In this document: positions 1-64,000 of the stretch, in pieces | Numbering within the stretch: position 1 is the first letter of the stretch | Layout of the letters: every line of letters begins with the position of its first letter | From: Microcoleus sp. | GTDB lineage: Bacteria > Cyanobacteriota > Cyanobacteriia > Cyanobacteriales > Microcoleaceae | Assembly: GCA_042408215.1 (NCBI GenBank) | Contig: JAYFMW010000026.1 | Span: 32,001-96,000, forward strand | DNA: 64,000 nt | Reading direction: 5' to 3' | The notes under the pieces: generated by a model | Database searches by the model: none | The model's input: the letters and a program-made list of their open reading frames with translations, nothing else | Told to the model about the DNA's origin: nothing | Program-made: the position numbers and the translations under genes

Positions 1-1151
1 AGCCAAGTAAATTTCTCGTCGTCACCGGTAACTTTAGTGTTGCTAGAACCACCAGTTTCTTTGTATTTCCAGTGCGCGGCAATCCCGTATTCCGCAATGT
101 GGTGCATTGCTACCGTGCGAATTTGTACTTCGATGGGACGGCCGCTTGTTCCGATTACTCCTGTGTGCAAAGATTGATAGCGATTCGCCTTCGGTAAGCC
201 GATATAATCTTTAAAGCGACCGGGTATGGGGCGGAAAGAATCGTGGACGATCGCCAAAGCTCGATAACAATCATCATTGGTTTCTACAATGATCCGCACC
301 GCAGCAATATCGTAAACTTGGTTAAACCCTTTTTGCCTGCGCTGCATCTTCCCGTAAATTCCGTACAAATGTTTGGGACGACCGCTGACTTCATAGCATT
401 TAATGCCTAATTTTTCAAGTCTTTCTCGCAGTGTATCTGTAACTTCTGCGAGTTGAGTTTCTCGATCGGACCGCTTCACCGCCACCAAATCCTGAATTTC
501 GCGGTAAGCATCCGGTTCCAGGTATTTAAAAGCTAAATCTTCCAATTCCCACTTAAAGCGACCGATACCCAAACGATTCGCCAGGGGAGCAAAAATTTCT
601 CGTGTTTCTAGGGCAATGCTGCGCTGCTTTTCTTCTGGCAGATGCTCTAAGGTCCTCATGTTGTGCAGCCGGTCTGCCAACTTGACTACAATTACGCGAA
701 TATCTTTAGCCATTGCCAAAAACATTCGGCGGAAATTTTCAGCTTGGCGTTCAGTTTTGCTGGAAAAATTAAACTTAGAAAGCTTTGTGACTCCTTCCAC
801 CAACTGTCGCACTTCATGGCCGAAACGCTGTTCTAAGTCTTCGACTGTAACTTCTGTATCTTCCACAATGTCGTGGAGGAAACCCGCTGCGATCATGGCA
901 CTGTTAGCGCCCATATAGCGCAACATCCCGGCTACAGCTATCGGATGGCAAATGTAAGGTTCTCCTGACTTGCGGTATTGTCCTTCGTGCAAGTCGCGGG
1001 CAAATTCAAAGGCCCGACAAATTAAGCTGTTGTCAGTCGGGCAATTGAGGTTGGGGTCAGCATCAACTTGCGATCGGGCATTCAGGCATTCTTGCAGCCA
1101 ATCGGGAACGATCGCAGGATCGATCGAGGGAGTCAGAGTTTGAGCGTTCAT
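1..1151 (-). CDS. spoT: RelA/SpoT family (p)ppGpp synthetase/hydrolase, 3' part runs off the window start
   Basis: Manual minus-strand translation from ATG at 1151 gives RKSGEPYICHP, LHDIVEDT, VKLADRLHNMRTL, YQSLHT and EVQIRTVAMHHIAEYGIAAHWKYKE motifs. Confidence 0.93.
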   Translation of the reverse strand, partial: MNAQTLTPSIDPAIVPDWLQECLNARSQVDADPNLNCPTDNSLICRAFEFARDLHEGQYRKSGEPYICHPIAVAGMLRYMGANSAMIAAGFLHDIVEDTEVTVEDLEQRFGHEVRQLVEGVTKLSKFNFSSKTERQAENFRRMFLAMAKDIRVIVVKLADRLHNMRTLEHLPEEKQRSIALETREIFAPLANRLGIGRFKWELEDLAFKYLEPDAYREIQDLVAVKRSDRETQLAEVTDTLRERLEKLGIKCYEVSGRPKHLYGIYGKMQRRQKGFNQVYDIAAVRIIVETNDDCYRALAIVHDSFRPIPGRFKDYIGLPKANRYQSLHTGVIGTSGRPIEVQIRTVAMHHIAEYGIAAHWKYKETGGSSNTKVTGDDEKFTW

Positions 1152-1614
1152 GGTAGGCACCTTTAAAACTTAGAAATACCAATGGTTAAAAGTCTATTAT
1201 CGGTTCAATTGCCGAAATTATGTGTCTAGCTATGCTAAACTAATCGATCGTCACAAATTGCCCTTGAAAAAAATAGTCGATTTTTCGGTCAAATATATCT
1301 ATCTAAATCCAAGTTGCCCACCCCCGCAGGGAGGAAAAGATCGTGACAGGATTGTAGCCACTTCGGGGTGAGGATCCTGTAAAATCAGAACATTTGGGCA
1401 GTTGCAGTAGAGGGAAGGGCGATCGATCGACATCATTCACAGGCAATGCCAGTGCTAAAAGCAGAAGCCAGACGGATCGAGTCACGCCCTGAGCGTGCAG
1501 AAATTTTCTCGCTTAAACAGGGAATTGCTGCAAAAATGCAAGACTTCCCTTAATCTTTACAAACCTTAAGCAAGTATCTAATTTAATTATAGGTACAAAT
1601 TTATTTACACAATT

Positions 1615-2037
1615 ATGATATTGTCCGAAAATCGGTATCAGCGCTACCAGGAATTGCAGCAAGCACTCGAACAGCTACAAAAAACCGCTGCACAGGATAA
1701 TCTAGATAGGGCAGCGCTGGCGGCCGAATACAAAAAAGTGCAACAATTTTTCGGAAACCAAATTATGAGAGCCGACAGCGGTGAGTTAGAGCCGTCAGAA
1801 ACACCCCCTGAACAGTCCTATCTGACGGAAATTCACAAGCAACTACGGCTGCTGGGGACAGACGTAACGTTTTTGCAAGCATCGCGCCAGCCAGCGACAG
1901 CGACAGCGAGGCAAACTGCGGCGATGGCGAGGCTCAAGACGCTAATTGGCTACTGCGGTGCGCTGCTGCCCAAAAATTATGGTTCTTCAGATACCGCTCA
2001 GAAGGCAGAATTAACAACTGAGTTAACCAAGAATTGA
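1615..2037 (+). CDS. patD: PatD-family protein (heterocyst frequency control family)
   Basis: QSYLTEIHKQLRLLGTDVTFLQASRQ motif resembles the PatD family. Confidence 0.7.
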   Translation: MILSENRYQRYQELQQALEQLQKTAAQDNLDRAALAAEYKKVQQFFGNQIMRADSGELEPSETPPEQSYLTEIHKQLRLLGTDVTFLQASRQPATATARQTAAMARLKTLIGYCGALLPKNYGSSDTAQKAELTTELTKN

Positions 2038-2642
2038 GAAGGCAAGGAGAAATTAAAGCCGTGGAATGTCCAAAATGCAAACATCCCAACTTAGAGGGCG
2101 GCACTTTAGCCGGCACTATGTCGGTACAGTGGTGTCCCAACTGTTATGGTATCTGGATTGCAGGCAGAGAATACGAAGCTTGGCAAAAGATCCAGGGCCA
2201 GTGGTCGATTAAATCCGATCGCCAGCAGACAGGCACTCTGGGCATAGAATTCACACCGTCTCTCTACGACAGCAAAGCCGCCCTGTGTCCCGAAGATGGT
2301 CACTATCTGTCACGAGCGAAAGTTCCTTTCAGCAAAGTGCCCTTTTACATAGAGCGCTGTATGCTGTGCGGGGGCATTTGGCTTGATAACGGCGAGTGGG
2401 ACATTCTCGAAAGTTTGGGATTCCACACCGAGATTGACCAGATGTTTTCCCCTAACTGGCAAGCGAAGGCCCGTTTGCAGGAACTCGCCGAAAGGGAGCG
2501 TCAAGTCCTGATTGACAAGCTGGGGCCGGACATTGCCGGGTATGTGTTGGAACTCGCGGAAGTTTTAGCAGATCATCCCCACGCAGATTGTGCGGCTACT
2601 TATATATTGCGGAAAGCTGAGCTGAAGCGAAAGGAAATTTAG
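2034..2642 (+). CDS. zf-TFIIB-type double zinc-ribbon protein (start probably GTG near 2061)
   Basis: CPKC..CPNCYGIW and CP..CMLCGGIWLDNGEW motifs. Confidence 0.75.
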   Translation: MRRQGEIKAVECPKCKHPNLEGGTLAGTMSVQWCPNCYGIWIAGREYEAWQKIQGQWSIKSDRQQTGTLGIEFTPSLYDSKAALCPEDGHYLSRAKVPFSKVPFYIERCMLCGGIWLDNGEWDILESLGFHTEIDQMFSPNWQAKARLQELAERERQVLIDKLGPDIAGYVLELAEVLADHPHADCAATYILRKAELKRKEI

Positions 2643-2649
2643 TTATTTG

Positions 2650-2855
2650 TTAGTTGACAGTTGACAGTTGACCGTTGGCTGTTGGCTGTTGACTGTTGAC
2701 TGTTGAGAGTAAAAAAAACAACGAATAACTAATGACTAATGACTAATAACTAATGACTAATAACTAATGACTAAGGACTAAGGACTAATAACTAATGACT
2801 AAGGACTAAGGACTAAGGACTAATAACTAAGGACTAATAACTAATGACTAATGAC
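2650..2855. repeat. Heptamer tandem repeats (TGTTGAC/TGTTGGC then TGACTAA/GGACTAA), STRR-like
   Basis: Visible 7-nt periodicity; the last units overlap the ABC ATPase start codon. Confidence 0.9.
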
Positions 2856-4556
2856 TATGCTCTATTTTCCGTCGAAAATCTACGAGTAGCTTATCCCCAG
2901 CGGCGAGGCCAATCCGGTTGGGCCGTTGACGGTGTTTCCCTAACGCTGCAACCGGGGGAAAAGCTGGGATTAGTTGGGGAGTCGGGGTGCGGTAAGTCAA
3001 CTTTGGGACGGGCGGCGATGCGGTTGCTACCGGAGTCAACGCTGATTGAGGGGCGAGTTGGTTTTGCTGGAGAGTCTGTGTTTGACATGAATGCGTCGCG
3101 ACTCAGACGGTTTCGTGGGGAAGCTGTGGCATTGATTTTTCAAGACCCGATGACTCGTCTCGATCCTTTGATGACTGTTGGCGAACACTGCATTGAAACT
3201 TTGCAAGCTCACAGACCGAATTTGTCTAGGGCGCAAGCTAAGAAAAGGGCGATCGAAATTCTGGAAGCTGTGAAAATTCCGGCTTCTCGCTGGTCGCAAT
3301 TTCCCCATGAATTTAGCGGCGGAATGCGGCAAAGGGTGGCGATTGCTTTGGCTCTTTTGCTCGATCCTAAATTAATTGTGGCGGATGAACCGACGACGAG
3401 TTTGGATGTAACTGTCGCGGCCCAAATTATGCAGGAATTAACGCGACTTTGTGCCCAACGGGGAACGGCTATTTTGTTGATTTCTCACGATTTGGCGATG
3501 GTGGGTGAGTATTGCGATCGCATTGCGGTGATGTACGGCGGTAAAGTAGTGGAAACTGGGCCTGTGCAGGAGGTTTTTCAACAACCGCAGCATGAATATA
3601 CTCGATCGCTCTTAAAAGCAGCTTTGCACATTCAGAAGGAAGAAGGAAGTTCGGCAACGGATTGTGTAACTGATGTAACGGATGTAACGGATGTAACGGA
3701 TAGAGGGGAGAAGGAAAATTATCGGCTTAAGTCCCAGTTAAATTCTCCTCTGTTGACTGTGACGAATTTGCAGCAGCACTACAGTTTAGAAAGTAATTTG
3801 TTAGAGCAGTTATTTTCGAGGAAGCGCGATGTAATTAAAGCTGTAGACGGCGTTAGTTTACAGCTAGAACGGGGGGAAATCCTAGGGCTTGTAGGGGAGT
3901 CCGGCTGTGGCAAAAGTACCTTGTCACGCACGATTTTGCAGCTAATTCCTTCTACTGGTGGCAAAGTGGAATTTCAAGGAATAGATCTTACTGCACTGGA
4001 TCGCGATGCTGTGAGGAAACACCGCCGCCAAATGCAAATGGTATTTCAAGACCCCCACGCTTGCTTGAATCCGATGATGACTGTCGGAGAAAGTATTGCT
4101 GACCCTTTATTTATTCACAAACTAGCTAAGGCCCCCGAAGCTAAAAGACAAGTAATGCAAATGTTAGAGCGGGTGGGTTTGACTCCTGGGGAGGATTTCT
4201 TTCGCCGCTATCCAGGGGAATTGTCGGGAGGACAACAGCAGCGTGTGGCGATCGCCCGCGCTTTGATTACTCGGCCGCAATTGATTATTTGCGACGAACC
4301 GGTGAGTATGCTGGATGCCAGCGTGCAGACGCAAGTTTTAGAACTAATGCTGGAATTGAAGCAGGAGTTTAATCTAACTTATTTGTTTATTACGCATGAT
4401 TTGTGGGTGGCGAGATTTTTTTGCGATCGCATTGCAGTTATGAATGCCGGAAAAATTGTGGAAATTGGCAAGACTAGAGATATTTTTACTAATCCACAGC
4501 ACCCTTACACTCAGCAGTTGTTGCAGGCTGCTCCTTTATTGGCTAGGACTAATTGA
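2844..4556 (+). CDS. Peptide/nickel-type ABC transporter ATP-binding protein with two fused ATPase domains
   Basis: Two GESGCGKST Walker A motifs, FSGGMRQR and LSGGQQQR signatures, DEP Walker B, HPYT motif. Confidence 0.93.
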   Translation: MTNDYALFSVENLRVAYPQRRGQSGWAVDGVSLTLQPGEKLGLVGESGCGKSTLGRAAMRLLPESTLIEGRVGFAGESVFDMNASRLRRFRGEAVALIFQDPMTRLDPLMTVGEHCIETLQAHRPNLSRAQAKKRAIEILEAVKIPASRWSQFPHEFSGGMRQRVAIALALLLDPKLIVADEPTTSLDVTVAAQIMQELTRLCAQRGTAILLISHDLAMVGEYCDRIAVMYGGKVVETGPVQEVFQQPQHEYTRSLLKAALHIQKEEGSSATDCVTDVTDVTDVTDRGEKENYRLKSQLNSPLLTVTNLQQHYSLESNLLEQLFSRKRDVIKAVDGVSLQLERGEILGLVGESGCGKSTLSRTILQLIPSTGGKVEFQGIDLTALDRDAVRKHRRQMQMVFQDPHACLNPMMTVGESIADPLFIHKLAKAPEAKRQVMQMLERVGLTPGEDFFRRYPGELSGGQQQRVAIARALITRPQLIICDEPVSMLDASVQTQVLELMLELKQEFNLTYLFITHDLWVARFFCDRIAVMNAGKIVEIGKTRDIFTNPQHPYTQQLLQAAPLLARTN

Positions 4557-4726
4557 TTTGGGATTGGGGATTTGGGATTTTCGATTAAAAGATTGACAAT
4601 TTTTTGGCTTTCCATGACGTGCTAACGGCGATTCATAGCGAAAACGATAGATTTTGGCAATGTGCCTTTAAATTCGCTAAAGTGGAAGCAGACATTTCAA
4701 ATCATTCCACCGACACCAAGCACCAT

Positions 4727-5800
4727 ATGGCAGAATCTGACCTAGGCAGTTTTGCGGTGGCACCGGAAGCCTCACTCGCGATCGCAGAAGATGAGGACAT
4801 CGAGATCGATCGTCCCATTTCAACTCGCTCAGAAGCATACAACAACTGGTCGGCCGACGATCCGGTGGGAGCTTTGTTCAAGGAAATGGCTCGCTATCCT
4901 TTGCTGACTGCCAGCGAAGAGGTGGAGTTAGCACGCCGTGTCCGAGAATTGGTAGCCCTTGAGGAACTAGAAAAGGGTTTACAGCAGGAATTGGGAAGAG
5001 TTGCGACAAAAGCTGAACTAGCTCTGGCTATGGGTTTGAGCGAAACTCAACTGCAAAACCTCCGGCATCAGTGGCAGTCGGCAAAACGAAAAATGATTAG
5101 CTCGAATTTGCGGTTGGTGGTTTCGATCGCCAAACGCTATCTGAATCGGGGCGTGCCTTTTCTGGATTTAATTCAGGAAGGAGCTTTGGGTTTGAACCGA
5201 GCCACGGAAAAGTTCGACCCGGAAAAGGGTTATAAGTTTTCTACCTATGCCTATTGGTGGATTCGCCAAGGAATTACGCGGACAATTGCCAATCAAGGGC
5301 GGACGATTCGCTTGCCGGTTCATATTGTCGAACAGTTAAATAAGCTAAAAAGAGTATATCGGGATTTGAGGCGATCGCTCCAACGCAATCCCACTGAAGC
5401 TGAACTTGCTAAAGCAATGGAAATTACTTGCGAACAGCTTCGCTATCTTCAGCAAGTACGCCGACAATCTTTGTCTCTCAACCACCGCATCGGCTCGGAA
5501 GAAAGTTCGGAACTGTTGGATGTGATAGAAGATAGTGTGACCCAATCTCCTGAAGCTCAGATGAATGAGATGATGATGCGCCAAGATATTTTGGAGGTGT
5601 TGGACTCAATTTTGACTGAGCGGGAAAAAGAGATTGTTGCTATGCGTTATGGTTTGGTGACGGGGGAACCTTACACTTTAGAAGAGGTGAGTAGTTTGTT
5701 CAATTTGTCCCGCGAACGAGTCCGTCAAATTCAAAATAAGGCAATGCGGAAACTGCGACGACCTCAAGTTACGGAACGATTAAAGGGCTGGTTGAAATAA
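4727..5800 (+). CDS. Group 2 RNA polymerase sigma-70 factor (ORF open from 4604; ATG 4727 chosen)
   Basis: NLRLVVSIAKRY, DLIQEG, KFSTYAYWWIRQ and TLEEV..LSRERVRQIQ region 2 and 4 motifs. Confidence 0.93.
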   Translation: MAESDLGSFAVAPEASLAIAEDEDIEIDRPISTRSEAYNNWSADDPVGALFKEMARYPLLTASEEVELARRVRELVALEELEKGLQQELGRVATKAELALAMGLSETQLQNLRHQWQSAKRKMISSNLRLVVSIAKRYLNRGVPFLDLIQEGALGLNRATEKFDPEKGYKFSTYAYWWIRQGITRTIANQGRTIRLPVHIVEQLNKLKRVYRDLRRSLQRNPTEAELAKAMEITCEQLRYLQQVRRQSLSLNHRIGSEESSELLDVIEDSVTQSPEAQMNEMMMRQDILEVLDSILTEREKEIVAMRYGLVTGEPYTLEEVSSLFNLSRERVRQIQNKAMRKLRRPQVTERLKGWLK

Positions 5801-5861
5801 GTGAACATTAAACCGGTTTGATATGGTATTTTAATGTTTGATTGTCACTTACTGCTTGTTT

Positions 5862-6347
5862 ATGTCTTATGAGGTAATTTTGCGTCCAGCTACGCGGGCA
5901 GATGTGCCGATGCTGTTTGATTTGATTAAAGCTTTGGCTGAGTACGAGAAGTTGTCTGATGCTGTGACTGGTAGTGCGGTAGATTTGGAGAATCATCTGT
6001 TTGGCGATCGACCTTTTGCCGAAGCGATTTTAGCAGAGTGCGAGGGTCTAGTTGTTGGCTGGGCACTGTTTTTTCATAACTATTCTACTTTTTTGACTCA
6101 GCCGGGAATTTATTTGGAAGATTTGTTTGTGCTCCCTGAGTTTCGAGGGCGGGGAATTGGCAAGTCTTTGATAGTTTATTTAGCACAGTTGACGGTTGAA
6201 AGGGGCTGCGGGCGTTTGGAATGGAGTGTGTTGGATTGGAATGAATTGGCGATCGGATTTTACCAGGGTATCGGTGCTGATGTGATGCCTGATTGGCGGA
6301 TTTGCCGGGTGGCGGGCGAATCTTTGGCGAATTTGGCATCAAAGTAA
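5862..6347 (+). CDS. GNAT N-acetyltransferase (diamine acetyltransferase-like)
   Basis: LAEYEK, YLEDLFVLPEFRGRGIG and WSVLDWN..AIGFY motifs. Confidence 0.9.
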   Translation: MSYEVILRPATRADVPMLFDLIKALAEYEKLSDAVTGSAVDLENHLFGDRPFAEAILAECEGLVVGWALFFHNYSTFLTQPGIYLEDLFVLPEFRGRGIGKSLIVYLAQLTVERGCGRLEWSVLDWNELAIGFYQGIGADVMPDWRICRVAGESLANLASK

Positions 6348-6413
6348 TTGTAGATAATTGCCAAAAATATAGGAAAATTCAGGTAATAGTTAACTTAATT
6401 AGGAGAACAGATT

Positions 6414-6620
6414 GTGATTATTTGGGTAAACGAGCAAATCGATCCGTCAGGTATTGTTTATGCTTGCATTGCTTGTGTCGATGAGACTCAAGCTCAGGAA
6501 TGCCATGATTCTTTTGAGCAGAATTTGACCGCAGAACAAAAAGAACAGGGCTGGGTTGCTACATTACGGATTGTTAGTTCTTGGGATGACGTGCCTGTTA
6601 ACGCTTTGAAATTGAATTAA
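6414..6620 (+). CDS. Conserved small cyanobacterial protein of unknown function
   Basis: AGGAG RBS before the GTG start; IWVNEQIDPSG..ACIAC..VPVNALKL pattern recalled from cyanobacterial small proteins. Confidence 0.7.
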   Translation: MIIWVNEQIDPSGIVYACIACVDETQAQECHDSFEQNLTAEQKEQGWVATLRIVSSWDDVPVNALKLN

Positions 6621-6919
6621 TATCAAATCCGTTGACATCGGAATCATTCATCTCTCTCTTCTCTGACTCTGCGTTCTCTGCGTTCTCTGCGGTTAAATAA
6701 TTCCTAAAAAACCGTAGACGATCAAACATATTGCGGTTCAATGCGATCGCCCATATCGCCCTGCACATTAGTTAAAAAAAAACAAGACCACTTGAATACA
6801 AATTGGTCAAATAAAAAAAAGTAAACTCCCTCGGGAGTTTTAGCATTATTATTAATAAATAGAGGCATTTCAAATTGCTTAGGATTGCTGCTGTTTTTGG
6901 TTTAGTTGAAGTTGGGCGA

Positions 6920-7680
6920 TTTGTGGGGAGTCAGAAACCGGGTTTCTCACCAAAATCTTGGTGAGGATGGGTAAATTCTCGCAGAAACCCGGTTTCTTGG
7001 AGTTTTTGGAGTTTGTCTGTGGGGAGTCAGAAACCGGGTTTCTCGCAAAATCTCGGTGAGGATGGGTAAATTCTCGCAGAAACCCGGTTTCTTGGAGTTT
7101 TTGGAGTTTGTCTGTGGGGAGTCAGAAACCGGGTTTCTCACCAAAATCTCGGTGAGGATGGGTAAATTCTCGCAGAAACCCGGTTTCTTGGAGTTTTTGG
7201 AGTTTGTCTGTGGGGAGTCAGAAACCGGGTTTCTTCCAAAATCTCGGTGAGGATGCGTAAATTCTCGCAGAAACCCGGTTTCTTGGAGTTTTTGGAGTTT
7301 GTCTGTGGGGAGTCAGAAACCGGGTTTCTTCCAAAATCTCGGTGAGGATGGATAAATTCTCGCAGAAACCCGGTTTCTTGGATTTTGGGGCGATCGCGTG
7401 GGGAGTCAGAAACCGGGTTTCTGAGCAAAATCTCGGTGAGGATGGGTAAATTCTCGCAGAAACCCGGTTTCTTGGAGTTTTTGGAGTTTGTCTGTGGGGA
7501 GTCAGAAACCGGGTTTCTCACCAATATCTCGGTGAGGATGGGTAAATTCTCGCAGAAACCCGGTTTCTTGGAGTTTTTGGAGTTTGTCTGTGGGGAGTCA
7601 GAAACCGGGTTTCTCGCAAAATCTCGTGAGGATGGGTAAATTCTCGCAGAAACCCGGTTTCTTGGATTTTGGGTTTCTCA
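6920..7680. repeat. Tandem array of about 8 units of ~96 bp, each an inverted pair of AGAAACCGGGTTTCT / AGAAACCCGGTTTCT palindromes
   Basis: GGGGAGTCAGAAACCGGGTTTCT recurs near 6925, 7021, 7117, 7212, 7307, 7400, 7496 and 7592. Confidence 0.95.
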
Positions 7681-7974
7681 AAATTATATAATATCTATGT
7701 GACGGCTCAATATCCGCCTAAGTTTATCAGGGGATTGTTTGACCTGACAGAGGAACAAATTAACGCAGCTTTAGCTTATATTGAGGCCAATCGCGCTGAT
7801 GTTGAAGCTGAGTATCAAATGGTGCTTAAGGAAGCTGAGGAACTGCGGCTGTATTATGAAGAAAAAAATCGCGATCTCATTGCTAGAATTGCCGCCGGGC
7901 CACCAAAACCAGGAACGGAAGCTGCATGGGAAAAGCTTCGAGCGGCTAAGGCCAAGTTTAAGTCTGAACTATAG
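7680..7974 (+). pseudogene. 5'-truncated DUF433-domain gene fused to the repeat array
   Basis: YPPKFIRGLFDLTEEQINAALAYIEANR resembles the C-terminal half of DUF433; the N-terminus is replaced by repeat DNA. Confidence 0.65.
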
Positions 7975-8027
7975 TTTTTTTTCCCAAAGTATGATAGAGT
8001 TAGTGTATCAAAAAATAATTAAATACT

Positions 8028-8258
8028 ATGACACTTGAAAATCTTGAAGCTGAGGTTCTTGCACTTCCACAAGACTCTCAAGCAATATTGCTATCTCGAC
8101 TCCTAAAACACTTGGGACAAAGTAGAGAAATCGATCCAGAAGTTACAACTATCTGGAGTGAGGAAGCTGAAAGGCGCGATCGCGAAATGGATAGTGGTGA
8201 AGTTACTGGTATTCCGGCTGAACAAGTGTTTCAGAAGATTCGTGGGCTTCTGCAATGA
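8028..8258 (+). CDS. Addiction module antitoxin component
   Basis: ALP..LL..L..W.EEAERR..E.DSG.V.GIP.E.V pattern; overlaps the toxin gene (ATGA). Confidence 0.85.
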   Translation: MTLENLEAEVLALPQDSQAILLSRLLKHLGQSREIDPEVTTIWSEEAERRDREMDSGEVTGIPAEQVFQKIRGLLQ

Positions 8259-8551
8259 AAAACGTGATATTTCATCCACTAGCCGAACAAGAATTAATTG
8301 ATGCCACCGCCTATTACGAGGAACAAAAACCTGGGCTTGGGTTAGAGTTTTTAGGAGAAGTAGAAGAGGCAGTAAACTTCCTCATGCTATATCCTGAAGC
8401 TGGTTCAAATGTAGGAGTTTCTGTTCGTCGGGTAATTTTGCCCAAGTTTTCTTACTCTCTGTTTTATCGTATCCTAGAAGAAGAGCAGATTCGGATTTTA
8501 GCGGTTGCACATCACAAGCGTAAACCACAATACTGGGTTGACCGAGAGTAG
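8255..8551 (+). CDS. RelE/ParE family toxin
   Basis: FHPLAEQEL.DA..YYE...GLG.EF and ILAVAH.KRKP.YW motifs. Confidence 0.88.
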   Translation: MKNVIFHPLAEQELIDATAYYEEQKPGLGLEFLGEVEEAVNFLMLYPEAGSNVGVSVRRVILPKFSYSLFYRILEEEQIRILAVAHHKRKPQYWVDRE

Positions 8552-8649
8552 CAACCTAAAGTCAGGAGTTAAGGAGGTGCGATCGCGGTTTGATTACCAA
8601 TAGATATCGCGCTTCTTCTGCTACTTATGAAGTTTGAATTTAATTTCAA

Positions 8650-9528
8650 TTAATCAATTCTAGTAAACCTAATACCCCAAGCAGTAAATGTATTTGCATC
8701 TACAATACTTAGCTTATTTTCAGCAGAGCAACAAGCTGGTCTATCTGGCCAACCAGTCTTAAAAGTGACAGAAAAAGAACTACCCTTTGATACAGATTGG
8801 GGAATTGTTCCTTGAAAAGTTATATTTCCTGCTGGTACACAGTTATCACCTGTAATCTTTTTGGCAACTAGAGAATTACCACTAACAGAAATCTGTACTT
8901 CTTCTGTTAATCCTCCTCTTTCACAAGTGTAACCATTTCCTCTCCATGTACCTACAAACATTTTACGCCAATATTCCTCTCTAATCTTTGCTGTGAAGTT
9001 CTGGCAGTTATGTCCAATTCCCAGGTATTTACCATCTCCTTCAAGTACACATCGATCTGGAAGAATTGCAGGGGAATCGGTCAAAACTAAACGCACAATA
9101 TTAGAATTATATTTCTCATTACGATCAATTGGCACGAAATTATCTACGTTACTCCCGTTAGGTTCTTTTCCACTGTCAAGTGATTTTTTGGAGTATTGGA
9201 ACCTTCCATCTGGACCAAAACCAATGTTATCTACAATCTCGCCATTATCGCAGAAGAAGATATGTTCGTGGGAAAGTTCCGTATTTGTAATATCTTGTCC
9301 TGGTAATATATCTCCACCTGGTCTCCTTAGCTCTGGAGGAAGCCAGTAATTCAATAAACCCTGAACATTCCACGCACCGAACAACAGAGGATGTTGAGCG
9401 AAGACTACATATTTCCCACTCTGGAGGCATACTCTTTTGGAGGCAAGGGATTGTGCTTGGGCTGTACCTGAAAAAAACAGAGGAGATAAAAAGCCGAGTG
9501 TGGTCGCAATAATAGCCAATTTTTTCAT
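8650..9528 (-). CDS. Secreted hypothetical protein, possibly a permuted papain-like domain plus a DUF3506-like C-terminal domain
   Basis: Signal peptide MKKLAII..AQA; HEHIF and YLGIGHNCQNF motifs; AKKITGDNCVPAGNITF motif (ORF open to 9555). Confidence 0.6.
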   Translation of the reverse strand: MKKLAIIATTLGFLSPLFFSGTAQAQSLASKRVCLQSGKYVVFAQHPLLFGAWNVQGLLNYWLPPELRRPGGDILPGQDITNTELSHEHIFFCDNGEIVDNIGFGPDGRFQYSKKSLDSGKEPNGSNVDNFVPIDRNEKYNSNIVRLVLTDSPAILPDRCVLEGDGKYLGIGHNCQNFTAKIREEYWRKMFVGTWRGNGYTCERGGLTEEVQISVSGNSLVAKKITGDNCVPAGNITFQGTIPQSVSKGSSFSVTFKTGWPDRPACCSAENKLSIVDANTFTAWGIRFTRID

Positions 9529-9730
9529 AATGTTATTTCTCTTGACTATCCTCATTGTTCAGAAAAATCATTAATTGGGCTTGAGCAAGAACACAATGAT
9601 TATATTTTGTCAGTTTTACCTTTGACAACTCAAAACCGTAGCATTCAGCACCCAATTTTCCCAACCATCCCGAACCAATTTAGTAGAATATGGTACAATT
9701 CAGTTGACAAAGTAAGATTTAGTAGGATAT

Positions 9731-9927
9731 CATAGGTGTCAACTTAAGGTCAAACCCAGTCAGAGACTACTGTTTGACGATTAAGGCCAGATCCCCCCTA
9801 ACCCCCCTTAAGAAGGGGGGGACAGGAGTCCGATCAAAGTCCCCCTTCTTAAGGGGGATTTAGGGGGATCTAGACTCAGGTAAAAACCAGATTTCTCAGG
9901 GCTTTCAGGCTTAAGTTGACACTAATG
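9731..9927. mobile_element. MITE, 197 bp, 18-bp TIRs, 9-bp TSD GTAGGATAT
   Basis: Ends CATAGGTGTCAACTTAAG / CTTAAGTTGACACTAATG; GTAGGATAT at 9722-9730 and 9928-9936. Confidence 0.9.
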
Positions 9928-9966
9928 GTAGGATATAGTTCACTCAACCTCACTCAACCCAGACCC

Positions 9967-11340
9967 ATGAATGTTGAAGATGTTGTAGAATGGGCGAATA
10001 ATTCGATTTTTGATAAAACTGGAGAACATCTCACACCCCTACAGGAAGCAATACTAACGGGTGTTTGGCAAAGACAAAAATATCCTCAAATCGCTAAAGA
10101 CTTCCATTGTAGTGAATCTCACGTAAAAAAAGAAGCGGCTAAGTTATGGGAAAAGTTGCGTGAGGAATTAGGAGAAGACCTTAATAAATTTAATTTTCGT
10201 TCTAAGTTAGAGAAAAAGCATAGGGTTTCTCAAGGATCTAATTTTGGTTACTGCGTACAAATTAATGAGGGTAGTATTAATATTTGTGGTGAATGTTTAC
10301 ATCCTTTGAACGATGTACAAACCCGATCGCCCAATCCCCCTAACTCTCCCCAAAATAAAGAGCAATCGCCCATAATCGATTTAACAGACGCACCCGAATT
10401 AACCAGCTTTTACGATCGCACCTCAGAACTCTCCACCCTCAAACAATGGATATTACAAGCCCACACCCGCTTGATTACCGTCTACGGCTTAAGTGGAATT
10501 GGCAAAAGCGCGATCGCCCTCCAACTCATCGAACAAACTCAAACCGAATTTGACTATATTATTTGGTTAAGTCTCACCAACACACCCACACTCTCAACCC
10601 TCCAAACCGAACTCAAGCAATTTTTTGGGCGATCGCAACAAAACCCATTACCCACAATCATTGATTATTTTCGCACCTCACGCTGTTTAGTAATCCTTGA
10701 TGACGTACAAAATATTTTTAGAAGCAGTCAATTAGCAGGTCAATATTTAGCAGGCTATGAAGATTATAGCAAATTTTTCAAACAAATTGCCACATCCTCT
10801 CATCAGAGTTCTTTAATCCTCCTCAGTTGGGAAAAACCCAGAGAAATTACTGCTTTAGAAGCCGAAAACCGAGCTACCCGAACCTTACACCTCAAAGGGT
10901 TAGGGGAAAAATCGGCAGAAATTCTCAGAGAAAAAGGATTAGCCGATGAGGAAAAATGGTCAGACTTAATCACCCTTTATCAAGGACATCCTTACTGGTT
11001 AAATATTATAGCTGCAACAATTGTCGAATTATTTGACGGTAGCGTCTCCCGGTTTTTAGCAGATAAAAATGATATCTATTTAGGCGATTTAGAACCTATT
11101 TTAGCATCTCACCTAGAGCGTTTATCAGACTCAGAAAAAAAGGTATGTTACTGGTTAGCGACTCAAAATGAAGCTGTAGATATTTCACAACAACCTGCTG
11201 ACAGTGAATTATCTAAATCAGAATTCTGGCAAGCAATACAATCTTTAGCCCGACGCGGCTTAGTGGAAAAAGTGTTAGTAGGAGGGCGATCGAAGTTTCA
11301 GATCGATCCTGTATTTAAAGCATATATTCAATCTAAGTAA
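9967..11340 (+). CDS. NB-ARC/STAND ATPase with N-terminal HTH-like domain and no WD40 tail
   Basis: GLSGIGKS Walker A, LVILDDV Walker B, QGHP motif; the upstream ORF extension lies inside the MITE. Confidence 0.85.
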   Translation: MNVEDVVEWANNSIFDKTGEHLTPLQEAILTGVWQRQKYPQIAKDFHCSESHVKKEAAKLWEKLREELGEDLNKFNFRSKLEKKHRVSQGSNFGYCVQINEGSINICGECLHPLNDVQTRSPNPPNSPQNKEQSPIIDLTDAPELTSFYDRTSELSTLKQWILQAHTRLITVYGLSGIGKSAIALQLIEQTQTEFDYIIWLSLTNTPTLSTLQTELKQFFGRSQQNPLPTIIDYFRTSRCLVILDDVQNIFRSSQLAGQYLAGYEDYSKFFKQIATSSHQSSLILLSWEKPREITALEAENRATRTLHLKGLGEKSAEILREKGLADEEKWSDLITLYQGHPYWLNIIAATIVELFDGSVSRFLADKNDIYLGDLEPILASHLERLSDSEKKVCYWLATQNEAVDISQQPADSELSKSEFWQAIQSLARRGLVEKVLVGGRSKFQIDPVFKAYIQSK

Positions 11341-11467
11341 CATTCCACCTCTTTATTTCTTAGTCTGCGGAGGCAGACTTTGTTTGTGTAGTCGCGGTTT
11401 CAACCGCCGGGTTTGTGTAGTAGGGGCAATCCCCCCGTGGTTGCCCTGTTTCAACCGCCGGGTGCGC

Positions 11468-11740
11468 TTAACTTAACTCAACGCGAAAAGATTGCCCCAT
11501 CGCTTGAAATTCTTGAGTTTCTTCCCGTTGTAACTGCTGTCTAATTTTGGCAAATTTCCTCACTGTTTCCACAGAGTACAACCGTTCTCCACAGCTTAGA
11601 CAAACTTCAGCGGATACTTTTAAGATAGCAGTATGGTTGCCGCCCCGTAAAAGTTTATCGACTTCTTTTATAACTATTTCACCGCCGCAAATAGGGCATT
11701 TTTCTACAGATAGCATTGTTAATTTATCCTTTGTATCCAA
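11468..11740 (-). CDS. YgiT-type zinc finger protein (MqsA-like N-terminal domain)
   Basis: CPICGG..AEVCLSCGERLY. Confidence 0.85.
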   Translation of the reverse strand: MDTKDKLTMLSVEKCPICGGEIVIKEVDKLLRGGNHTAILKVSAEVCLSCGERLYSVETVRKFAKIRQQLQREETQEFQAMGQSFRVELS

Positions 11741-12030
11741 TTAATCCATCGATTCGCATCGGGGCGATAAACTGTAATTAGGATGGCTAGTTTATTACTA
11801 GGGACATAAGACCAAACACTGTGAATGGGATCGCCTCTAAAGCTTTCACCATAGATTAAGTATGGGGGATAGGGTTTTTCTTTGGGATAATTTTCAATGA
11901 TTTCACCATAAAGGACGGAAAAGTAGATTTCATCAAATGAGAGACGATCGTTCTCTGCTTCTTCATCAGCATGGTCTGTAATTCGCACCCGATTTTCTAA
12001 TATTGCTTCTATGATATCGTTTAGATTCAT
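11719..12030 (-). CDS. DUF4258 domain protein, putative toxin partner of the YgiT finger
   Basis: TDHADEE..GEIIENYP..PIHSVW..ITVYRPD..W. Confidence 0.85.
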   Translation of the reverse strand: MNLNDIIEAILENRVRITDHADEEAENDRLSFDEIYFSVLYGEIIENYPKEKPYPPYLIYGESFRGDPIHSVWSYVPSNKLAILITVYRPDANRWINWIQRIN

Positions 12031-12199
12031 TCGTTGAAAGATGAGTTGGCCTTGGGAGTAATGGGAGGCCGTAGACCCGGTGATTCTGGCGGTGGCAGAA
12101 AAATTTATCTTTGCTAATTGTTACAAATTTATCAACGGCGACCTATAAGAGCGATGCTACCGAACATGATATCACAGGACAATTAGTAGAGATGGGCGA

Positions 12200-12620
12200 T
12201 TGGGGAGTCAGAAACCGGGTTTCTTCCTAAATCTTGGTGAGGATGTTTAAATTCTCGCAGAAACCCGGTTTCTTGGATTTTGGGGTTTCCTCGTGGGGGA
12301 GTCAGAAACCGGGTTTCTTCCTAAATCTGGGTGAGGATGCCAAGATTGTCGCAGAAACCCGGTTTCTTGGATTTTTGGGGCGCGGGGAGTCAGAAACCCG
12401 GTTTCTTTCCAAAATTTCGGTGGGGATGCCAAGATTCTCGCAGAAACCCGGTTTCTTGGATTTTTGGGGCGTGGGGCTCAGAAACCGGGTTTCTGACTAA
12501 ATCTGGGTGGGGATGCGTAAATGATCGCAGAAACCCGGTTTCTTGGATTTTGGAGTTTGTGGGGATTCAGAAACCGGGTTTCTTCGCAATATCTCGGTGG
12601 GGATTCCAAGATGATCGAGG
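12200..12620. repeat. Second tandem array (about 5 units) of the AGAAACCGGGTTTCT doublet repeat
   Basis: Same palindromes as 6920-7680; units about 88-95 bp and more diverged. Confidence 0.92.
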
Positions 12621-12815
12621 CAACTTAACTAACTTATTCCCATTTACCACAAACCGCGACAATCTTCTGTAGCGATACTTACTTTTCCTATAAGGATCGA
12701 CAGGAATATCCTTGAAAAATTGCTGAAAACCTTCTAGCTTAATCGAGTTTACTTTTTTGAAAGTAAACATGGAAGCATAATCAGAAGAAATGAATTCTAA
12801 TGCCGTTTTTATCAA
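12616..12815 (-). pseudogene. N-terminal fragment of a 2OG-Fe(II) dioxygenase gene cut by the repeat array
   Basis: FFKDIPVDPY..KYRYRRLSRF..LVKLP, then the frame runs into repeat DNA. Confidence 0.6.
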
Positions 12816-12922
12816 TTCTTATTTATAAAGCCTTGCTCCCCTCTGTAATTTTTTTTGCCGCCGATGAACGCGCAAGATGAACGGGAATTAACGCTGATGT
12901 TAAATGCAGTTTAATCAGTGAG

Positions 12923-13432
12923 TTACTCAGGGAACAGGGTTAGTAAAAATTTGGTGGTTGCTTTGGCTTCTATTTTAAATGGGATTAGGCACAAAAGCCA
13001 GCCCAAAATAAACATTCCTAGGATCGGTAAAAATATTGCCCCCACGGAGCGATCGACAAACCAAGCACATAAGGCGAACATCCCGATACTGCCAGTTGTC
13101 CACAGCCAATAAATCAGAATTACGATCGCAATTTTATGTAAATTCATGCTAATTTTTAGAGAAGAACCGGGTTCTTGAGGATGGTTCTCTCCTTGAATCA
13201 CTGGCAAGAATGGGTGGCGGACAGTGGCGATGCGACTAATTTTGAAAGTGTTGCCAGAGATGATTCCTTCGTAAGGTTTAGCTGGTCGCTTGAATAGCGT
13301 GAGTCTGAATATTTTGGGAGGCTCAACAATTTCATCCAATTTTTCTAAGACTTCAGAAAATGTGAATTTGGTCGCTATGTTTAAAGTTTCAAAAGGCAGC
13401 AAAAGTCGATAAAATCTGATGATGTTATTCAT
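12923..13432 (-). CDS. Hypothetical membrane protein with 2 C-terminal TM helices
   Basis: 169-aa ORF, KPYEG..FKISRI motif followed by two hydrophobic segments. Confidence 0.7.
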   Translation of the reverse strand: MNNIIRFYRLLLPFETLNIATKFTFSEVLEKLDEIVEPPKIFRLTLFKRPAKPYEGIISGNTFKISRIATVRHPFLPVIQGENHPQEPGSSLKISMNLHKIAIVILIYWLWTTGSIGMFALCAWFVDRSVGAIFLPILGMFILGWLLCLIPFKIEAKATTKFLLTLFPE

Positions 13433-13561
13433 CGGGTTAATCCTATGGAGAGTTATTGTCGTTGAAGAGGCCCCCTACCAAGAAAAAACTTCCCGTGACC
13501 GCACCTCGTCATACCAGTATAGTGGAAAATAAAGATTTGGAAGCTACAGCTATCTTTACTT

Positions 13562-15715
13562 GTGTCAAAATTCAACCAACAATCTCCTATGAAACTTTCA
13601 CGGTATCTATTCTCGCTCAAAAGTCGATCGCGACTTTGCCTCTCTCTCGGTCTACTTTCCGTCATATCGAACATTTTGCCAGTGTTTGCGGTAACCCCAC
13701 GCAATCCAGAGCAAGAGGAAACTTGCGACATTCTCGTAGCAGGTGGCGGACTTGCAGGTGCTGCTACGGCTTACGAAGGTTTGCTGGCGGGTCGTACAGT
13801 TTGTCTCACCGACATTACTGACTGGGTGGGCGGTCAAATCTCGGCTCAGGGAACCTCTGCACTGGATGAAAGAGATACTCAGCGATCGCTCTTATTTTAC
13901 CCCCGCGGCTACCTAGAATTGCGGCGGCGAATCAAAGAACATTACGGTAGGCTAAATCCGGGGGGCTGTTGGGTTAGCTATTCCTGTTTCATGCCCTACG
14001 ACGGCCACAAGATTCTGTTTGAAATGTTGCAGGATGCGGCCAGCAGAGGTAAAGGTACGCTGAAATGGTTTCCTAATACTGTGATTAAAGAACTAGGAAT
14101 TACTCCTGCTGTGGCGGGAAATGCTGTTGGCGGACAACAAATTAAAAGTGCGATCGCCATTGGGCACAAACCAGCCGCCAATACCCCACCAATCAACACC
14201 GAAACTCTTTCTCAAACTATCGAAGACGCCTATCGCTACGAAAATTCGGCGCGATTTAATAAAACGATTATCCGCTTTATTCCTAAAGCATCTCAGACCC
14301 CCCCTAACCCCCCCTTACCAAGGGGGGGGAATTCCACAAGTTCCCCCCCTTTACAAGGGGGGGCTAGGGGGGGTGTTGATTGGTATGTTGTAGATGCCAC
14401 TGAAACCGGCGAATTAATCGCACTTGCCGATGTTCCCTACCGCCTCGGAATTGACCCCAGAACTTCTCTAGAACCCTCTTCGGGAAGCCCCACAGGCGAC
14501 GCTTATTGCACTCAAGGTTTTACCTACACCTTTGCAATGGAGGCAACTCAAGAACCACAACAGCATCAAGGGCCGTCTTTTTATCAACAATATGCTCCTT
14601 ACTACAGTTACGAATTGCAGAGATTAGCCAGCTTTCCCTTAGTTTTCAGCTACCGCCAAATTAGGAGCATGAGACCTGATGAAACGCGCCCTGCTGACCC
14701 GAAACAATTCCCGATTTATCCAGGGGATATTTCTATGCAAAATTGGACTTGGGGTAATGACTACCGTCCGGGTTCTTCCCAGGATAATTTAATTTACAGT
14801 CGCGAGCAACTGTCAGCTAACGGTCAACTGCAACCGGGTGGATGGATGGGCGGTTTGCGAACAGAAACTTTGCGGCGCGGAGAAGAAAATGCTCAAGGAT
14901 TTTTCTACTGGTTGGTAGCAGGAACGACAGACTCGCAACTAGGAAATGGTGTGAAAAAGCCTTATCCAAATAATCGTTTATTGAGCGGTTTTGATTCGCC
15001 GATGGGGACGGTACACGGACTTTCTAAATATCCTTATATGCGGGAGGGAAGGCGGATTATTGGTCGGCCGAGTTTCAACGATCCTCAAGGCTTTACAATC
15101 TGGGAAGTTGATATGTCTCGCACTGATTTTAAGGCGGATTTTTACCGCCAGAATTTATCAGAGAAAGAGTACCGGAATTTGTGGCTGGCCGTGGGTGGTT
15201 TGAATGCGCCGGCTTTGGCTGTGGGAAGTCAATCGGTAGAGGATACAAAATCTCGATCGCGCGCTAGGATTTATCCTGACAGTGTTGGTATCGGTCACTA
15301 TGCGATCGACTTTCACCCCTGCATGACCAACAGTCCCCCGGAAGCACCGGGAAACACCGAACGGGAAGGAACTCGCAAAGGTCAAGGCCAAGCTTATCCG
15401 TTCCAAATTCCGCTGCGAGCAATGATTCCTCAGAAAATTGACAATATGTTAGTAGCTGGCAAAAGTATTGCTGTTAGCCACACAGCGGCGGCGGCTTATC
15501 GAGTGCATTCTTTTGAATGGTCAGCCGGTGTGGCGGCGGGTGTTACTGCTGCTTTTTCCCTAGAAAATGGGATTATACCTTATGAATTGGTGGACGAATT
15601 GCCATCCCGCGAGCCGAATTTGGAGGTGTTGCAGTTGCGGTTGCAACAAAATGCCAATCCGATCGCATTTCCGGGTACTTCTATTTTCAATAGTTCTTGG
15701 CAAAATTGGAAGTAA
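13562..15715 (+). CDS. Exported FAD-dependent oxidoreductase
   Basis: Signal-like N-terminus, DILVAGGGLAG, DATETGEL, REGRR and PFQIPLRAMIP..NMLVAGKSI motifs. Confidence 0.88.
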   Translation: MSKFNQQSPMKLSRYLFSLKSRSRLCLSLGLLSVISNILPVFAVTPRNPEQEETCDILVAGGGLAGAATAYEGLLAGRTVCLTDITDWVGGQISAQGTSALDERDTQRSLLFYPRGYLELRRRIKEHYGRLNPGGCWVSYSCFMPYDGHKILFEMLQDAASRGKGTLKWFPNTVIKELGITPAVAGNAVGGQQIKSAIAIGHKPAANTPPINTETLSQTIEDAYRYENSARFNKTIIRFIPKASQTPPNPPLPRGGNSTSSPPLQGGARGGVDWYVVDATETGELIALADVPYRLGIDPRTSLEPSSGSPTGDAYCTQGFTYTFAMEATQEPQQHQGPSFYQQYAPYYSYELQRLASFPLVFSYRQIRSMRPDETRPADPKQFPIYPGDISMQNWTWGNDYRPGSSQDNLIYSREQLSANGQLQPGGWMGGLRTETLRRGEENAQGFFYWLVAGTTDSQLGNGVKKPYPNNRLLSGFDSPMGTVHGLSKYPYMREGRRIIGRPSFNDPQGFTIWEVDMSRTDFKADFYRQNLSEKEYRNLWLAVGGLNAPALAVGSQSVEDTKSRSRARIYPDSVGIGHYAIDFHPCMTNSPPEAPGNTEREGTRKGQGQAYPFQIPLRAMIPQKIDNMLVAGKSIAVSHTAAAAYRVHSFEWSAGVAAGVTAAFSLENGIIPYELVDELPSREPNLEVLQLRLQQNANPIAFPGTSIFNSSWQNWK

Positions 15716-15943
15716 GTTAGTTGATTGTTGACTGTTGATTGTTGGCTGTTGACTGTTGACTGTTGACTGTTGGCTGTTGGCTGTTGACTGTTGGCTGTTG
15801 GCTGTTGATTGTTGGCTGTTGACTGTTGATTGTTGGCTGTTGACTGTTGGCTGTTGGCTGTTGACTGTTGGCTGTTGGCTGTTGGCTGTTGGCTGTTGGC
15901 TGTTGACTGTTGGCTGTTGACTGTTGATTGTTGGCTGTTGGCT
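15716..15943. repeat. Heptamer tandem repeat TGTTG(A/G)(C/T), about 30 units
   Basis: Direct observation. Confidence 0.95.
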
Positions 15944-16136
15944 AATCACCAAGGCCCAATGGCCAATGCCCCATTTTCCCAGTCTTCCGTGCCGATTTCT
16001 GAGAAAAATATTAAGCTAGGTTAAAGCGCGATCGACAGTTGTGAGCAAGACACCCGTTTTGCCACAAACAGCCCGATATTTGCCGTTTTTTGCTTCAACC
16101 TGCTGTCACAATCCAAAATTACCCGTCAATCAATAC

Positions 16137-16964
16137 ATGAATATTTTTAGCAGTCTGCTTTCTGGGAAAACTCAACAACCCGAAGTGAAAAAACAGCGCC
16201 GAGGAATTGAAATTAAGTCGGAACGCGAAATCGAAATTATGCGGCAAGCGTCGAAAATTGTTGCTACGGTACTCAAAGAAATTTCCCAAATGGTGCAGCC
16301 GGGAATGACTACTGCTGACTTGGATTCCTATGCCGAAAAACGCATCCGTGCTCTGGGTGCAACGCCTAGTTTTAAAGGCTATCACGGTTTTCCAGGCTCG
16401 ATTTGCTCTAGCATTAATCATGAAGTTGTTCATGGCATCCCCAAGGCCAAAAAGGTAATTCGGGCTGGAGATGTTCTCAAGGTAGATACTGGGGCCTATT
16501 ATCAAGGCTTTCACGGTGATTCTTGCATTACGATCGCAGTTGTGGAAGTGACTCCTGAAGCGGCAAAATTAATCCGAGTAGCAGAAGAAGCTCTCTACAA
16601 AGGTATCGAACAAGTGAAAGCGGGAGCCTATTTGCTCGATCTGGCTGGTGCGATCGAAGATCATGTCAAAAGCAACGGTTTTAGCGTGGTTGAGGAATTC
16701 ACAGGCCACGGTGTGGGCCGAAATTTGCACGAGGCACCTTCGGTTTTCAATTTCCGTACCCGCGAAATGCCGAACGTGAAATTGCGATCGGGTATGACAT
16801 TGGCGATCGAACCGATTCTGAATGCGGGTTCTAAGTATACTCGGACGCTTTCTGACAAGTGGACTGCTGTAACGGTTGACAATGCTCTATCGGCTCAGTT
16901 TGAGCATACTGTGTTGGTGACGGACAGCGGTTACGAAATTTTGACCGATCGATCGAAAGTTTAA
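16137..16964 (+). CDS. map: Type I methionine aminopeptidase
   Basis: [31 protein letters not shown] and SAQFEHT motifs. Confidence 0.95.
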
Positions 16965-17223
16965 TGGTTCGGGAAAGGGAAGAGTTTTGAGTGCTTGAGT
17001 TTTGAGTGCGTGAGTTCAATTTCAAAAAGAGTGCGTGAGTTCATTAATTAATCAAAATTGCTCTCACGCACTACTTTTACTAACCGCTTGAATGCAACTA
17101 TTATTTAGGAATTGGGAATTGGGAATTGGTAATCGAGCGGCGCATACCTGACTGCAAAAGAGAACCGAAGTAGTTAAATTAGGCTAAATTAAAAGAGAGT
17201 GGTAAAGCACAAAGGTAAGAAAG

Positions 17224-17916
17224 ATGTCAGCACGATTATTATTAGTAGATGACGAACCGGGCTTGCGGGAAGCGGTACAAGCTTATTTGGAAGATAGCAA
17301 TTTTGCGGTTGAGGTTGCCAGTAATGCTCGCGACGGCTGGGAACTTTTGCAGCGTTACAATCCCGATTTGCTGATTTCAGACATTATGATGCCGCAGGTG
17401 GATGGTTATCAATTTCTGAAGCAAGTGCGGGAAGATCCTCGCTACAAGGCTTTACCCGTGGTGTTTTTGACGGCTAAGGGTATGACGAGCGATCGCATTC
17501 AAGGCTATCAAGCAGGTTGCGATGCTTATCTTTCTAAGCCTTTCGATCCCGACGAATTGGTGGCAATTATCACAAATTTGCTGGCTCGCCGCGCGGCTGC
17601 TAAGGAGATGAGCGACAATGCTGAAACTCCCGATATTGCTGCTTTGGCGAATCAAATGGCGAGAATTGAGTCTTTGCTGAGCGGGCGGAGTTCGATCGTT
17701 CAACTTCCTTCACCAATTAAAATAGATTTGACTCCGCGAGAACAAAGTGTTTTGGATTTGGTGGCTCAAGGTTTGATGAATAAAGAAATTGCTCGCCGCT
17801 TGGAAACAAGTGTGCGTAATGTGGAAAAGTACGTTAGCCGTTTGTTCAGCAAGACCGGTACTAACAGCCGTACTGAGTTAGTTCGCTACGCTCTTGAACA
17901 CGGCTTGACTAAGTAG
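17224..17916 (+). CDS. ycf29: NarL/LuxR response regulator, Ycf29/Rre1-like
   Basis: Receiver domain plus LTPREQSVL..GLMNKEIA..SVRNVEKYVSRLFSKTGTNSRTELVRYALEHGL. Confidence 0.85.
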   Translation: MSARLLLVDDEPGLREAVQAYLEDSNFAVEVASNARDGWELLQRYNPDLLISDIMMPQVDGYQFLKQVREDPRYKALPVVFLTAKGMTSDRIQGYQAGCDAYLSKPFDPDELVAIITNLLARRAAAKEMSDNAETPDIAALANQMARIESLLSGRSSIVQLPSPIKIDLTPREQSVLDLVAQGLMNKEIARRLETSVRNVEKYVSRLFSKTGTNSRTELVRYALEHGLTK

Positions 17917-18287
17917 GGGCCCAGAGCTCTTAGGAGGCTCTTCCGACCGCATTGCGTTCCCAGGCAGAGCCTGGGAACAAAGAAAATGTTAAGATCTAAG
18001 TGTTGACATATATATATAGTGTATTTGTGGTAATGCACATCAGTCTGCTGGCCGCAGAAAGCCGGTGTTACCACTGCTGTGCGATCGAACTTCTAACCGT
18101 TATGAATCTGATGGGTAAACTCCCAAAACCCGGGGAATTACTTAGCCCGAAAAACTTACTGTTTCAGAGTATTTACTTAGTAAATAGAAAGGAGAACTCT
18201 TCGCCCGACACCATCCGCCTCATAAACTTTCCACGGAGTGTCACAGATGCGGGTATATTTTGTCTGAAAACCCACCAGTATTAATGA

Positions 18288-18725
18288 ATGGGATCGCAGA
18301 TGAAAGTAGTCGCGGCTCTTGAAGCGAGGACAGCATCTAAACTCAGTTTCTACAAGGAGGATAGCATGAGGAACATGACCACGCGACAAGCTATAAGTGC
18401 CATAGTAGCACTGCCGCTCCTGCTCCTGGCAAATACAACAGAAGCTTGGGCTAATATTGGCGGCCAGAAAATAGATCCTATCAAAAAAGTTTCCAATTTG
18501 GGCGATCGGCTGGATTTCGACATGACGGCATCAACATCAATCAACATCGAAGAAAGCGAGGATTGGGATGAACCAGATTTTTCAGCTAATTTAGATATGC
18601 AGATTACTAAATTTATGACAGAAAGTGTTCCCGCCGAAATTGATGAGCTTCCGCCAATACTTGATCTGAGTGTTGCGAGGGACAACTCAACCAGAGCGTG
18701 TCGCATTTCAGTAATCTGCGAATAA
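18288..18725 (+). CDS. Hypothetical secreted protein (start probably at the MRNMTT ATG after GGAGG)
   Basis: RBS GGAGG, signal-like hydrophobic stretch ending AWA. Confidence 0.55.
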   Translation: MGSQMKVVAALEARTASKLSFYKEDSMRNMTTRQAISAIVALPLLLLANTTEAWANIGGQKIDPIKKVSNLGDRLDFDMTASTSINIEESEDWDEPDFSANLDMQITKFMTESVPAEIDELPPILDLSVARDNSTRACRISVICE

Positions 18726-18844
18726 GTGAATCGATCGTCATTAGTCATTAGTTATTGGGCATTAGTGATTGGGCGAAGCGAAGCTCCGGGATGGGGAATT
18801 GGGCATCGATGCACTCTCCTATTGGGCATTGGGCACGATCGCTA

Positions 18845-19088
18845 ATAACTAACCAATTCCCAATTACCTATTCCCAATTACCTATTCCCAATTCCCTATT
18901 ACCTATTACCTATTACCTATTACCAATTCCCTATTCCCAATTCCCAATTCCCAATTCCCAATTCCCAATTCCCAATTCCCTATTCCCAATTACCAATTCC
19001 CTATTCCCAATTACCTATTACCTATTACCTATTCCCTATTACCAATTCCCAATTCCCAATTCCCAATTCCCAATTCCCAATTCCCAAT
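18845..19088. repeat. Heptamer tandem repeats TTCCCAA/TTACCTA/TTCCCTA
   Basis: Direct observation. Confidence 0.95.
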
Positions 19089-22000
19089 ATGACTAATTCG
19101 CACTACCAGCAAGACACCGCAGCACAGCAAAATAAAATTTCGATGCAAACTCTCACCCGCACTTTGAGAATGTCTCAGGGGCAATTTTCCCTGACTTTGG
19201 TGCGGTGCAATTATGATATCCTCAGAGATAAAATTATCGGGCAATTGCGGGAAGAGTCTGCTATCGAGATTCGAGAAATTTTCCTGCCGGCATCTGTTAA
19301 AACCCTTTACACAACGATAGAAACAGAACTGTCTGGCAGTCAGCCCCAGGCTTTAATGGTGTTTGGGTTAGAGTCGGTAAATGCGATCAATAAAGTGCTG
19401 ACTTCTACGAACTACGTGAGGGAAGAATTTCGGAATAATTTTCCATTTCCGGTGGTGCTGTGGGTGACAGACAAAATCTTAAAAAAACTGATTCGGCTAG
19501 TAACAGATATCGAGAGTTGGACGACAACTGTTGAATTTGTCCTGGGCCCCGATGAGTTGGTGGATTTCTTGGGCAAAAGTGCCGATCGCATTTTTTCTGG
19601 CATTTTAGAAAGCGGCAATTGGCGTTTAACTAATTCTGCCATTCTCGGAGCCAATTCTTTGACTGAATTAGAGTCTGCCACCCAAGACTTGACAAATTAC
19701 AACGTCAGGTTAGAACCAGCTATTGCAGCTAGTATGCAATTTATTCGGGGGCGGGATGAATATCATGAAAAACGGATGACTTCCGCTATTGAATCCTATC
19801 AAAAAAGTCTCAAATTTTGGAAGTATCAAGTAGCATTGCTCGGCGGGGGCACAGAATTTAGCAATTTGTTATTTACCCTTCACCCTTCACCTGTATTAGA
19901 GGGAATTCTGCTCTTTCACATCGGCCTTTGCTACCGCTTCCAAGGCGAACATCACCGCACGGGCAACCGTCCTTACTGGACGGAAGCTAAAAATTATTTT
20001 CAAGAGTGTATAGATGTTTTAGAACGGGCAAGACAGCCAGATGCTGTTGGGAAATTCATTAATCAACTCGGCGAAGTCTTGCAGTATTTAGAAGAGTGGG
20101 ATGCACTCTGGAATTTAGCTATTAAAGCTCGGAGGTTACATGAAAATATGAAAAATTTAGAACCCGTTAATTTGGCTCAAGATTACGGCTTTTTGGCTCG
20201 CGTAGCCTTAGAGCAAAAAAATTGGAAAGGGGCCAAAGAATGGGCTAAATTTGCTCTAGATGTTCTCAACTCTAATCAGGAAGGAACTGGAAAAGGAACG
20301 CCGATCAAATCGCAGCATCAAGGCTTGTACTTATTAATTTTAGCAGAAGCAGAGAAGGAGTTGGGTGAAATACAGCAGGCGATCGCACATTTAGAAATTG
20401 CCCGCTCGGAAACTGAACCTTGCTACAACCCGCAATTGTATTTGCGGGTTTTAGAAATGTTGCGATCGGTTTATTTTCAGCGGGGAGAATATCTCGCAGC
20501 ATTTCAACTTAAGCAAGATTATCGAGCGGTAGAACATATGTATCGGTTCCGAGCTTTTATTGGGGCCGGAAAGTTGCAGCCGCACAGACAAGCGATTAAT
20601 CCCGCCGCAGAAACTAATGTCGCCGCTGCTGCTATTGCTGATGAAATTACTGCTTCCGGCAGAGAACAATACCTCAAACGTTTGATAGATAGGATGCAGG
20701 GTTCCCGAGACAAATTGACAGTAATTTACGGTCAATCAGGAGTTGGCAAAAGTTCAATTGTAGCCGGGGGATTAGTGCCTGCACTCAAACAAAAAGTGAT
20801 AGAATCGCGCACTGTTTTGCCGGTAGTGCTGCAAGTTTACAACAACTGGCCCCTGGAATTGACAAGAAAGTTATCTGCTGGGAAAGCTGAAATATTTGAG
20901 CGGGTAATTTCAGAAGAAATGCCGGGAGTTGCGGAGGTAGAATCTGAAGTAGCAGTCGGCGAAATTAAGCGGAATTTTATTTCACGATTGAACGGCGAAT
21001 TGCCGGTCGATCGAGAGCAGAATATTCAGGAACTACCGCTAGAATTGATCGTAGAAAAGCAGGCTATCGAATACGATAAAATTATCAAACAGTTGCAGAT
21101 AAATTCGGAACATCTATTTACAGTTCTGATCTTCGACCAATTTGAAGAATTCTTCTTTGTCTGGAAAGAGCCAGCGGAAAGGCAAATATTTTTTGAGTTT
21201 ATGCGAGAGTGCATGAAAATCAAATATTTAAAAGTTATTCTGTCTTTGCGAGAGGATTACCTGCACTATTTGCTGGAGTTTGGCCGACCCAAAAATAATA
21301 TATATTTCATCAATAGCGACATTTTAGACGATATTCTCAGCAAAGATATTCTGTTTTACTTGGGCAACTTTTCTTTGGCTGATGCGCGATCGGTAATTCG
21401 CACTTTAACTCAACGATCGCACTTTTACTTGGAACCGGAACTGATCGAAGAATTAGTCAAAGATTTAGCTGGAGAATTGGGAGAAGTTCGCCCGATCGAG
21501 CTACAAGTTGTCGGAGCGCAACTGCAAGAAGAGCAAATTACAAGTTTAGCACAATATCAGGAACTTGGCAACAATCCGCAACAAAAATTAGTCGAAAGAT
21601 TTCTGGAAGAAGTCATCCAAGACTGTGGCCCGGAAAATGAAGGAGCGGTGCGCCGAGTTTTATACTTGCTGACAGATGAAGATGATATTCGCCCTCTGAA
21701 AACCCGCGCTGAATTAGCCTCGGATTTAGCAACATTTAAAGAAGCGGACAAATTAGATTTAGTCTTAGAATTGTTAGTAAAATCAGGTTTAGTTTTTCGG
21801 TGGACAGAGTTGCCGGCAGAGCTTTACCAGCTAGTTCATGACTATCTAGTTAGCTTCATCCGCCAGCAGCGGGAATTAGATACGAAGGCAGAATTCGAGG
21901 AACTACGAAAGCAGTACAAAATTAATAAAGATGAAATACAGCAACTTCGCAAGGAAAAAGAGCTAAATGCTTTGCTTTCGGAAGCTAGAGACAAACAGCG

Positions 22001-24320
22001 CCAAGCGAGAGAAAAACAGCATGATGCAGAAGCTCAACTCTACGAAAATCGGAGATGGCTACTGCGACTGGCGGTTCTAGGAGTAATTGTATTGGCGTCT
22101 CTTTCGGTGATGGCATTTTATCAAACAAAATTAGCAGAAATTGCGCGACAGGAAGCGGAGCAAGCTCGGACTGATGCCCTAACTTTGGGGTCGGAAGCTC
22201 TGGTGCTTTCTCATGTAAAAAATCAACTAGGAGTGTTAGAAACCAGTATCAAAATTGGCAGAGACGCTCTCAAGAGTAAACTGTTGCCTGTAGATACTAA
22301 AAATCACATCGCCGAACGACTCAGACAAGCAGTTTCTGGGGTGCAAGAACGCAACCGTTTTGAGCAGAATGGCAAGTTTGTTTTGGATGTGAGTGTGAGT
22401 CCAGATGGTAAATTAGTTGCTTCGGCAAGTGCAGATCAAACTGTTAAATTGTGGAACAATAAAGGTAAGTTATTAAAAACTTTCAATCACAGTGATAGTG
22501 TCACGAGTGTTAGTTTTAGCCCGGATGGTAAAACGATCGCAACTGGTTGTGCCGATCGTAAAATTAGAATTTGGCAAGTGGATAATGACCAAAGTGCGAT
22601 TCCCTCCGGGATAGCTTCGCTTCACGCAACTTTAGAAGGCCACAGCGATATCGTCACCAGCGTTAGTTTTAGCCCCGACGGGAAAACCCTCGCTTCCGGT
22701 AGTCACGACAATACCGTCAAAATCTGGAACGTCGCCAGCAAAAAATTGCTGCAAACTTTGAAGGGACACAAAGATTGGGTACTCGGCGTCAAATTCAGTC
22801 CCGATGGCCAAACAATTGCCTCAGCAAGTGCTGACAAAACTGTCAAACTTTGGAACCGAGAAGGTAAAACTCAGAAATTTCAAATTAATCCCCAAACTTT
22901 AAACAAGCATTCTGACATCGTTTACAGCGTCAGTTTCAGTCCGAATGGTCAAGAAATCGTCTCCGCAAGTGCCGATACTACAGTCAAAATCTGGAACCGA
23001 AAAGGTGAGGAAATTAGAACTCTCAAAGGACACAACGATGAAGTTGTCAGTGCCAGTTTCAGTCGCGACGGCGAAAAAATTGTCACCGGTAGTGCAGATG
23101 ATACGGTGAAAGTTTGGAACCGCAGCGGCACTTTGTTGAGCACTTTTATAGGACACCAAGATGATGTGAGGGCCGTAAGTTTCAGCCCAGATGGCACTAT
23201 TGCTTCGGCAAGCAAAGACAAAATGATTAAAGTTTGGAATCCTGACAGCACTCCTTTGAATAAGATTTTATTGGGACATGATGACTGGGTTTATAAAGTC
23301 AGTTTTAGTGCGGATGGCCAAACAATTGCTTCGGCTAGCCGAGATAAAACGGTGAGACTTTGGGGCGCTGATGGGAGTTTATTAAAAAGGTTAGAAGGTC
23401 ATAAGGATTCTGTTACTTCGGTGAGCATTTCGCCGGAGAATAAAACTGTGGCTTCTGCTAGCGATGACAAAACGGTGAAAATCTGGAGTTTACAGGGTAA
23501 ACTGTTAAATACTCTAGCACATGGTGGTATTGTTAAAAGTGTCAGTTTTAGTCCAGATGGGAAAATAATTGCGGCCGCAAGTGCCGATCGCAAATTGTAC
23601 CTCTGGCGTTGGAATGGTTCGCGGGCAAGTTTGCTAGCAAAACTCGACCACAGCAACCCGCTAATTAGTGTTAGTTTCAGCCCCGACGGCAAAACTATCG
23701 CAACTGCTATCGCTTCAGAGGATAGTCCAACTGAGAACAAAAATGCTTTGGGAATGGCCGGAGTAAATAGGGTTTACCTGTGGCAATTTAATGGTTCCTC
23801 GGCGAAGATTCTGAAAACTCTCGACCACGGGGACAGGGTTAAAGATGTGAGTTTCAGTCCAGACGGTAAGACAATTGCTACTGCTTGTGCTGACAAAAAA
23901 GTTTACTTATGGCGGTTTGATGGGAAAGGGGCAACAATAGCGGAAAAACTCGACCACAGTGATACTGTTGAAAGCGTGAGTTTCAGTCCTGACGGCAAGT
24001 TAATTGCGGCGGCGAGTGAGGGAAATACTGTTAAGCTGTGGAATTTTGATGGCCAGAATGCTATGCTATCTAAGACTTTGGAATCGAGCGATCGAGTGTT
24101 GAGCATTAGTTTTAGTTCTGATAGTAAAACTCTGGCTTTTGCTAGCAGGAATAGAAGTGTAATTTTGTGGCTTTTGGATAATTTGGAATTGAATAATATT
24201 ATAGATCGGAGTTGCGATTGGTTGGGGGATTATTTACAGAATGATCCGAATGTGCCCGAGGGCGATCGAATGCTTTGTCTCGGATTTGGGCAGCAGGCGT
24301 TCAATAAGATTAAGCGGTGA
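19089..24320 (+). CDS. Large TPR-like + nSTAND-type ATPase + WD40-repeat protein
   Basis: GQSGVGKSS Walker [11 protein letters not shown]alker B, many [19 protein letters not shown] repeats. Confidence 0.9.
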
Positions 24321-24337
24321 AACTTGAGTAAGTTAAA

Positions 24338-24449
24338 CTTATATGTTGCACTATTCTTAAGAACAGGCTCTCCGCCCCATTCCACAATCAAATTCACTAT
24401 TTGTGGAACAGGCATCTTGCCTGTTCTTGACAGAGGTGCAACATATAAG
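24338..24449. mobile_element. MITE-like element with perfect terminal inverted repeats and a possible 5-bp TSD TTAAA
   Basis: CTTATATGTTGCAC / GTGCAACATATAAG ends; TTAAA on both flanks. Confidence 0.6.
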
Positions 24450-24670
24450 TTAAATCAACTTGTATGGTGCGTCAGACATTGATTGTTTCGATTTCAACAG
24501 GTTTTCTCGATCTGACGCACTCTACGCATCTACCTTTAGTCGATTTCCCAATTCCCAATTCCCAATTACCAATTACCAATTACAATTAAAAAATCTATCT
24601 ATTGGCTAATTTTATGATAGTAAATTTACGGTAAAATTCCAGTAATCAAATCAACCGCGAGGTAAACCGC

Positions 24671-26947
24671 ATGGACACCAACTCACCAAATATCCAACCA
24701 ATCCCGCCATTCAGCGAGACAAACGAGGAAACGCCAGAGATAGGTGGCGGTTTGCCCATAATTGAGTATTGGGCAGAACATACATTGTCCCAGTCAGGCC
24801 CAAAACTTTGGAAAACTTTGCTGCATAAAAGTGCGTGTTTGTCATGTTCTTGGGGCACTGGCGGGCAGAAAGGAGGCTTTACCAATGAAGAGGGCGAAAA
24901 ACTTCAGCGGTGTATGAAAAGTGTGGAAGCAATCTCCGCAGAAATCCAGCCTGCTATCTCAACTAACTACTTTGAAAAACACAGTATTGCAGAACTTCAG
25001 CAATTAACTTCAATGGAAGCTGATCGGTTGGGAAGGTTGAGTTTTCCGATGATTTTGCGGGCTGGAAAATCTCATTACGATCGCATTTCTTGGCAAGAAG
25101 TTTATCAAATTGCCGCAGATGCTTTCACCAAAACCCCGGAACGAGTGGCATCCTACAGTTCGGGTCGCTCTTCCAACGAGGCGGCTTTTCTGTTGCAATT
25201 GATGATGCGGGCGATCGGCTCTAATAATTTAGCAGATTGTTCGGATCTCTGCCACGCTCCCTCAACAACCGGGTTAAGAGAAATGTTTGCTACCGGCACC
25301 TCGGTAGTGAGTCTAGAAAACCTGAAACAAGCAGATTGCGTCGTGCTCGCGGGGAGCAATTGTTCCTACAACCATCCCCGCTTGATGAACGAATTGATTA
25401 AAATCCGCGAAAAAGGCGGTAAAATAATTGTGATTAACCCAATGATGGAAATCGGGTTAGTCAAGTTTGGTTCCCCGGCTTTTCCCGTCAAGTCGCTACT
25501 CACGGGTTACGATATTTCGTCGCTATACTTGCAACCAATTCCCGGCAGTGACACAGCCCTATTTGTCGGGATTCAAAAGTCTGTAATCGAACAAGGATTG
25601 ATTGCAGAAAACTATTTGAAAGCTTATACAGAAGGCTGGGAAGCAGTAGTGAAACAAGCCCGTGAAACCTCTTGGGAAACTATTACTGAAACTTGCGGAG
25701 TTTCCCGCGCCGAAATTGAAGCAGCCGCCAAAATTATCGGCTGTTCAAAGCGAGTTGTATTTGGTTGGGCGATGGGAATTACCCAACATGATAACGGCGT
25801 AGATAATGTTTTCAGTATTGCCAACACTGCCTTAATGACAGGAAATGTCGGCAAAGAAGGTGCTGGATTAATGCCCGTGAGAGGACACTCAAACGTGCAA
25901 GGATTCGGCTCTATGGGCGTGACTGTGAAGCTTAAAAAAGAAATTCAAGAAGCTTTAGAAAAGTTATTGGGACGTTCTCTGAGCGCTGTTAAGGGCTATG
26001 AAACGCGATCGCTCATTGAAGCAGCAGATGCAGGCAAAGTCGATACGCTGATCTGTCTAGGCGGTAATTTGTATGGGGCGAATCCAGATTCAACTCAGGC
26101 CAAACGCGCTTTAGGTAAAATTGAAACAATCATTTACCTCGCAACTAAACCCAATTTAGGACATTTTAGCGGATTGGCAAAACACAATACAATTGTGATT
26201 CCTGTACTTAATCGCTTTGAAAATCCCCACAAAACAACGGTGGAATCTGGGAATAATTTTGTGCGTTTAAATGAGGAGGGTGAAACTCATCTCAAAAATG
26301 CCGATCTGATTCCAGAGGTGCAATTTTTGACGGAATTAGCGAGCCGAATTCACGGCGAGTTTCCCGTAGATTGGCGCAAACTTCAAGACACAAAATACGT
26401 GAGAAAACTGATTGCTCAAACTATTCCTGGCTATGAAAAAATAGCGACAATTGATGAAACACAAGAGGAATTCACCATCAGCGGTCGCATTTTTATGGAA
26501 CCAAAATTCCCTACTGATTCTGGCAAAGCGCAGATGTTTGTTACGCCTTTACCAGTGCTGAAATTACCCGAAGCGAAAGAGTTTGGAGTATCTGAATCAG
26601 TGCGGGGTATAGTTGTGGCATTGATGACGGGACGTAGCTATTCTCAGCACAATACTGTGGTTTACAAAATTGATGATAAGTACCGGGGAATGCCGCACCG
26701 TAACTGCATTTTGATGAATCGTGTGGATGCAGAAAGTGCTGGTTTGCAGGAACATCAGCGGGTTACGGTGCAGGGAAATGTGGGGAAATTGGAGAATGTT
26801 GAGGTGATTTATGGGGCTGTTCGTGTGGGTGCTGCTTTGATGTTTTATCCTGAAGTTAATGTGATTTTTAATGCGAGAATTGAAAGGCGATCGGGCACGC
26901 CTGCTTATAAGCGTGTACCTGCTTTTGTTTATGCAGAAGTTCGGTAA
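24671..26947 (+). CDS. FdhF/YdeP family molybdopterin oxidoreductase
   Basis: CLSCSWG, YSSGRSSNEAAF, NNLADCSDLCH, MGITQH and PVRGHSNVQG motifs. Confidence 0.92.
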   Translation: MDTNSPNIQPIPPFSETNEETPEIGGGLPIIEYWAEHTLSQSGPKLWKTLLHKSACLSCSWGTGGQKGGFTNEEGEKLQRCMKSVEAISAEIQPAISTNYFEKHSIAELQQLTSMEADRLGRLSFPMILRAGKSHYDRISWQEVYQIAADAFTKTPERVASYSSGRSSNEAAFLLQLMMRAIGSNNLADCSDLCHAPSTTGLREMFATGTSVVSLENLKQADCVVLAGSNCSYNHPRLMNELIKIREKGGKIIVINPMMEIGLVKFGSPAFPVKSLLTGYDISSLYLQPIPGSDTALFVGIQKSVIEQGLIAENYLKAYTEGWEAVVKQARETSWETITETCGVSRAEIEAAAKIIGCSKRVVFGWAMGITQHDNGVDNVFSIANTALMTGNVGKEGAGLMPVRGHSNVQGFGSMGVTVKLKKEIQEALEKLLGRSLSAVKGYETRSLIEAADAGKVDTLICLGGNLYGANPDSTQAKRALGKIETIIYLATKPNLGHFSGLAKHNTIVIPVLNRFENPHKTTVESGNNFVRLNEEGETHLKNADLIPEVQFLTELASRIHGEFPVDWRKLQDTKYVRKLIAQTIPGYEKIATIDETQEEFTISGRIFMEPKFPTDSGKAQMFVTPLPVLKLPEAKEFGVSESVRGIVVALMTGRSYSQHNTVVYKIDDKYRGMPHRNCILMNRVDAESAGLQEHQRVTVQGNVGKLENVEVIYGAVRVGAALMFYPEVNVIFNARIERRSGTPAYKRVPAFVYAEVR

Positions 26948-27138
26948 CGGATTCGCTCCACGGATGTAACGGATGTTATGATTACCTCTGCCTTGTTCTT
27001 TCTGCCTTCTTCCTTCTTTCTTCTTTCTTCTATAACTCACATTTTAGAGGATTTTTAATAACAGGCTTTTCGGCCTGTTCCACAAGGAGTTAATTTTTTG
27101 TGGGTGGGCCGGAGAGCCTGCCCATATGCAAGTCTTAA

Positions 27139-28380
27139 TTAACTCTTGATTTGCAATGCTCTCCCCCGCCAAGTCCATCCCCAACCGGTTTCTGTTTTAA
27201 TTGCAGAGGCGATCGCAATTGCCGCGACTAACGTTCCTCCCAAACCTCCTAACCACCAGTATTTCGTCGAACAGTCGGAAATCTGGGCACCTAAACGTCG
27301 CAAATTGTACTGTTGCCAAATTACTATTATTGCTAAACAGATAGTTAACAAAGTAACTGGTAATTGGTAATTGGTAATTGGTAATTGGTAATTGGTAATT
27401 GTGATGACTTTTGCCAATTCCCCCTGAGCTAGCAAAATAGCTAAGGCCAACCAGGGAATTGGATAGAGAAATAACATAATTGCTGCCATGTAAACCATCA
27501 ATCCCCAACTGCGGTGAGCACCCAGATACAAATTCTTCGTCCAGCCTTCCCACAAGGCGCTCCAAGACCGATACATCCGCACAAATGCCAAATTTGACCC
27601 TGCATAAAGTGCTAGCTTTAAACCCGCACGTTTGATGCGTCTAGCTAGTTCTACATCTTCGACAATTTCGCTGGCAACTGATGCGTGACCGCCGATTTTT
27701 TCGTAAGCCGATCGCCTAAATAACATGAACGGCCCTGCGGCAAAAGCACTGTCTGTTGTCGGATCATTGACGGCGGTAAAGTCGAAGCAAACTGCTAGGT
27801 GATTGAACATTAACGGCTGCACTAACCACTCGGCAAAACACTCGCAAACCAGGGCGGGCATACAGGTTAGTAGGTCTATTTTTTCGGTTTGGACTGTTTC
27901 AATGGCGGTTTCGATCGCCCCTGGTTTGAGCCGCACGTCGGCATCAATAAATAATAAGAATTCTCCCGTTGCTACCTGGACAGCTTCGGCGCAGGCCCAG
28001 TTCTTTCCCGCCCAATATTGGTTGGCTGGTCGCGCCTCACCTGCTAATATTTTGAGGCGGGGGTCATTAACCTGCTGTTGGAGAGTTTGGGCGATCGCCA
28101 GTGTGTCGTCTGTCGATCGATCGTCTACGATCAAAACTTCTAGGTTGTTCACAGACAGCGGTGTACTCTGCAAAATGGCGATCGCGCAATCCCGAATATT
28201 CTCTGCCTCGTTGTATGCTGGTACGATGACCGAAACTTTAGGGAACTGAGCGGTGGACGGGGATAACTGCTGAGCCGAACTTGGGCTCGTTCGAGGCGCG
28301 TTTTTGACCGAGCGGCGTAAATTCTTAGTGTAGGCTGTACTGACAATTAGGGAAAAAATTAGCAGGGTTAACAATATCAA
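27139..28380 (-). CDS. GT2 glycosyltransferase, CruG-like carotenoid glycosyltransferase
   Basis: VPAYNE, VDDRSTD, WAGKNWAC, FIDADV, EDVELAR, RMY..W.GWTKN, C-terminal WTWRGR. Confidence 0.85.
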   Translation of the reverse strand: MILLTLLIFSLIVSTAYTKNLRRSVKNAPRTSPSSAQQLSPSTAQFPKVSVIVPAYNEAENIRDCAIAILQSTPLSVNNLEVLIVDDRSTDDTLAIAQTLQQQVNDPRLKILAGEARPANQYWAGKNWACAEAVQVATGEFLLFIDADVRLKPGAIETAIETVQTEKIDLLTCMPALVCECFAEWLVQPLMFNHLAVCFDFTAVNDPTTDSAFAAGPFMLFRRSAYEKIGGHASVASEIVEDVELARRIKRAGLKLALYAGSNLAFVRMYRSWSALWEGWTKNLYLGAHRSWGLMVYMAAIMLFLYPIPWLALAILLAQGELAKVITITNYQLPITNYQLPVTLLTICLAIIVIWQQYNLRRLGAQISDCSTKYWWLGGLGGTLVAAIAIASAIKTETGWGWTWRGRALQIKS

Positions 28381-28606
28381 AGTGAACTGACCTCAAAATT
28401 TCGGTGCGGGTACGCAGTTGACCTGCTTAAATATGAAAAAATATTACAGCAAAAAGCTAGTCGATCGCCCGGAAAGTTATTTTGGCGATCGCTCTTGCTA
28501 TAATTTGTGAGCATCTTGCGCTCAACCTGGCTTGATGGGTCAAACCCCTCACCCAGTCGGCGACGGAAAAACCGAGGATAGATATCAGTTGTCAGAGGAT
28601 AGTGCA

Positions 28607-28714
28607 ATGGGTGAATTTCTTACAGTCGATATATTGGCAGATGGGATAGCAATACTGGGTGCTTTGGGCTTCTTCTTTTTAGGATATCAAGCTTTGCAGA
28701 TGTTGAAAAGATAA
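28607..28714 (+). CDS. Putative 35-aa single-TM small protein
   Basis: GAGG RBS, ATG at 28607, MGEFLTVDILADGIAILGALGFFFLGYQALQMLKR. Confidence 0.5.
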   Translation: MGEFLTVDILADGIAILGALGFFFLGYQALQMLKR

Positions 28715-28955
28715 ATTATTAGTCCATTGAGCCTCCTGACCAACGATTGGCTCCTCTATCCCCCCTAGCGAGCGGGCGGGCACGGGGGCACCGCCCCTAC
28801 AAAGGGGGGGACAAGAGCATTCTTTCGTCAACCCCTACTCCCCTTTTTAAGGGTGATTTAGGGGGAGCGAGGCTTCGCTATAAAAAATAGCAATTCCTGC
28901 TAACAGTAAAACTGTTTCTTGCGAAAATCAACCAAAAAAAGGCTGCGTTATTATC

Positions 28956-31457
28956 ATGGTGAGCCCACTTTTAGATGGACGCTATCAGATCATTGAAGTC
29001 ATAGAAACAGGAGAATTTGGACTAACCTATCTCGCCAAAGATATTCGCCGTCCGGGTGAACCGCAATGCTTCGTTAAACACCTGCGTCCGGGGACTAGCG
29101 AACCGGAATTAATTAATACTACGCGCCGTCTTTTTCAAAAAGAAGCCGAAGTTCTAGAAAAGCTCGGTCAACACGACCAGATCCCTCAGCTATTCGCTTT
29201 TTTTGAAGAAAATGAAGAATTCTTCTTAGTTGAATCCTTTGTGGCTGGTCATTCCCTATCAACAGAGATTGTCCCCGGCAAACCTCTCACTGAAGAAAAA
29301 GTAATTCTTTTGTTGAAGGAACTGTTAGAAATTTTAGTATTTGTACACGGGCAGGGAGTAATTCATCGAGATATAAAACCGGGAAATTTAATCCGTCGCT
29401 ATTCAGATAATAAGTTAGTTTTGATCGATTTTGGATCGGTGAAAGAAATCCACATAGCTCAAAGACAAGCGCCGGTGACTGTGCGGATCGGGACAATGGA
29501 ATATATGCCGATCGAACAATTTCAATACAACCCGCAACTGAATAGCGATATCTACGCTTTGGGAATGATTGGCATCCAAGCAATGACGGGATTGCCAGCT
29601 TACGATTTGCCGAAACTGCGAGATTTGAAAAAATCCCAGAAAGGCGAAATTATTTGGCGGCATTTAGCAGTGTGTTCTCAAGGGCTAGCCGATGTTTTAG
29701 ACAATATGGTGTGCTACGATTTTCGCGAACGATATCAGTCGGCGGCGGAAGCTTTAGCCGACTTGAGAAAAATAGGCGATCGCTCGAAAGCACGAATTCC
29801 GAAACTAACAGTATATCGCGAAGAAGTCGGTAGACGCACCAGCAGTCGTGGTGACATTACACTTGTCGGCAGAAGAATATTAGACGAACTGTGCGTCAGT
29901 TTAGAATTGCTGCCAGAAGAAGCAGAAAGAATCGAAGACGATGTATTGAATCCTTACCGAAAATACAGGGAAAAAGGGGAACGCTACGAACAAGCACTGC
30001 AAGAAGCAATGCAGCAAGAATATCCCTTTTCTGTCGCAACTCGCGAAGAATTAAAACGCTTGCAGCAAGTTTTAGGACTGACAGACGAAGATGCATCGAC
30101 CATCGAAGAATTAGTCGTTCCTAAATCTTTATTATCGAAATTGTACAAGGCAATTTCCACAGTTTTGGCAGGACACCGCAAGTCCAATGCGCCACCAGCA
30201 GAAAGCATTTCTCCACTCAACTTGCAGACCAATTCTGCGACATCGCCGCAGCTTAATTTGAACGGAAAAACCGACTTGCCGATTAACAGTGCAGCAGCGA
30301 TTGTCCAGAAAGAAACTAGCAAGTTCAATCCTTATCTAATCGGGGCAACCCTTGCTGCTATTTTAGCTGCTATCGGGGGAATTTACGGATATCTCAAATG
30401 GCAAGAATGGCAGCAGCAAGTGGCGATAGAATCCCAAGCACTGAATCAAATTAATGCCCTTTATCAAGAAAGCAATTATGAAGGCTGCATCGGCGAAATA
30501 CCAAAAATTGCCAACACTTCCAGTAGCTACACGTCAGCTCAAAACTTGCAGAATCAGTGCGAAGCAGGCCTCCGCTGGAAAAATGCCAAAGTCAAAAATT
30601 TTGCTCAACATTCAGATGCAGTTGGAGCCGTTGCTTTCAGTCCAGACGGCTTGATGTTAGCCAGCGGTTCCAAGGACAAAACTATCCAAATTTGGGATTT
30701 AGCTACAGGTAAGTCAATCCGCACTTTTGAGGGAGATTCATCCACCATTTGGTCGGTTGCTTTTGACTCAAACGGCACGCGACTTGCCACAGGTACTGGT
30801 TTTTGGAGAGTGATGCTGTGGGATATGAAAACAGGGCAATCGATTCGCAGTCTCGACCACGCTGCTTCTGTTTGGTCCGTCGCTATTAGCCACGACGGAC
30901 TGCTAATTGCTAGCGGCAGTGGAGACAAGACAGCGAAGATTTGGGATGCGGAAAACGGCAGGTTAATTCACAATTTGCCAGACCACACAGATTTTGTTTA
31001 TTCTGTGGCTTTTAGTCCCGATGACAAAACTTTGGTCAGCGCTTCTAAGGACAAGAAAATTACAATTGTTGATGTGGCAACCGGGAGGTTTCTGAAGACT
31101 ATTGATGGTCATGCTGACCAGGTGAGGTCCGTTGCTATTAGTCCTGACGGACAAACATTAGTTAGCGGTTCTTATGATGAAAGTATTAAAATTTGGAATC
31201 TGGAAACTGGGGAGCTAATTCGTTCTCTTAAGGGACATTCTGATGATATTGTATCGGTTGCTATCAGTCCAGACGGACAATTTATTGCTAGCGGGAGTAA
31301 GGATAAAACTATTAAAATTTGGGATTTGGCTACCGGAGAATTGTTGAATACTTTGACAGGACATTTAGATGAGGTTTATGTGGTGACTTTTAGTCCCGAT
31401 GGTAAAACTATTGCTAGCGGCTCTAAAGACAATAGTATTAGGTTGTGGCTGAGGTAG
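28956..31457 (+). CDS. Ser/Thr protein kinase with a TM segment and C-terminal WD40 propeller
   Basis: HRDIKPGN, LIDFG, DIYALG; about 7 WD40 repeats. Confidence 0.93.
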   Translation: MVSPLLDGRYQIIEVIETGEFGLTYLAKDIRRPGEPQCFVKHLRPGTSEPELINTTRRLFQKEAEVLEKLGQHDQIPQLFAFFEENEEFFLVESFVAGHSLSTEIVPGKPLTEEKVILLLKELLEILVFVHGQGVIHRDIKPGNLIRRYSDNKLVLIDFGSVKEIHIAQRQAPVTVRIGTMEYMPIEQFQYNPQLNSDIYALGMIGIQAMTGLPAYDLPKLRDLKKSQKGEIIWRHLAVCSQGLADVLDNMVCYDFRERYQSAAEALADLRKIGDRSKARIPKLTVYREEVGRRTSSRGDITLVGRRILDELCVSLELLPEEAERIEDDVLNPYRKYREKGERYEQALQEAMQQEYPFSVATREELKRLQQVLGLTDEDASTIEELVVPKSLLSKLYKAISTVLAGHRKSNAPPAESISPLNLQTNSATSPQLNLNGKTDLPINSAAAIVQKETSKFNPYLIGATLAAILAAIGGIYGYLKWQEWQQQVAIESQALNQINALYQESNYEGCIGEIPKIANTSSSYTSAQNLQNQCEAGLRWKNAKVKNFAQHSDAVGAVAFSPDGLMLASGSKDKTIQIWDLATGKSIRTFEGDSSTIWSVAFDSNGTRLATGTGFWRVMLWDMKTGQSIRSLDHAASVWSVAISHDGLLIASGSGDKTAKIWDAENGRLIHNLPDHTDFVYSVAFSPDDKTLVSASKDKKITIVDVATGRFLKTIDGHADQVRSVAISPDGQTLVSGSYDESIKIWNLETGELIRSLKGHSDDIVSVAISPDGQFIASGSKDKTIKIWDLATGELLNTLTGHLDEVYVVTFSPDGKTIASGSKDNSIRLWLR

Positions 31458-31458
31458 T

Positions 31459-31600
31459 CATAACAGCGGAAACCGCTGTTATGAGGTACACCCACTTATC
31501 GTTCAATCCTCCTAGGGACACGGCAATGCCGTGTCCCTACCGTGTTTCATAACAGTAGGGACACGGCAATGCCGTGTCCCTACCGTGTTTCATAACAGCG
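31459..31600. repeat. Hairpin CATAACAGCGG-AAA-CCGCTGTTATG and two TAGGGACACGGCAATGCCGTGTCCCTAC REP-like palindromes
   Basis: Direct observation between convergent genes. Confidence 0.8.
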
Positions 31601-31786
31601 GGAACTGCTGTAGTTATTATTGCTTGGTTATGAGTGATTAGTTATGAGTTATTATTGCTTGGTTATGAGTGATTATTTATGGGTTATTAGCACAACTAAA
31701 AACCAATAACCAATAACCAATAACCAATAACCAATAACCAATAACCAATAACAACCAACAAATAACAAATAACTCTTGACTAATGA

Positions 31787-32110
31787 CTATTGAAATTGAC
31801 CGCTAATTTCGTAGGCGATCGCCCCCAAAGACGCCAAACTAGCTAGGATCAACAATCCGGCCGGCATGAATTTACGAGTTTTTACAAGGCGCAGAATAAA
31901 GACAATTACTAAAGCAGCAGAAATGGCTGCTGCTAATATCAAACCCCAACTTTGCCCCATAAGTTGCGCGGTGCCGGCAAAAATTAGCAGCGAACCGCTA
32001 ACGAGGCCCGAAATTAGCGAGGCTTGGCTTTTGGCCTTGACATAACCCATGATGCCGCCAATCAGTGTTAAAATGCCGTAGCCGATCGCCGCTGTAGTAC
32101 CTAAATTCAT
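31787..32110 (-). CDS. TMEM14 family membrane protein
   Basis: YGILTLIGGIMGYVKAKSQASLISG..KFMPAGL. Confidence 0.9.
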   Translation of the reverse strand: MNLGTTAAIGYGILTLIGGIMGYVKAKSQASLISGLVSGSLLIFAGTAQLMGQSWGLILAAAISAALVIVFILRLVKTRKFMPAGLLILASLASLGAIAYEISGQFQ

Positions 32111-32235
32111 TTTTGATCCTTCAAATTTCATAAGTGCATCTAAATTTATACAGCGCGACCTGTAACAAAGGTCGCAAATTGTTAGAAAATTTATTAAACC
32201 CCGCTGGGATATCTAACTGTTCTACAATTCCGATT

Positions 32236-33540
32236 ATGTCAGCCCTAACTTCTGGTGCGATCGCCCAAATCCGCTACCTCCAACGCCAAGCAGCATCCCT
32301 GATGCTGTATCAATCGGTGCTGAAGAACCCCGCAGGTCAAGCCTTTCTCGACTTGCTGCAAGCCCTGCACCACAGCGAGGTCAGCGGTTTTGACTGCCTC
32401 GCAGCTTACGGAAACTGGTTTAAAATTCAGGCTGCTCAAAATTTGAGCTGGAGAGACGATCTAATTTCCCAAATTCTCAAAGACGAAAACCCCTTTTCTC
32501 GTCGAGTTCAACAAACAGATTTTGCGAGTTTACCCCCCGCTTTGGTGGAAGCCGCCAGACACGATTTACAAGTGTTGCAAAATCTTTACGAATGCAGTGG
32601 CGACCAATTGGGTAAGTGGGTGCGGGTGGCCGGTCAACTTGAGGCAGTACCTCCGATTTGGCATTCAGAAACTGTAGCAGAAAACGCCAAATTGCCGCTA
32701 CATGGCAAACTGGAAAAATGGTCGAGTGCAGCCTCAGCTTTGGCAGAACATTACCGACAGTTTGGTACTGGTTTGTTTGCTGAATATCGCGCTTTTCAGT
32801 GGCGAAACGGGCAGTTGGCGAGTATTGCTCATCCCGATCGCATAAATTTGAAAGAGTTGGTTTGCTGCGATTGGCAGCGAGATGCGATCGTCAAAAATAC
32901 GGAGTTTTTGCTGGCTGGTTATCCGGCTTTGCACGTATTGCTTTATGGGAGTCGCGGTTCGGGCAAGTCTTCTTTGGTGAAGTCGCTGTTAAATGAGTTT
33001 GGCGATCGCAATCTGCGCTTGATTGAAGTATCTAAATCTGATTTGCAAGATTTGCCACTAATTGTAGAACAGTTGCGGGGAGTTCCTCAAAAGTTTATTA
33101 TTTTTGTGGATGACCTTTCCTTTGAGGAAGATGATGATGCTTTTAAAGCCTTGAAAGTGGTTTTAGAAGGGAATGTTACCGCCAAAGCTCAAAATGTAGC
33201 AGTTTACGCAACATCTAATAGGCGGCATTTAATTCGAGAGTTTTTTGACGACAGGCCACGCCCCCGCGATGGTGATGAAATTCACGCTTGGGATACGGTG
33301 CAGGAAAAACTTTCATTTAGCGATCGCTTTGGCTTGACTTTAACTTTTGAACCAGCCGATCAAAACACTTATTTAACAATTGTCGCACATCTGGCACTGC
33401 TGGCTGGAATCCAACTCGCACCTGAAGATTTGGAACACCGGGCTAAAGAATGGGCCACACGTCGCAATGGGCGATCGGGTCGAACAGCGCGGCAGTTTGT
33501 TGATTTTCTGAAAGCAGAATTAGCCCTTTCTGAGAAGTAA
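32236..33540 (+). CDS. DUF815 family AAA+ ATPase
   Basis: LLYGSRGSGKSSLVK, FVDDLSFEE, YATSNRRHL and GRSGRTARQF motifs. Confidence 0.92.
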   Translation: MSALTSGAIAQIRYLQRQAASLMLYQSVLKNPAGQAFLDLLQALHHSEVSGFDCLAAYGNWFKIQAAQNLSWRDDLISQILKDENPFSRRVQQTDFASLPPALVEAARHDLQVLQNLYECSGDQLGKWVRVAGQLEAVPPIWHSETVAENAKLPLHGKLEKWSSAASALAEHYRQFGTGLFAEYRAFQWRNGQLASIAHPDRINLKELVCCDWQRDAIVKNTEFLLAGYPALHVLLYGSRGSGKSSLVKSLLNEFGDRNLRLIEVSKSDLQDLPLIVEQLRGVPQKFIIFVDDLSFEEDDDAFKALKVVLEGNVTAKAQNVAVYATSNRRHLIREFFDDRPRPRDGDEIHAWDTVQEKLSFSDRFGLTLTFEPADQNTYLTIVAHLALLAGIQLAPEDLEHRAKEWATRRNGRSGRTARQFVDFLKAELALSEK

Positions 33541-33795
33541 ATTATGGGGTTTGTAGGGTAATATTCTCGCTTAACAGGCTTTTCGGCCTGTTCCACAGAA
33601 ATTAAATTTGCTTTCTTGTGGGGTGGGCTTCTAGCCCGCCCGAATGAGAAAGCGGAAAATTCTTAATTTTTTCCTAATTTTGTCGATCGTAAATAATCAA
33701 CCAAACTTGATATAATTACCTAAATCCCTAAATAAACCTCCCGAGCCAAGCCTTCGGAGGATGGTACTAATCCAAAACTAGACGAGGAAACTACG

Positions 33796-34242
33796 ATGGG
33801 TTTATTTGATAAAGTATCCCAGACTCGCCAACAAAGCGATGTCACGTTAGGGCCAGCAGAAGCATTTGCAGCGATCGCACTAATTGCCGTAGCAGCCGAT
33901 GGTTACATTAATGATAGCGAAAGCCAAGCGATTAGCATGACGCTATCTCGAATGCAACTGTTTAGAAGCTATCCGAATGACGTGATGAAAAAAATGCTCG
34001 ATCGGCTGCTGATGATTCTGCAAAGGCAAGGAGTTGATGTATTATTTAATGCGGCTTTAGCAACACTTCCAGACGAACTTAAAGAAACAGTTTTTGCGGT
34101 GACGGCTGATATCGCTTTAGCAGATGGCGAAGTTTCGGAGGAAGAAGAACAACTTTTGAACGATCTTTACGGTGCCCTAGGACTTTCTGAAGAGATGGCC
34201 ATCAAGATTATAGATGTGATGTTGATTAAAAACAAAGGTTGA
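33796..34242 (+). CDS. TerB family (tellurite resistance-like) protein
   Basis: AVAADG..E and ALADGEV.EEE motifs; GAGG RBS. Confidence 0.88.
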   Translation: MGLFDKVSQTRQQSDVTLGPAEAFAAIALIAVAADGYINDSESQAISMTLSRMQLFRSYPNDVMKKMLDRLLMILQRQGVDVLFNAALATLPDELKETVFAVTADIALADGEVSEEEEQLLNDLYGALGLSEEMAIKIIDVMLIKNKG

Positions 34243-34353
34243 AAAATCAGGGGTAGGGGTAGGAGTTATGAGTGTTGAATTAAATAAAGACAAGATTTTC
34301 AACTCACAACTCACAACTCACAACTCACAACTCACAACTCACAACTACTTGAA

Positions 34354-34761
34354 ATGTCTTTCACTTACACCCGCACTGTTCATTTTCAAGATACCGATGC
34401 TGCTGGAGTTGTATACTTTGCTAACGTCTTGGCAATGTGCCACGAAGCTTACGAGGCATCTTTAGCAGCATCGGAAATCAATCTCAAAGCATTTTTTAGC
34501 AATCCCCAGCTAGCCACTCCCATAATTCATGCTACTGTAGATTTTTACCGCCCGATGTTTGTTGGCGATCGACTAACTATTCAATTGACGCCCAAACAGG
34601 TTGGCGCAGATGAATTTGAAATTGCCTATCAAGTTTTTTCGGGAGAAATAGCAGGAAAATCCGCAGCTAAGGCTCTTACTAAGCACGTCTGCATCGATGC
34701 AGTTAGCCGAACTAGAAAACAGCTATCTGAAGAATTCATGCAGTGGCTGGGACAATTTTAG
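34354..34761 (+). CDS. Hotdog thioesterase, probable 1,4-dihydroxy-2-naphthoyl-CoA hydrolase
   Basis: VHFQDTDAAGVVYFAN..CHEAYE; lies next to the men cluster. Confidence 0.85.
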   Translation: MSFTYTRTVHFQDTDAAGVVYFANVLAMCHEAYEASLAASEINLKAFFSNPQLATPIIHATVDFYRPMFVGDRLTIQLTPKQVGADEFEIAYQVFSGEIAGKSAAKALTKHVCIDAVSRTRKQLSEEFMQWLGQF

Positions 34762-34806
34762 ATTTTAGATTGCTTCCTTATTCCTAATTATTTATTCATC
34801 AACATC

Positions 34807-35793
34807 ATGCCAAATCGCAATCGCAATTATGCCATCGTCGGCACGGGAGCTTTAGGCGGATTCTACGGTGCTAGACTGCAAAAAGCCGGTTTAGAAGTTA
34901 ATTTTTTGCTACGAAGCGATTACGAACACGTCAAAAAACACGGCTTGATTGTCGAGTCTCCCGAAGGTAACTTCACCCTCCCGCAAGTCCGCGCCTACCA
35001 CGACGCGCACCAAATGCCTAAATGCGACGTCGTAATTGTCGCCCTAAAAACAACTCAAAATCACTTATTGCCGAAAATATTGCCTCCTTTATTAAAAGAT
35101 AATGGCGTAGTTTTAGTCTTGCAAAACGGACTGAATATCGAAGTAGAAGTGGCTAAAATTGTCGGTGCAGAACGAGTGATTGGCGGGCTATGTTTTCTCT
35201 GTTCTTATAAAGTTGGGCCTGGTCACATCTGTCATCTAGATTACGGCACTATCACCCTGGGCGATTATTCCCAAGACTATCAACCCCTAGGAATTACTAA
35301 CAGATTGAATCAGATTGCTAGCGATTTTCAAAAAGGGGAAATTACGATTAATATGAGTGAAGATTTACTTTTGTCAAGGTGGAAAAAACTTGTTTGGAAT
35401 ATTCCTTATAATGGAATGTCTGTAGTATTGAATGCGAGAACAGATGAACTGATGGCTAATCCCGATACTCGGATTTTAGTCGAGCAAATTATGGGGGAAG
35501 TGGTAGCGGGGGCGAAAAGTTGCGATCGCATTATTCCCGATGAATTTATCCAAAATATGCTCGACTACACTCACAAAATGAAACCTTACCGCACCAGCAT
35601 GAAAATCGATTACGATGAATCGCGCCCCCTAGAAGTTGAAGCAATTTTTGGCAATCCGATACGGGTAGCGGAGCAAGCAGGAATTAAGTTACCACAAATA
35701 GAGGTACTTTACCGAATGTTGAAGTTTATGGATGCTCAAAAGCAAGAAGCAGAAAGGAAGCGACAGCTATTACAGCAGATTCCACACTTATGA
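34807..35793 (+). CDS. panE: Putative 2-dehydropantoate 2-reductase (ApbA/PanE family)
   Basis: GTGALGGFYG, LQNGL, WKKLVWN and SMKID..LEVEAI motifs. Confidence 0.85.
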   Translation: MPNRNRNYAIVGTGALGGFYGARLQKAGLEVNFLLRSDYEHVKKHGLIVESPEGNFTLPQVRAYHDAHQMPKCDVVIVALKTTQNHLLPKILPPLLKDNGVVLVLQNGLNIEVEVAKIVGAERVIGGLCFLCSYKVGPGHICHLDYGTITLGDYSQDYQPLGITNRLNQIASDFQKGEITINMSEDLLLSRWKKLVWNIPYNGMSVVLNARTDELMANPDTRILVEQIMGEVVAGAKSCDRIIPDEFIQNMLDYTHKMKPYRTSMKIDYDESRPLEVEAIFGNPIRVAEQAGIKLPQIEVLYRMLKFMDAQKQEAERKRQLLQQIPHL

Positions 35794-35818
35794 AGTACGG
35801 TAGGGACACAGCAATGCC

Positions 35819-36029
35819 CATTGGTGTCAACTTAACGTTAAACCCAGTCAGAGACTGCTGTTTGACCATTAAGCCTAGATCCCCCCGCATTCTTGCCCCC
35901 TACTCCCCCTTAAGAAGGGGGGGACAGGAAGCCTCTTTAAGTCCCCCTTCTTAAGGGGGATTTAGGGGGATCTAGACTCAGCTAAAAACGAGATTTCTCA
36001 AGGCTTTCAGGCTTAAGTTGACACCAATG
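35819..36029. mobile_element. MITE of the same family as 9731-9927, inserted in a REP-like palindrome
   Basis: CATTGGTGTCAACTTAA / TTAAGTTGACACCAATG ends; flanks AGCAATGCC and GGCAATGCC (8/9). Confidence 0.9.
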
Positions 36030-36051
36030 GGCAATGCCGTGTCCTCAGCAT

Positions 36052-37488
36052 TTATTGATATTTTATGGCAATTTCTTGCAATAGTTCCCGATTGACTTTT
36101 CCTTGAGAATTCCGGGGCAATTGTTCAACAAAAACCCAATATTTAGGTCGCTTAAACTTGCTCAATTTATCTTCTATTGCCGCTTGCAAAGCTGTGACAG
36201 TAACTGCGGAATTTGTGGGGACGTAAATCGCTGTTACTACTTGACCCCAATGTTTGTCTAGCAAACCAATGACGGCCACATCGACAACTAAATTAGTCGT
36301 CCTAATGGCGGCTTCGACTTCCGCAGGAAATACGTTTTCTCCGCCTGTGATAATTTTATCACTGTTGCGTCCGACAATGTTTAAGTAGTTATTTTCATCA
36401 AAAAATCCCAAATCGTCTAATTGGAAATATTCGCGATCGCCAAATTTGTCTGGATAATAACCCAAGGCTAAAGATTTAGCATTTACTGCAATATTTCCGA
36501 CTTGATTATAACACAATATCTCGCCTTTTTCACTACGAATTGTTACTTTAGCGTGGGGTAAAATTTGACCAGCACTGTTATTACCCGCGAGGAAATCTTC
36601 GGGTTTGAGTGTGGCAATTTGCGAAGCAGTTTCTGTCATACCGTAAGTTAGGGCTAATTTAATATGATATTTTCTAGCTGTTGCTAAAAGTTCCGGCCAA
36701 GCGGGAGCACCGCCCAAAAGTACGGTATGAAATCGGGAAAGCCAATTAGCTGTATCTGGGTTTTGCAGCAGGCGTTGCAGTTGAGTTGGAACTAGGGAAA
36801 TGAAAAATTCTTCTGGTTCGATATCGGATTTTTGACCAGATTCTAATTCTTTGAATGGCTGAATTGCCAGTTTTCCGCCGATCGTAAATGAACGCATAAA
36901 TTGCATTAAACCGCTGACGTGATATAATGGCAAAACGCAGAATGAGTTGATTTTGTCAACTTGAAAATATTGTTGGAAACCTTGCACTGATGCTGTTAGT
37001 GTTTCCCAAGTGTGGATGGCAAAACGGATTTTTCCCGACGAACCGCCGGTGGGAATCATGATCGATGGTAATTGGTAATTGCTAATTGGTAATTGGGGAT
37101 TGTTTTTCGGTTTTTCGGGTGGAGATGCGAGCGCTCCCATTTCTGTGAGATGTTGCAGTGCATTTTGCCCAATAATTAGGTCTGGTTGGACTAAATCAAA
37201 AACTTGTTGCCATTCTTGTTTTACCCAGTTGGGATTGCAGAGAAAAATCTGGGATTTGGCGTCACAAGCAGCTATGAAACTGGCAATAAATTGTATGGGT
37301 TCTGATTCTGCTAGGAAAATTATTTTCGGTGTTTCCGGTGGTTGATTTTGGGTTAATTGCTGAAATATGCGATCGACTATTTGAGCAATTTCGCGGCTGT
37401 CACAACCGATGAGCCAATTATCGGAGAAGCGAGACGCTATATCTAGAATATTTGCTGTTACATTTTTTGTCATAGATGCTTTCACCAA
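36052..37488 (-). CDS. menE: O-succinylbenzoate-CoA ligase
   Basis: TGGSSG, LPLYHVSG, YGMTET, GGENVFP and LPRNSQGKV motifs; men cluster context. Confidence 0.92.
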   Translation of the reverse strand: MVKASMTKNVTANILDIASRFSDNWLIGCDSREIAQIVDRIFQQLTQNQPPETPKIIFLAESEPIQFIASFIAACDAKSQIFLCNPNWVKQEWQQVFDLVQPDLIIGQNALQHLTEMGALASPPEKPKNNPQLPISNYQLPSIMIPTGGSSGKIRFAIHTWETLTASVQGFQQYFQVDKINSFCVLPLYHVSGLMQFMRSFTIGGKLAIQPFKELESGQKSDIEPEEFFISLVPTQLQRLLQNPDTANWLSRFHTVLLGGAPAWPELLATARKYHIKLALTYGMTETASQIATLKPEDFLAGNNSAGQILPHAKVTIRSEKGEILCYNQVGNIAVNAKSLALGYYPDKFGDREYFQLDDLGFFDENNYLNIVGRNSDKIITGGENVFPAEVEAAIRTTNLVVDVAVIGLLDKHWGQVVTAIYVPTNSAVTVTALQAAIEDKLSKFKRPKYWVFVEQLPRNSQGKVNRELLQEIAIKYQ

Positions 37489-37518
37489 GTTTCTGAGCCC
37501 CCAGGAGTAATCTAAAAT

Positions 37519-38649
37519 CTAAAATCTAAAATCTAAAATTGAATGGTCGTCAAACCAAGAGTCGGTGCCGAAGCCTAATGCTCTAGAATTGGGAAACAAT
37601 TCTGTTGCTAAATTTAAGGCTGCTTGTCTGCCTATTTGGGTTTCAAATACTGATGAAAAAACAGCGTCTATATTGTGGGTTTGACAAAATTTTCGCAGTT
37701 GGGATGGGGAACCGCAGATGGCTGGTTTAATGACAAAGATTCCCCGCCAGCCTTGATCGTAGTATTCTTGGATGCGATCGAGATTGGCGACTGACTCATC
37801 AAGGGCGATCGGAGTTGCATAAACAGCACTCAATTCTAGCATTTCCTCAAATTGTGTGACAGGCAAGGGCTGTTCTAAAAATTCAATTTTTACGGAAAAC
37901 TTGGGAATTTCTAACACATTGTCGCAAGTTTTTAGCCATGTTTCAGCTTGCGAGTAATTGAGTCCGCCGTTGGCGTCTAATCGCAAAAGTGCTTTTTCGC
38001 GATCGCCCAAATCATCCATTGCCTTAATTAACTGCTGAAAAACATTTAATTCTTGTTCAATTGCAGCAACGCCAATTTTCCATTTAAACGTGCGATATCC
38101 CTGTTTCCAAAGCATTTGTAAAGCCGATAAAGCTGTTTCTCCCGCTGGCAATAAACCGCTGTACCGATTATTTTCTTCCTCGTTCCCAGGCTCTGCCCAT
38201 TGGTGACAGCTTAAGACTGAACCCACAATAAATGTCGCTTTTAGGCGAAGTCTAGATCCCCCTAAATCCCCCTTAAGAAGGGGGACTTTGACCCCCCCTG
38301 TCCCCCCCTTAGTAGGGGCGGTGCCCCCGTGCCCGCCCTTGGTTAGGGGGGATCTAGAGTTTGATAGTGCTGATTCGAAGCCAAATTGACAAGCCGGCAA
38401 TTCAGCGGAAATTGAGAAAATCATCTCTTCTGAAATATTAGCTGGTAACGAGTTACAAAAATCTAAAGCTTGCTCAAAACTTTCGGAACCAAACCAACTC
38501 AAAGGGGCAATTTCTCCCCAACCAATTTGACCATTTTCGTCAGTAAGTCTCAGGATAATTCCTAATCGAATCTCCCAGATGCCATGACTTGTGTGCAAGG
38601 GACGCTTAAACTTTCGTTGATAGGTACGAAATTCAAATTGATAAAGCAT
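37519..38649 (-). CDS. menC: O-succinylbenzoate synthase with a ~60-aa repeat-derived insertion
   Basis: GWGEIAPL, FKWKIG, LRLDANG, LEQP, ALDES, VIKP motifs. Confidence 0.92.
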   Translation of the reverse strand: MLYQFEFRTYQRKFKRPLHTSHGIWEIRLGIILRLTDENGQIGWGEIAPLSWFGSESFEQALDFCNSLPANISEEMIFSISAELPACQFGFESALSNSRSPLTKGGHGGTAPTKGGTGGVKVPLLKGDLGGSRLRLKATFIVGSVLSCHQWAEPGNEEENNRYSGLLPAGETALSALQMLWKQGYRTFKWKIGVAAIEQELNVFQQLIKAMDDLGDREKALLRLDANGGLNYSQAETWLKTCDNVLEIPKFSVKIEFLEQPLPVTQFEEMLELSAVYATPIALDESVANLDRIQEYYDQGWRGIFVIKPAICGSPSQLRKFCQTHNIDAVFSSVFETQIGRQAALNLATELFPNSRALGFGTDSWFDDHSILDFRF

Positions 38650-38768
38650 TTACTTTTTAATTAATCTAAGACTTACGGATAAGTGTCAAAGAAACCGGGT
38701 TTTTCGCCTGGTTAAAGGCTGAGATGCAGTATCTCGGTAAAAAACCCGGTTTCTGATCTGAGTAAGTC

Positions 38769-39569
38769 CTATCCATAAAATTGTCTCACGACTGCGACAA
38801 ATTGATCGAGATTTTCAAAATGCACATTGTGACCAGCTTGTGCTATAATCTTGAGACTAGCTGCTGGACATAAACTAGCAATTTCGGCATTTATAGTTTT
38901 AAATTTATCATCATATTCTCCCGCTAGCAAGAGGAGAGGAATTTGATTTTGTGCAAGTTTTTCCCAGAGAGAGGGCTGGTTTCCTGTTCCCATGTTGCGG
39001 AGGGATTTGGCTAATTCGATCGGGTTATTTGCTAAACGGGTTTCGATGAGTCGATCGAAATTAGGAGAGTTTTTTAAAGATTGGAATAAAGGGCGATCGT
39101 ACCAACTTAATAAAAATTCTTTAAAGTTGCTATTTTCCAGTTTTTGTGCTATATGTAAATCGGATTTCATGCGGTGCGATCGCTCTTTTTCGGTCTTCAA
39201 TCCCGGCGAAGCTGACTCCAGCACTACTTTCTCGAATCTGTCAGGAAAATGCAACGTCATGTACAGTGCCAATCGCCCGCCCATTGAATAGCCTAATAAA
39301 AAACATTTGTCTATTTGTAAATCATCTAATAAGTGTATCAATGCTTGGGCTGTATTTGACATATTGTAGCAAGTTTCATCGCCGCTGACTTGGGTTTTTC
39401 CGTGGCCGGGAAGGTCAACTGCTAGACAGCAATAACTTTGAGAAAGTAAGGAAATGATTGGGTCAAAGTCTTGACAATCGCAGGTAAAGCCGTGGAGTAA
39501 TAAAATTATGGGCTGATTTTTGTTGTCAGTTAAGGAATAGTGAAACTGATAATTTTTAATTATGTTCAT
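38769..39569 (-). CDS. menH: SHCHC synthase (alpha/beta hydrolase)
   Basis: LHGF, DLPGHG, GYSMGGRLAL, ESASPG, GEYD.KF and AGHNVH motifs. Confidence 0.92.
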   Translation of the reverse strand: MNIIKNYQFHYSLTDNKNQPIILLLHGFTCDCQDFDPIISLLSQSYCCLAVDLPGHGKTQVSGDETCYNMSNTAQALIHLLDDLQIDKCFLLGYSMGGRLALYMTLHFPDRFEKVVLESASPGLKTEKERSHRMKSDLHIAQKLENSNFKEFLLSWYDRPLFQSLKNSPNFDRLIETRLANNPIELAKSLRNMGTGNQPSLWEKLAQNQIPLLLLAGEYDDKFKTINAEIASLCPAASLKIIAQAGHNVHFENLDQFVAVVRQFYG

Positions 39570-39599
39570 CTACAATAATTAGTATAATTGCCCTATTTA

Positions 39600-40007
39600 T
39601 TAAAATCGAATTTCCGCATCGCCAACAGAGATGACTGCTTTAAAACGAGTCAGAAAATCCATACCAAGAAGACCATCTATACGAAGATTTGGCGGTATAT
39701 CGTGGGCAAATACGTCAAAGTTTTCTATGAACTGACCCACGCAATTAAACCAACATACATTAATTACAGGAACATAGATTCTTCCTTGGCCTGTAAAGAT
39801 TTCTTGCCTGCGTAGAGGATTGCGTGAATCGTAACCCAAATCCTCTAATGTTTTAATTGGTAATATTGTGTAGCAGGCTCCCGTATCCACCAGTAAACGC
39901 ACCCGATACTCATTAGCCTCACCATTATTTCCGCCAATGGTTGCTTGCACCGCGAGCAAATTTCGTCCGTGACGCAACAAGGGATAAGCTTTTTGATAAT
40001 TTGACAT
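39600..40007 (-). CDS. Retropepsin-like clan AA aspartyl protease
   Basis: LLVDTGA and DGLLGMDFL motifs. Confidence 0.85.
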   Translation of the reverse strand: MSNYQKAYPLLRHGRNLLAVQATIGGNNGEANEYRVRLLVDTGACYTILPIKTLEDLGYDSRNPLRRQEIFTGQGRIYVPVINVCWFNCVGQFIENFDVFAHDIPPNLRIDGLLGMDFLTRFKAVISVGDAEIRF

Positions 40008-40012
40008 TTTTG

Positions 40013-40258
40013 TTACAACATAGCTACTAAATTTTCAGGGATGGGCCCGGTGTATTCTATTGCCACCGATTTTCCCTTCCTTGACAAAGCATTATTGTAA
40101 AGCAAATCGCGTTCTGGTGAGTGTGCTAAAACTTCACCTCGAATTACATTCAAATTCTCGTCCAATTCAGTGTAAGCAATTAGCACCCACTCGCTAGGAT
40201 ATAAGTGGATGATTTCTTCTAGGGTTAGGATTTTGTCAATTTCTACTGGCGTACTCAT
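40013..40258 (-). CDS. Small hypothetical protein (DUF5678-like) paired with the aspartyl protease
   Basis: YPSEWVLI..GEVLAHSP.R..YTG; GGAG RBS. Confidence 0.7.
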   Translation of the reverse strand: MSTPVEIDKILTLEEIIHLYPSEWVLIAYTELDENLNVIRGEVLAHSPERDLLYNNALSRKGKSVAIEYTGPIPENLVAML

Positions 40259-40402
40259 GATTTGCCTCTCCTTGTTGGCGATTCAACATCAAACTGTTTG
40301 TAGTAAGGACTTTAGTCCTTATTGACTAAAATCTTGCACAAAGGACTAAATTCCTCACTACGAACCGTACCTTTATTTTACCATTATTCCCGATCGCCCG
40401 AT

Positions 40403-41299
40403 TTACAAAACAAACCCCAATCCCAGCAGTACACCGCTAACAAAATGCAGGGTGACTGCAATAAACTTACAGTTGCTGACTTTGGCTGGCTGGTCGTGAT
40501 AGTCTGTGACATGGCGGCAAAGGTCGATCGCAAAAAACACACTACCAAAAATTAACAGCGTCCAAATTGGGAAAAGCCCGATCGCCCAAAATAGCACAGT
40601 CAAAGCATAAACGCTACCGCACAACAACTGCAACACCTGGACACCTTTTTTTGTACCGAGTCGGACAATTGGCGATTTTTTACCCGCAGCCAAATCATCC
40701 GCAACTTGATGAAAGTGGGAACAAAATAAGATAATACTCGTAGTAATTCCCACGATTACCGAAGCCGCAAAATTAGTGGCAGACCAAGTTTGAGTTTGAC
40801 TGTAATAAGCAGCGGCTAAAGCTAGAGGGCCGAAGGTAAAAAAGCAGATAAATTCCCCTAAACCCTGATAGCCCAAACGAAAAGGAGGCCCTTGATAAGT
40901 GTAGCCAAGAGCGCAACACAAAACTACCAGCAAAATTACTGTTGGGTCTTTTTCCCACCAGCTTATGGCACAGATTCCCGACACTCCCAAAGCTAAAAAC
41001 AGATTAGCCAGCCAGAAAATTAAAGATTTATTTCCGGTTAAGTTAACCAAGGAATGTGCTTTGTTTTTATCTATCCCTGTTTCCGAGTCAAATACATCAT
41101 TGGTGAGATTCAGCCATGCTATAATTAAAATGGCTGACATTAAAAATGTCGAAAAGATTGACGAATTAATCGTTTGAGTTTCGGCAAAAGCAATGGCAGT
41201 TCCTACAGAAATAGGAATCACAGCAACGCTGTACATGGGTGGCTTGATTGCCGCTAGCCACAGTTTACTATTTGGAGGTTCAATTAACTTTGTTGTCAT
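40403..41299 (-). CDS. menA: DHNA phytyl/prenyltransferase (ORF open to 41422)
   Basis: AAIKPPMYSVA, NLTNDVFDSETGID, YQGPPFRLGY.GLGE and DDLAAGK.SP.VRLG motifs. Confidence 0.93.
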   Translation of the reverse strand: MTTKLIEPPNSKLWLAAIKPPMYSVAVIPISVGTAIAFAETQTINSSIFSTFLMSAILIIAWLNLTNDVFDSETGIDKNKAHSLVNLTGNKSLIFWLANLFLALGVSGICAISWWEKDPTVILLVVLCCALGYTYQGPPFRLGYQGLGEFICFFTFGPLALAAAYYSQTQTWSATNFAASVIVGITTSIILFCSHFHQVADDLAAGKKSPIVRLGTKKGVQVLQLLCGSVYALTVLFWAIGLFPIWTLLIFGSVFFAIDLCRHVTDYHDQPAKVSNCKFIAVTLHFVSGVLLGLGFVL

Positions 41300-41682
41300 T
41301 ACACAAACTTGATTCAATTGATAGCAGCGTAGTAATTTTACAATTTTATTGGTAAAGAAGGTGTCATCTGTATCAGGTTGAGTGCGTGCGGGCATCCATT
41401 CAGAGGCTGTGGGGGTACTCAAACTGTGGAAGTAGCCCGTCTGTAAACCTCTGTGGGGGCGATCGACTTTTGCCGAGAGTTAACCGATCGATCTATAAAG
41501 TTTTGTGTCTAAATGTTTCGCTCGATCGCCCCAGAGTCTGTTTTTTTGCCCTAGGGAGTCGAAACAGGGAGGGAAACTCGAAAGGTCATGTTTGGCGATC
41601 GCCCTCCCGTGCTTAGATCGAAATAGGGGTTCTAGCGGGACAAACTCGCACTCTTGCTGACAAATCTGCTATTCTCGCTTTC

Positions 41683-43116
41683 ATGACAGTAATACCGCAC
41701 CGCGCTAATCTTTTGCAAGACCGCAATCAACTGCATCAGTTGCTGTTAGATTGCCAGCAGTCTTTAACTGACAAATATCAAACAAAAATAGTTAGTATTT
41801 CTCAAGAGATTTACCCTCTCGATCCGCTAGCTGTACTGCAAGAGATTTCCGAACCTTGTCAGCGACACTTTTACTTTGAAAAAAGAGACCCCATTGCAGG
41901 CAAAAGTTTTGCGATTGCCGCCCTTGATTCAGCAATCCATCTCACAGTAGCAGGAAGCGATCGATTTGCAGCCGCGCAAAACTTTATTCGTTCAACACTT
42001 GCCAGTACAATTACCATTGGTACGGAACGCTTGCCCTTCAGCGGGCCTCACTTTTTTTGTAGCTTTGCTTTTTTTGATGAGAACATCTGCGACAATTCTT
42101 ACTTTCCTCCCGCTACCATATTTTTACCAAAATGGCAGATTTCTCGACAACAAGATAGCTGCACCATCGTCGCGACGGCCCTTGTAGAAAAAGATATAAA
42201 CGTTAAAAACATCGCTGAAAATATTTGGCAAACTTTTGATAAAATTGCATCTCGCAAATACCATAAATTAACTAATGCTATCAACAGTTCGATATCTTTG
42301 AAACAAATACCCGTGAATGATGCCAGTCAATTTAAAAGATCTGTCAAGTCTGCGTTAGAATTGATCGAGTCTCAATATTTTAGTAAAATTGTTTTATCCC
42401 AAGCAATAAATGTTATTTCTCAAACACCTTTCAGCTTAATAGATTCCTTAAACAACTTGCGCCTCAGCTATCCAGATTGTTATGTATTTTCAACCAGTAA
42501 CGGCAAAGGTAAAAATTTTATTGGCGCTAGTCCAGAACGCTTAATTAGTATTCACAACAATCAGTTATTAACAGATGCTTTAGCTGGTTCAGCACCGAGG
42601 GGAAAAACCGAGGCAGAAGATGCCAATTTAGCGAGAGGTTTATTGCATAGTGAAAAAGATATTCGAGAACATCAAGTTGTGATTGATTTTATAGTCGATC
42701 GCCTGTCTAAACTCGGTATAACTCCCAATTTTTCCCCACTTCCAAGACTGCTACAACTATCAAACATTCAGCATTTGTGGACACCCATAACTGCTCAAAT
42801 TCCCGCAGATATTCATTTATTAAAGATTTTAGCCCAACTGCATCCAACCCCAGCAGTAGCAGGCGTGCCGAGAGATATAGCCCTCGAACAAATTCGTCGC
42901 TGCGAAAGCTGCGATCGCTCTTTGTACGCAGCACCCATCGGCTGGATCGATCGCAGGGGAAACGGCGAATTTGCCGTCGGCATTCGATCGGCATTAATCG
43001 ATGGCGATCGGGCTATACTCTATGCTGGTGCTGGTATTGTGGCCGGTTCAGAACCCGAAAAAGAACTAGCTGAAATTCAGCTCAAATTACAACCACTTTT
43101 AAACGCTTTGGTTTAG
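41683..43116 (+). CDS. menF: Isochorismate synthase
   Basis: KIVLS, GASPERL, ALAGS, EHQVV, LHPTPAV, IRSAL and AGAGIV motifs. Confidence 0.93.
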   Translation: MTVIPHRANLLQDRNQLHQLLLDCQQSLTDKYQTKIVSISQEIYPLDPLAVLQEISEPCQRHFYFEKRDPIAGKSFAIAALDSAIHLTVAGSDRFAAAQNFIRSTLASTITIGTERLPFSGPHFFCSFAFFDENICDNSYFPPATIFLPKWQISRQQDSCTIVATALVEKDINVKNIAENIWQTFDKIASRKYHKLTNAINSSISLKQIPVNDASQFKRSVKSALELIESQYFSKIVLSQAINVISQTPFSLIDSLNNLRLSYPDCYVFSTSNGKGKNFIGASPERLISIHNNQLLTDALAGSAPRGKTEAEDANLARGLLHSEKDIREHQVVIDFIVDRLSKLGITPNFSPLPRLLQLSNIQHLWTPITAQIPADIHLLKILAQLHPTPAVAGVPRDIALEQIRRCESCDRSLYAAPIGWIDRRGNGEFAVGIRSALIDGDRAILYAGAGIVAGSEPEKELAEIQLKLQPLLNALV

Positions 43117-43131
43117 CAATATATTAGAAAA

Positions 43132-46100
43132 ATGATTGATTTTCGCAACACAAACACCCTCTGGTCTTCAATATTAGCCGAAACTTTACAGCGTCTGGGA
43201 TTAACTACCGCCGTCATTTCTCCCGGTTCGCGATCGGCACCATTAACAATAGCCTTTGCCCAGAACCACAAAATAGAAACTATTCCGGTTTTAGACGAAC
43301 GTTCAGCCAGCTTTTTTGCATTAGGAATTGCCAAAAAAACCCATTTACCCGTCGCACTAATTTGCACATCTGGAACCGCCGCAGCCAACTTTTATCCTGC
43401 GATCATAGAAGCCAGAGAAAGTCGAATTCCGCTGCTAATATTCACAGCCGATCGACCTCCCGAACTGCGGGATTGCCATGCTGGACAGGCTATCGACCAA
43501 GTAAAAATCTACGGCAACTATCCCAACTGGCAAGCCGAATTAGCCATCCCTTCTGCGTCCATAGGAATGTTAGGCTATTTGCGGCAGACGATCGTGTATG
43601 CTTGGGAGCGATCGCAATTTCCAACACCCGGCCCCGTTCACCTCAACATCCCCTTTCGCGACCCACTTATACCCGTTCCAGACATTGCTGTAGAAGCTTT
43701 AGAAACACAATTTGATATCGAAGATTTCTTTGCAGGATTAGAACCGATTGTTGCAGGAGAAACCTCTACCCCCCCCAGCCCCCCCTTAGCAAGGGGGGGA
43801 GCAGGAAGTCCAATAGAACCAAGCCCCCCCTTGTTAAGGGGGGGAGAAGAAAGTACAATGCAACAATGGCAGAAGTGCAGCAGAGGGATAATTATTGCGG
43901 GCGTTGCACAGCCTCAATTTCCCGAAAAATACTGTAGTGCGATCGCCCAAATCTCCAAATCATTAAACTGGCCAGTTTTAGCAGAAGGACTATCCCCAGT
44001 CAGAAACTACGCCCAACTCAACCCCCATCTAATTTCCACCTACGATTTAATCCTGCGAAACCACGAACTAGCAGATAAACTAACCCCAGAAATCGCCATT
44101 CAAATTGGAGACTTACCCACAAGCAAAGAACTACGAAACTGGTTAGACAAAACCCAACCCAGACGATATATAATCGACCCCAGCCACCACAACTTCGATC
44201 CCCTACAGGGCAAAACAACCCACCTGCGAACCTCCGTAGAGCATCTAGCCACTGCTATTTCCCCTCAAGTCCCCCCCCTGATTAAGGGGGGGTTAGGGGG
44301 GGTTCAAGATCGGGGCAACCACGGGGGGATTGCCCCTACAGACAATCAAACAGAAAACCAGAATTTTGTAGGGGTAGTGCCCCCGTGCCTACCCCTCACC
44401 ACCAATGAGGGCAACCACGGGGGGATTGCCCCTACAGACAATCAAACAGAAAACCAGAATTTTGTAGGGGTAGTGCCCCCGTGCCTACCCCTCACCACCA
44501 ATGAGGGCAACCACGGGGGGATTGCCCCTACAGACAATCAAACAGAAAACCAGAATTTTGTAGGGGTAGTGCCCCCGTGCCTACCCCTCACCACCAATGA
44601 GGGCAACCACGGGGGGATTGCCCCTACAGACAATCAAACAGAAAACCAGAATTTTGTAGGGGTAGTGCCCCCGTGCCTACCCCTCCCCACCAATGAGGGC
44701 AACCACGGGGGGATTGCCCCTACAGACAATCAAACAGAAAACCAGAATTTTGTAGGGGTAGTGCCCCCGTGCCTACCCCTCCCCACCAATGAGGGCAACC
44801 ACGGGGGGATTGCCCCTACAGACAATCAAACAGAAAACCAGAATTTTGTAGGGGTAGTGCCCCCGTGCCTACCCCTCACCACCAATGAGGGCAACCACGG
44901 GGGGATTGCCCCTACAGACAATCAAACAGAAAACCAGAATTTTGTAGGGGTAGTGCCCCCGTGCCTACCCCTCCCCACCAATCAGGGCAACCACGGGGGG
45001 ATTGCCCCTACAGACAATCAAACAGAAAACCAGAATTTTGTAGGGGTAGTGCCCCCGTGCCTACCCCTCCCCACCAATGAGGGCAACCACGGGGGGATTG
45101 CCCCTACAGACAATCAAACAGAAAACCAGAATTTTGTAGGGGTAGTGCCCCCGTGCCTACCCCTCACCACCAATGAGGGCAACCACGGGGGGATTGCCCC
45201 TACAGACAATCAAACAGAAAACCAGAATTTTGTAGGGGTAGTGCCCCCGTGCCTACCCCTCCCCACCAATGAGGGCAACCACGGGGGGATTGCCCCTACA
45301 GACAATCAAACAGAAAACCAGAATTTTGTAGGGGTAGTGCCCCCGTGCCTACCCCTCACCACCAATGAGGGCAACCACGGGGGGATTGCCCCTACAGACA
45401 ATCAAACAGAAAACCAGAATTTTGTAGGGGTAGTGCCCCCGTGCCTACCCCTCCCCACCAATCAGGGCAACCACGGGGGGATTGCCCCTACAGACAATCA
45501 AACAGAAAACCAGAATTTTGTAGGGGTAGTGCCCCCGTGCCTACCCCTCACCTCTCCATCAAAGGAATACCTCCAACTTTGGCACAACACCGAAACCCAA
45601 ATCAGACAAACAATAGACCAAAAAATATCAGCAATTCAAAACATAATTGAACCCAAAGTTTCCTGGCTGCTGTCCCAGATTTTGCCACCAGGAACACCAA
45701 TATTTATTGCTAACAGTATGCCAGTCAGAGATGTAGAGTTTTTCTGGAAGCCGAATCACTTAGAAATAAAACCTTTTTTCAATCGCGGCGCTAACGGCAT
45801 AGACGGCACATTATCAACAGCTATGGGAATAGCTCACCGCAATCAAAGCAGCATCATGTTAACAGGGGATTTAGCACTTTTGCACGACACGAACGGTTTT
45901 TTAATTAAACATAAATTTGTCGGTCATCTGACAATTATTTTAATTAATAACAACGGCGGTGGCATCTTTGAAATGTTGCCCGTTGCCAAATTTGACCCGC
46001 CATTTGAAGAGTTTTTTGCCACGCCGCAGCAGATCAACTTTGCTCAGTTGTGTGCAACTTATGGCGTGGAACACGAGATAATTGACGATTGGGAGCAGTT

Positions 46101-46221
46101 AAAAGAAAAATTAAGTTTTTTGCCAAATAGCGGGATTCGTGTCTTAGAATTGCCAACAAATAGGCGTACAGATGCTAAATGGCGGCAAGATCATCTAGGT
46201 AAATTTGCCAAAGATTTGTAA
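43132..46221 (+). CDS. menD: SEPHCHC synthase carrying a ~416-aa in-frame tandem repeat insertion
   Basis: SPGSRSAPL, DERSASFFALG, TSGTAAAN, NRGANGIDG, GDLALLHD and NNNGGGIF motifs. Confidence 0.93.
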   Translation: MIDFRNTNTLWSSILAETLQRLGLTTAVISPGSRSAPLTIAFAQNHKIETIPVLDERSASFFALGIAKKTHLPVALICTSGTAAANFYPAIIEARESRIPLLIFTADRPPELRDCHAGQAIDQVKIYGNYPNWQAELAIPSASIGMLGYLRQTIVYAWERSQFPTPGPVHLNIPFRDPLIPVPDIAVEALETQFDIEDFFAGLEPIVAGETSTPPSPPLARGGAGSPIEPSPPLLRGGEESTMQQWQKCSRGIIIAGVAQPQFPEKYCSAIAQISKSLNWPVLAEGLSPVRNYAQLNPHLISTYDLILRNHELADKLTPEIAIQIGDLPTSKELRNWLDKTQPRRYIIDPSHHNFDPLQGKTTHLRTSVEHLATAISPQVPPLIKGGLGGVQDRGNHGGIAPTDNQTENQNFVGVVPPCLPLTTNEGNHGGIAPTDNQTENQNFVGVVPPCLPLTTNEGNHGGIAPTDNQTENQNFVGVVPPCLPLTTNEGNHGGIAPTDNQTENQNFVGVVPPCLPLPTNEGNHGGIAPTDNQTENQNFVGVVPPCLPLPTNEGNHGGIAPTDNQTENQNFVGVVPPCLPLTTNEGNHGGIAPTDNQTENQNFVGVVPPCLPLPTNQGNHGGIAPTDNQTENQNFVGVVPPCLPLPTNEGNHGGIAPTDNQTENQNFVGVVPPCLPLTTNEGNHGGIAPTDNQTENQNFVGVVPPCLPLPTNEGNHGGIAPTDNQTENQNFVGVVPPCLPLTTNEGNHGGIAPTDNQTENQNFVGVVPPCLPLPTNQGNHGGIAPTDNQTENQNFVGVVPPCLPLTSPSKEYLQLWHNTETQIRQTIDQKISAIQNIIEPKVSWLLSQILPPGTPIFIANSMPVRDVEFFWKPNHLEIKPFFNRGANGIDGTLSTAMGIAHRNQSSIMLTGDLALLHDTNGFLIKHKFVGHLTIILINNNGGGIFEMLPVAKFDPPFEEFFATPQQINFAQLCATYGVEHEIIDDWEQLKEKLSFLPNSGIRVLELPTNRRTDAKWRQDHLGKFAKDL
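44313..45552. repeat. 13 tandem copies of a 96-bp unit made of two inverted GTAG-type REP-like palindromes
   Basis: GACAATCAAAC recurs every 96 nt from 44341 to 45493. Confidence 0.95.
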
Positions 46222-46344
46222 TTTTCAGGAATGACGCACTCCGATCGAAGAAACCGGGTTTTTCACCGAATCTACGGGCTGCAACCCGTCTTTTCGTCAA
46301 AAAACCCGGTTTCTGACCAACCGTGCGATCGCGAACTAACTAAT

Positions 46345-46659
46345 TTAAACGGCGGCTTGAACTAGCAGCGGATCTAACTCTCCTTCTGCATCAAGTTGGT
46401 GAATGTCATCGCAGCCGCCTACGTGTTGGTTGTTAATGAAAATTTGGGGCACGCTGCGGCGTCCATTAGCGCGTTGGGCCATTGCATTTCTAGCCGCTTC
46501 GTCGCCGTCAATCTTGTATTCTGTGTAATTTACGCCTTTCCACCACAGCAAAGTTTTTGCCCGGATGCAGTACGGACAGGTTTGCCAAGTATAGATTTCA
46601 ACATTGGCTTTGATGCGATCGGGTTGGCGGCCCAAAATGGGATTGAGAAAATCAAGCAT
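46345..46659 (-). CDS. grxC: Glutaredoxin 3
   Basis: CPYC, SVPQIFIN and GGCDD motifs. Confidence 0.93.
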   Translation of the reverse strand: MLDFLNPILGRQPDRIKANVEIYTWQTCPYCIRAKTLLWWKGVNYTEYKIDGDEAARNAMAQRANGRRSVPQIFINNQHVGGCDDIHQLDAEGELDPLLVQAAV

Positions 46660-46785
46660 TTTTAGTATCGGGGTAAAAATTGAACTGGTTGAGGGATTAA
46701 CGATTATTTTACCTAAACGCCGTCAGTCCCACGTCCTACCCAAAGGTTAGGGTGAGATGGAATTGCCCGCCACCACCTGTGGCAC

Positions 46786-46801
46786 TGTGACTTGGGTCAC
46801 A
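46786..46801. promoter_or_regulatory. CRP-family binding site TGTGA-N6-TCACA
   Basis: TGTGACTTGGGTCACA is a perfect consensus in a divergent intergenic region. Confidence 0.6.
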
Positions 46802-46922
46802 ACTTTACGCTACTTGGATCACTTACCTTCACCAAAATAATCACATTCGTCACCTCATCAATGTCACTGATCTTTTCGGGAAACACGGAGATGATGTATA
46901 TATCGAATTCAACCGCACTGCC

Positions 46923-47138
46923 ATGAACCCCGTACAACTCCTCCCCGGCGCTATCTCTGAAATCATCGCTTCTGTAAGCGATACAGGCGTTTTGACTCTG
47001 GCCGATCGCTACGGCTTGATGGCCGCCACCTTCGACGAGTCTCTGAATGACGAAGATAGAGGCTGTGTCAACCGCTTGCTGCGGGCAGTCACCAAAGGCC
47101 GGGTGAAAATGGTCAACGAACTTTCAGCAGCAGCGTAA
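46923..47138 (+). CDS. Conserved small cyanobacterial hypothetical protein
   Basis: LLPGAISE..LTLADRYGLMAA..L.DE...VNRLLR.V.KGR pattern. Confidence 0.75.
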   Translation: MNPVQLLPGAISEIIASVSDTGVLTLADRYGLMAATFDESLNDEDRGCVNRLLRAVTKGRVKMVNELSAAA

Positions 47139-47264
47139 GGAGGAGTTGAAGTTTTGTTCTGATGGCAAGCTGAGTCAGCGGTAGATAAAAATGGCAACTC
47201 GAAACAGCGGTAATTTGAATTCGATTTACAGTTTTCTCCTCTAACTCAACAACGGTTTTTTCTC

Positions 47265-47294
47265 AAAGCAGCCTTTTACAGGCTGCTTTTTTTT
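47265..47294 (+). terminator. Intrinsic terminator, possibly bidirectional
   Basis: AAAGCAGCCT-loop-AGGCTGCTTT followed by a T run, between convergent genes. Confidence 0.75.
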
Positions 47295-47297
47295 GAT

Positions 47298-48164
47298 TTA
47301 ATCTCGGATTTCCAGGTTGTACTGGCGGCAGAGGGCGATCAGTTTTTGTTGGAAGCGATCGCGCACACTGTCTGGAGAGACGATCGCGCAATCTTCCCAA
47401 TAGGGGGCAATTTCGCGGAAAAACCAGAAGGTATTGAAAATCGGACGGGTGACTCGTCTAATTGGCGGATCGCCTTCTAAGTCGCTGACTTCCACATCGC
47501 CTTGCTTTCGTCTGTAGTTAAAGGCAAGCCTGCCGAATAAGTGAAATTCTACGGAAATTCGCTCTAGATCCGGCAACCAAGTTCGATCGACCGACATCAC
47601 CGCAGCATCTTCAATGCGATCGAGCAGCAGGGTCCAGTTGTGTTCGAGTCCCGGTACGTCTTGATTTCCGTCAGATTCTTCGCAGCGACACATTAAATAC
47701 TGTCGCTTTTCAATAGGGACAATCCGAGCGTGTAAGACTGTGTAACTCCAAAGGCGATCGGCTGCATCTCGATAGGAAAGGCGAAATGGTTGCTGTCTGT
47801 GGATAAAATTATCGATTTTTTGCCGCCAAGCAGGTAAAGGGTTGCTCAAAAACGCCTCGATTTGGGCCCGGAAGGGGAGAGTTAGTTCGCTGCGCGAGCT
47901 CAACAATTGGGCAATTGCCAGCGCTTCATCAATTTTGCCCGAGTCGAGCAATTGCTGTCGGGCGATGTCTAGGGCTTGGATGCGGGTTTGGGGCCAGTCG
48001 TGGTTGGGGGCGATCGTCAGTTGGCGGCGGGCGATCGCTTCTATCAGTTTGGAAATGTTCGGGCGATCGCCCCACGTCTTCCCGAATTCTTGGGCCAAGG
48101 CTTCCAACTGCGCTTTATCTCGTTCAGAAACAGACAGGGTGATCGATTGACCTTTGCGACTCAT
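47298..48164 (-). CDS. CRISPR-associated WYL-domain transcriptional regulator with N-terminal RHH-like domain
   Basis: MSRKGQSITLS..W.DRPNISKL; FRLSY.DA, RQYL, LDRI and FWFFRE motifs; divergent from type I-D cas3. Confidence 0.88.
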   Translation of the reverse strand: MSRKGQSITLSVSERDKAQLEALAQEFGKTWGDRPNISKLIEAIARRQLTIAPNHDWPQTRIQALDIARQQLLDSGKIDEALAIAQLLSSRSELTLPFRAQIEAFLSNPLPAWRQKIDNFIHRQQPFRLSYRDAADRLWSYTVLHARIVPIEKRQYLMCRCEESDGNQDVPGLEHNWTLLLDRIEDAAVMSVDRTWLPDLERISVEFHLFGRLAFNYRRKQGDVEVSDLEGDPPIRRVTRPIFNTFWFFREIAPYWEDCAIVSPDSVRDRFQQKLIALCRQYNLEIRD

Positions 48165-48261
48165 AAATGTACGGACACTTCTTCATTGTACGGGCTTGAT
48201 AATCTCAATTATCGGTGTCAATATGAGGAATATCCACTTTCTACGGACACAGATTCAGCAT

Positions 48262-50442
48262 ATGTCCGATTACCAGATTACCCTCAAATCCGTTTACTCC
48301 TGTCCCGCTGCGGAAATTCCCAAAGGAGTGAAATTACCGGAAAATTGGACGCTTTCTTGGCATCAACTTGAAACTTTAAAGGCAATTCGCGATCCGAATA
48401 TTGATGTCATTTTCAACTCAGCTATTACTAGCGACGGCAAAAGTTTAGCCGCTTTCCTAGAAACATTGCAGACATATTGTTGTGCAGTGGCGCTATATCC
48501 TACTAATGAACTGGCGCGAGATCAGGAGACTCAAATTAAGCGCTATATCGAACAATTCCAGCCCGAACATCAACCCCGCGTTGTGCGACTCAGCGGCTCG
48601 GAATTAGAAATCTATGCAGAAAATGAAAAGCTGAGAAAAGCAGCCGCGATCGCATCTCGCACAGGTCAATCAGAGATTTTATTAACTAACCCTGATATCT
48701 TGCACTATCTCCACCGAGGAGCGTATTTAAGCTCTGAAGATAGCCCCGATAAACTGTGGGGTCGCATCGACAAAGATTTTGACCTGTTCATTTTTGATGA
48801 ATTTCATGTTTTTGCTGCTCCTCAGATTGCCAGCGTCATCAATACCCTGTTATTAATTAGTCATACAAACCGCCGAAAAAAGTTTGTATTTCTGTCAGCA
48901 ACTCCAGACGAGCAATTAATTAGCAGACTAGAAACAGCAGGGTTTCGCTGTCAAACTATCGACCCTTTAAAAGCAGGAAAATATCGGTTTCCCGATCGCC
49001 CTGCGGAAATCGAACAGTTGAAATCAGACTCCTGGCGGCAGATATTGAGGGAAAGTACGCTGACTTTTATTTCCCTAGAACCAACTTCAAAAGCTTCTGA
49101 AACTTGGCTGAAAGACAGCGCAAATCACATCCTGACTCACTTTAAACACAATCCGGGAAGTAAAGGAGCTATTATCCTGAATTCAATTGCTGCCGTCAAG
49201 CGGCTGACACCATTTTTTCGGAAATTGTTCGCGCCTCACGGTTTAGTTGTTGGCGAAAATACTGGGTTGTCGGGAAAAACGGAAAAAGAGCGATCGCTCT
49301 CGTCAGACTTAGTTCTCGGTACTAGCACCATTGATGTCGGGGTAGACTTCAAAATCAATTTGCTGATTTTTGAATCCGCCGATGCGGGTAACTTCATTCA
49401 AAGATTGGGAAGGTTGGGGCGACACGATGGGTGCGATCGCAATGGGGAGTTTATTCAGTTTCAAAATTTCACAGCCATCGCACTCACCCCTAATTTCTTA
49501 GTCGAACGCTTATTTGCAGGCGATACTGCGACTTTAGAGTCTAATGGAATTTACGATCGTCCTTTTTTCTATCAACAAATTCGCGAAAAGTACCGCCAAA
49601 TCAACAATTTTGAGGGATATTATTCGCGGTGGGGTGCGGTGCAGTCAGTTCAAATTTGTTGGGAATTAGGGCACAGGACAATTAAACAGCAGTACGCATC
49701 AAGTCAGAAAGCTTTTCAGGAAGCTGCTCAAAAAGTATTTAAAACTAGCTTGGGGAAAGTGGCCGGTAATATTAAACAGTGGGGCAAAGAGTGGAAAGAG
49801 CGATCGGGAAATAAAACAGGAAATCCGATCGTTGAAGATGCTAGCAGTTTTCGAGGTTCTAGTCCCCTGCAATGCGGCATCTGCGATTTAACCGATTCCC
49901 ATGAGGCAGACAAATTTAAAACTTACGATTTACCAGGAATTTTGAGCAACTTGGAAATCGAACCGATGACGGAATCTGCATTTATGCAAATGTTGAAGGA
50001 GACATCTGAACGCCTTGGGCAACCAATTGCCAAAGGTCGATTTAAACACTGTCTGGCTTTTTTGAAGTTGCGTAGTTATCGGGAGGAAAGACTGAATTGG
50101 AAATTTACTTATTCGGGAAATTTAGAGGAAAACGCTGCTGTTTGGAAAGTTCAGGTGTTGACGGGGATTGAGGTTGTGCAACCTGAGAATTATTGGATCG
50201 GGGAAATCAACAAGCGTTTGAAGAAGCAAGCATTGGTTTGTTATGTGCTGCGTTATCCGGTGGCTGAAGTGCGATCGCGCCTGCGACTGCCGGTGCACTT
50301 TCAGATTTATCCGATTTGCGATCGGTACAGTATCCACGATGGGACTGCACCTTATTCGATCGCCTTTGGGCAGTCGGCGCTGCTTGTGGACACGCTGGCC
50401 CACTGGCTCAAGAGTAAGGGGGATGAAGTATGGATTGCGTAG
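48262..50442 (+). CDS. cas3: Type I-D Cas3' helicase without HD domain
   Basis: DGKSL, LYPTNELARDQ, DEFH, LSATP, TSTIDVGVDF and QRLGRLGRH motifs. Confidence 0.93.
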   Translation: MSDYQITLKSVYSCPAAEIPKGVKLPENWTLSWHQLETLKAIRDPNIDVIFNSAITSDGKSLAAFLETLQTYCCAVALYPTNELARDQETQIKRYIEQFQPEHQPRVVRLSGSELEIYAENEKLRKAAAIASRTGQSEILLTNPDILHYLHRGAYLSSEDSPDKLWGRIDKDFDLFIFDEFHVFAAPQIASVINTLLLISHTNRRKKFVFLSATPDEQLISRLETAGFRCQTIDPLKAGKYRFPDRPAEIEQLKSDSWRQILRESTLTFISLEPTSKASETWLKDSANHILTHFKHNPGSKGAIILNSIAAVKRLTPFFRKLFAPHGLVVGENTGLSGKTEKERSLSSDLVLGTSTIDVGVDFKINLLIFESADAGNFIQRLGRLGRHDGCDRNGEFIQFQNFTAIALTPNFLVERLFAGDTATLESNGIYDRPFFYQQIREKYRQINNFEGYYSRWGAVQSVQICWELGHRTIKQQYASSQKAFQEAAQKVFKTSLGKVAGNIKQWGKEWKERSGNKTGNPIVEDASSFRGSSPLQCGICDLTDSHEADKFKTYDLPGILSNLEIEPMTESAFMQMLKETSERLGQPIAKGRFKHCLAFLKLRSYREERLNWKFTYSGNLEENAAVWKVQVLTGIEVVQPENYWIGEINKRLKKQALVCYVLRYPVAEVRSRLRLPVHFQIYPICDRYSIHDGTAPYSIAFGQSALLVDTLAHWLKSKGDEVWIA

Positions 50443-50443
50443 A

Positions 50444-50589
50444 ATATCAAGCCCTAATAGGGTTTGGGTTAAGTCAGGTAGGAAGGTAGAGGAACGAACG
50501 CCATTAGGAGCGCAGCTAATGTTTTCAATCCCTAATAGGGGGTTAAGCTATCAATAAAAATTAATAAGCTTTTCTACCTGTCCACACCC
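50444..50589 (-). ncRNA. Degenerate repeat-spacer-repeat mini-array (crRNA-like regulatory RNA)
   Basis: 50522-50540 matches the reverse-complemented array repeat at 17/19 and 50444-50465 at 18/22; both keep the CCCT-ATT-AGGG hairpin; spacer about 50481-50521. Confidence 0.8.
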
Positions 50590-50595
50590 TACATC

Positions 50596-50636
50596 AGTAT
50601 ACCAAGGATGACAACTATGTTTAGATCGTTTATACT
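50596..50636. promoter_or_regulatory. Back-to-back promoters: minus-strand extended -10 TGGTATACT (50604-50596) and plus-strand ATGACA-N17-TATACT (50608-50636)
   Basis: Sigma70-like consensus matches read directly; not experimentally mapped. Confidence 0.6.
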
Positions 50637-50664
50637 CAGACAATGGAAAGCTTCGCGGCTCTGT

Positions 50665-50697
50665 GAGCAACGATCGCGAGTAGGAACACAGATATGT
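50665..50697. promoter_or_regulatory. Predicted target site of the mini-array guide
   Basis: 23/30 identity between 50489-50518 and 50665-50694, with mismatches at guide positions 6, 10, 12, 18, 20, 24, 30. Confidence 0.75.
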
Positions 50698-50844
50698 AAT
50701 CGCAGCCCTTCTTGTTCTTTAGACAGAACGGTTTTTAGCGTCACTTTATTTGAGTGGGGGTATAACGCCCCCCTTCTGCTCCTGTCAGCAGTCAGCAGCC
50801 GTGAGTCTTTCCAGTCTGTAAAAACTCAAAAGGAGACATTCACA

Positions 50845-51096
50845 ATGCCAAAGCCAAAACGCTCTGGTGAGGGAGGGCCTTTGCTATTTATTCCCTATTC
50901 CCGGAAACCTTTTTTGGAAAACAAAAAGAAAGTTCGAGGGAGAAATCGCCACCCCTTTGAGTTGCTGGAAAAAGTTCAGAACTTATTAGAAACTGCACTG
51001 GACAGAAATGAGTTTGAGTCAGAGGAGGTCAAAGCAGAAGTCTATGACTTTTTAGTAATCCTCCGAGGCTCTAAAAAGGTATCTCAAAGGCGCTAG
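50845..51096 (+). CDS. Orphan 83-aa basic protein, candidate CRISPR-regulated toxin or regulator
   Basis: AAGGAG RBS, ATG at 50845, downstream terminator; no family recognised. Confidence 0.6.
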   Translation: MPKPKRSGEGGPLLFIPYSRKPFLENKKKVRGRNRHPFELLEKVQNLLETALDRNEFESEEVKAEVYDFLVILRGSKKVSQRR

Positions 51097-51128
51097 ATAG
51101 TAGCACCTTACGAATTTTCATTAGTTAG

Positions 51129-51175
51129 GCTCTACAGGAGTAGTGTAACTACATAAGAGCCTGTAGAGCTCTTTT
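51129..51175 (+). terminator. Putative intrinsic terminator after the 83-aa ORF
   Basis: GCTCTACAGG (51129-51138) / CCTGTAGAGC (51160-51169) followed by TCTTTT. Confidence 0.55.
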
Positions 51176-51220
51176 GTCAAAAATCTCTATCAAAGATAAG
51201 TGAGTTCTTTCATAGACTCC

Positions 51221-51363
51221 CAGGGCTGTTTCATTCTCTTGTAGGGGCGGTGCCCCCGTGCCCGCCCTAGCTCTCAAACACATACAAAATGTCGATGAAG
51301 AGGGTCGGCACGGGGGCACGACCCCTACAAAATTATCGTTTTCTTGAGAATGAAATAGCCCTG
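51221..51363. mobile_element. MITE, 143 bp, 18-bp TIRs, 10-bp TSD CATAGACTCC
   Basis: CAGGGCTGTTTCATTCTC / GAGAATGAAATAGCCCTG (17/18); TSD at 51211-51220 and 51364-51373. Confidence 0.92.
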
Positions 51364-51386
51364 CATAGACTCCCTAGAGGCATAAA

Positions 51387-54300
51387 ATGGCTAAAAAACG
51401 TCAAAAACCAGATGAAGAGTATCAACAACTCTCATTATTTGATATCCCAGTTAATTTGAACTCTGAGCGATCGGATGATCCAGATGATGACTGGTTGCAA
51501 GATGAAGAATTAGGGTCAAACTTTCAAACGTCCGATCGCACAATCGAACCTCAAACTCGCGACTTACTAACCCTCAAACTCTTGCGATCAGCCATTCAGA
51601 GTCAAAATCCAGGCGATCGCGTCATGGCAGACTTCGCAGAATATGTCTTGCCAAATCTGCTGCGAGTTGCCATTGGCGTCACAGCCAAAGGCGGCAAATT
51701 TTTTGACGAACTCGATCGCAAACAAGGAAAAGAGAACGTCAGGCGCGATAACGCAGGCGATCAGTCCCTAAATACTCACCTGCTAAATGGATTATTTCCC
51801 GCTAATTTAATTGAACAGCGGTTAGAAAAACTCGATACCACCGTGCGGCGATCCGTAGGAGAAAAAGAACGGCGGTTAGTAATTGCTGGATTTATTCTCC
51901 ACGACTTTGAAAAATTCCCCGATGTCCCCAACGATTGCCGCAAGTTACCACTAGAAAAGCACCGTCAAATTATTGATGAAAAAGTGCGACAGTTAGGACT
52001 AGATAGCTTGATCAATCCCGACGATCCAGATGCTTATCGAGAATACATTGACGATTTGCTCTGCCTTGCTTACAACGCTCAGCGGCGTTGGGATACTAAC
52101 TGGAATTTTTCCGAATTTGGGTTAAATCCAGTGTTGCGCGATCGCACACTCCGCAGTCTTTCAGACTTAACCTGTTTAGCAGATTCCCTAGCATCTATTA
52201 TCAAACATCCCCAAGATGCAGAAAATACCAGACTAAACGAGTTAATCCACAGCCTCAGCGACGGACAATTAAAATTCACTTATCACAGCATCGCTGAAAA
52301 CAGAGGCGTACTTACTAACGTCGTCAATAACGCTTTAATGGAAGTGCATACGGCGCTGAATACCGACGCTTGCACCTACTATGAACCACTGCTTTACCTA
52401 CCAACAGGTGTAATTTACCTAGCACGGCGGGATGCTCCTGCTATTTCAATTGCAGACTTGCCCGAACGGGTAGTTAGCAAGATTAAACAACTCTGCGCCG
52501 GACAATTGCAACGGCGACAAACTGGATTTGGTAGAGATGGTAAAGGCATGAAATATGCCGAGTATTATAACCTGTTTTTTGATCCGTCAGAGTTGATGCT
52601 AGTTGCTGTTGATGCTACTTTACGCATTCTCAAAATAGGAAAAAACTCTGTTGCCAAAAGTCGCAGCGATAATCTGATCAAATTTCAGCGTCAGGATGTT
52701 TTATCTGCCGATTATAAATTCAATTTTGAGGACGATATTCGGATTGACCAAATTGCTGAACTTGGGGACTTAGTGAGTCGCAAGATTTGGGGAGAACAGG
52801 TTAATACCATCGAAACTGCACGCAAGAAAGACAAAAAACTACCCGCCCTAACTCATCTAGATATTGTCGATGAAATTGCTAAGTTTTGGAACCTGTCCGA
52901 CTATCTACCAGCCCTAAGAGAAATTCAACGGATTAATGAAAGCCTCAAAGAACTTAAACTAAAAGGCAATACAGGCGGCGTTCCTTACGAATGGTACTAT
53001 TTAGCAGCAAAGTACCTAGAACATCACCCAGGAATTGAGGATGTGCGGGAAGTTTGCGAACAGGCGATCGCCCACATTTCCCAAATGATTAAACCCATTC
53101 TTTCACAGTACAAATTGCCCGACGGTTGGGACGATTTGCGGTTGTGGGTAACGCGGGTTGTTATGTTACCCGGAAATACACCATTGGACACAGCATCCGC
53201 TGACGTATTTTTAGATGAATTGGAACGCTACCAACTCGCCAAAAAACAGGGTAGAGGAAGACAGTTAATCTGTTCGATTTCCCATTCAGCTTACACGGTG
53301 ACAGAACAAATGGAATCAGCCGTTTTGTTCACCCCTCAAGTTTACACTAACAAACAAATGTTGGGAGGTTCTAACGCCAAACGGAATATTTCTAGTATTG
53401 CAGGTTTGGAAATGATGCTGAGGCAAATTTTAATGAATCAAACTCAAGCTGTGGGCAAAAAATTTGAAGATGGCAAATATCGCTATCTCTATTTTTATCC
53501 CACATATTACTTCACCCCAGAAACAAATAAGTTTCTGCAAAAAGCCTACACTAGCATTGCCCAAACCCGCTTTGATACCAGCATACGCAATCATTTTATC
53601 AGCAAAGATTTGCAAGCCGATTTTGGGCGCGATCGCTACCAAAGCATCGATGCTTTCCTCATAGATGAAAACATCGAACCAGGAAAAGACCGCACCTTCA
53701 AACTTTCCTATCCCGAAGACCAACCTCTAACATTTTACTTCATGGCGCTTCCCCCCGGTAGAGATGCAACAGATACCGAATCTTGGGTAATGCCAGCTTG
53801 GCTAGCTTTTGCTTTCCCGATGATTCTGGATGTCAAAACCGTAGTTTCAGAGTCGCCAATTCCGCCTTTTAACGACGGTGCAGAATTTGAAGAAACCGTA
53901 TTTCTTGACAGTGTACCCCAAGCTTTTAGGGTATTGACCAAGCGCGATCGCTTTCGTCTCGACTATATTTTAGAAGGATGGGAGGAAAACGGCAAATCTT
54001 ATCCAGCACCTTTGAATGTGTTAACCGCTGCTTATGCGATTCACCTTGATGTTAATGCAAAACAAGGGAAGTCCGGTTATGACTCCAACTGGGGAAAATT
54101 AACTGAACTCGCCACTGATTTTGAAACCAGCCCGCTTTATGTGTTTAGCTACCTAAATAAGTGGGTGCGGAAACAGAAAAATGAAACGGCATCAATTCAA
54201 AAGATTAAGCTTTATGCTTATCATTTTTACCCTTGCTTTGACTCCTATGCCCAACTATAATTTCATGATCAGAGGAACGGATCGACTGAGACAACCGCAT

Positions 54301-54791
54301 CAAGCCTAAACCACCCTGCCAAAAATTGACAGGAATTGTATCGCAGGTTCTATACCGCTGACAAGTAAGCGATACAATCCCAAGGCAAATGCTGTGCTGA
54401 AACCGATTGATATTGCCTCTAAAACCATCCTGGAAGCCGATCGCAGTTTTCAAGGTGAGCATCTTCCTACGTGTTGGGCTCCGTTGCGTGCTGAAGCCTG
54501 TTCGGGGAAAAGCTCGATGGATCGCGTTCACTGCTTCTACTGCTGAAGGGCGCTGGGATTTGGCTCAGCAAGCGGGAGGAAGAACGAGAGGCAATTTTAG
54601 AGTTTGCTCGCTACTTTGTTGAGGAGGTGTTTGAGCAATCATTTGCGGGCGATCGCGCTCGTTTAGCAGGTCGCCAAATCAACTTAATCCGAGATACCTG
54701 CGAATTTCTTTACCGTTTAGAGAATGACAAAGACAATCGTGATAGAGATGACAAATCTCCTGACGATTTACAAGAAGAAGCTGACAATTAA
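51387..54791 (+). CDS. cas10d: Cas10d/Csc3 large subunit; C-terminal (Cas11d-like) part frameshifted from about 54250
   Basis: DQSLNTHLLNG and LHDFEK HD motifs; homology continues out of frame to EAILEFARYF..LIRDTCEFLYRLE with stop at 54791. Confidence 0.9.
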
Positions 54792-54860
54792 AGCTGAATT
54801 TTTTGTTCGATCGGCTACAGGCTAACTACAAAACTAACATTTTTACATAGGACACAAATC

Positions 54861-55874
54861 ATGCCTTTCTTGAAAACAGTTGACTCTAAATTTTTCCATG
54901 CTAACATCCCCTACAAACCAATGGGTAAATATGTACACTTTCTGACTGTGCGGGTGACGGAATCTTATCCCCTATTTCAGACAGATGGAGAACTGAATAA
55001 AGCGCGGGTGAGGTCAGGAATTCAAGACCAAAAACCAATCAGTCGCCTGACCATGTTTAAGCGCAAGCAATCTACACCAGAACGTTTGGTCGGTCGCGAG
55101 TTGCTGCGTAACTACGGTTTTATGACCGCTGAAGACTGCGAATACAATGTCAAGTTTGCCATGAATAACCCTGATTGCATTATCTACGGATTTGCGATCG
55201 GTGACTCTGGTTCAGAGAAGTCAAAAGTCGTAGTTGACACAGCATTTTCAATTACCGCTTTTGACGAATCTCACGAGACTTTTACCCTCAATGCTCCCTT
55301 TGAAAATGGCACAATGGCATCTAAGGGTGAAGCAGGTTCCAAACCAGGCGAAGTTACCAGCCGCATCAATCAGCAAGACCACATCAAACCCCAGATTTTC
55401 TTTCCTAGCATTGTCACCCTGAAAGATCCTACCGAAGCTAGTTTTTTGTATGTTTTCAACAACATCCTGAGAACGCGGCACTATGGGGCTCAAACCACCC
55501 GCACAGGTAGAGTCAGAAATGAGTTAATTGGTGTGGTATTTGCAGATGGCGAAATTACCAGTAACCTCCGCTGGACGCAAGCAATTTACGACAAATTGCA
55601 GCTTGACAATAAGCTGAATTCCAACAACCCTCTCAATGAAGATGATGTGATTATAGCTGCTAGCGCTGCTATCCAAACATTAATGTCTGAGGAATTTATC
55701 GTGCATCAGGACTTTATTGGGAATAAGTTTACACCATTAGTGACAGAGGTTAAAGCTGTTATTGGCAATGAAGATGAACTCAAAAAGATGTTGAAAAAAG
55801 CTGATGACGAGGCTAAAGCTTACGCGAAGAAGCATATCAAGGGTAAAGCGGGATCTACAGCAGCAGCGGAGTAA
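54861..55874 (+). CDS. cas7: Type I-D Cas7/Csc2 backbone subunit
   Basis: FKRKQSTPERLVGRELLR, PDCIIYGFA and YGAQTTRTG motifs. Confidence 0.93.
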   Translation: MPFLKTVDSKFFHANIPYKPMGKYVHFLTVRVTESYPLFQTDGELNKARVRSGIQDQKPISRLTMFKRKQSTPERLVGRELLRNYGFMTAEDCEYNVKFAMNNPDCIIYGFAIGDSGSEKSKVVVDTAFSITAFDESHETFTLNAPFENGTMASKGEAGSKPGEVTSRINQQDHIKPQIFFPSIVTLKDPTEASFLYVFNNILRTRHYGAQTTRTGRVRNELIGVVFADGEITSNLRWTQAIYDKLQLDNKLNSNNPLNEDDVIIAASAAIQTLMSEEFIVHQDFIGNKFTPLVTEVKAVIGNEDELKKMLKKADDEAKAYAKKHIKGKAGSTAAAE

Positions 55875-55879
55875 CAACA

Positions 55880-56587
55880 ATGGCTATTATTTACCGCTGT
55901 CAAATCGAGTTGCACGATAGCCTTTATTTTGCAACTCGCGAGATAGGGAGACTTTACGAAACAGAGCCGGTAATTCACAATTACGCGCTTTGTTACGCCC
56001 TCGGTTTGGTGGATAGCGAAATCTATGCCACCACCGTTTCCGAAGAACATTCCTATCGCTATTTCTGTCCCGAACAAATCCCCAAATACGAGCCGCATTT
56101 AACGGCGCTCAACCAACAGGGGATTTATGTTACTCCAGGGCGATCGCTTTTTCACTCCTCCACTCTCAATACTTGGAAATACGCCAACAACAACTATCAC
56201 GTTGAGATGGAAAAAACCCAGAAAAATATCCCCAGTTTTGGCAGAACCAAAGAAATTGCTCCTGAAAGCAAATTTGAGTTTTTCATCATCTCAGAAAAGG
56301 CTTTGAAACTGGCTAAATGGATTCGTTTGGGAAAGTGGATGAGCAAAGCAGCAGTCGAAATTGTAGAACAGAAGGAAGTGAAACGCTCAACTTCTGAAGC
56401 TGACTTGATTTTTCCCTATTTGCTCAATCCTTTAGATGTGATGTTTTCTCATCAAGTGATTAGCTACGATGTGGTAAATATGCCCCCAGTTAGTTTGATT
56501 CAAAATGTCAAAATGAGAGGGCGATATTACCTATTTGAAAACCTCAAAATTCCAGCCTGTATGCAATATCGCTTTAAGGCTGATTAA
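55880..56587 (+). CDS. cas5: Type I-D Cas5/Csc1
   Basis: FATREIGRLYET..IHNYALCYAL and WIRLGKWMSKA motifs. Confidence 0.93.
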   Translation: MAIIYRCQIELHDSLYFATREIGRLYETEPVIHNYALCYALGLVDSEIYATTVSEEHSYRYFCPEQIPKYEPHLTALNQQGIYVTPGRSLFHSSTLNTWKYANNNYHVEMEKTQKNIPSFGRTKEIAPESKFEFFIISEKALKLAKWIRLGKWMSKAAVEIVEQKEVKRSTSEADLIFPYLLNPLDVMFSHQVISYDVVNMPPVSLIQNVKMRGRYYLFENLKIPACMQYRFKAD

Positions 56588-56628
56588 TACGAGGCAGAGC
56601 CTCTAGAAATGCGTTCCCAGATAGAACC

Positions 56629-56837
56629 CATTGGTGACAACAAACACGTTAAACGTAATACCGGTCTGCTGTTTGATGATTAGGCCCCGATCCCCCCTAA
56701 CCCCCCTTAAGAAGGGGGGAACCGGAAATAGATCTTTCGTCACCCCCTACTCCCCTTCTTAAGGGGGATTTAGGGGGTTCTAGACTCGGCTCTGAACGAG
56801 AGATACAAAGGTTTTAAGGCTTAAGTTGTCATCAATG
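56629..56837. mobile_element. Diverged third MITE copy between cas5 and cas6
   Basis: CATTGGTGACAAC / GTTGTCATCAATG ends, same CCCCCCTTAAGAAGGGGGG core; flanks GATAGAACC and GGTGGAACC (7/9). Confidence 0.8.
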
Positions 56838-56886
56838 GGTGGAACCTAGAAACGAGAAATTAAACCAACTTTAACCATTAACCAAT

Positions 56887-57770
56887 ATGCCACACAGCCT
56901 AGTCCTAAACCTCCTCCCCCAGGCCCCAATTCCCCCCGGATACCTCACCGGAAGACACCTGCACGCCCTATTCCTCACCCTCGTGAGCACCGCAGACAAA
57001 AAACTCGGCGACTACCTCCACGAAGCCACCGCCCAAAAATCCTTCACCCTCAGCCCTTTACAAACCAAAAAATGCCCTTTCAAAAAACATCATTCCCTCC
57101 AATGGGAACACACAGAACCAATTCCAGAACATACCCTCTGCTGGTGGCGAATTACTCTCCTTGATGACAGTTTATTCAGCAAATTAACTCACCTTTGGCT
57201 CAATCTTAATCCCGCTCATCCCTGGCACCTGGGCCCGGCGGATTTGCTGATTACGAATATCTTCGGCACTGCTCAATTAAATCAACCTTGGGCTAATGCT
57301 TGTACTTACTCTCAATTGTACGAACAAGCTTCGGAAACTAACCGCTTAATTGCTTTTAGTTTTGCGACTCCTACTACTTTTAGGCAGGGGAAATTCGATT
57401 CGGTGATTCCTACTAGAGAATGCGTTTTTAACAGTCTTCTCAGTCGCTGGAATAAGTACAGCCCGCATCGCAGATTCCCGATCTTTCCTTCGATGCACTG
57501 TTTTCGACATTTGTCAATATAAAAAGCGAAAAAGTGACTAACTATGAAATCAATTTTGTGGGGATGGTTGGGGAGGTTAGTTATCGGATCTTGGGTGATG
57601 TGGAACCTTTGGCGATTAAGCAAATTAATGCTTTGGCTGATTTTGCTCTTTACTGCGGGGTTGGGAGGAAAACTCCGATGGGGATGGGAATGACACGGCG
57701 AATTGCGATCGCACCTTCTCAAAAAATTACCAAGCAAAATGCAGAATTATCGTTCCCGATTCAAGGGTAA
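56887..57770 (+). CDS. cas6: Cas6 endoribonuclease, frameshifted near 57460-57535
   Basis: MPHSLVLNL..GRHLHALF, FATPTTFRQ; the C-terminal G-rich loop YCGVGRKTPMGMG is in a separate ORF. Confidence 0.88.
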
Positions 57771-57830
57771 TAGCTTTGTATTTGTCGTTAACTCATTTCA
57801 AACTGAAACGTTGCACCATTCTCAATAAAT

Positions 57831-58062
57831 CTGTAGGGGCGGGTTCGCCAAGGACTTTAAAGATAGCAAACAGATTAAATAAACCCGCCCCCACCCACGA
57901 AAAAACCCGATCGAGTCATTTTTGCTCCACGCACAGGGCTAAGCATTTTGGTCTAATATTTGACGTTTTATCTGGAACTTTTCGCCCGAATGCTTAGTGG
58001 GGAGGGCGGGTTTATTTAACTTGTTTGCAAGCTTGAAGATTGCTGGCGAACCCGCCCCTACA
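57831..58062. repeat. Long inverted repeat built from GTAG-type REP-like units
   Basis: CTGTAGGGGCGGGTTCGCCA..TTAAATAAACCCGCCC pairs with GGGCGGGTTTATTTAA..TGGCGAACCCGCCCCTACAG. Confidence 0.85.
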
Positions 58063-58137
58063 GGGTTATTTAAAATGGTGCTAAATGTCAGTTATCCAGA
58101 TTTTTTCACTATCTAATTTAGGAAAATTGGTGTAACT

Positions 58138-58731
58138 ATGAACGATTTTGATTACATTTCGATCGCACTTCTCAACCAATACTCTTACTGTCCTCACCGC
58201 TGTTGGCGAATGTCTTGTGCGGGAGAATTTGCGGATAACCAGTATACCATCGAAGGGACGACTTTGCACGATCGCGTCCACACGATGGGCGAAATCAACC
58301 GCGACGAAACTTGGCAAATTCGGGCGATTTGGCTGAAGTCTGAGAAGTATATGCTGATTGGGAAATCCGACTTAATTGAATCAACCGATGGTGAGTTGTA
58401 TCCCGTCGAGTACAAGCGGGGGCGGAAGGGGGAATGGGATAATGATGAGTTGCAAGTTTGCGCTCAAGCGCTTTGTTTGGAGGAGATGACGGGGAAAAGT
58501 ATTGCGACTGGATATGTGTATTACGCGCAGTCGCATCAGCGGCAATTAGTGGAGATTTCTGAGCGGTTGAGACGGGAGGCAATTGTGACTATTTCTGCAA
58601 TCCAAATTTTACTGCAAACGGGCAAAATGCCTCCAGCTAATTATAGCAAACGCTGTCAGGGTTGCAGTCTTTATCCGCAATGTTTGCCGCAAGCTGCGGA
58701 GAAAGTCCTGCGCTATCAAGAAGCAAGTTAA
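58138..58731 (+). CDS. cas4: Cas4 nuclease
   Basis: YCPHRCW, GKSDLIE..PVEYKRG, QVCAQALCLEEM and C..CSL...C.P motifs. Confidence 0.93.
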   Translation: MNDFDYISIALLNQYSYCPHRCWRMSCAGEFADNQYTIEGTTLHDRVHTMGEINRDETWQIRAIWLKSEKYMLIGKSDLIESTDGELYPVEYKRGRKGEWDNDELQVCAQALCLEEMTGKSIATGYVYYAQSHQRQLVEISERLRREAIVTISAIQILLQTGKMPPANYSKRCQGCSLYPQCLPQAAEKVLRYQEAS

Positions 58732-58753
58732 CCTACAAATAGGAGAGTTCACA

Positions 58754-59761
58754 ATGGGAACAGTTTACATTACTCAAGAAGATGCTTTTATCGGCAAGAA
58801 TGACGAACGTCTTACCGTTAAAGCAGACAAAAAAAATTTGTTGGATGTGCCGTTAATTAAAATTGATGGTGTTGTTGCTTTGGGACGCGCCACAGTTTCT
58901 CCGGCTGTGGTTGTGGAACTTTTGGAACGTCACATTCCTTTAAGCTTTCTGACTGAAACGGACGTTATTTAGGCAGGCTGGAACCGGAAATGACGTAAAA
59001 ATATTTTTGTGCGAAAAGCTCAGTGGCAAGCAGCAGGCGAATCTGAAAAGTCAGTACATTTAGTCAGGGGTTTTGTACGAGGTAAACTCAAAAATTACCG
59101 CAATACTTTGTTGGAATGTCAGCGCAAATATTCTCCACAAGATTTTGAAAAATCGATCGCCCAATTGAAACAAGTCATCGCGTCAATAGACAAAACTGCG
59201 AGTATTAATTCCCTGCGAGGATTAGAGGGGGCGGGTAGTGCGACTTATTTTGGCTGCTTCAATCGGCTGATTCGCGTGCCTGAATTTAGCTTTGAAGTTC
59301 GCCGTCGTCGTCCGCCGACCGATCCGGTAAATTCTCTGTTAAGTTTGGGATATTCTCTGTTGCGGCACGATGTTCAAAGTGCGGTGAATATTGTGGGGTT
59401 CGATCCGTATTTGGGATATCTTGCATTTCGAGCGCTATGGCCGTCCTTCCTTAGCACTGGATTTGATGGAAGAATTTCGACCGTTGGTAGTTGATGCTGT
59501 AGTGTTAACAGCGATCAATTTGCAGAAAGTTGCTCCTAATGATTTTACGGCAGAACCGTTGAGCGGTGCGGTTTCTTTGACAAAAGAAGCGCTGCACAAT
59601 TTTTTACGACTTTACGAGCAAAAGAAACAGTCAAAATTTAAGCATCCAGTGATGGGAAAGTCGTGTGCACTTATCAAGAAGCTTTTGAAATTCAAGGGCG
59701 GCTGATGGCTAAGTATTTGATGGGTGAAATTGACAAGTATCCACCTTTAGTTTTGTACTAG
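58754..59761 (+). CDS. cas1: Cas1, split by several frameshifts
   Basis: Three consecutive fragments: MGTVYITQ.., LRGLEGAG..RRPPTDPVNSLLSLGY, SLALDLMEEFRP; ends KYPPLVLY stop. Confidence 0.88.
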
Positions 59762-59763
59762 AT

Positions 59764-60039
59764 ATGCACATTCTGATTTCTTACGATGTCCCGGAGGATA
59801 AGCGCCGGACAAAGATTCACAAAATGCTCAAATCCTATGGGCAGTGGATGCAGTACAGTGTGTTTGAGTGTGCTGATTTGACTGAGACTCAGTACGCTAA
59901 GTTGCGATCGCGCCTGAACAAAGTCATCAAACCGAACGAAGACAGCATTTTGTTTTTTCGGCTGTGCGCGTGCTGTCAGGGTAAAATTGAACGTATTGGT
60001 GGGGTAGTGCCTGCCGATCGGACAATATTTTTTGCCTAG
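59764..60039 (+). CDS. cas2: Cas2
   Basis: ISYDV..DKRRTK..YGQWMQYSVFEC..LCACC. Confidence 0.95.
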   Translation: MHILISYDVPEDKRRTKIHKMLKSYGQWMQYSVFECADLTETQYAKLRSRLNKVIKPNEDSILFFRLCACCQGKIERIGGVVPADRTIFFA

Positions 60040-60290
60040 TTTCCGTGAATCGGTAGGTGTTAAAATAGGGGTATCAAATTTTTCGGCTGAAACTCATGTG
60101 CAGCAAGAGTTTGATGCCCCTCGTCTGAAAAAACGATTCACGGAAAGTCTGAAAGCTTTACAGGATAACGTTTTGGAGTGAATATGGAAATTTGGCTATT
60201 GACAAGTCGAAGGCTGGAATGGTACTTTTGTTTTAGATTCACGGAACTGAACCTTGAAAACCAAATACACTCTGGCTTCTGGAGCGGGCG
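60040..60290 (+). promoter_or_regulatory. CRISPR leader with a putative promoter TTGACA-N18-TACTTT
   Basis: Lies between cas2 and the first repeat; TTGACA at 60199, TGGTACTTT at 60220-60228. Confidence 0.75.
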
Positions 60291-63200
60291 GCCGCAAAAT
60301 ACCTAAAACCCTATCAGGGATTGAAACCCTGGCAAATTCAACTCTTCCATTACTCGATCGCGTGCCGCAAAATACCTAAAACCCTATCAGGGATTGAAAC
60401 GCCGGTGGGGATATTCATGCGATTATTTCTGCCGCCGCAAAATACCTAAAACCCTATCAGGGATTGAAACGATAATTTTTTTTCAGCAAGCCACTGAACA
60501 TCGCGCCGCAAAATACCTAAAACCCTATCAGGGATTGAAACTCCATAATCGATCGAGCTAAAGCCGACTGCGATCGGGGCCGCAAAATACCTAAAACCCT
60601 ATCAGGGATTGAAACGGGCAGATTGATTTTGAGCTGCGATCGCAAGCTGTGGGCTAGGCCGCAAAATACCTAAAACCCTATCAGGGATTGAAACGATCAA
60701 GCATCTCCCGAGCTTCAACGTATAATCTGTGAGCCGCAAAATACCTAAAACCCTATCAGGGATTGAAACACAGTGCTCTATGACGAGTAACGCAATGGCC
60801 GCCAGCCGCAAAATACCTAAAACCCTATCAGGGATTGAAACGCTGAATGAATCATCGCTCAGTAAAAAATTACCATGCCGCAAAATACCTAAAACCCTAT
60901 CAGGGATTGAAACTTAGCGGCTAATGCTACTGATACCGTAGCATTAGCGCCGCAAAATACCTAAAACCCTATCAGGGATTGAAACCCCGCAATTGGGCTA
61001 AGCGGCTGTTCGTCGCTTCTTTCGCCGCAAAATACCTAAAACCCTATCAGGGATTGAAACCAGAATCACCGTTCTCAGAACGTGCAGCTAGCTTGGCCGC
61101 AAAATACCTAAAACCCTATCAGGGATTGAAACAGCCATTTTGCCGACATCGGCAAAATGGGCACCCCAGCCGCAAAATACCTAAAACCCTATCAGGGATT
61201 GAAACGAAAATGGCTGCTACGATGCCTCTATTTCTAAATGCCGCAAAATACCTAAAACCCTATCAGGGATTGAAACTTATTTTGAGATAATCCTGGCTAT
61301 AGATGACGGGCCGCAAAATACCTAAAACCCTATCAGGGATTGAAACAGAGGAAGTGTGTTCGCCCACGGGCGAAAAAACCTATGCCGCAAAATACCTAAA
61401 ACCCTATCAGGGATTGAAACTTCGCGGTGTTTTTAGCTTAATCTGCAAAGCGCTAAAGCGCCGCAAAATACCTAAAACCCTATCAGGGATTGAAACAATC
61501 TCGGATTAGCCCTAGCACCGCCTAATACGAGCCGCAAAATACCTAAAACCCTATCAGGGATTGAAACTTAACCGACTTGACCCCCTTGTCGATCGCAGAT
61601 GCGCCGCAAAATACCTAAAACCCTATCAGGGATTGAAACGAACTAACTACAGCTTGTTGGACGCTAGGAAGAAGTGCACCGCCGCAAAATACCTAAAACC
61701 CTATCAGGGATTGAAACAATCAGAACAGGAGCTAATATCTGTGCCGTTGAGCCGCAAAATACCTAAAACCCTATCAGGGATTGAAACAACACTAACTTAC
61801 GGGGAGCAATCCCTCTTTTCTTTCGCCGCAAAATACCTAAAACCCTATCAGGGATTGAAACGGAAGCAATATTAACAATACCCCGTCCGCTCTTTTGCCG
61901 CAAAATACCTAAAACCCTATCAGGGATTGAAACATTATAGTTACTTATATAAATCAAATTTGTAGCAAATTGCCGCAAAATACCTAAAACCCTATCAGGG
62001 ATTGAAACAGAACCGGGGAGGATTAGGACTAAACAATGGGGTGCCGCAAAATACCTAAAACCCTATCAGGGATTGAAACTCCATCAAGATTACCTATCGC
62101 GCCCCGGTACAACCCCACGCCGCAAAATACCTAAAACCCTATCAGGGATTGAAACCTCGTGGCTAGCGATCGCCTCCCGTACTTTCTCCCATGCCGCAAA
62201 ATACCTAAAACCCTATCAGGGATTGAAACCGTTGCTTGGACTTTTTCTGGCGTTACTTTGGATTCAGCCGCAAAATACCTAAAACCCTATCAGGGATTGA
62301 AACGTAGGAGTCTTGGTGACTCGCTATATGCTCTTCTAGCCGCAAAATACCTAAAACCCTATCAGGGATTGAAACACAAAATTGGCTCCGAGAAAACGAA
62401 AGCTTGATGGCCGCAAAATACCTAAAACCCTATCAGGGATTGAAACGATTGACATTTAGCCGATGTTCGGCAGACCTGCGCCGCAAAATACCTAAAACCC
62501 TATCAGGGATTGAAACGAACTTGCGCTTGAATTTGTGACGTTTTTTGCTGAACAGCGCCGCAAAATACCTAAAACCCTATCAGGGATTGAAACCTATTTC
62601 CTTGTGATACCGTTGCAGCCACAAAGGGCCGCAAAATACCTAAAACCCTATCAGGGATTGAAACTCAATACAGGAATCTTCATCAGGGAATTGAATAGCC
62701 GCAAAATACCTAAAACCCTATCAGGGATTGAAACGGATGCCCCCGCAGCGGAACAACAATTTGTCAAAGTTTGCGCCGCAAAATACCTAAAACCCTATCA
62801 GGGATTGAAACCTGTGTCTGGTTTTCTGAGCGCCGCCAGATTGTAACTGCCGCAAAATACCTAAAACCCTATCAGGGATTGAAACTGATAATCTTAAAAG
62901 CACTTCGCCAGCGCCATATAGCCGCAAAATACCTAAAACCCTATCAGGGATTGAAACTGGGTAGATGAGATAGATGATTGCAATAGGTGGGCCGCAAAAT
63001 ACCTAAAACCCTATCAGGGATTGAAACGGGCCACAGGCTATTGTATATTTTGTCCTCTTTGGGCCGCAAAATACCTAAAACCCTATCAGGGATTGAAACA
63101 TCTATTAATTTCACTCCAATTAATGACGATTTTTGCGCCGCAAAATACCTAAAACCCTATCAGGGATTGAAACTATTGCCAGCAAACCATTTTGCCTGCT

Positions 63201-64000
63201 GCAAAAATTGCCGGCCGCAAAATACCTAAAACCCTATCAGGGATTGAAACTTTTTCCTGCGAATTCCTCCTCCCATTTCTTGAGCCGCAAAATACCTAAA
63301 ACCCTATCAGGGATTGAAACGAGAGCTATTCCCGTCACTCATCGCTTCGGCCATCAGCCGCAAAATACCTAAAACCCTATCAGGGATTGAAACCTGCAAA
63401 CTTGCAAGCTGCTTCAAACTTCCAACTTGCCGCAAAATACCTAAAACCCTATCAGGGATTGAAACGTCCTCTACCCCCGTCGTTTCAGTGATTACTGCTG
63501 GGCCGCAAAATACCTAAAACCCTATCAGGGATTGAAACAAACATCCAAGACTTTAATTCCTTATGCGCCGCCCAAGCCGCAAAATACCTAAAACCCTATC
63601 AGGGATTGAAACTACACCCACCGAAACTGAGTATCAAAGATATAAACAGCCGCAAAATACCTAAAACCCTATCAGGGATTGAAACTTAATCAAAATCCGG
63701 CTGTTAGTAGCAGCCGGGAGCCGCAAAATACCTAAAACCCTATCAGGGATTGAAACGTTCCCAGTGCCAAAGATGCAGAAATTTCAACATACGCCGCAAA
63801 ATACCTAAAACCCTATCAGGGATTGAAACCAGGCGCAGAAAGGACTCTAGGTGGTGGATTGACGCCGCAAAATACCTAAAACCCTATCAGGGATTGAAAC
63901 ACCTTTCGGTGGGCGAAATTGGTGCTACCGATGTGCCGCAAAATACCTAAAACCCTATCAGGGATTGAAACATTACAGGACTATTTCTAATTTCACAAGT
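60291..64000 (+). CRISPR. Type I-D CRISPR array, 37-bp repeat GCCGCAAAATACCTAAAACCCTATCAGGGATTGAAAC, 51 repeats counted, continues past the window
   Basis: Apparently identical repeats with unique spacers of about 33-42 nt; ATTGAAAC 3' end. Confidence 0.99.

Follow-up and report, generated by a model that had tools for sequence, protein, structure and literature searches.

A candidate single-guide regulator with a PAM-less target in the type I-D CRISPR locus of Microcoleus

Type I-D CRISPR loci have been predicted computationally to carry mini-arrays with cargo between cas3 and cas10d (Shmakov et al. 2023, PMC10120712). Cas-regulating RNAs, named CreR, have been described for types I-B, I-E and V-A (Liu et al. 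2023, 10.1101/2023.03.10.532045); in the available text of that work, creA-like elements for type I-D are noted in Figure S7 and no I-D experiment is reported. According to the accessible portions of two other papers, the published PAM of type I-D systems is GTN (PMC9123187; PMC10212523), and the I-D Cascade of Synechocystis binds ssRNA at ~11 nM whatever the flanking sequence (PMC9123187). The same portions of the review state that targeting of ssRNA or ssDNA by I-D has not been demonstrated in vivo, and list the physiological role of I-D single-strand targeting as open (PMC10212523).

The locus analysed here belongs to the Microcoleus-group type I-D CRISPR systems and lies in a 7.36-Mb genome. 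The original prediction presented the segment between cas3 and cas10d as a hidden CRISPR-controlled cassette; its kind is not new, since I-D mini-arrays with cargo at this place had already been predicted (PMC10120712; 10.1101/2023.03.10.532045). The comparison below concerns how the guide of this locus is matched to its target, in the window (the whole 64,000-nt stretch of DNA that was analysed) and in the I-D loci of other cyanobacteria.

The mini-array and its neighbourhood

As seen in Table 1, the mini-array, its target and an 83-aa ORF lie between cas3' and cas10d. After cas10d, the genes csc2, csc1, cas6 and cas4 were recognised by NCBIfam models, the cas6 match being below the cut-off, and pieces of cas1 together with cas2 were recognised at the locus by Pfam. 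The PAM of the organism itself was GTT in 3/3 self-matches of its spacers, an estimate that stands on these three self-matches and on literature about another species. The MITE-like element in the gap before cas10d has many copies across the genus.

Table 1. Positions of the features in the window
Feature	Positions	Strand	Remarks
cas3' (type I-D helicase)	48154..50442	+	NCBIfam TIGR03158, E 9.9e-115
psiR2, downstream degenerate repeat	50444..50480	-	gapped alignment to array repeat; hairpin 50462-50452 kept; handle degraded; would supply the 3' end of the guide
Mini-array spacer, 41 nt	50481..50521	-	position 1 = 50521
psiR1, upstream degenerate repeat	50522..50558	-	3' 19 nt agree with array repeat at 17/19; hairpin kept
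Short divergent control region	50559..50643		sigma70-like motifs: + 50608-50636, - 50623-50596
Predicted structured leader	50637..50821	+	long-range helix of ~50637-50663 with 50793-50821 encloses the target
Protospacer-like target	50657..50697	-	same sense as spacer; guide complementary to + strand; paired core 50694-50665 = guide positions 4-33
Target 5' flank GATT	50698..50701	-	PAM slot ATT, not GTN; G(-4) A(-3) N T(-1) kept across families
83-aa ORF	50845..51096	+	RBS AAGGAG at 50830-50835; right after the target
Stem-loop, possible leaky terminator	51128..51176	+	10-bp stem, 21-nt loop, then TCTTTTG; seen in sequence, unflagged by scan
MITE-like insertion in ORF-cas10d gap	51221..51364		private to the Microcoleus genome studied, missing in 5 relatives
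cas10d	51387..54260	+	NCBIfam TIGR03174, E 5.5e-282
Canonical CRISPR array, origin of repeat consensus	60291..63971	+	51 identical 37-nt repeats inside the window

The mini-array begins 2 nt past the stop codon of cas3'. When the 3' 19-mer of the repeat was searched in the window with up to 3 mismatches, the sole match outside the array was 50522-50540 on the minus strand, with 2 mismatches (0.02 by chance). psiR2 sits one CRISPR period from psiR1; read by eye, it agrees with the array repeat at 10/11 positions of the hairpin and 5/8 of the handle, and it was found in 9/9 of the Microcoleus-group loci first compared. In gapped alignments the 5' halves of both copies are degenerate, and neither copy matches the full 37-mer repeat in an ungapped search allowing up to 10 substitutions. 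The 8-nt handle of psiR1 (50529-50522) reads ATTGAAAA, with an expected mature 5' end at 50529. In the MFE structure predicted for the minus-strand RNA, both copies form their hairpin. Alignment and folding thus confirm the two degenerate minus-strand repeats with a Cas6 hairpin that the original prediction had described, and its near-canonical handle and 41-nt spacer were found as claimed.

Two degenerate repeats around one spacer, beside a cas operon, with the handle part retained by psiR1 and the hairpin by psiR2, are the arrangement of the CreA/CreR class. The view that the minus-strand mini-array has the anatomy of a putative single-guide crRNA gene is supported. Additionally, spacer positions 6-35 are invariant in 5 relatives with an overall identity of 92-94%. 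A near-palindrome in nucleotides 1-20 of the spacer was also considered as the selected feature, and was rejected because it is disrupted in these five relatives, in which positions 1 and 5 differ. An Rfam search of six loci placed CRISPR-DR5 on the psiR2 copies only and gave no family match to the leader. A mini-array in the I-D cassette goes unmentioned in the available text of a preprint on Cas6 of Anabaena 7120. Contigs from RNA libraries (four runs) have zero cover at 50423-50586, which includes the mini-array, a result that is uninformative for small RNA.

Transcription to the right was assessed in the same kind of contigs, which are strandless and may contain DNA. Those from three studies cover 50588/50594-51103/51106 and 50687-50996, target and ORF included, and one covers 50656-51210, running through the stem-loop and onward into cas10d. 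Their left ends at 50588 and 50594, a weak hint, lie upstream of the rightward start that had been proposed near 50643. Back-to-back promoters had also been proposed; the sigma70-like motifs are indeed present at those places, but their number (3 found vs 1.3 +/- 1.2 expected) is not above chance. As for the terminator assigned to the ORF, a hairpin is visible at 51128-51169, but the terminator scan did not flag it.

The 83-aa ORF with its AAGGAG RBS was confirmed, and the ORF is conserved. It belongs to a conserved family of very few members, found right behind the target in several I-D loci. A profile search gave 13 matches among 1.84 billion representatives, and homologues from the word index were hypothetical proteins of Microcoleus only. 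Searches of NCBIfam, Pfam and PADLOC with the ORF gave no match; sequence matches in the PDB were at E 0.23 or worse, and Foldseek gave none in the PDB at E <=0.001. The AF2 model (pLDDT 73.5) consists of a disordered N-terminus and three helices.

Guide-target pairing in the window and across cyanobacteria

The best non-self ungapped match of the spacer in the window is the target, at 25/41 identity, followed by a runner-up at 23. Taken alone, this identity is at chance level, with ~0.67 such matches expected per window. The mismatched guide positions are 1, 2, 3, 6, 10, 12, 18, 20, 24, 30 and 34-39. Within guide positions 4-33, the sixth positions mismatch in 5/5 cases and the others match in 23/25 (P = 1.5e-4). 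Such mismatching at every sixth position is the pattern that would be expected of a Cas7-bound guide. Moreover, no other non-self site in the 7.36-Mb genome scores as high as the target, which has 20/22 non-sixth positions matched, the next two sites being at 18; this 22-position score omits positions 1-3 as well as the sixth positions, a choice made after two loci had been inspected. The target lies 176 nt from the guide and is 100% conserved in 5 relatives. The match is therefore significant beyond chance, given the periodicity of sixth positions, the rank of the site in the genome and the conserved, covarying pairing in relatives. The spacer match at 50665-50694 in the original prediction is thus confirmed, with periodic mismatches, as the conserved best site of the genome, and a specific cis target between the guide and the ORF and cas10d is supported.

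The spacer is hence partly complementary to a cis site upstream of cas genes, as in the CreA/CreR class. Two other traits of the class differ: the canonical subtype PAM is replaced by ATT beside the target, and instead of PAM-proximal seed pairing with an unpaired distal part, pairing runs over positions 4-29/33. With the spacer as read, no canonical target with GTN and seed was present in the window, as 0/19 non-self seed-like sites (11/15) have GTN. With a 9-nt handle assumed, GTT-flanked sites appear at 31661-31700 and 10387-10426, and both were rejected, each being 11/15, the chance level.

Across 81 cyanobacterial I-D loci, a repeat-like sequence upstream of cas10d was found on the minus strand in 72 and on the plus strand in 2, and a two-repeat mini-array was present in 64. 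A target scoring at least 17/22 was found in 43/64 loci with a mini-array vs a target-like sequence in 3/17 without one, where the null maxima of the score were 13-16 in 120 foreign-locus trials and 13-17 in 60 shuffles. Each of the 43 targets lies on the minus strand and to the right of its guide, at a distance of 151-686 nt, and 0/43 have a GTN PAM. Among the 21/64 mini-arrays without a target at this threshold, several are detection failures of the script, and in L070, L071 and L100 family-like targets exist that it missed. For the spacers of family E, including those of the close relatives L031-L033, no target was found.

In 18 non-redundant pairs, the match fraction at positions 1-3 was 0.33-0.44; it was 0.06-0.39 at positions 6, 12, 18, 24 and 30, and 0.61-1.0 elsewhere in 4-29. 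Five family representatives mismatch at 22/25 sixth positions vs 15/110 others (Fisher 1.3e-12). In the flank of the 18 targets, G(-4) is conserved in 16/18, A(-3) in 15/18 and T(-1) in 16/18. Guide and target covary over 4-5 specificity families: in the cross-matrix, guides score 14-21/22 on targets of their own family (17-21 when C and C' are taken as two families) and 5-14 between families. The check for covariation across cyanobacterial I-D loci that had been proposed earlier was thus positive. The loci are relatives, and the 43 cases collapse to 4-5 families of possibly common descent, so that the shared orientation and flank do not represent 43 independent events.

The cargo behind the module is variable. 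In other I-D loci the same guide-target module precedes other cargo, and in L040 it stands directly before cas10d. Named by eye from translations, the cargo elsewhere includes nucleotidyltransferase/HEPN-like, DUF433-like and PIN-like pairs.

The leader that contains the target is predicted to be strongly folded. In the window its MFE is -79.5 kcal/mol (z -3.46), which 0/200 shuffles equal. In the leaders of family A, 94.2% of cells are paired vs 36-53% when the alignment is slid, and 8 double-change pairs were counted vs 3.2 +/- 0.9 in shuffles. Many G-U pairs are present in the leader, compatible with the plus strand only. A helix analogous to that of the window leader is also seen in L051 and, with covariation, in family A leaders; folding of the L051 leader is no better than in shuffles (z 0.21). 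In the MFE fold the target itself is mostly base-paired, which would hinder RNA binding. When 50665-50694 was forced to be unpaired in silico, the predicted accessibility of the RBS and AUG of the ORF was unchanged; therefore, a simple RNA switch is not evident.

Proposed control of the operon and competing explanations

The best reading of these data, held with about even confidence, is that guide-loaded Cascade autoregulates its own operon, possibly via single-stranded RNA or DNA. Cas6 would cut the two kept hairpins and release a guide that starts near 50529 and carries the ATTGAAAA handle and the 41-nt spacer, and this guide would be loaded into type I-D Cascade. Guide positions 4-33, with each sixth base flipped out, may then pair with 50694-50665, in the leader of a rightward unit formed by the 83-aa ORF, cas10d and the Cascade genes. 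By analogy with CreR, binding would lower the expression of this unit, and a feedback of the CreR type may result, in which free guide-loaded Cascade represses production of both Cascade and cargo; the brake would be lifted by loss or inhibition of Cascade or by competition from array crRNA. The target would most likely be read single-stranded, as nascent leader RNA or non-template DNA and not as PAM-licensed dsDNA, because a GTN PAM is absent, positions 1-3 are left unpaired and complementarity is in every case to the sense strand. Given the absent PAM and the unpaired 5' end of the guide, the host locus would also be spared from cutting by Cas10d or Cas3'. The fuller proposal, that I-D Cascade binds its own leader single-stranded via the conserved guide and that the PAM-less flank and unpaired positions 1-3 were selected against Cas10d/Cas3' cleavage, is tentative and is given somewhat less than an even chance. 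A single-stranded target would not account for the conserved G-A-N-T flank, which might act as a weak or alternative PAM in dsDNA binding.

Conservation of G-A-N-T across the 18 non-redundant targets suggests that something reads the flank, and the target is in a good position for a block of transcription, 63-109 nt past the contig starts and 14-54 nt past the predicted plus-strand start. A classical control of the CreR type, in which Cascade forms a roadblock on a dsDNA target near the promoter and G-A-N-T acts as a weak, binding-only PAM, would fit both observations, and according to the available text all tested crRNA-like regulators (I-B, I-E, I-F, V-A) act on promoter DNA (PMC10120712; 10.1101/2023.03.10.532045). 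This control is considered possible but unlikely. GTN is missing from all 43 targets whereas the organism's own protospacers have GTT, the unpaired positions 1-3 are the core of a type I seed, and a promoter roadblock needs no strict complementarity to the sense strand; in the available account, the tested CreR/CreA pairing is seed-proximal and PAM-flanked (10.1101/2023.03.10.532045). Another explanation centres on the ORF, which in an addiction of the CreTA type would encode a toxin silenced by guide and Cascade, loss of cas being harmful to the cell. This is judged improbable, and it would be compatible with autoregulation. The ORF, with its strong RBS, is directly behind the target (148 nt), and its N-terminus presumably resembles a sliding-clamp-binding peptide, which was counted in favour of addiction. 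Toxin-antitoxin genes are enriched behind I-D mini-arrays (PMC10120712), and the nucleotidyltransferase/HEPN-like, DUF433-like and PIN-like cargo pairs named by eye at other loci were also counted in its favour. However, nothing marks the ORF as a toxin, as the addiction raised in the original prediction would require, and it has no family, fold or defence-library match. Moreover, environmental RNA libraries from three studies contain the ORF region, indicating that it is not tightly silent if these contigs are RNA. The position of the module directly before cas10d in L040, or before unrelated cargo elsewhere, suggests that the conserved object of control is the operon and not the 83-aa ORF.

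If guide and target were paralogous guides, the target would be a decayed repeat-spacer copy, both would aim at a third sequence, and the sixth positions would be free to drift; the orientation of the target is that of the mini-array in 43/43 loci, and the 5' flank of family A targets is, by eye, faintly like the 3' end of the repeat. Such an origin is highly improbable, as 0/18 non-redundant targets have a hairpin-like repeat within 45 nt on the 5' side, so that Cas6 could not process the target copy, similarity is lowest at positions 1-3, the seed, and no third genomic site exceeds 18/22. The mini-array might also be what is left of an old inverted array, its match being due to chance, or it might produce an antisense RNA that works independently of Cas proteins, as the identity of 25/41 is at chance level and the HIP1-like GCGATCG content inflates matches. 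This is very hard to reconcile with the six-base periodicity of the mismatches, for which plain antisense pairing gives the sixth bases no reason to be free, with the location of the best site of the genome next to the guide, or with mini-arrays in 64/81 loci and covarying guides and targets.

Comparison with known systems

The locus and ~40 relatives provide natural PAM-less, sense-strand-matching guide-target pairs, and the question of I-D single-strand targeting is therefore directly testable by binding and reporter assays. If the target is read single-stranded, I-D single-strand binding would gain its first natural, physiological target, and the system would be a CRISPR autoregulator under type III-like, not type I, rules. 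The rules for finding crRNA-like regulators would then widen, as searches with PAM and seed would miss the class. If a dsDNA roadblock is correct, the locus would be one more member of the predicted group and a covariation-backed example from I-D, which has no tested case.

The closest described systems are the I-D mini-arrays of Shmakov et al. (PMC10120712). Like them, the mini-array studied here lies after cas3 and upstream of cas10d, reads opposite to cas3, has a better preserved upstream repeat, and is followed by cargo (toxin-antitoxin-like and others in that survey) with a predicted target upstream of the cargo. In placement, direction, cargo and target site the locus thus falls within their cargo-regulating I-D clade, and the cargo content differs among relatives in both sets of loci. 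The available text of that paper describes targets 'within the likely promoter regions', gives PAMs for I-E and I-F1 examples only, and contains nothing on the absent GTN, unpaired positions 1-3, sixth positions, a sense-strand rule or a structured leader, while its Supplementary file 6 may list the same sites (PMC10120712). The kind of element is therefore already known, and the features unreported in the available text of both works (PMC10120712; 10.1101/2023.03.10.532045) are the lack of a PAM, the unpaired positions 1-3, the pairing over ~26 nt and the fixed complementarity to the sense strand.

With CreR, as far as the available text describes it, the locus shares a degenerate mini-CRISPR within the cas locus, a handle kept in psiR1 and a 3' part kept in psiR2, and a partial match upstream of effector genes, for which autorepression sensing free Cascade was proposed (10.1101/2023.03.10.532045). 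In the same text, the tested CreR targets sit next to a canonical PAM and are identical to the guide over an unbroken seed-proximal run (15 nt in Salmonella I-E), whereas the target here is without a PAM, with positions 1-3 unpaired and pairing through 4-33. With CreTA of haloarchaeal I-B systems, it shares a guide with a cis target by a small gene in the cas locus, an arrangement that could impose dependence on Cascade. It departs from CreTA in the same target rules, PAM and seed, and in its neighbour, an 83-aa protein, where CreT in the available description is a small RNA toxin (10.1101/2023.03.10.532045). The CreTA/CreR likeness of the original prediction therefore stands for the mini-array anatomy and the cis target, and fails for the GTN PAM, positions 1-3 and the length of pairing (~26-30 nt).

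The target itself invites comparison with I-D Cascade in vitro. Published I-D single-strand work, in its accessible portions, used artificial, fully matched targets and no natural one (PMC9123187; PMC10212523), while binding here is proposed from sequence. In that work, I-D Cascade binds single strands in a sequence-specific manner that needs no PAM (Schwartz et al. 2022, PMC9123187), and the present target is PAM-less and matched on the sense strand. The backbone geometry of I-D Cas7 is described there as type III-like, with each sixth base unpaired (PMC9123187; PMC10212523), and the same pattern is found in the guide-target pair of this locus.

The mini-array and its target in the window

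As listed in the table, the plus strand of the window carries a complete type I-D locus, in which cas10d is followed in order by csc2, csc1, cas6, cas4, a broken cas1 and cas2. The mini-array, its target and a small ORF all lie in the 944 bp that separate cas3' from cas10d. Since pieces 1 and 2 of cas1 share one frame, an in-frame stop is implied, and the match of piece 3 to Cas1 in another frame implies a frameshift. Adaptation at this locus may be defunct, or these may be assembly errors.

Features of the type I-D region, self-match sites and RNA-library contigs
Feature	Position	Strand	Remark
menD ORF	43132-46221		1029 aa
Repeats in menD	44313-45552		96-bp unit x 12.9, within the open frame
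288-aa ORF	47298-48164	-	abuts cas3' start
cas3'	48154-50442	+	
psiR2, degenerate repeat	50480-50444	-	
Spacer	50521-50481	-	41 nt
psiR1, degenerate repeat	50558-50522	-	
Target	50697-50657	-	
83-aa ORF	50845-51096	+	
MITE-like element	51221-51364		144 bp, G+C-rich inverted repeat, between 83-aa ORF and cas10d
Promoter-like TTGAGA-16-TAGACT	51344-51371		in MITE-like element, directly upstream of cas10d
cas10d	51387-54260	+	
cas1 piece 1	58754-58972		Pfam Cas1 positions 1-66
cas1 piece 2	59009-59494		Pfam Cas1 positions 83-219, frame as piece 1
cas1 piece 3	59391-59705		Pfam Cas1 positions 218-283, other frame
Canonical CRISPR array	from 60291		51 identical 37-nt repeats inside window
Self-match sites of C12-array spacers	C17:4832-4864, C17:6605-6638, C11:89931-89963		GTT PAM each
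Contig, run X1	50594-51103		510 nt, 0 differences
Contig, run X3	50588-51106		521 nt, 17 differences
Contig, run X5	50687-50996		310 nt, 0 differences
Contig, run X2	50656-51210, resuming at 51364 and continuing into cas10d		806 nt, MITE skipped, 23 differences over both pieces

The 3' 19-mer of the array repeat (hairpin plus 8-nt handle) was searched against the window outside the array with up to 3 mismatches, for which 0.02 matches are expected by chance; only 50522-50540 on the minus strand was hit, differing at 2 positions. Another copy that bears the hairpin follows at one CRISPR period, across the spacer. Neither psiR1 nor psiR2 matched the array repeat in a full-length ungapped comparison: psiR1 keeps handle and hairpin (17/19), and psiR2 keeps the hairpin with a decayed handle. 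Judged by sequence, these repeats retain only those parts that one guide would require, and folding prediction for the minus-strand RNA recovers both hairpins. Outside the large arrays on C10, C12 and C26, the genome also has a three-repeat mini-array (C17:710114-710252) and a lone repeat-like sequence (C17:671005), both with the same hairpin and handle.

Compared without gaps over the window, the spacer finds its best non-self match in the target, on the same strand, with 25/41 identities (runner-up 23). By identity this is not significant, as about 0.67 such matches are expected per window and a HIP1-like GCGATCG accounts for part of it. Mismatches fall at guide positions 1-3, 6, 10, 12, 18, 20, 24, 30 and 34-39. 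Between positions 4 and 33, all five sixth positions (6, 12, 18, 24, 30) are mismatched and 23 of the 25 others matched (hypergeometric P = 1.5e-4). The Cas7 backbone of class 1 effectors leaves each sixth base of the guide flipped out, so this is the pattern expected of a guide bound by Cascade. With only the 22 non-sixth positions from 4 to 30 counted, the target, which lies 176 nt from the guide, outscores every other non-self site of the 7.36-Mb genome (20/22), followed by two sites at 18 and twelve at 17. The original prediction of two degenerate minus-strand repeats around one spacer of about 41 nt, matching 50665-50694, was borne out, the latter interval lying inside this top-ranked site.

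Conservation and covariation across type I-D loci

Five same-genus genomes have the same cassette at 92-94% identity, with the 144-bp MITE missing. Across 50645-50718, which holds the target and its surroundings, all five are identical to the window, and the spacer changes only at positions 1, 5, 36 and 40. In three more genomes of this genus, a mini-array occupies that place with different spacers and cargo. In two of these (L029 and L030), each spacer pairs with its own, different site, leaving positions 1-3 unpaired and sixth positions mostly so; as in the window, these targets have the flank GATT and lie on the guide's strand. The MITE-like insertion between the 83-aa ORF and cas10d is specific to this genome, the five close relatives lacking it, although the element occurs in many copies elsewhere in the genus; by eye it shares a G+C-rich motif with the 96-bp unit of menD, whose in-frame repetition explains the ORF's length. 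NCBIfam and Pfam returned nothing for the 288-aa ORF, possibly a regulator, possibly spurious.

The survey covered 81 loci: the window and 3 kb upstream of the best 80 of 258 cas10d relatives from species-representative genomes. A repeat-like 11-mer (at most 1 mismatch) was found upstream of cas10d on the minus strand in 72 loci and on the plus strand in 2. By our own criterion, 64 loci have a two-repeat mini-array, directly after the cas3' stop in every locus examined. An in-locus target scoring at least 17/22 accompanies 43 of the 64, under a scoring without positions 1-3 and sixth positions that was chosen after the first two loci had been seen; maxima were 13-16 for foreign spacer-locus pairs (120 trials) and 13-17 for shuffled spacers (60 trials). 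Target-like sequences occurred in 3 of the 17 loci without a mini-array, two of these three having a lone repeat-like sequence. All 43 targets are on the minus strand, 151-686 nt right of the guide. Spacers are non-random, forming few families conserved across genera.

After greedy clustering of spacer plus target at 90% identity, 18 of the 43 pairs remained as non-redundant. Among them, the fraction of matches is 0.33-0.44 at positions 1-3, 0.61-1.0 at non-sixth positions from 4 to 29, and 0.39, 0.22, 0.33, 0.06 and 0.17 at positions 6, 12, 18, 24 and 30; beyond position 30 it is near random (0.78 at position 32). The low values at positions 1-3 and the sixth positions are not forced by the search, because both were left out of the score. 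When each of five families is represented by one pair, sixth positions mismatch in 22/25 cases and others in 15/110 (Fisher 1.3e-12). The predicted guide-target covariation was also found: spacers score 14-21/22 against targets within their specificity family (17-21 if C and C' are treated as two families) and 5-14/22 between families. The target as a second guide gene was rejected, since none of the 18 has a repeat hairpin within 45 nt on the 5' side.

Leader, cargo and RNA-library contigs

The distance from the target to the next plus-strand ORF downstream is 58-208 nt in 17 of the 18 non-redundant loci (148 nt in the window). That ORF is a member of the 83-aa ORF family in the window, L051, L066 and L067, another small ORF in family C, cas10d itself in L040, and other cargo elsewhere. 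Because the next ORF varies, the conserved unit is guide, target and downstream operon, not one cargo gene. Further cargo pairs resemble, by eye only, nucleotidyltransferase/HEPN, DUF433/PIN and DUF1016 proteins. Family A loci (L040:2533-2727, L059:1000-1203 and others) have a conserved 65-68-aa ORF between mini-array and target, without Pfam match and resembling by eye a small DNA-binding protein; their structured leader around the target is also conserved.

The 83-aa ORF has 19 invariant columns among nine aligned members. Its family is very small, with 13 profile hits among 1.84 billion representatives, two of them long and probably spurious proteins, and it matched nothing among families, structures or the defence library. 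A disordered N-terminus and three helices are modelled. At its N-terminus, Cas10d of the window clade is extended by about 75 aa (51387-51610 in the window) that the solved Synechocystis Cas10d lacks. QLSLF, QLSLL or QLSLW occurs at Cas10d residues 13-18 in 13/18 non-redundant loci, and QLxLF or QLxLP near the N-terminus of small ORFs just after the target in L051, L061, L063, L066, L067, L090, L099 and L108; these peptides resemble the bacterial sliding-clamp-binding pentapeptide.

The window leader (50588-50860) is predicted to form a long-range helix around the target (fold z -3.46; 0/200 shuffles as good). In family A, 94.2% of cells are paired versus 36-53% for slid partners, and 8 pairs have double changes versus 3.2 +/- 0.9 in shuffles (0/500), in an alignment of 14 of 16 non-redundant sequences from which the structure itself was derived and from which the divergent-looking L080 and L106 were left out, favouring structure. 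Many G-U pairs are compatible with the plus strand only. L051 has an analogous helix with a fold no better than shuffles, and Rfam returned no family on the leader.

The target and ORF region is present in RNA libraries, namely four metatranscriptome runs from three studies searched over 50300-51500, whose contigs are strandless and may contain DNA. Shared contig ends in two studies are a weak hint of one distinct RNA, about 515 nt long, which would span the entire 83-aa ORF and have the target 63-109 nt in from its left end. The left ends, 50588 and 50594, fall upstream of the sigma70-like plus-strand promoter proposed at 50608-50636 and match the minus-strand start predicted near 50589, so the promoter layout is unsettled.

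Target recognition and relation to known systems

The window target has ATT in the PAM slot, and GTN occurs there in none of the 43 regulatory targets. A search of the 198 spacers of the genome's three arrays against the genome gave 4 matches; with one partial intra-array match dropped, all three remaining have GTT at -3 to -1, in agreement with the type I-D PAM GTN in the available text of PMC9123187 and PMC10212523. These three come from C12-array spacers, two matching perfectly or near-perfectly, and may point to prophages or mobile elements as targets, or to self-targeting that is tolerated.

A target that lacks a PAM and leaves the 5' end unpaired should not sustain type I double-stranded R-loop formation. 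According to the portions available, ssRNA is bound by the Synechocystis I-D Cascade at about 11 nM whatever its flanks (PMC9123187), and I-D Cascade binds ssDNA too (PMC10212523). As the guide is also complementary to the mRNA and non-template strand in 43/43 loci, single-strand recognition is favoured. The preference is only moderate, because in silico target blocking left RBS access unaltered, most of the target is itself base-paired in the fold predicted for the leader, and the flank conserved among regulatory targets, G(-4) 16/18, A(-3) 15/18, N, T(-1) 16/18, may be a binding-only PAM.

The original prediction presented a hidden cassette as a candidate type I-D CreTA/CreR-like system; its kind had already been published as a computational prediction (Shmakov et al. 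2023, PMC10120712; Liu et al. 2023, 10.1101/2023.03.10.532045, as far as their available text goes). The literature searched, partly available, yielded neither an experiment on any type I-D mini-array nor a PAM-less, sense-strand rule, which the published NAR version or Supplementary file 6 may state. Comparison of the loci establishes the mini-array, periodic pairing, conservation with covariation, missing PAM and fixed orientation at the sequence level. In the proposed mechanism, Cas6 would process the mini-array RNA, the guide would load into Cascade, and guide-loaded Cascade would repress, with a feedback logic that follows by analogy the regulatory crRNA-like RNA CreR, as described in the available text of 10.1101/2023.03.10.532045.

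Follow-up and report, generated by a model that had tools for sequence, protein, structure and literature searches.

The question that this locus raises is what a CRISPR-like guide is for when its partner sequence lies in the same locus, pairs with it over a long stretch, and carries neither the flank nor the seed pairing expected of a type I target. We examine it in a window of 64,000 nt (the whole stretch of DNA that was analysed), where NCBIfam profile matches place the finding in a cyanobacterial type I-D CRISPR-Cas locus. The type I-D gene set and the array are all present, with cas4, cas1 and cas2 downstream of cas6 and the other components positioned as in Table 1. A homologue search with a neighbouring ORF gives Microcoleus proteins as its closest named homologues.

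Table 1. Features of the locus, with positions counted from the first base of the window
Feature	Position	Strand	Basis and details
cas3' (type I-D helicase)	48154..50442	+	NCBIfam TIGR03158 cas3_cyano, E 9.9e-115
Distal degenerate repeat (psiR2)	50444..50480	-	alignment to array repeat; motif search
Pseudo-spacer, the candidate guide (41 nt)	50481..50521	-	p1 = 50521; p4-p33 = 50518-50489
Proximal repeat (psiR1)	50522..50558	-	8-nt 5' handle 50522-50529; hairpin 50530-50540
Promoter-like site that could drive the mini-array	50596..50623	-	-35 TAAACA, 16 nt, TG-extended -10 TATACT; consensus scan only
Leader promoter-like site	50608..50636	+	-35 ATGACA, 17 nt, -10 TATACT (50631-50636); consensus scan
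Structured leader enclosing the long site	50644..50813	+	closing helix 50644-50660 with 50797-50813
Long seedless site	50665..50697	+	50665-50694 pairs with p33-p4; 50695-50697 face p3-p1, unpaired
Flank at the PAM position	50698..50700	+	AAT on this strand, ATT in the sense of the protospacer; differs from GTN
Conserved 83-aa ORF	50845..51096	+	RBS AAGGAG; 3' of the leader; no family match
cas10d, first gene of the effector operon	51387..54260	+	NCBIfam TIGR03174
csc2 (cas7)	54861-55874	+	NCBIfam TIGR03157; after cas10d
csc1 (cas5)	55880-56587	+	NCBIfam TIGR03159; after csc2
cas6	56887-57522	+	NCBIfam TIGR01877; after csc1
Main CRISPR array	60291..64000	+	37-nt repeat with ATTGAAAC at its end, 51 copies; runs off the window

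The mini-CRISPR and its guide

The cas3' stop codon is followed, after 1 nt, by a mini-CRISPR of 115 nt (50444-50558) that lies on the minus strand between cas3' and cas10d, in an orientation opposite to that of cas3'. Repeat alignment and motif search resolve it into two repeat-like units, which have the hairpin of the main array, around one spacer-like sequence. In the distal unit the hairpin is kept (CCCTAATAGGG at 50452-50462) and the last 8 nt are degenerate (CTTGATAT). The handle of the proximal unit, ATTGAAAA, has 7 of the 8 bases of the canonical ATTGAAAC, and comparison with relatives identifies the additional A as a C-to-A change at the last handle base. The same element stands directly 3' of the cas3' stop in relatives, in many of which the handle is canonical. 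Because the repeat adjoining the guide in these relatives ends in the canonical ATTGAAAC, the guide register that we use, in which p1 is the base after the handle, is justified. No metatranscriptome contig falls on 50388-50575, where the mini-array lies, a gap that by itself proves nothing.

By anatomy and place, and as judged from its sequence, the element is a regulatory mini-CRISPR of the known CreR or crRNA-like-RNA class. Shmakov 2023 (PMC10120712) describes type I-D mini-arrays between cas3 and cas10d that are transcribed opposite to cas3, and whose partial targets are PAM-flanked, seed-anchored and located at cas10d or cargo promoters. The present element agrees with these mini-arrays in its place, its orientation, its two repeat-like units and the better preservation of the proximal one. 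It is also like the CreR elements that Liu 2023 (10.1101/2023.03.10.532045) describes in types I-B, I-E and V-A, with I-D cases found by hand (Fig. S7), in being a degenerate mini-CRISPR whose handle-giving psiR1 part is kept. The CreR guide steers its own effector to its own locus in autorepression, acting at DNA level on sites that are PAM-flanked, seed-started, short (e.g., 15 consecutive nt) and promoter-adjoining (10.1101/2023.03.10.532045). The term 'I-D' is absent from two later crRNA-like-RNA preprints.

The state of the locus in this particular genome calls for some care. The cas6 gene is split into two ORFs and cas1 into three; the cas6 frame has 215 aa, against whole frames of 279-291 aa in relatives, and its break adjoins A5 runs. 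Since cas6 and cas1 are interrupted and the last base of the handle is changed, the circuit may be decaying in the window genome; alternatively, the assembly may carry indel errors.

Guide, long site and six-base register

We now consider the match between the guide and its partner. An ungapped alignment of 50489-50518 with 50665-50694, which are direct repeats 176 nt apart, gives 23 identical bases out of 30. In the guide numbering the mismatches are at p1-3, 6, 10, 12, 18, 20, 24 and 30, and also at p34-39; in the plus-strand numbering of the 30-mer they are at 4, 10, 14, 16, 22, 24 and 28. Pairing is found at 23 of the 25 positions within p4-33 that are not multiples of six (non-6n positions; the multiples of six are called 6n). 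Both the identity and this count had been put forward in a sequence-only reading of the locus, and both are confirmed. The probability that 7 mismatches among 30 bases include all five members of a class modulo 6 is 8.8e-4 when any class is allowed, and 1.5e-4 for a given class.

The same reading had called for a shuffle test of a chance match within 300 nt. When the 300 nt that follow the mini-array are shuffled 20000 times with dinucleotides preserved, the best match is 21/30 and 23/30 is never reached. A scan of the whole 7.36-Mb genome on both strands (14,722,892 positions) finds, apart from the guide and this site, no 23/30 match, and the next best match, 21/30, is found twice. Scoring the non-6n positions over the genome again makes it the best non-self match, with 23/28 against 20/28 for the next. 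The guide/site match is real and far from chance.

The PAM-proximal end of this site is different from that of a known mini-CRISPR target. The site has neither the PAM nor the seed by which the CreR or crRNA-like mini-array class is defined, and there is no GTN+seed site scoring at least 8/10 for the window guide within 1.6 kb; a genome-wide scan with this guide gives no informative seed match near the cas genes. A 1-nt sequencing indel in the seed had been suggested as a possible cause, but five same-genus genomes (L002-L006) refute it. They carry the guide and the site of the window, and their guide differs from it at p1 and p5 while the site is identical and of equal length; the unpaired p1-3 recur in other guide families as well. 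A bulged TAATG/TATG alignment that pairs p1-3 was dropped, as it is not kept in these five relatives.

The next question is "does this kind of pairing exist in other loci?" A DNA search of 61 genomes gave 17 loci and showed that other genomes of the genus have the element too. A second search, with the 200 C-terminal residues of Cas3', covered 401 genomes of the class, 93 of which had a match, and the DNA 3' of cas3' was taken for the 60 best-scoring places, excluding G000, G003 and G147 (contig end); 30 lower-scoring Cas3' places lie outside the survey. The 60 places and the 17 earlier loci make 77 stretches, one of which, L006, is left out of the counts, and the 60 stretches with a recognisable proximal repeat at most 330 nt from the cas3' stop are the 60 loci counted below. 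The element holds the same position, between cas3' and cas10d of a type I-D locus, in 60/60. About three to five guide families are found among the loci and, because the loci are related, the counts overstate the number of independent events.

We define a long site as a downstream match at no fewer than 20 of the 25 non-6n positions of p4-33. Such a site is present in 35 of the 60 loci, where no second site within the 1.6 kb scores above 16; in the other 25 loci, too, the best score is at most 16. When guides are paired with unrelated loci as controls, 0/480 reach 20 and the maximum is 19. The 35 loci hold 32 distinct guide/site pairs that belong to at least three sequence families.

In these 32 pairs, the mismatch frequency is 0.78 at the 6n positions (random, 0.75) and 0.14 at the non-6n positions of p4-33, with mismatches at p6, 12, 18, 24 and 30 in 24, 22, 19, 29 and 30 pairs respectively. 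Since the 6n positions had no part in the choice of the pairs, mismatching there at a near-random rate is an unbiased sign that the 6n bases are unconstrained, which is what flipping out by Cas7 would produce. The pairing has boundaries on both sides: p1, p2 and p3 are mismatched in 17, 24 and 25 of the 32 pairs, which is near random, and p34-36 are random. The flank is GTN in none of the pairs, being ATT in 9, ACT in 8, AAT in 4, ACG in 3, TCT in 2 and one of six others once each. The non-canonical seed and PAM pointed out in the sequence-only reading are, by these counts, general to the long sites.

The guide and the site also co-vary, in counts that related loci inflate. For the large family, cognate guides and sites match at 21.75 of the 25 positions against 18.49 for non-cognate ones, and none of 5000 permutations reaches the observed total; for a smaller family, the values are 21.20 and 15.75, and 30 of 5000 permutations reach it. 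Two or more different matched bases are seen at 15 of the 25 non-6n positions. That the register reflects selection on Cascade-type pairing rather than a plain duplication, as had been proposed from the window alone, is strongly supported by the mismatch frequencies and by the co-variation. Wobble asymmetry, a possible sign of RNA pairing, was looked for in the 111 non-6n mismatches: 36 are G:U-compatible and 21 are the reverse transitions, but these cases are not independent of each other. In orientation the site is uniform, the guide being complementary to the sense strand in 35/60 loci and the opposite arrangement being seen in 0/60.

It was conceivable that a chance match, or a functionless duplication in decay, had been mistaken for a site, given two direct repeats so close to each other and cas genes (cas6, cas1) that look broken. 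The uniqueness of the match in the genome, the period-6 mismatches, the co-variation and the recurrence in 35 loci refute this explanation, and we leave it practically no probability.

A register of six bases is shared with another kind of effector. Type III guides, whose handles typically end in GAAAC, pair with the transcript in runs of 5 nt separated by a flipped sixth base, and the pairing beside the handle decides activation, not binding. A type III (Csm/Cmr) complex might use the present guide through the shared 8-nt handle and 6-nt rhythm, with the unpaired p1-3 keeping Cas10 silent during binding or cleavage of the RNA, and the window genome does encode a Csm1-type Cas10 (TIGR02578, E 1.1e-177, C20:526794-529046). 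Unlike a type III element, however, this one keeps its place in a type I-D locus in every locus counted and also occurs in genomes without a detected type III cas10. The genome G370 has the window-type guide and site (L022) and, at 99% completeness, no match to either Cas10 family, which weakens the type III explanation; G411 (L071) has only sub-threshold Cas10 matches. We regard the use of the guide by a type III complex as very improbable.

Two kinds of site in the same loci

The loci also contain sites of the type described in PMC10120712. A canonical GTN+seed site is found in 50/60 loci against 33/480 in the null, at a median of 103 nt from the guide; it pairs from p1, and p6 and p12 are often mismatched. 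Among the best canonical sites, 49 of 50 are flanked by GTT or GTC; for 45 of 50 the protospacer is a plus-strand sequence, which means that the guide pairs with the other strand. Canonical sites are a separate class here; the DNA-site grammar of the effector is therefore present in these loci, and the long site departs from it. Both kinds of site occur in 29 of the 35 long-site loci and the canonical kind only in 21 loci, leaving six loci with the long site only: the window, the four same-genus relatives that were counted, and L022. No canonical site was found in any member of this window family (L001-L005 and L022; L006, taken separately), so the long site must act alone there.

The long site is, then, a second and distinct kind of site, which is conserved and has neither a PAM nor p1-3 pairing. 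PMC10120712 also noted mismatches at sixth positions, in a search that was seed-anchored and gave a canonical PAM in every hand-examined case, whereas the long site of the window has no PAM. Unlike the sites of PMC10120712, the long site pairs through p33, uses the strand opposite to that of most canonical sites, and lies in a structured leader. The main text of PMC10120712 does not contain 'mRNA', 'without a PAM' or 'second target', and its supplements could list such matches. While the mini-array kind is known from comparative genomics (Shmakov 2023; Liu 2023), no description of a PAM-less long site or of an RNA partner was found in the literature searched, supplements aside.

The co-occurrence of the two kinds of site suggests a possible role as a decoy, in which the leader RNA would soak up guide-loaded effector and relieve the repression at the canonical site: the same binding with the opposite logic. 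The 29 loci that carry both sites for the same guide agree with such a role, and long pairing without a PAM would bind tightly and harmlessly. The window family, however, has the long site alone, with no canonical site to relieve, and we find the decoy quite improbable.

The leader, and whether RNA or DNA is bound

We turn our attention to the surroundings of the long site. The consensus promoter scan of the stretch yields 3 sites where 1.7 are expected in shuffles, and the hexamers of the leader promoter are kept in L022. A transcript would probably start near 50643, and the site would then occupy about +22 to +55; the start is uncertain because two contigs begin some 50 nt upstream, at 50588 and 50594. 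The promoter scans in the relatives L041 and L042 were empty, and the other promoters outside the window were read by eye. The site lies close to a presumed promoter in the window family and, as judged by eye, in other families; this was counted against RNA as the partner, as it suits a roadblock on DNA too.

The leader that encloses the site is structured. The segment 50643-50860 folds better than 200/200 shuffles (MFE z -3.44), and a consensus fold with L022, which belongs to a different genus, retains the long-range helix; of the changes in it, one is compensatory and three are one-sided. In the large family (24 sequences), the site is enclosed by a closing helix of 10 bp in which 94.6% of cells are paired; sliding the partner lowers this to 49.6-68.1%. 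Of the 10 pairs, 6 are changed on both sides, and 0/500 shuffles come up to the observed helix. No Rfam family covers the leader or the mini-array, the eight matches being all far below the gathering scores.

In the window family, the 83-aa ORF begins 145 nt after the site, a distance which implies that the site does not directly mask the ribosome-binding site. The ORF has 10 close proteins in a homologue search, all hypothetical, and Pfam and NCBIfam give no family for it or for the small ORFs of relatives (one 14-bit bHLH match was ignored). The long site of the third family precedes an ORF of 62-65 aa, and that of the largest family lies 3' of a small ORF and 5' of cas10d or cargo genes. 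In the CreTA systems, the guide of a mini-CRISPR silences a neighbouring small gene as long as the effector is intact; the CreTA site, which has a PAM, lies in the promoter, and CreT itself is a small RNA. The present locus recalls CreTA in having a small conserved ORF after the site, and toxin-antitoxin cargo is common in relatives; the 83-aa ORF, a putative toxin gene at most, matches no Pfam or NCBIfam family.

Metatranscriptome contigs from three studies together cover 50588-51106: one, 50594-51103, is identical to the window, and others span 50588-51106 and 50687-50996. Another contig starts at 50656, skips 51211-51363 and continues into cas10d. As the contigs are unstranded, their ends uncertain, and DNA a possible source, they do no more than hint that one RNA carries both the site and the ORF.

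The binding properties of the effector are known from in vitro work. Schwartz 2022 (PMC9123187) reports flank-independent binding of ssRNA by the Synechocystis I-D Cascade at ~11 nM, during which the PAM-recognition domain is disengaged, and a need for GTN in its binding to dsDNA; RNA cleavage by cyanobacterial Cas7d is given there as not known. Although these experiments used a fully matching synthetic RNA, the independence of the flank is the same as that which the long site would exploit. The sequence-only reading had suggested regulation through the 5' leader RNA rather than DNA. The suggestion fits the orientation of the site, the structured leader, the contigs and the ssRNA binding of PMC9123187, and together these make RNA the most likely partner.

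Two partners made of DNA have to be weighed against the leader RNA. The effector could bind dsDNA at the long site as a CRISPRi-like roadblock to transcription, accepting for binding alone a relaxed flank, mostly A-N-T, in place of GTN. The window site is just 3' of a promoter-like element, that of the third family starts within a few bases of -10-like motifs (by eye), most of the 32 pairs have A at -3 and T at -1 (the ATT, ACT and AAT flanks), and DNA is the target of the known CreR and crRNA-like RNAs (10.1101/2023.03.10.532045, PMC10120712). Several observations point the other way. The dsDNA binding of I-D Cascade was shown with a GTN PAM (PMC9123187), and the canonical sites in these very loci use GTT or GTC with a seed. 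An R-loop begins at the PAM-proximal seed, whereas p1-3 are unconstrained here; the A-N-T flank is part of a conserved block and shared by descent; and a roadblock would not need the conserved RNA helix around the site. We judge the roadblock unlikely, though it is an alternative to be taken seriously.

The other DNA partner would be single-stranded, i.e., the non-template strand exposed near the start site or in replication, which the guide would invade PAM-distally without a PAM. I-D effectors do bind ssDNA with high affinity (PMC10212523, PMC9123187), in 35/35 loci it is the non-template strand to which the guide is complementary, and the p33 end of the third family's site adjoins the presumed start (by eye). 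A transcription bubble, however, is much shorter than a 30-nt duplex, the window site begins ~22 nt after the inferred start, and the site of the largest family follows a small ORF. Moreover, the S. islandicus effector cuts the ssDNA that it binds (PMC10212523), which would be harmful at the own locus. An exposed DNA strand is, to us, an improbable partner.

Proposed action and its meaning

Combining the information above, we give a probability of about one half to the reading in which the I-D Cascade, carrying the guide of the mini-array, binds the leader RNA without a PAM and so regulates its own operon. The minus-strand mini-CRISPR would be transcribed and processed to a crRNA-like guide that carries an 8-nt handle, and this guide would be loaded into the type I-D effector (Cas10d, Cas7d, Cas5d). 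Its positions p4-33 would pair with the sense strand 176 nt away while Cas7d holds every sixth base out. The partner would most likely be the single-stranded leader RNA of a transcript that contains the 83-aa ORF and, by read-through, cas10d. Binding of the effector would alter the fate of the leader RNA, most likely lowering expression, and a post-transcriptional autoregulatory loop would result. Since the site has no GTN PAM and p1-3 are unpaired, neither opening of the dsDNA nor recruitment of Cas3' is expected there; with no attack on the DNA to be expected, the locus can tolerate ~25 paired bases against itself. The broader statement, that in nature a crRNA-like RNA directs a type I effector to the structured leader RNA of its own operon while the DNA copy stays safe, we hold tentatively, as a little short of an even chance.

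The known regulatory mini-CRISPRs use a PAM and a short seed at promoters; the long site breaks both rules, yet it is conserved. A review (PMC10212523) treats the physiological role of single-stranded targeting as an open question, with no natural RNA target known, and the long sites are a concrete natural candidate substrate for the single-strand binding seen in vitro. A locus that holds ~25 self-complementary bases without autoimmunity would also be useful for the design of binding-only type I guides. If the reading is true, the long site would be the first physiological role for ssRNA binding by the type I-D Cascade, and CRISPR autoregulation across the cyanobacteria would have a post-transcriptional layer beside the known DNA-level sites.

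Flank of the long site and handle of the mini-array guide

We consider the long site, which pairs with positions 4-33 of the pseudo-spacer guide of the mini-CRISPR and lacks a GTN PAM. Over the 32 distinct guide-site pairs from cyanobacterial loci, the triplet at its PAM position is mostly A-N-T, most pairs having A in position -3 and T in position -1. This flank could reflect shared descent, membership of a conserved block of the leader, or a preference in single-stranded binding. The 8-nt handle of the mini-array is variable in its final base, which is C, T or A among the proximal repeats of 60 loci; all main-array repeats of the window have C as the final base.

Features of the window (coordinates in the window)
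Feature	Position	Detail
menD reading frame including the tandem copies	43132-46221	1029-aa ORF
Tandem 96-nt unit	44217-45668	13 copies
Final handle base, proximal repeat	50522
-35 region	50606-50620	GGATGACAACTATG
PAM-position triplet of the long site	50698-50700
Hairpin 3' of the 83-aa ORF	51128-51177	stem GGCTCTACAGG / CCTGTAGAGC, 10-11 bp; loop about 21 nt
Stretch omitted from one metatranscriptome contig	51211-51363	153 nt
Arms of the inverted repeat	51239-51268 / 51301-51330	30 nt each
Cas10d N-terminus with Q-L-S-L-F-D	51387-51470
cas6	56887-57770	211 aa + 78 aa
cas1	58754-59705	three pieces

Between the long site and cas10d

A short way 3' of the conserved 83-aa ORF lies a terminator-like hairpin, absent from the scan output because its loop is long, and after it comes TCTTTTGT. 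Further toward cas10d, an inverted repeat lies within a stretch that one metatranscriptome contig omits by joining 51210 to 51364, and the matches of many unrelated contigs to the repeat are confined to its arms. The omitted stretch has the appearance of a mobile element, small and palindromic, that inserted between the 83-aa ORF and cas10d. A G+C-rich palindromic motif akin to the inverted repeat (51239-51330) is found in the tandem unit of the menD frame, whose middle copies are 99-100% alike.

In one guide family (L010, L031, L034, L042, L048, L063, L073) the long site is followed by ORFs of 62-65 aa that start with the motif Y-x-Q-L-x-L-F-D. This motif is similar to Q-L-S-L-F-D, which is conserved close to the Cas10d N-terminus, and the family of the 83-aa ORF contains a comparable stretch, L-x-L/F-I-P-Y. 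These likenesses may represent mimicry of a docking motif.

Several loci, including L012, L013, L023, L041, L044, L048, L058 and L073, carry cargo genes between the long site and cas10d. Judged by eye, these look like nucleotidyltransferase/HEPN-type and other toxin-antitoxin pairs, a reading that agrees with the enrichment of toxin-antitoxin cargo reported by Shmakov et al. (PMC10120712).

Broken frames of cas6 and cas1

In the window, cas6 is split into two ORFs in different frames, with A5 runs adjoining the break; in relatives the cas6 frame is 279-291 aa long. The first break of cas1 is an in-frame stop and the second a change of frame. Both genes show either real decay or assembly indels.

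Canonical sites and the -35 region

The -35 region of the window is similar to the canonical target that another guide family has (compared in L054 and L032), namely GTC/GTT followed by ATGAC/ACGAC...ACTA. The GT is missing there, and the window's own guide is unmatched. This may be a recombinant locus from which the DNA-type site has been lost.

In the largest guide family (L026, L041, L044, L053 and others), two canonical sites of PAM and seed form a facing dyad about 100-120 nt from the guide, with GAC on one side, GTT on the other and a few bases between them. Such a dyad would permit two effectors on one promoter.

Follow-up and report, generated by a model that had tools for sequence, protein, structure and literature searches.

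A conserved small protein gene with a structured, spacer-complementary leader beside a type I-D CRISPR mini-array in Microcoleus

What is encoded by a reading frame of 83 codons lodged between cas3' and cas10d of a cyanobacterial type I-D CRISPR locus, and is it controlled by the pair of repeat-like units beside it? The question was addressed with a 64-kb stretch of Microcoleus DNA (the window, meaning the whole stretch analysed), in which domain and ORF searches placed a type I-D locus around the small gene. The explanation that best accommodates the evidence, and which is held with moderate confidence, is that the ORF is a genuine small protein gene, that an element in its leader is tied to Cascade through an RNA from the mini-array, and that its product would be a non-lethal accessory factor.

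The features of the locus are collected in Table 1. The cas10d gene was identified by a match to TIGR03174 (NCBIfam), and the other I-D genes of the window were csc2 (PF18320), csc1 (TIGR03159), cas6, cas4, cas1 and cas2; the main CRISPR array begins at 60291 and comprises at least 51 repeats. The 288-aa ORF upstream of cas3' was kept in 12 of 13 genome loci, its sole domain match being to WCX at an E-value (0.012) that did not pass the cut-off.

Table 1. Coordinates of features around the small gene (positions within the window).
Feature	Position	Strand	Basis
288-aa divergent ORF, candidate WYL-type regulator of the locus	47298..48164	-	weak WCX-domain match
cas3' helicase	48154..50442	+	Pfam DEAD and Cas3-like_C_2
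Two-repeat mini-array	50442..50558	-	repeat-like matches
Mini-array, degenerate distal repeat	~50442..50478		
Mini-array, spacer (position 1 = 50521)	50479..50521		
Mini-array, proximal repeat	50522..50558		
Mini-array promoter-like site (TAAACA, 16 nt, TATACT, TG-extended)	50596..50623	-	consensus match only
Small-gene promoter-like site (ATGACA, 17 nt, TATACT)	50608..50636	+	10/12 match
Structured leader domain, long-range closing helix	50645..50812	+	covariation, MFE
Element E, plus strand complementary to mini-array spacer	50662..50697	+	spacer positions 7-33 = 50691-50665
Leader hairpin 1 (initial annotation: 50715-50729)	50714..50729	+	folding; without covariation
Leader hairpin 2 (initial annotation: 50756-50772)	50756..50773	+	folding; 3/5 pairs compensatory
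Shine-Dalgarno AAGGAG	50830..50835	+	sequence; 9 nt ahead of ATG
83-aa small protein gene	50845..51096	+	ORF, homologues, dN/dS
Intrinsic terminator, 11-bp stem and T-run	51128..51178	+	hairpin 51128-51170; kept in 10/10 aligned loci
142-bp MITE-like insertion, inverted ends	51222..51363	n/a	11-bp duplication 51211-51221 / 51364-51374
cas10d pseudogene	51387..54800	+	ORF stops 54260, then remnants with stops and frameshifts

Translation of 50845–51096 on the plus strand gave exactly the 83 residues proposed by the initial annotation, and this ORF is a genuine protein-coding gene, as shown by several observations. Firstly, it has relatives. Searching 5.8 billion proteins with a word index yielded 12 candidates, 10 of which passed (67–89% identity), and those with names were Microcoleus hypothetical proteins; a profile run against 1.84 billion cluster representatives produced 14 matches at E ≤ 0.001, including 11 small proteins of 35–112 aa. 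The remaining three were long proteins with between five and nine matching stretches each, and were taken as coiled-coil noise. Secondly, the frame was kept across lineages at 24–89% identity with indels in-frame, and the GGAG core ahead of the ATG was retained in eight of nine aligned leaders. Thirdly, dN/dS (Nei-Gojobori) was 0.48–0.69 overall and 0.23–0.31 for the N-terminal half in the two deepest pairs; the value for cas3' was ~0.17 for comparison. The helical model and the metatranscriptome contigs described below point the same way. A longer in-frame ORF from 50608 (162 aa) was rejected because it was unconserved, the frames of two other loci (L009 and L010) opening at the methionine of MPK. 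A mini-ORF (MESFAAL) at the predicted transcript start was also dropped, being absent from L009 and L010.

The initial annotation had recognised no family for the protein, and profile searches of Pfam, PHROGs, NCBIfam, PADLOC and PDB sequences were likewise all empty. The AlphaFold2 model (15 sequences; mean pLDDT 73, above 90 at residues 41–70) comprised a short strand (19–22), a helix (23–29) and two long helices (32–53 and 60–74) forming a hairpin. Neither Foldseek against the PDB nor a fold search of BFVD gave a match to the small protein at E ≤ 0.001, and among 48,161 chains compared by VIA-align the best Z was 4.7, with generic helical hairpins only; the closest clusters in the ESM Atlas were unnamed hypothetical proteins (0.90–0.91). 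Since it has no recognisable fold relative, any role given to the protein is a guess. Longer or fused forms were sought and none was found, which is weak evidence by the search's own rating. The protein was not found named in the literature; Figure 6 or Supplementary file 6 of PMC10120712 may already depict these loci.

The best-conserved parts of the protein were an N-terminal segment around an invariant L14 and the basic run KKKVRGxNR. A segment of the form Q-[LI]-x-hydrophobic-x-hydrophobic was present in 13 of 18 family rows, with variants including QLSLPL, QLILF and QLELF; the base rate of the loose Q-[LI] motif is ~0.005 per 20 residues in long ORFs of the window genome. QL(S/D)LF is the bacterial clamp-binding motif (PMC9690074), and QLSLPL a strengthened variant (PMC3664792). 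The family resembles the beta-clamp-binding toxin SocB (PMC9690074) in this short N-terminal Q-L-x-hydrophobic-x-hydrophobic segment, which most members carry, but it has no sequence or fold kinship with SocB, and the window protein reads PLLFIPY at the motif site, where the glutamine is absent. On the motif, the small protein may be put forward as a candidate beta-clamp binder, albeit an unlikely one; a complex prediction with DnaN of its own genome (score 0.01, mark 0.32) gave no verdict either way. The C-terminal half was hypervariable and fast-evolving, with divergent alleles. Between the window and L008, it had a dS of 0.54 and a dN of 0.33, when dS was 0.07 for the N-terminal half and 0.18 for the neighbouring cas3'. 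Such a mosaic suggests that old alleles have been exchanged or that diversity has been selected for.

Relatives of the small gene were rare, and all were cyanobacterial where named. An even sample of 401 cyanobacterial genomes contained cas10d in 108 cases and the small gene in four, and each of these four copies shared a contig with cas10d and was 0.5–1.5 kb upstream of it; searched by tblastn, collections of 50,697 phage and 72,556 plasmid records contained no match to the small gene. Its distribution points to restriction to a subclade of type I-D and, because only four of the 108 sampled genomes with cas10d possess it, the gene appears dispensable for I-D function in general. It matched no Cas profile, in agreement with its initial placement outside the canonical I-D gene set. 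Linkage was examined in the window, 13 genome loci from a species-level collection, four metagenome loci and one further genome. The initial annotation had proposed asking whether homologues always neighbour cas genes and mini-arrays, and they did so at every locus examined (for the mini-array, every locus with upstream DNA). All 13 genome loci, among them a Coleofasciculaceae MAG, Richelia sinica and a Dolichospermum MAG, had the small gene between cas3' and cas10d; the four metagenome loci all had cas10d downstream, and the three of these with upstream DNA had both cas3' and the mini-array.

The small gene was the only constant cargo across loci. Other cargo had been inserted between it and cas10d in L010–L013: a YhcG nuclease downstream of the small gene in L010, and MNT-HepT pairs (in L011 and L012) or a lone HepT in the Nostocales-type loci. 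The latter also had a 110-aa ORF ahead of the small gene, with weak helix-turn-helix matches below the cut-off, and this ORF was frameshifted in L011.

The mini-array lies on the minus strand, directly after the stop codon of cas3'. Its proximal repeat differed from the array repeat by four mismatches in 21 nt and kept the hairpin and the 8-nt handle (with ATTGAAA), while the distal repeat was degenerate. A mini-array was present in 14 of 14 loci, in all three metagenome loci with upstream DNA, and in L060–L062. The arrangement has the properties of a cargo cassette, in that two repeat-like units surround a spacer between cas3 and cas10d, the proximal unit is closer to the array repeat, and non-cas sequence of one or more genes separates the mini-array from cas10d. 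Two I-D clades with mini-arrays at this position, and with cargo between cas3 and cas10d, have been described (Shmakov et al. 2023, PMC10120712). The present locus shares with these the mini-array's position, its orientation logic and cargo ahead of cas10d, so far as that account was available, and its architecture is of the published kind, i.e., mini-array-regulated I-D cargo.

The likeness extends to the target in the Nostocales relatives, where a PAM-flanked promoter site is matched by the 5' part of the spacer only, as in the published loci. Of the first 14 spacer positions, 13 were matched by a GTT-flanked promoter protospacer in L011, and 12 in each of L012 and L013; four of the five mismatches fell at positions 6 or 12, and the protospacer, 85–100 nt from the array, ended at a conserved TATACT box. 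No such site was found in the window or in L001–L010: a 5'-anchored, PAM-flanked promoter match of at least 10 nt was absent, as was any GTN-flanked seed from the mini-array to the gene. A PAM-plus-seed search of the 64-kb window with its own spacer gave no convincing site near the gene, and a match at 51119 to nine of 12 positions was dropped as it had no PAM. The window clade therefore differs from the available part of PMC10120712 in presenting, instead of a PAM-flanked promoter site, a PAM-less and seed-less match of 27 nt within a structured leader. That part of the paper names toxin-antitoxin pairs and regulators as cargo, and promoter DNA as target, and does not name this protein family. 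What seems to be new here is the protein family, the structured leader and a putative PAM-less target in Cascade register within a transcribed leader, although the supplements of PMC10120712 may depict such loci.

Judging by its genes, the Cascade of the window genome cannot be functional, because cas10d, cas6 and cas1 are all broken. The cas10d ORF, the sole copy in the genome, was 957 aa long, compared with 1112–1151 aa in all 13 other loci, and the family match crossed seven in-frame stops; cas6 was frameshifted, and cas1 contained stops and a frameshift. Nonetheless, the small gene was intact, as were its leader and promoter boxes, and its protein shares 100% identity with the L001 and L002 proteins, whose genes stand beside full-length cas10d. 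A toxin held back solely by Cascade should have been the first thing to go, and is thus unlikely. The circuit is probably idle in the window strain; consistent with this, positions 1 and 5 of the window spacer both carry private changes.

This bears on the comparison with CreTA, the toxin-antitoxin RNA pair that CRISPR represses in haloarchaeal type I-B systems. In the known cases a small RNA serves as the CreT toxin, targeting is directed at a promoter with a PAM through a match of ~11 nt, and losing Cascade is lethal. The present locus is alike in that a degenerate mini-array RNA would use Cascade to control a neighbouring gene, but it has a conserved protein as its product, not a small RNA, its match is long and PAM-less, and the gene was kept when Cascade was lost. 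A CreTA-like system of addiction or abortive infection, in which Cascade and the mini-array RNA silence a toxin, and loss or inhibition of Cascade frees it and stops growth, could still be drawn from several features. The architecture is that of mini-array-regulated cargo; toxin-antitoxin systems are enriched at this position of I-D loci according to the available part of PMC10120712, which also names CreTA; in L011 and L012, MNT-HepT pairs come after the small gene; the C-terminal half evolves quickly, with divergent alleles; and most family rows have a clamp-binding-like motif of the kind seen in the toxin SocB (PMC9690074). Such a system is considered unlikely. In addition to the persistence of an identical gene without Cascade, contigs containing the small gene occurred in RNA libraries of three studies, no toxin or defence model of Pfam, PHROGs, NCBIfam or PADLOC matched the protein, and the Microcoleus loci had no cognate antitoxin gene. 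The toxin or abortive-infection factor envisaged by the initial annotation found no positive evidence and is the less likely reading; a modest effect on growth, or control at a second level, is possible, and so is the accessory regulator that the annotation also proposed.

That annotation had also supposed a separate transcription unit, and here it fared better, given the small-gene promoter-like site, the conserved terminator hairpin and RNA contigs comprising leader plus ORF. The promoter-like sites on the plus (50608–50636) and minus (50623–50596) strands overlap face to face, and the TATACT box was conserved in Nostocales loci. Metatranscriptome contigs from the RNA libraries, for which neither strand nor true ends are given, covered 50594–51103 (510 nt, no differences), 50588–51106, 50658–51115 and 50687–50996. 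Those beginning at 50588–50594 started ~50 nt upstream of the start predicted from the best promoter match. The contigs left uncovered the mini-array (50420–50551) and the terminator hairpin (51124–51211), which could be explained by small or structured RNAs or by filters. As evidence that leader and ORF form a discrete RNA, they amount to a weak hint.

The terminator may nevertheless be leaky, in which case it might be the cas10d operon, and not the small gene as such, that the leader regulates. In CreR-type autoregulation, the occupancy of Cascade feeds back on expression of the cas locus; the present locus would share that feedback onto cas-locus genes, but CreR targets the cas8 or cas10d promoter, and here the match is found in a leader, that of a separate small gene ending in a terminator. 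By this account, the small gene would be the first cistron of the Cascade operon, cas10d-csc2-csc1-cas6 would be autorepressed in the manner of CreR through read-through, and the protein would be a subunit or assembly factor. Gene order is constant, and in loci that lack the insertion the gap between the terminator and the cas10d ATG is only ~50–60 nt and contains no good promoter; moreover, targeting of cas promoters by mini-arrays has been described, and the cas10d promoter proposed as the target of published I-D mini-arrays (PMC10120712, in the part available). The account is judged improbable, given a strong and conserved terminator after the small gene, the MNT-HepT or YhcG genes that intervene before cas10d in L010–L013, and the occurrence of the small gene in just four of the 108 sampled genomes with cas10d.

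The 27-nt stretch at 50665–50691 (within element E) is complementary to spacer positions 7–33, and in 10 of 10 loci tested the local alignment of spacer and leader scored 30–45, compared with shuffle means of 16–20 (sd 2–3). Among the 14.7 million positions of the 7.36-Mb genome, element E was the best non-self match to the spacer, from which it lies 176 nt; it scored 23 of the 30 positions outside the 6n register, when the runner-up score, attained by five sites, was 21. The distance from the element to the ATG downstream was 128–153 nt in 13 loci and 140 nt in L060. Distinct spacers were found in Microcoleus, L009/L010, L025/L027, L060 and the Nostocales, and in each case the element tracked its own spacer. 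The leader was nearly invariant and more conserved than the coding sequence, and element E was the most conserved part of the locus. The mini-array spacer having a leader match that covaries across lineages, it was fair of the initial annotation to call the gene regulated.

When a crRNA lies on the Cas7 backbone of a class 1 effector, every sixth nucleotide is flipped out and unpaired. The mismatches between spacer and element E were concentrated at precisely these positions: across nine lineage representatives, 23 of 36 positions in the 6n register were mismatched, compared with 8/45, 7/45, 5/45, 5/36 and 0/36 (0–18%) in the other registers. The 8-nt handle determined the register in advance, without fitting. 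Six mismatches occurred in the Microcoleus type, and they included every one of the four 6n positions (12, 18, 24 and 30; hypergeometric P = 0.0009). Because the lineages are related, these statistics overstate independence, yet the 6n positions mismatched are not the same from one lineage to the next. Targets are also drawn with every sixth nucleotide unpaired in PMC10120712, in the part available. The pattern argues that the contact with element E occurs within Cascade, and not that the element is a protein operator or a decaying duplicate.

The latter two possibilities may be stated together: the similarity of spacer and leader could reflect paired operators of a single DNA-binding protein, or a repeat-spacer duplicate in decay. 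Duplication would predict what the window and L011 show, a similarity continuing weakly into the repeat handle, and a binder could be supplied either by the small protein, which is basic, or by the 288-aa regulator encoded nearby. Neither version predicts a concentration of mismatches in a register set by the handle, however, while the strong conservation of the element is at odds with decay, and the element lies inside an RNA domain supported by covariation; an origin of this sort is accordingly thought quite improbable.

The leader had been described as structured and ~200 nt long, and folding supported this: its minimum free energy was -79.5 kcal/mol (z = -3.72), and none of 200 shuffles was as good. 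The dominant feature was a covarying long-range helix (50645–50660 with 50797–50812), not listed in the initial annotation, which encloses element E. A covariation test was applied to a named structure in seven sequences, leaving out L011–L013 as too divergent and the near-identical L001 and L003–L008. Of the 16 pairs in helices 1 and 2, 10 had changes on both sides, and for the whole structure tested (26 pairs in four helices) 85.4% of cells were paired, compared with 44–52% when slid, with none of 500 shuffles as good. Both hairpins of the initial annotation exist, but they are not equally supported; the first (50714–50729) had 65.7% of cells paired without covariation, while three of the five pairs in the second (50756–50773) were compensatory. 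RNAalifold over all lineages, including the Nostocales, gave a weak consensus (-5.3 kcal/mol). An Rfam scan of 50300–51500 found nothing for the leader, and two sub-threshold matches to microRNA models on a hairpin of the inserted element. That the ORF is untranslated and the unit a non-coding RNA would suit the conservation of the leader and first 105 nt of the ORF beyond coding needs (dS 0.04–0.07, compared with 0.18 for cas3'), but is scarcely credible in view of a frame maintained with in-frame indels across such divergent lineages, dN/dS below 1, a conserved Shine-Dalgarno site and confidently predicted helices.

If Cascade binds element E, it might do so on DNA or on the transcript. The complementarity is in Cas7 register on the transcribed sense strand and has no PAM. 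Spacer positions 1–6 were poorly matched, and the three bases ahead of position 1 were ATT, ACT, TTT, TTA, TTG, CGT or AGT, GTN never occurring in register; if anything, the flank resembled the repeat handle, with weak similarity into the handle in the window and L011. Interference by type I-D requires a GTN PAM (PMC10212523, PMC9123187). Given that element E has neither this PAM nor a seed, binding of the transcript fits better than binding of double-stranded DNA, and the behaviour of the leader as RNA, with its low folding energy and covarying helix, favours it further. We infer that element E would be bound as single-stranded RNA. Exposed single-stranded DNA, or naked antisense pairing, is possible; antisense duplex energies were -19 to -41 kcal/mol, compared with -12 to -19 for shuffles.

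A precedent in vitro exists. Purified Synechocystis I-D Cascade binds matching single-stranded RNA at ~11 nM with any flanking sequence (Schwartz et al. 2022, PMC9123187), and the physiological role of single-strand binding by I-D is listed as open (PMC10212523), as far as the available parts of these papers go. The binding proposed here is alike in being PAM-independent and based on the Cas7d backbone, but the target in PMC9123187 was artificial and fully matching, unlike this natural leader.

A more specific version of the preferred reading is offered tentatively, as possible but not probable: I-D Cascade loaded with the mini-array RNA would bind an mRNA leader free of PAM and seed, with 6-nt periodicity, and some lineages would split the spacer, such that positions 1–14 address PAM-flanked promoter DNA and positions 7–33 the RNA leader. 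We know of no natural RNA target of type I-D Cascade. If true, the leader would become the first such target, and a type I effector would for the first time have a physiological use for its binding of single-stranded RNA.

The preferred mechanism may then be put together as follows. Promoter, structured leader, 83 codons and intrinsic terminator would form a short unit between the divergent mini-array and cas10d. A crRNA-like RNA in the I-D Cas7 backbone would bind element E, and this would tie expression of the small gene to the level of free Cascade; in the Nostocales relatives, the first 14 spacer positions would serve an additional, PAM-flanked site in the promoter. More speculatively, the basic N-terminus with its conserved linear motif and the helical hairpin might make the protein a non-lethal accessory or adaptor factor, acting when Cascade is limiting.

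Gene regulation by mini-arrays is a recent theme, and the targets proposed so far are PAM-flanked sites in promoter DNA. A long, PAM-less leader site that appears to have coevolved with a I-D spacer would provide a concrete natural substrate for the question of single-stranded RNA binding. The small protein family is confined to such loci, and its expression would report the availability of Cascade. The combination of a dead Cascade with an intact gene offers natural evidence that the cargo of mini-arrays is not always an addiction toxin.

The MITE-like insertion ahead of cas10d was private to the window genome, being missing in L001–L009. Its core was matched by many RNA contigs whose flanks were unrelated, and one end of the insertion provides a TTGAGA 16 nt before a TAGACT.

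In the window's genome the type I-D system is in decay: three of its genes, cas10d, cas6 and cas1, carried disabling changes (see the table below), and the stops within cas10d mean that the small-subunit coding region embedded in that gene has also been lost. The repeat of the I-D array produced 207 matches in this genome, where three contigs still carry long arrays with the same repeat.

Coordinates of features (window positions, except where a contig or locus is named)
Feature	Position	Strand	Remark
1029-aa ORF	43132-46221		thiamine-pyrophosphate enzyme N, M and C domains
PAM-flanked spacer-like site	47881-47900	+	inside the 288-aa ORF
142-bp miniature inverted-repeat element	within 51211-51374		between terminator and cas10d
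cas10d	51387-54800		7 in-frame stops
cas6	56887-57770		frameshift near residue 195
cas1	58754-59770		stops and one frameshift
small gene of L007	L007 5992-6222		6-nt deletion at start
110-aa ORF	L012 5389-5721; L013 5329-5661; L011 5381-5695
second, divergent dnaN-like gene	genome contig C30 87901-89049		36% identity to main DnaN

The small gene existed as divergent alleles among the Microcoleus loci. The proteins of L008 (6001-6249) and the window (50845-51096) were only 67% identical, despite cas3' and cas10d being 94-96% identical and the structured leader being almost identical; the divergence was limited to codons 36-83. In L007, where the adjoining cas10d was full-length, the small gene was further altered by a 1-nt insertion that shortens the end of the protein by six residues.

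Promoter-like sites for the two-repeat mini-array (-) and the small gene (+) interlocked at 50596-50636, such that the -35 of either site fell between the -35 and -10 of the other; given this arrangement, occupancy of the two may be mutually exclusive. The spacer-like site inside the 288-aa ORF, a candidate regulator gene, overlaps the palindrome GCGATCGC; approximately 270 nt separate it from cas3', which lies downstream. Flanked by GTT or GTC, it agreed with the mini-array spacer of the Microcoleus type at 11 or 12 of spacer positions 1-14, while the window's own, mutated spacer matched at 9 of 12. It occupied the same place in L001-L005, L007 and L008, although these loci are approximately 90% identical and therefore not independent. 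The match could be due to chance, or the site could be a second, DNA-level target of the mini-array, acting on cas3' or the regulator gene.

The 142-bp element was bounded by an 11-bp target-site duplication, and nine related loci lacked it. The right end of the element contributes a -35-like motif, TTGAGA, 16 nt 5' of TAGACT, and together these motifs possibly form a hybrid promoter for cas10d. The GC-rich core of the element was also contained in many unrelated RNA contigs.

In Nostocales-type loci, the 110-aa ORF stood ahead of the small gene, with the GTT-flanked promoter target just 5' of it; the L011 copy was frameshifted. This ORF belonged to no curated family, its matches to HTH_11 and HTH_5 being weak and below cut-off.

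Elsewhere, approximately 500 residues separated the M and C domains of the 1029-aa ORF, and an isochorismate-synthase-like gene adjoins it; its domain content and this neighbour mark the ORF as MenD-like with a large insertion. The second dnaN-like gene was located within an open frame of 548 aa, and extra dnaN-like copies similar to it were seen in other genomes of the order.
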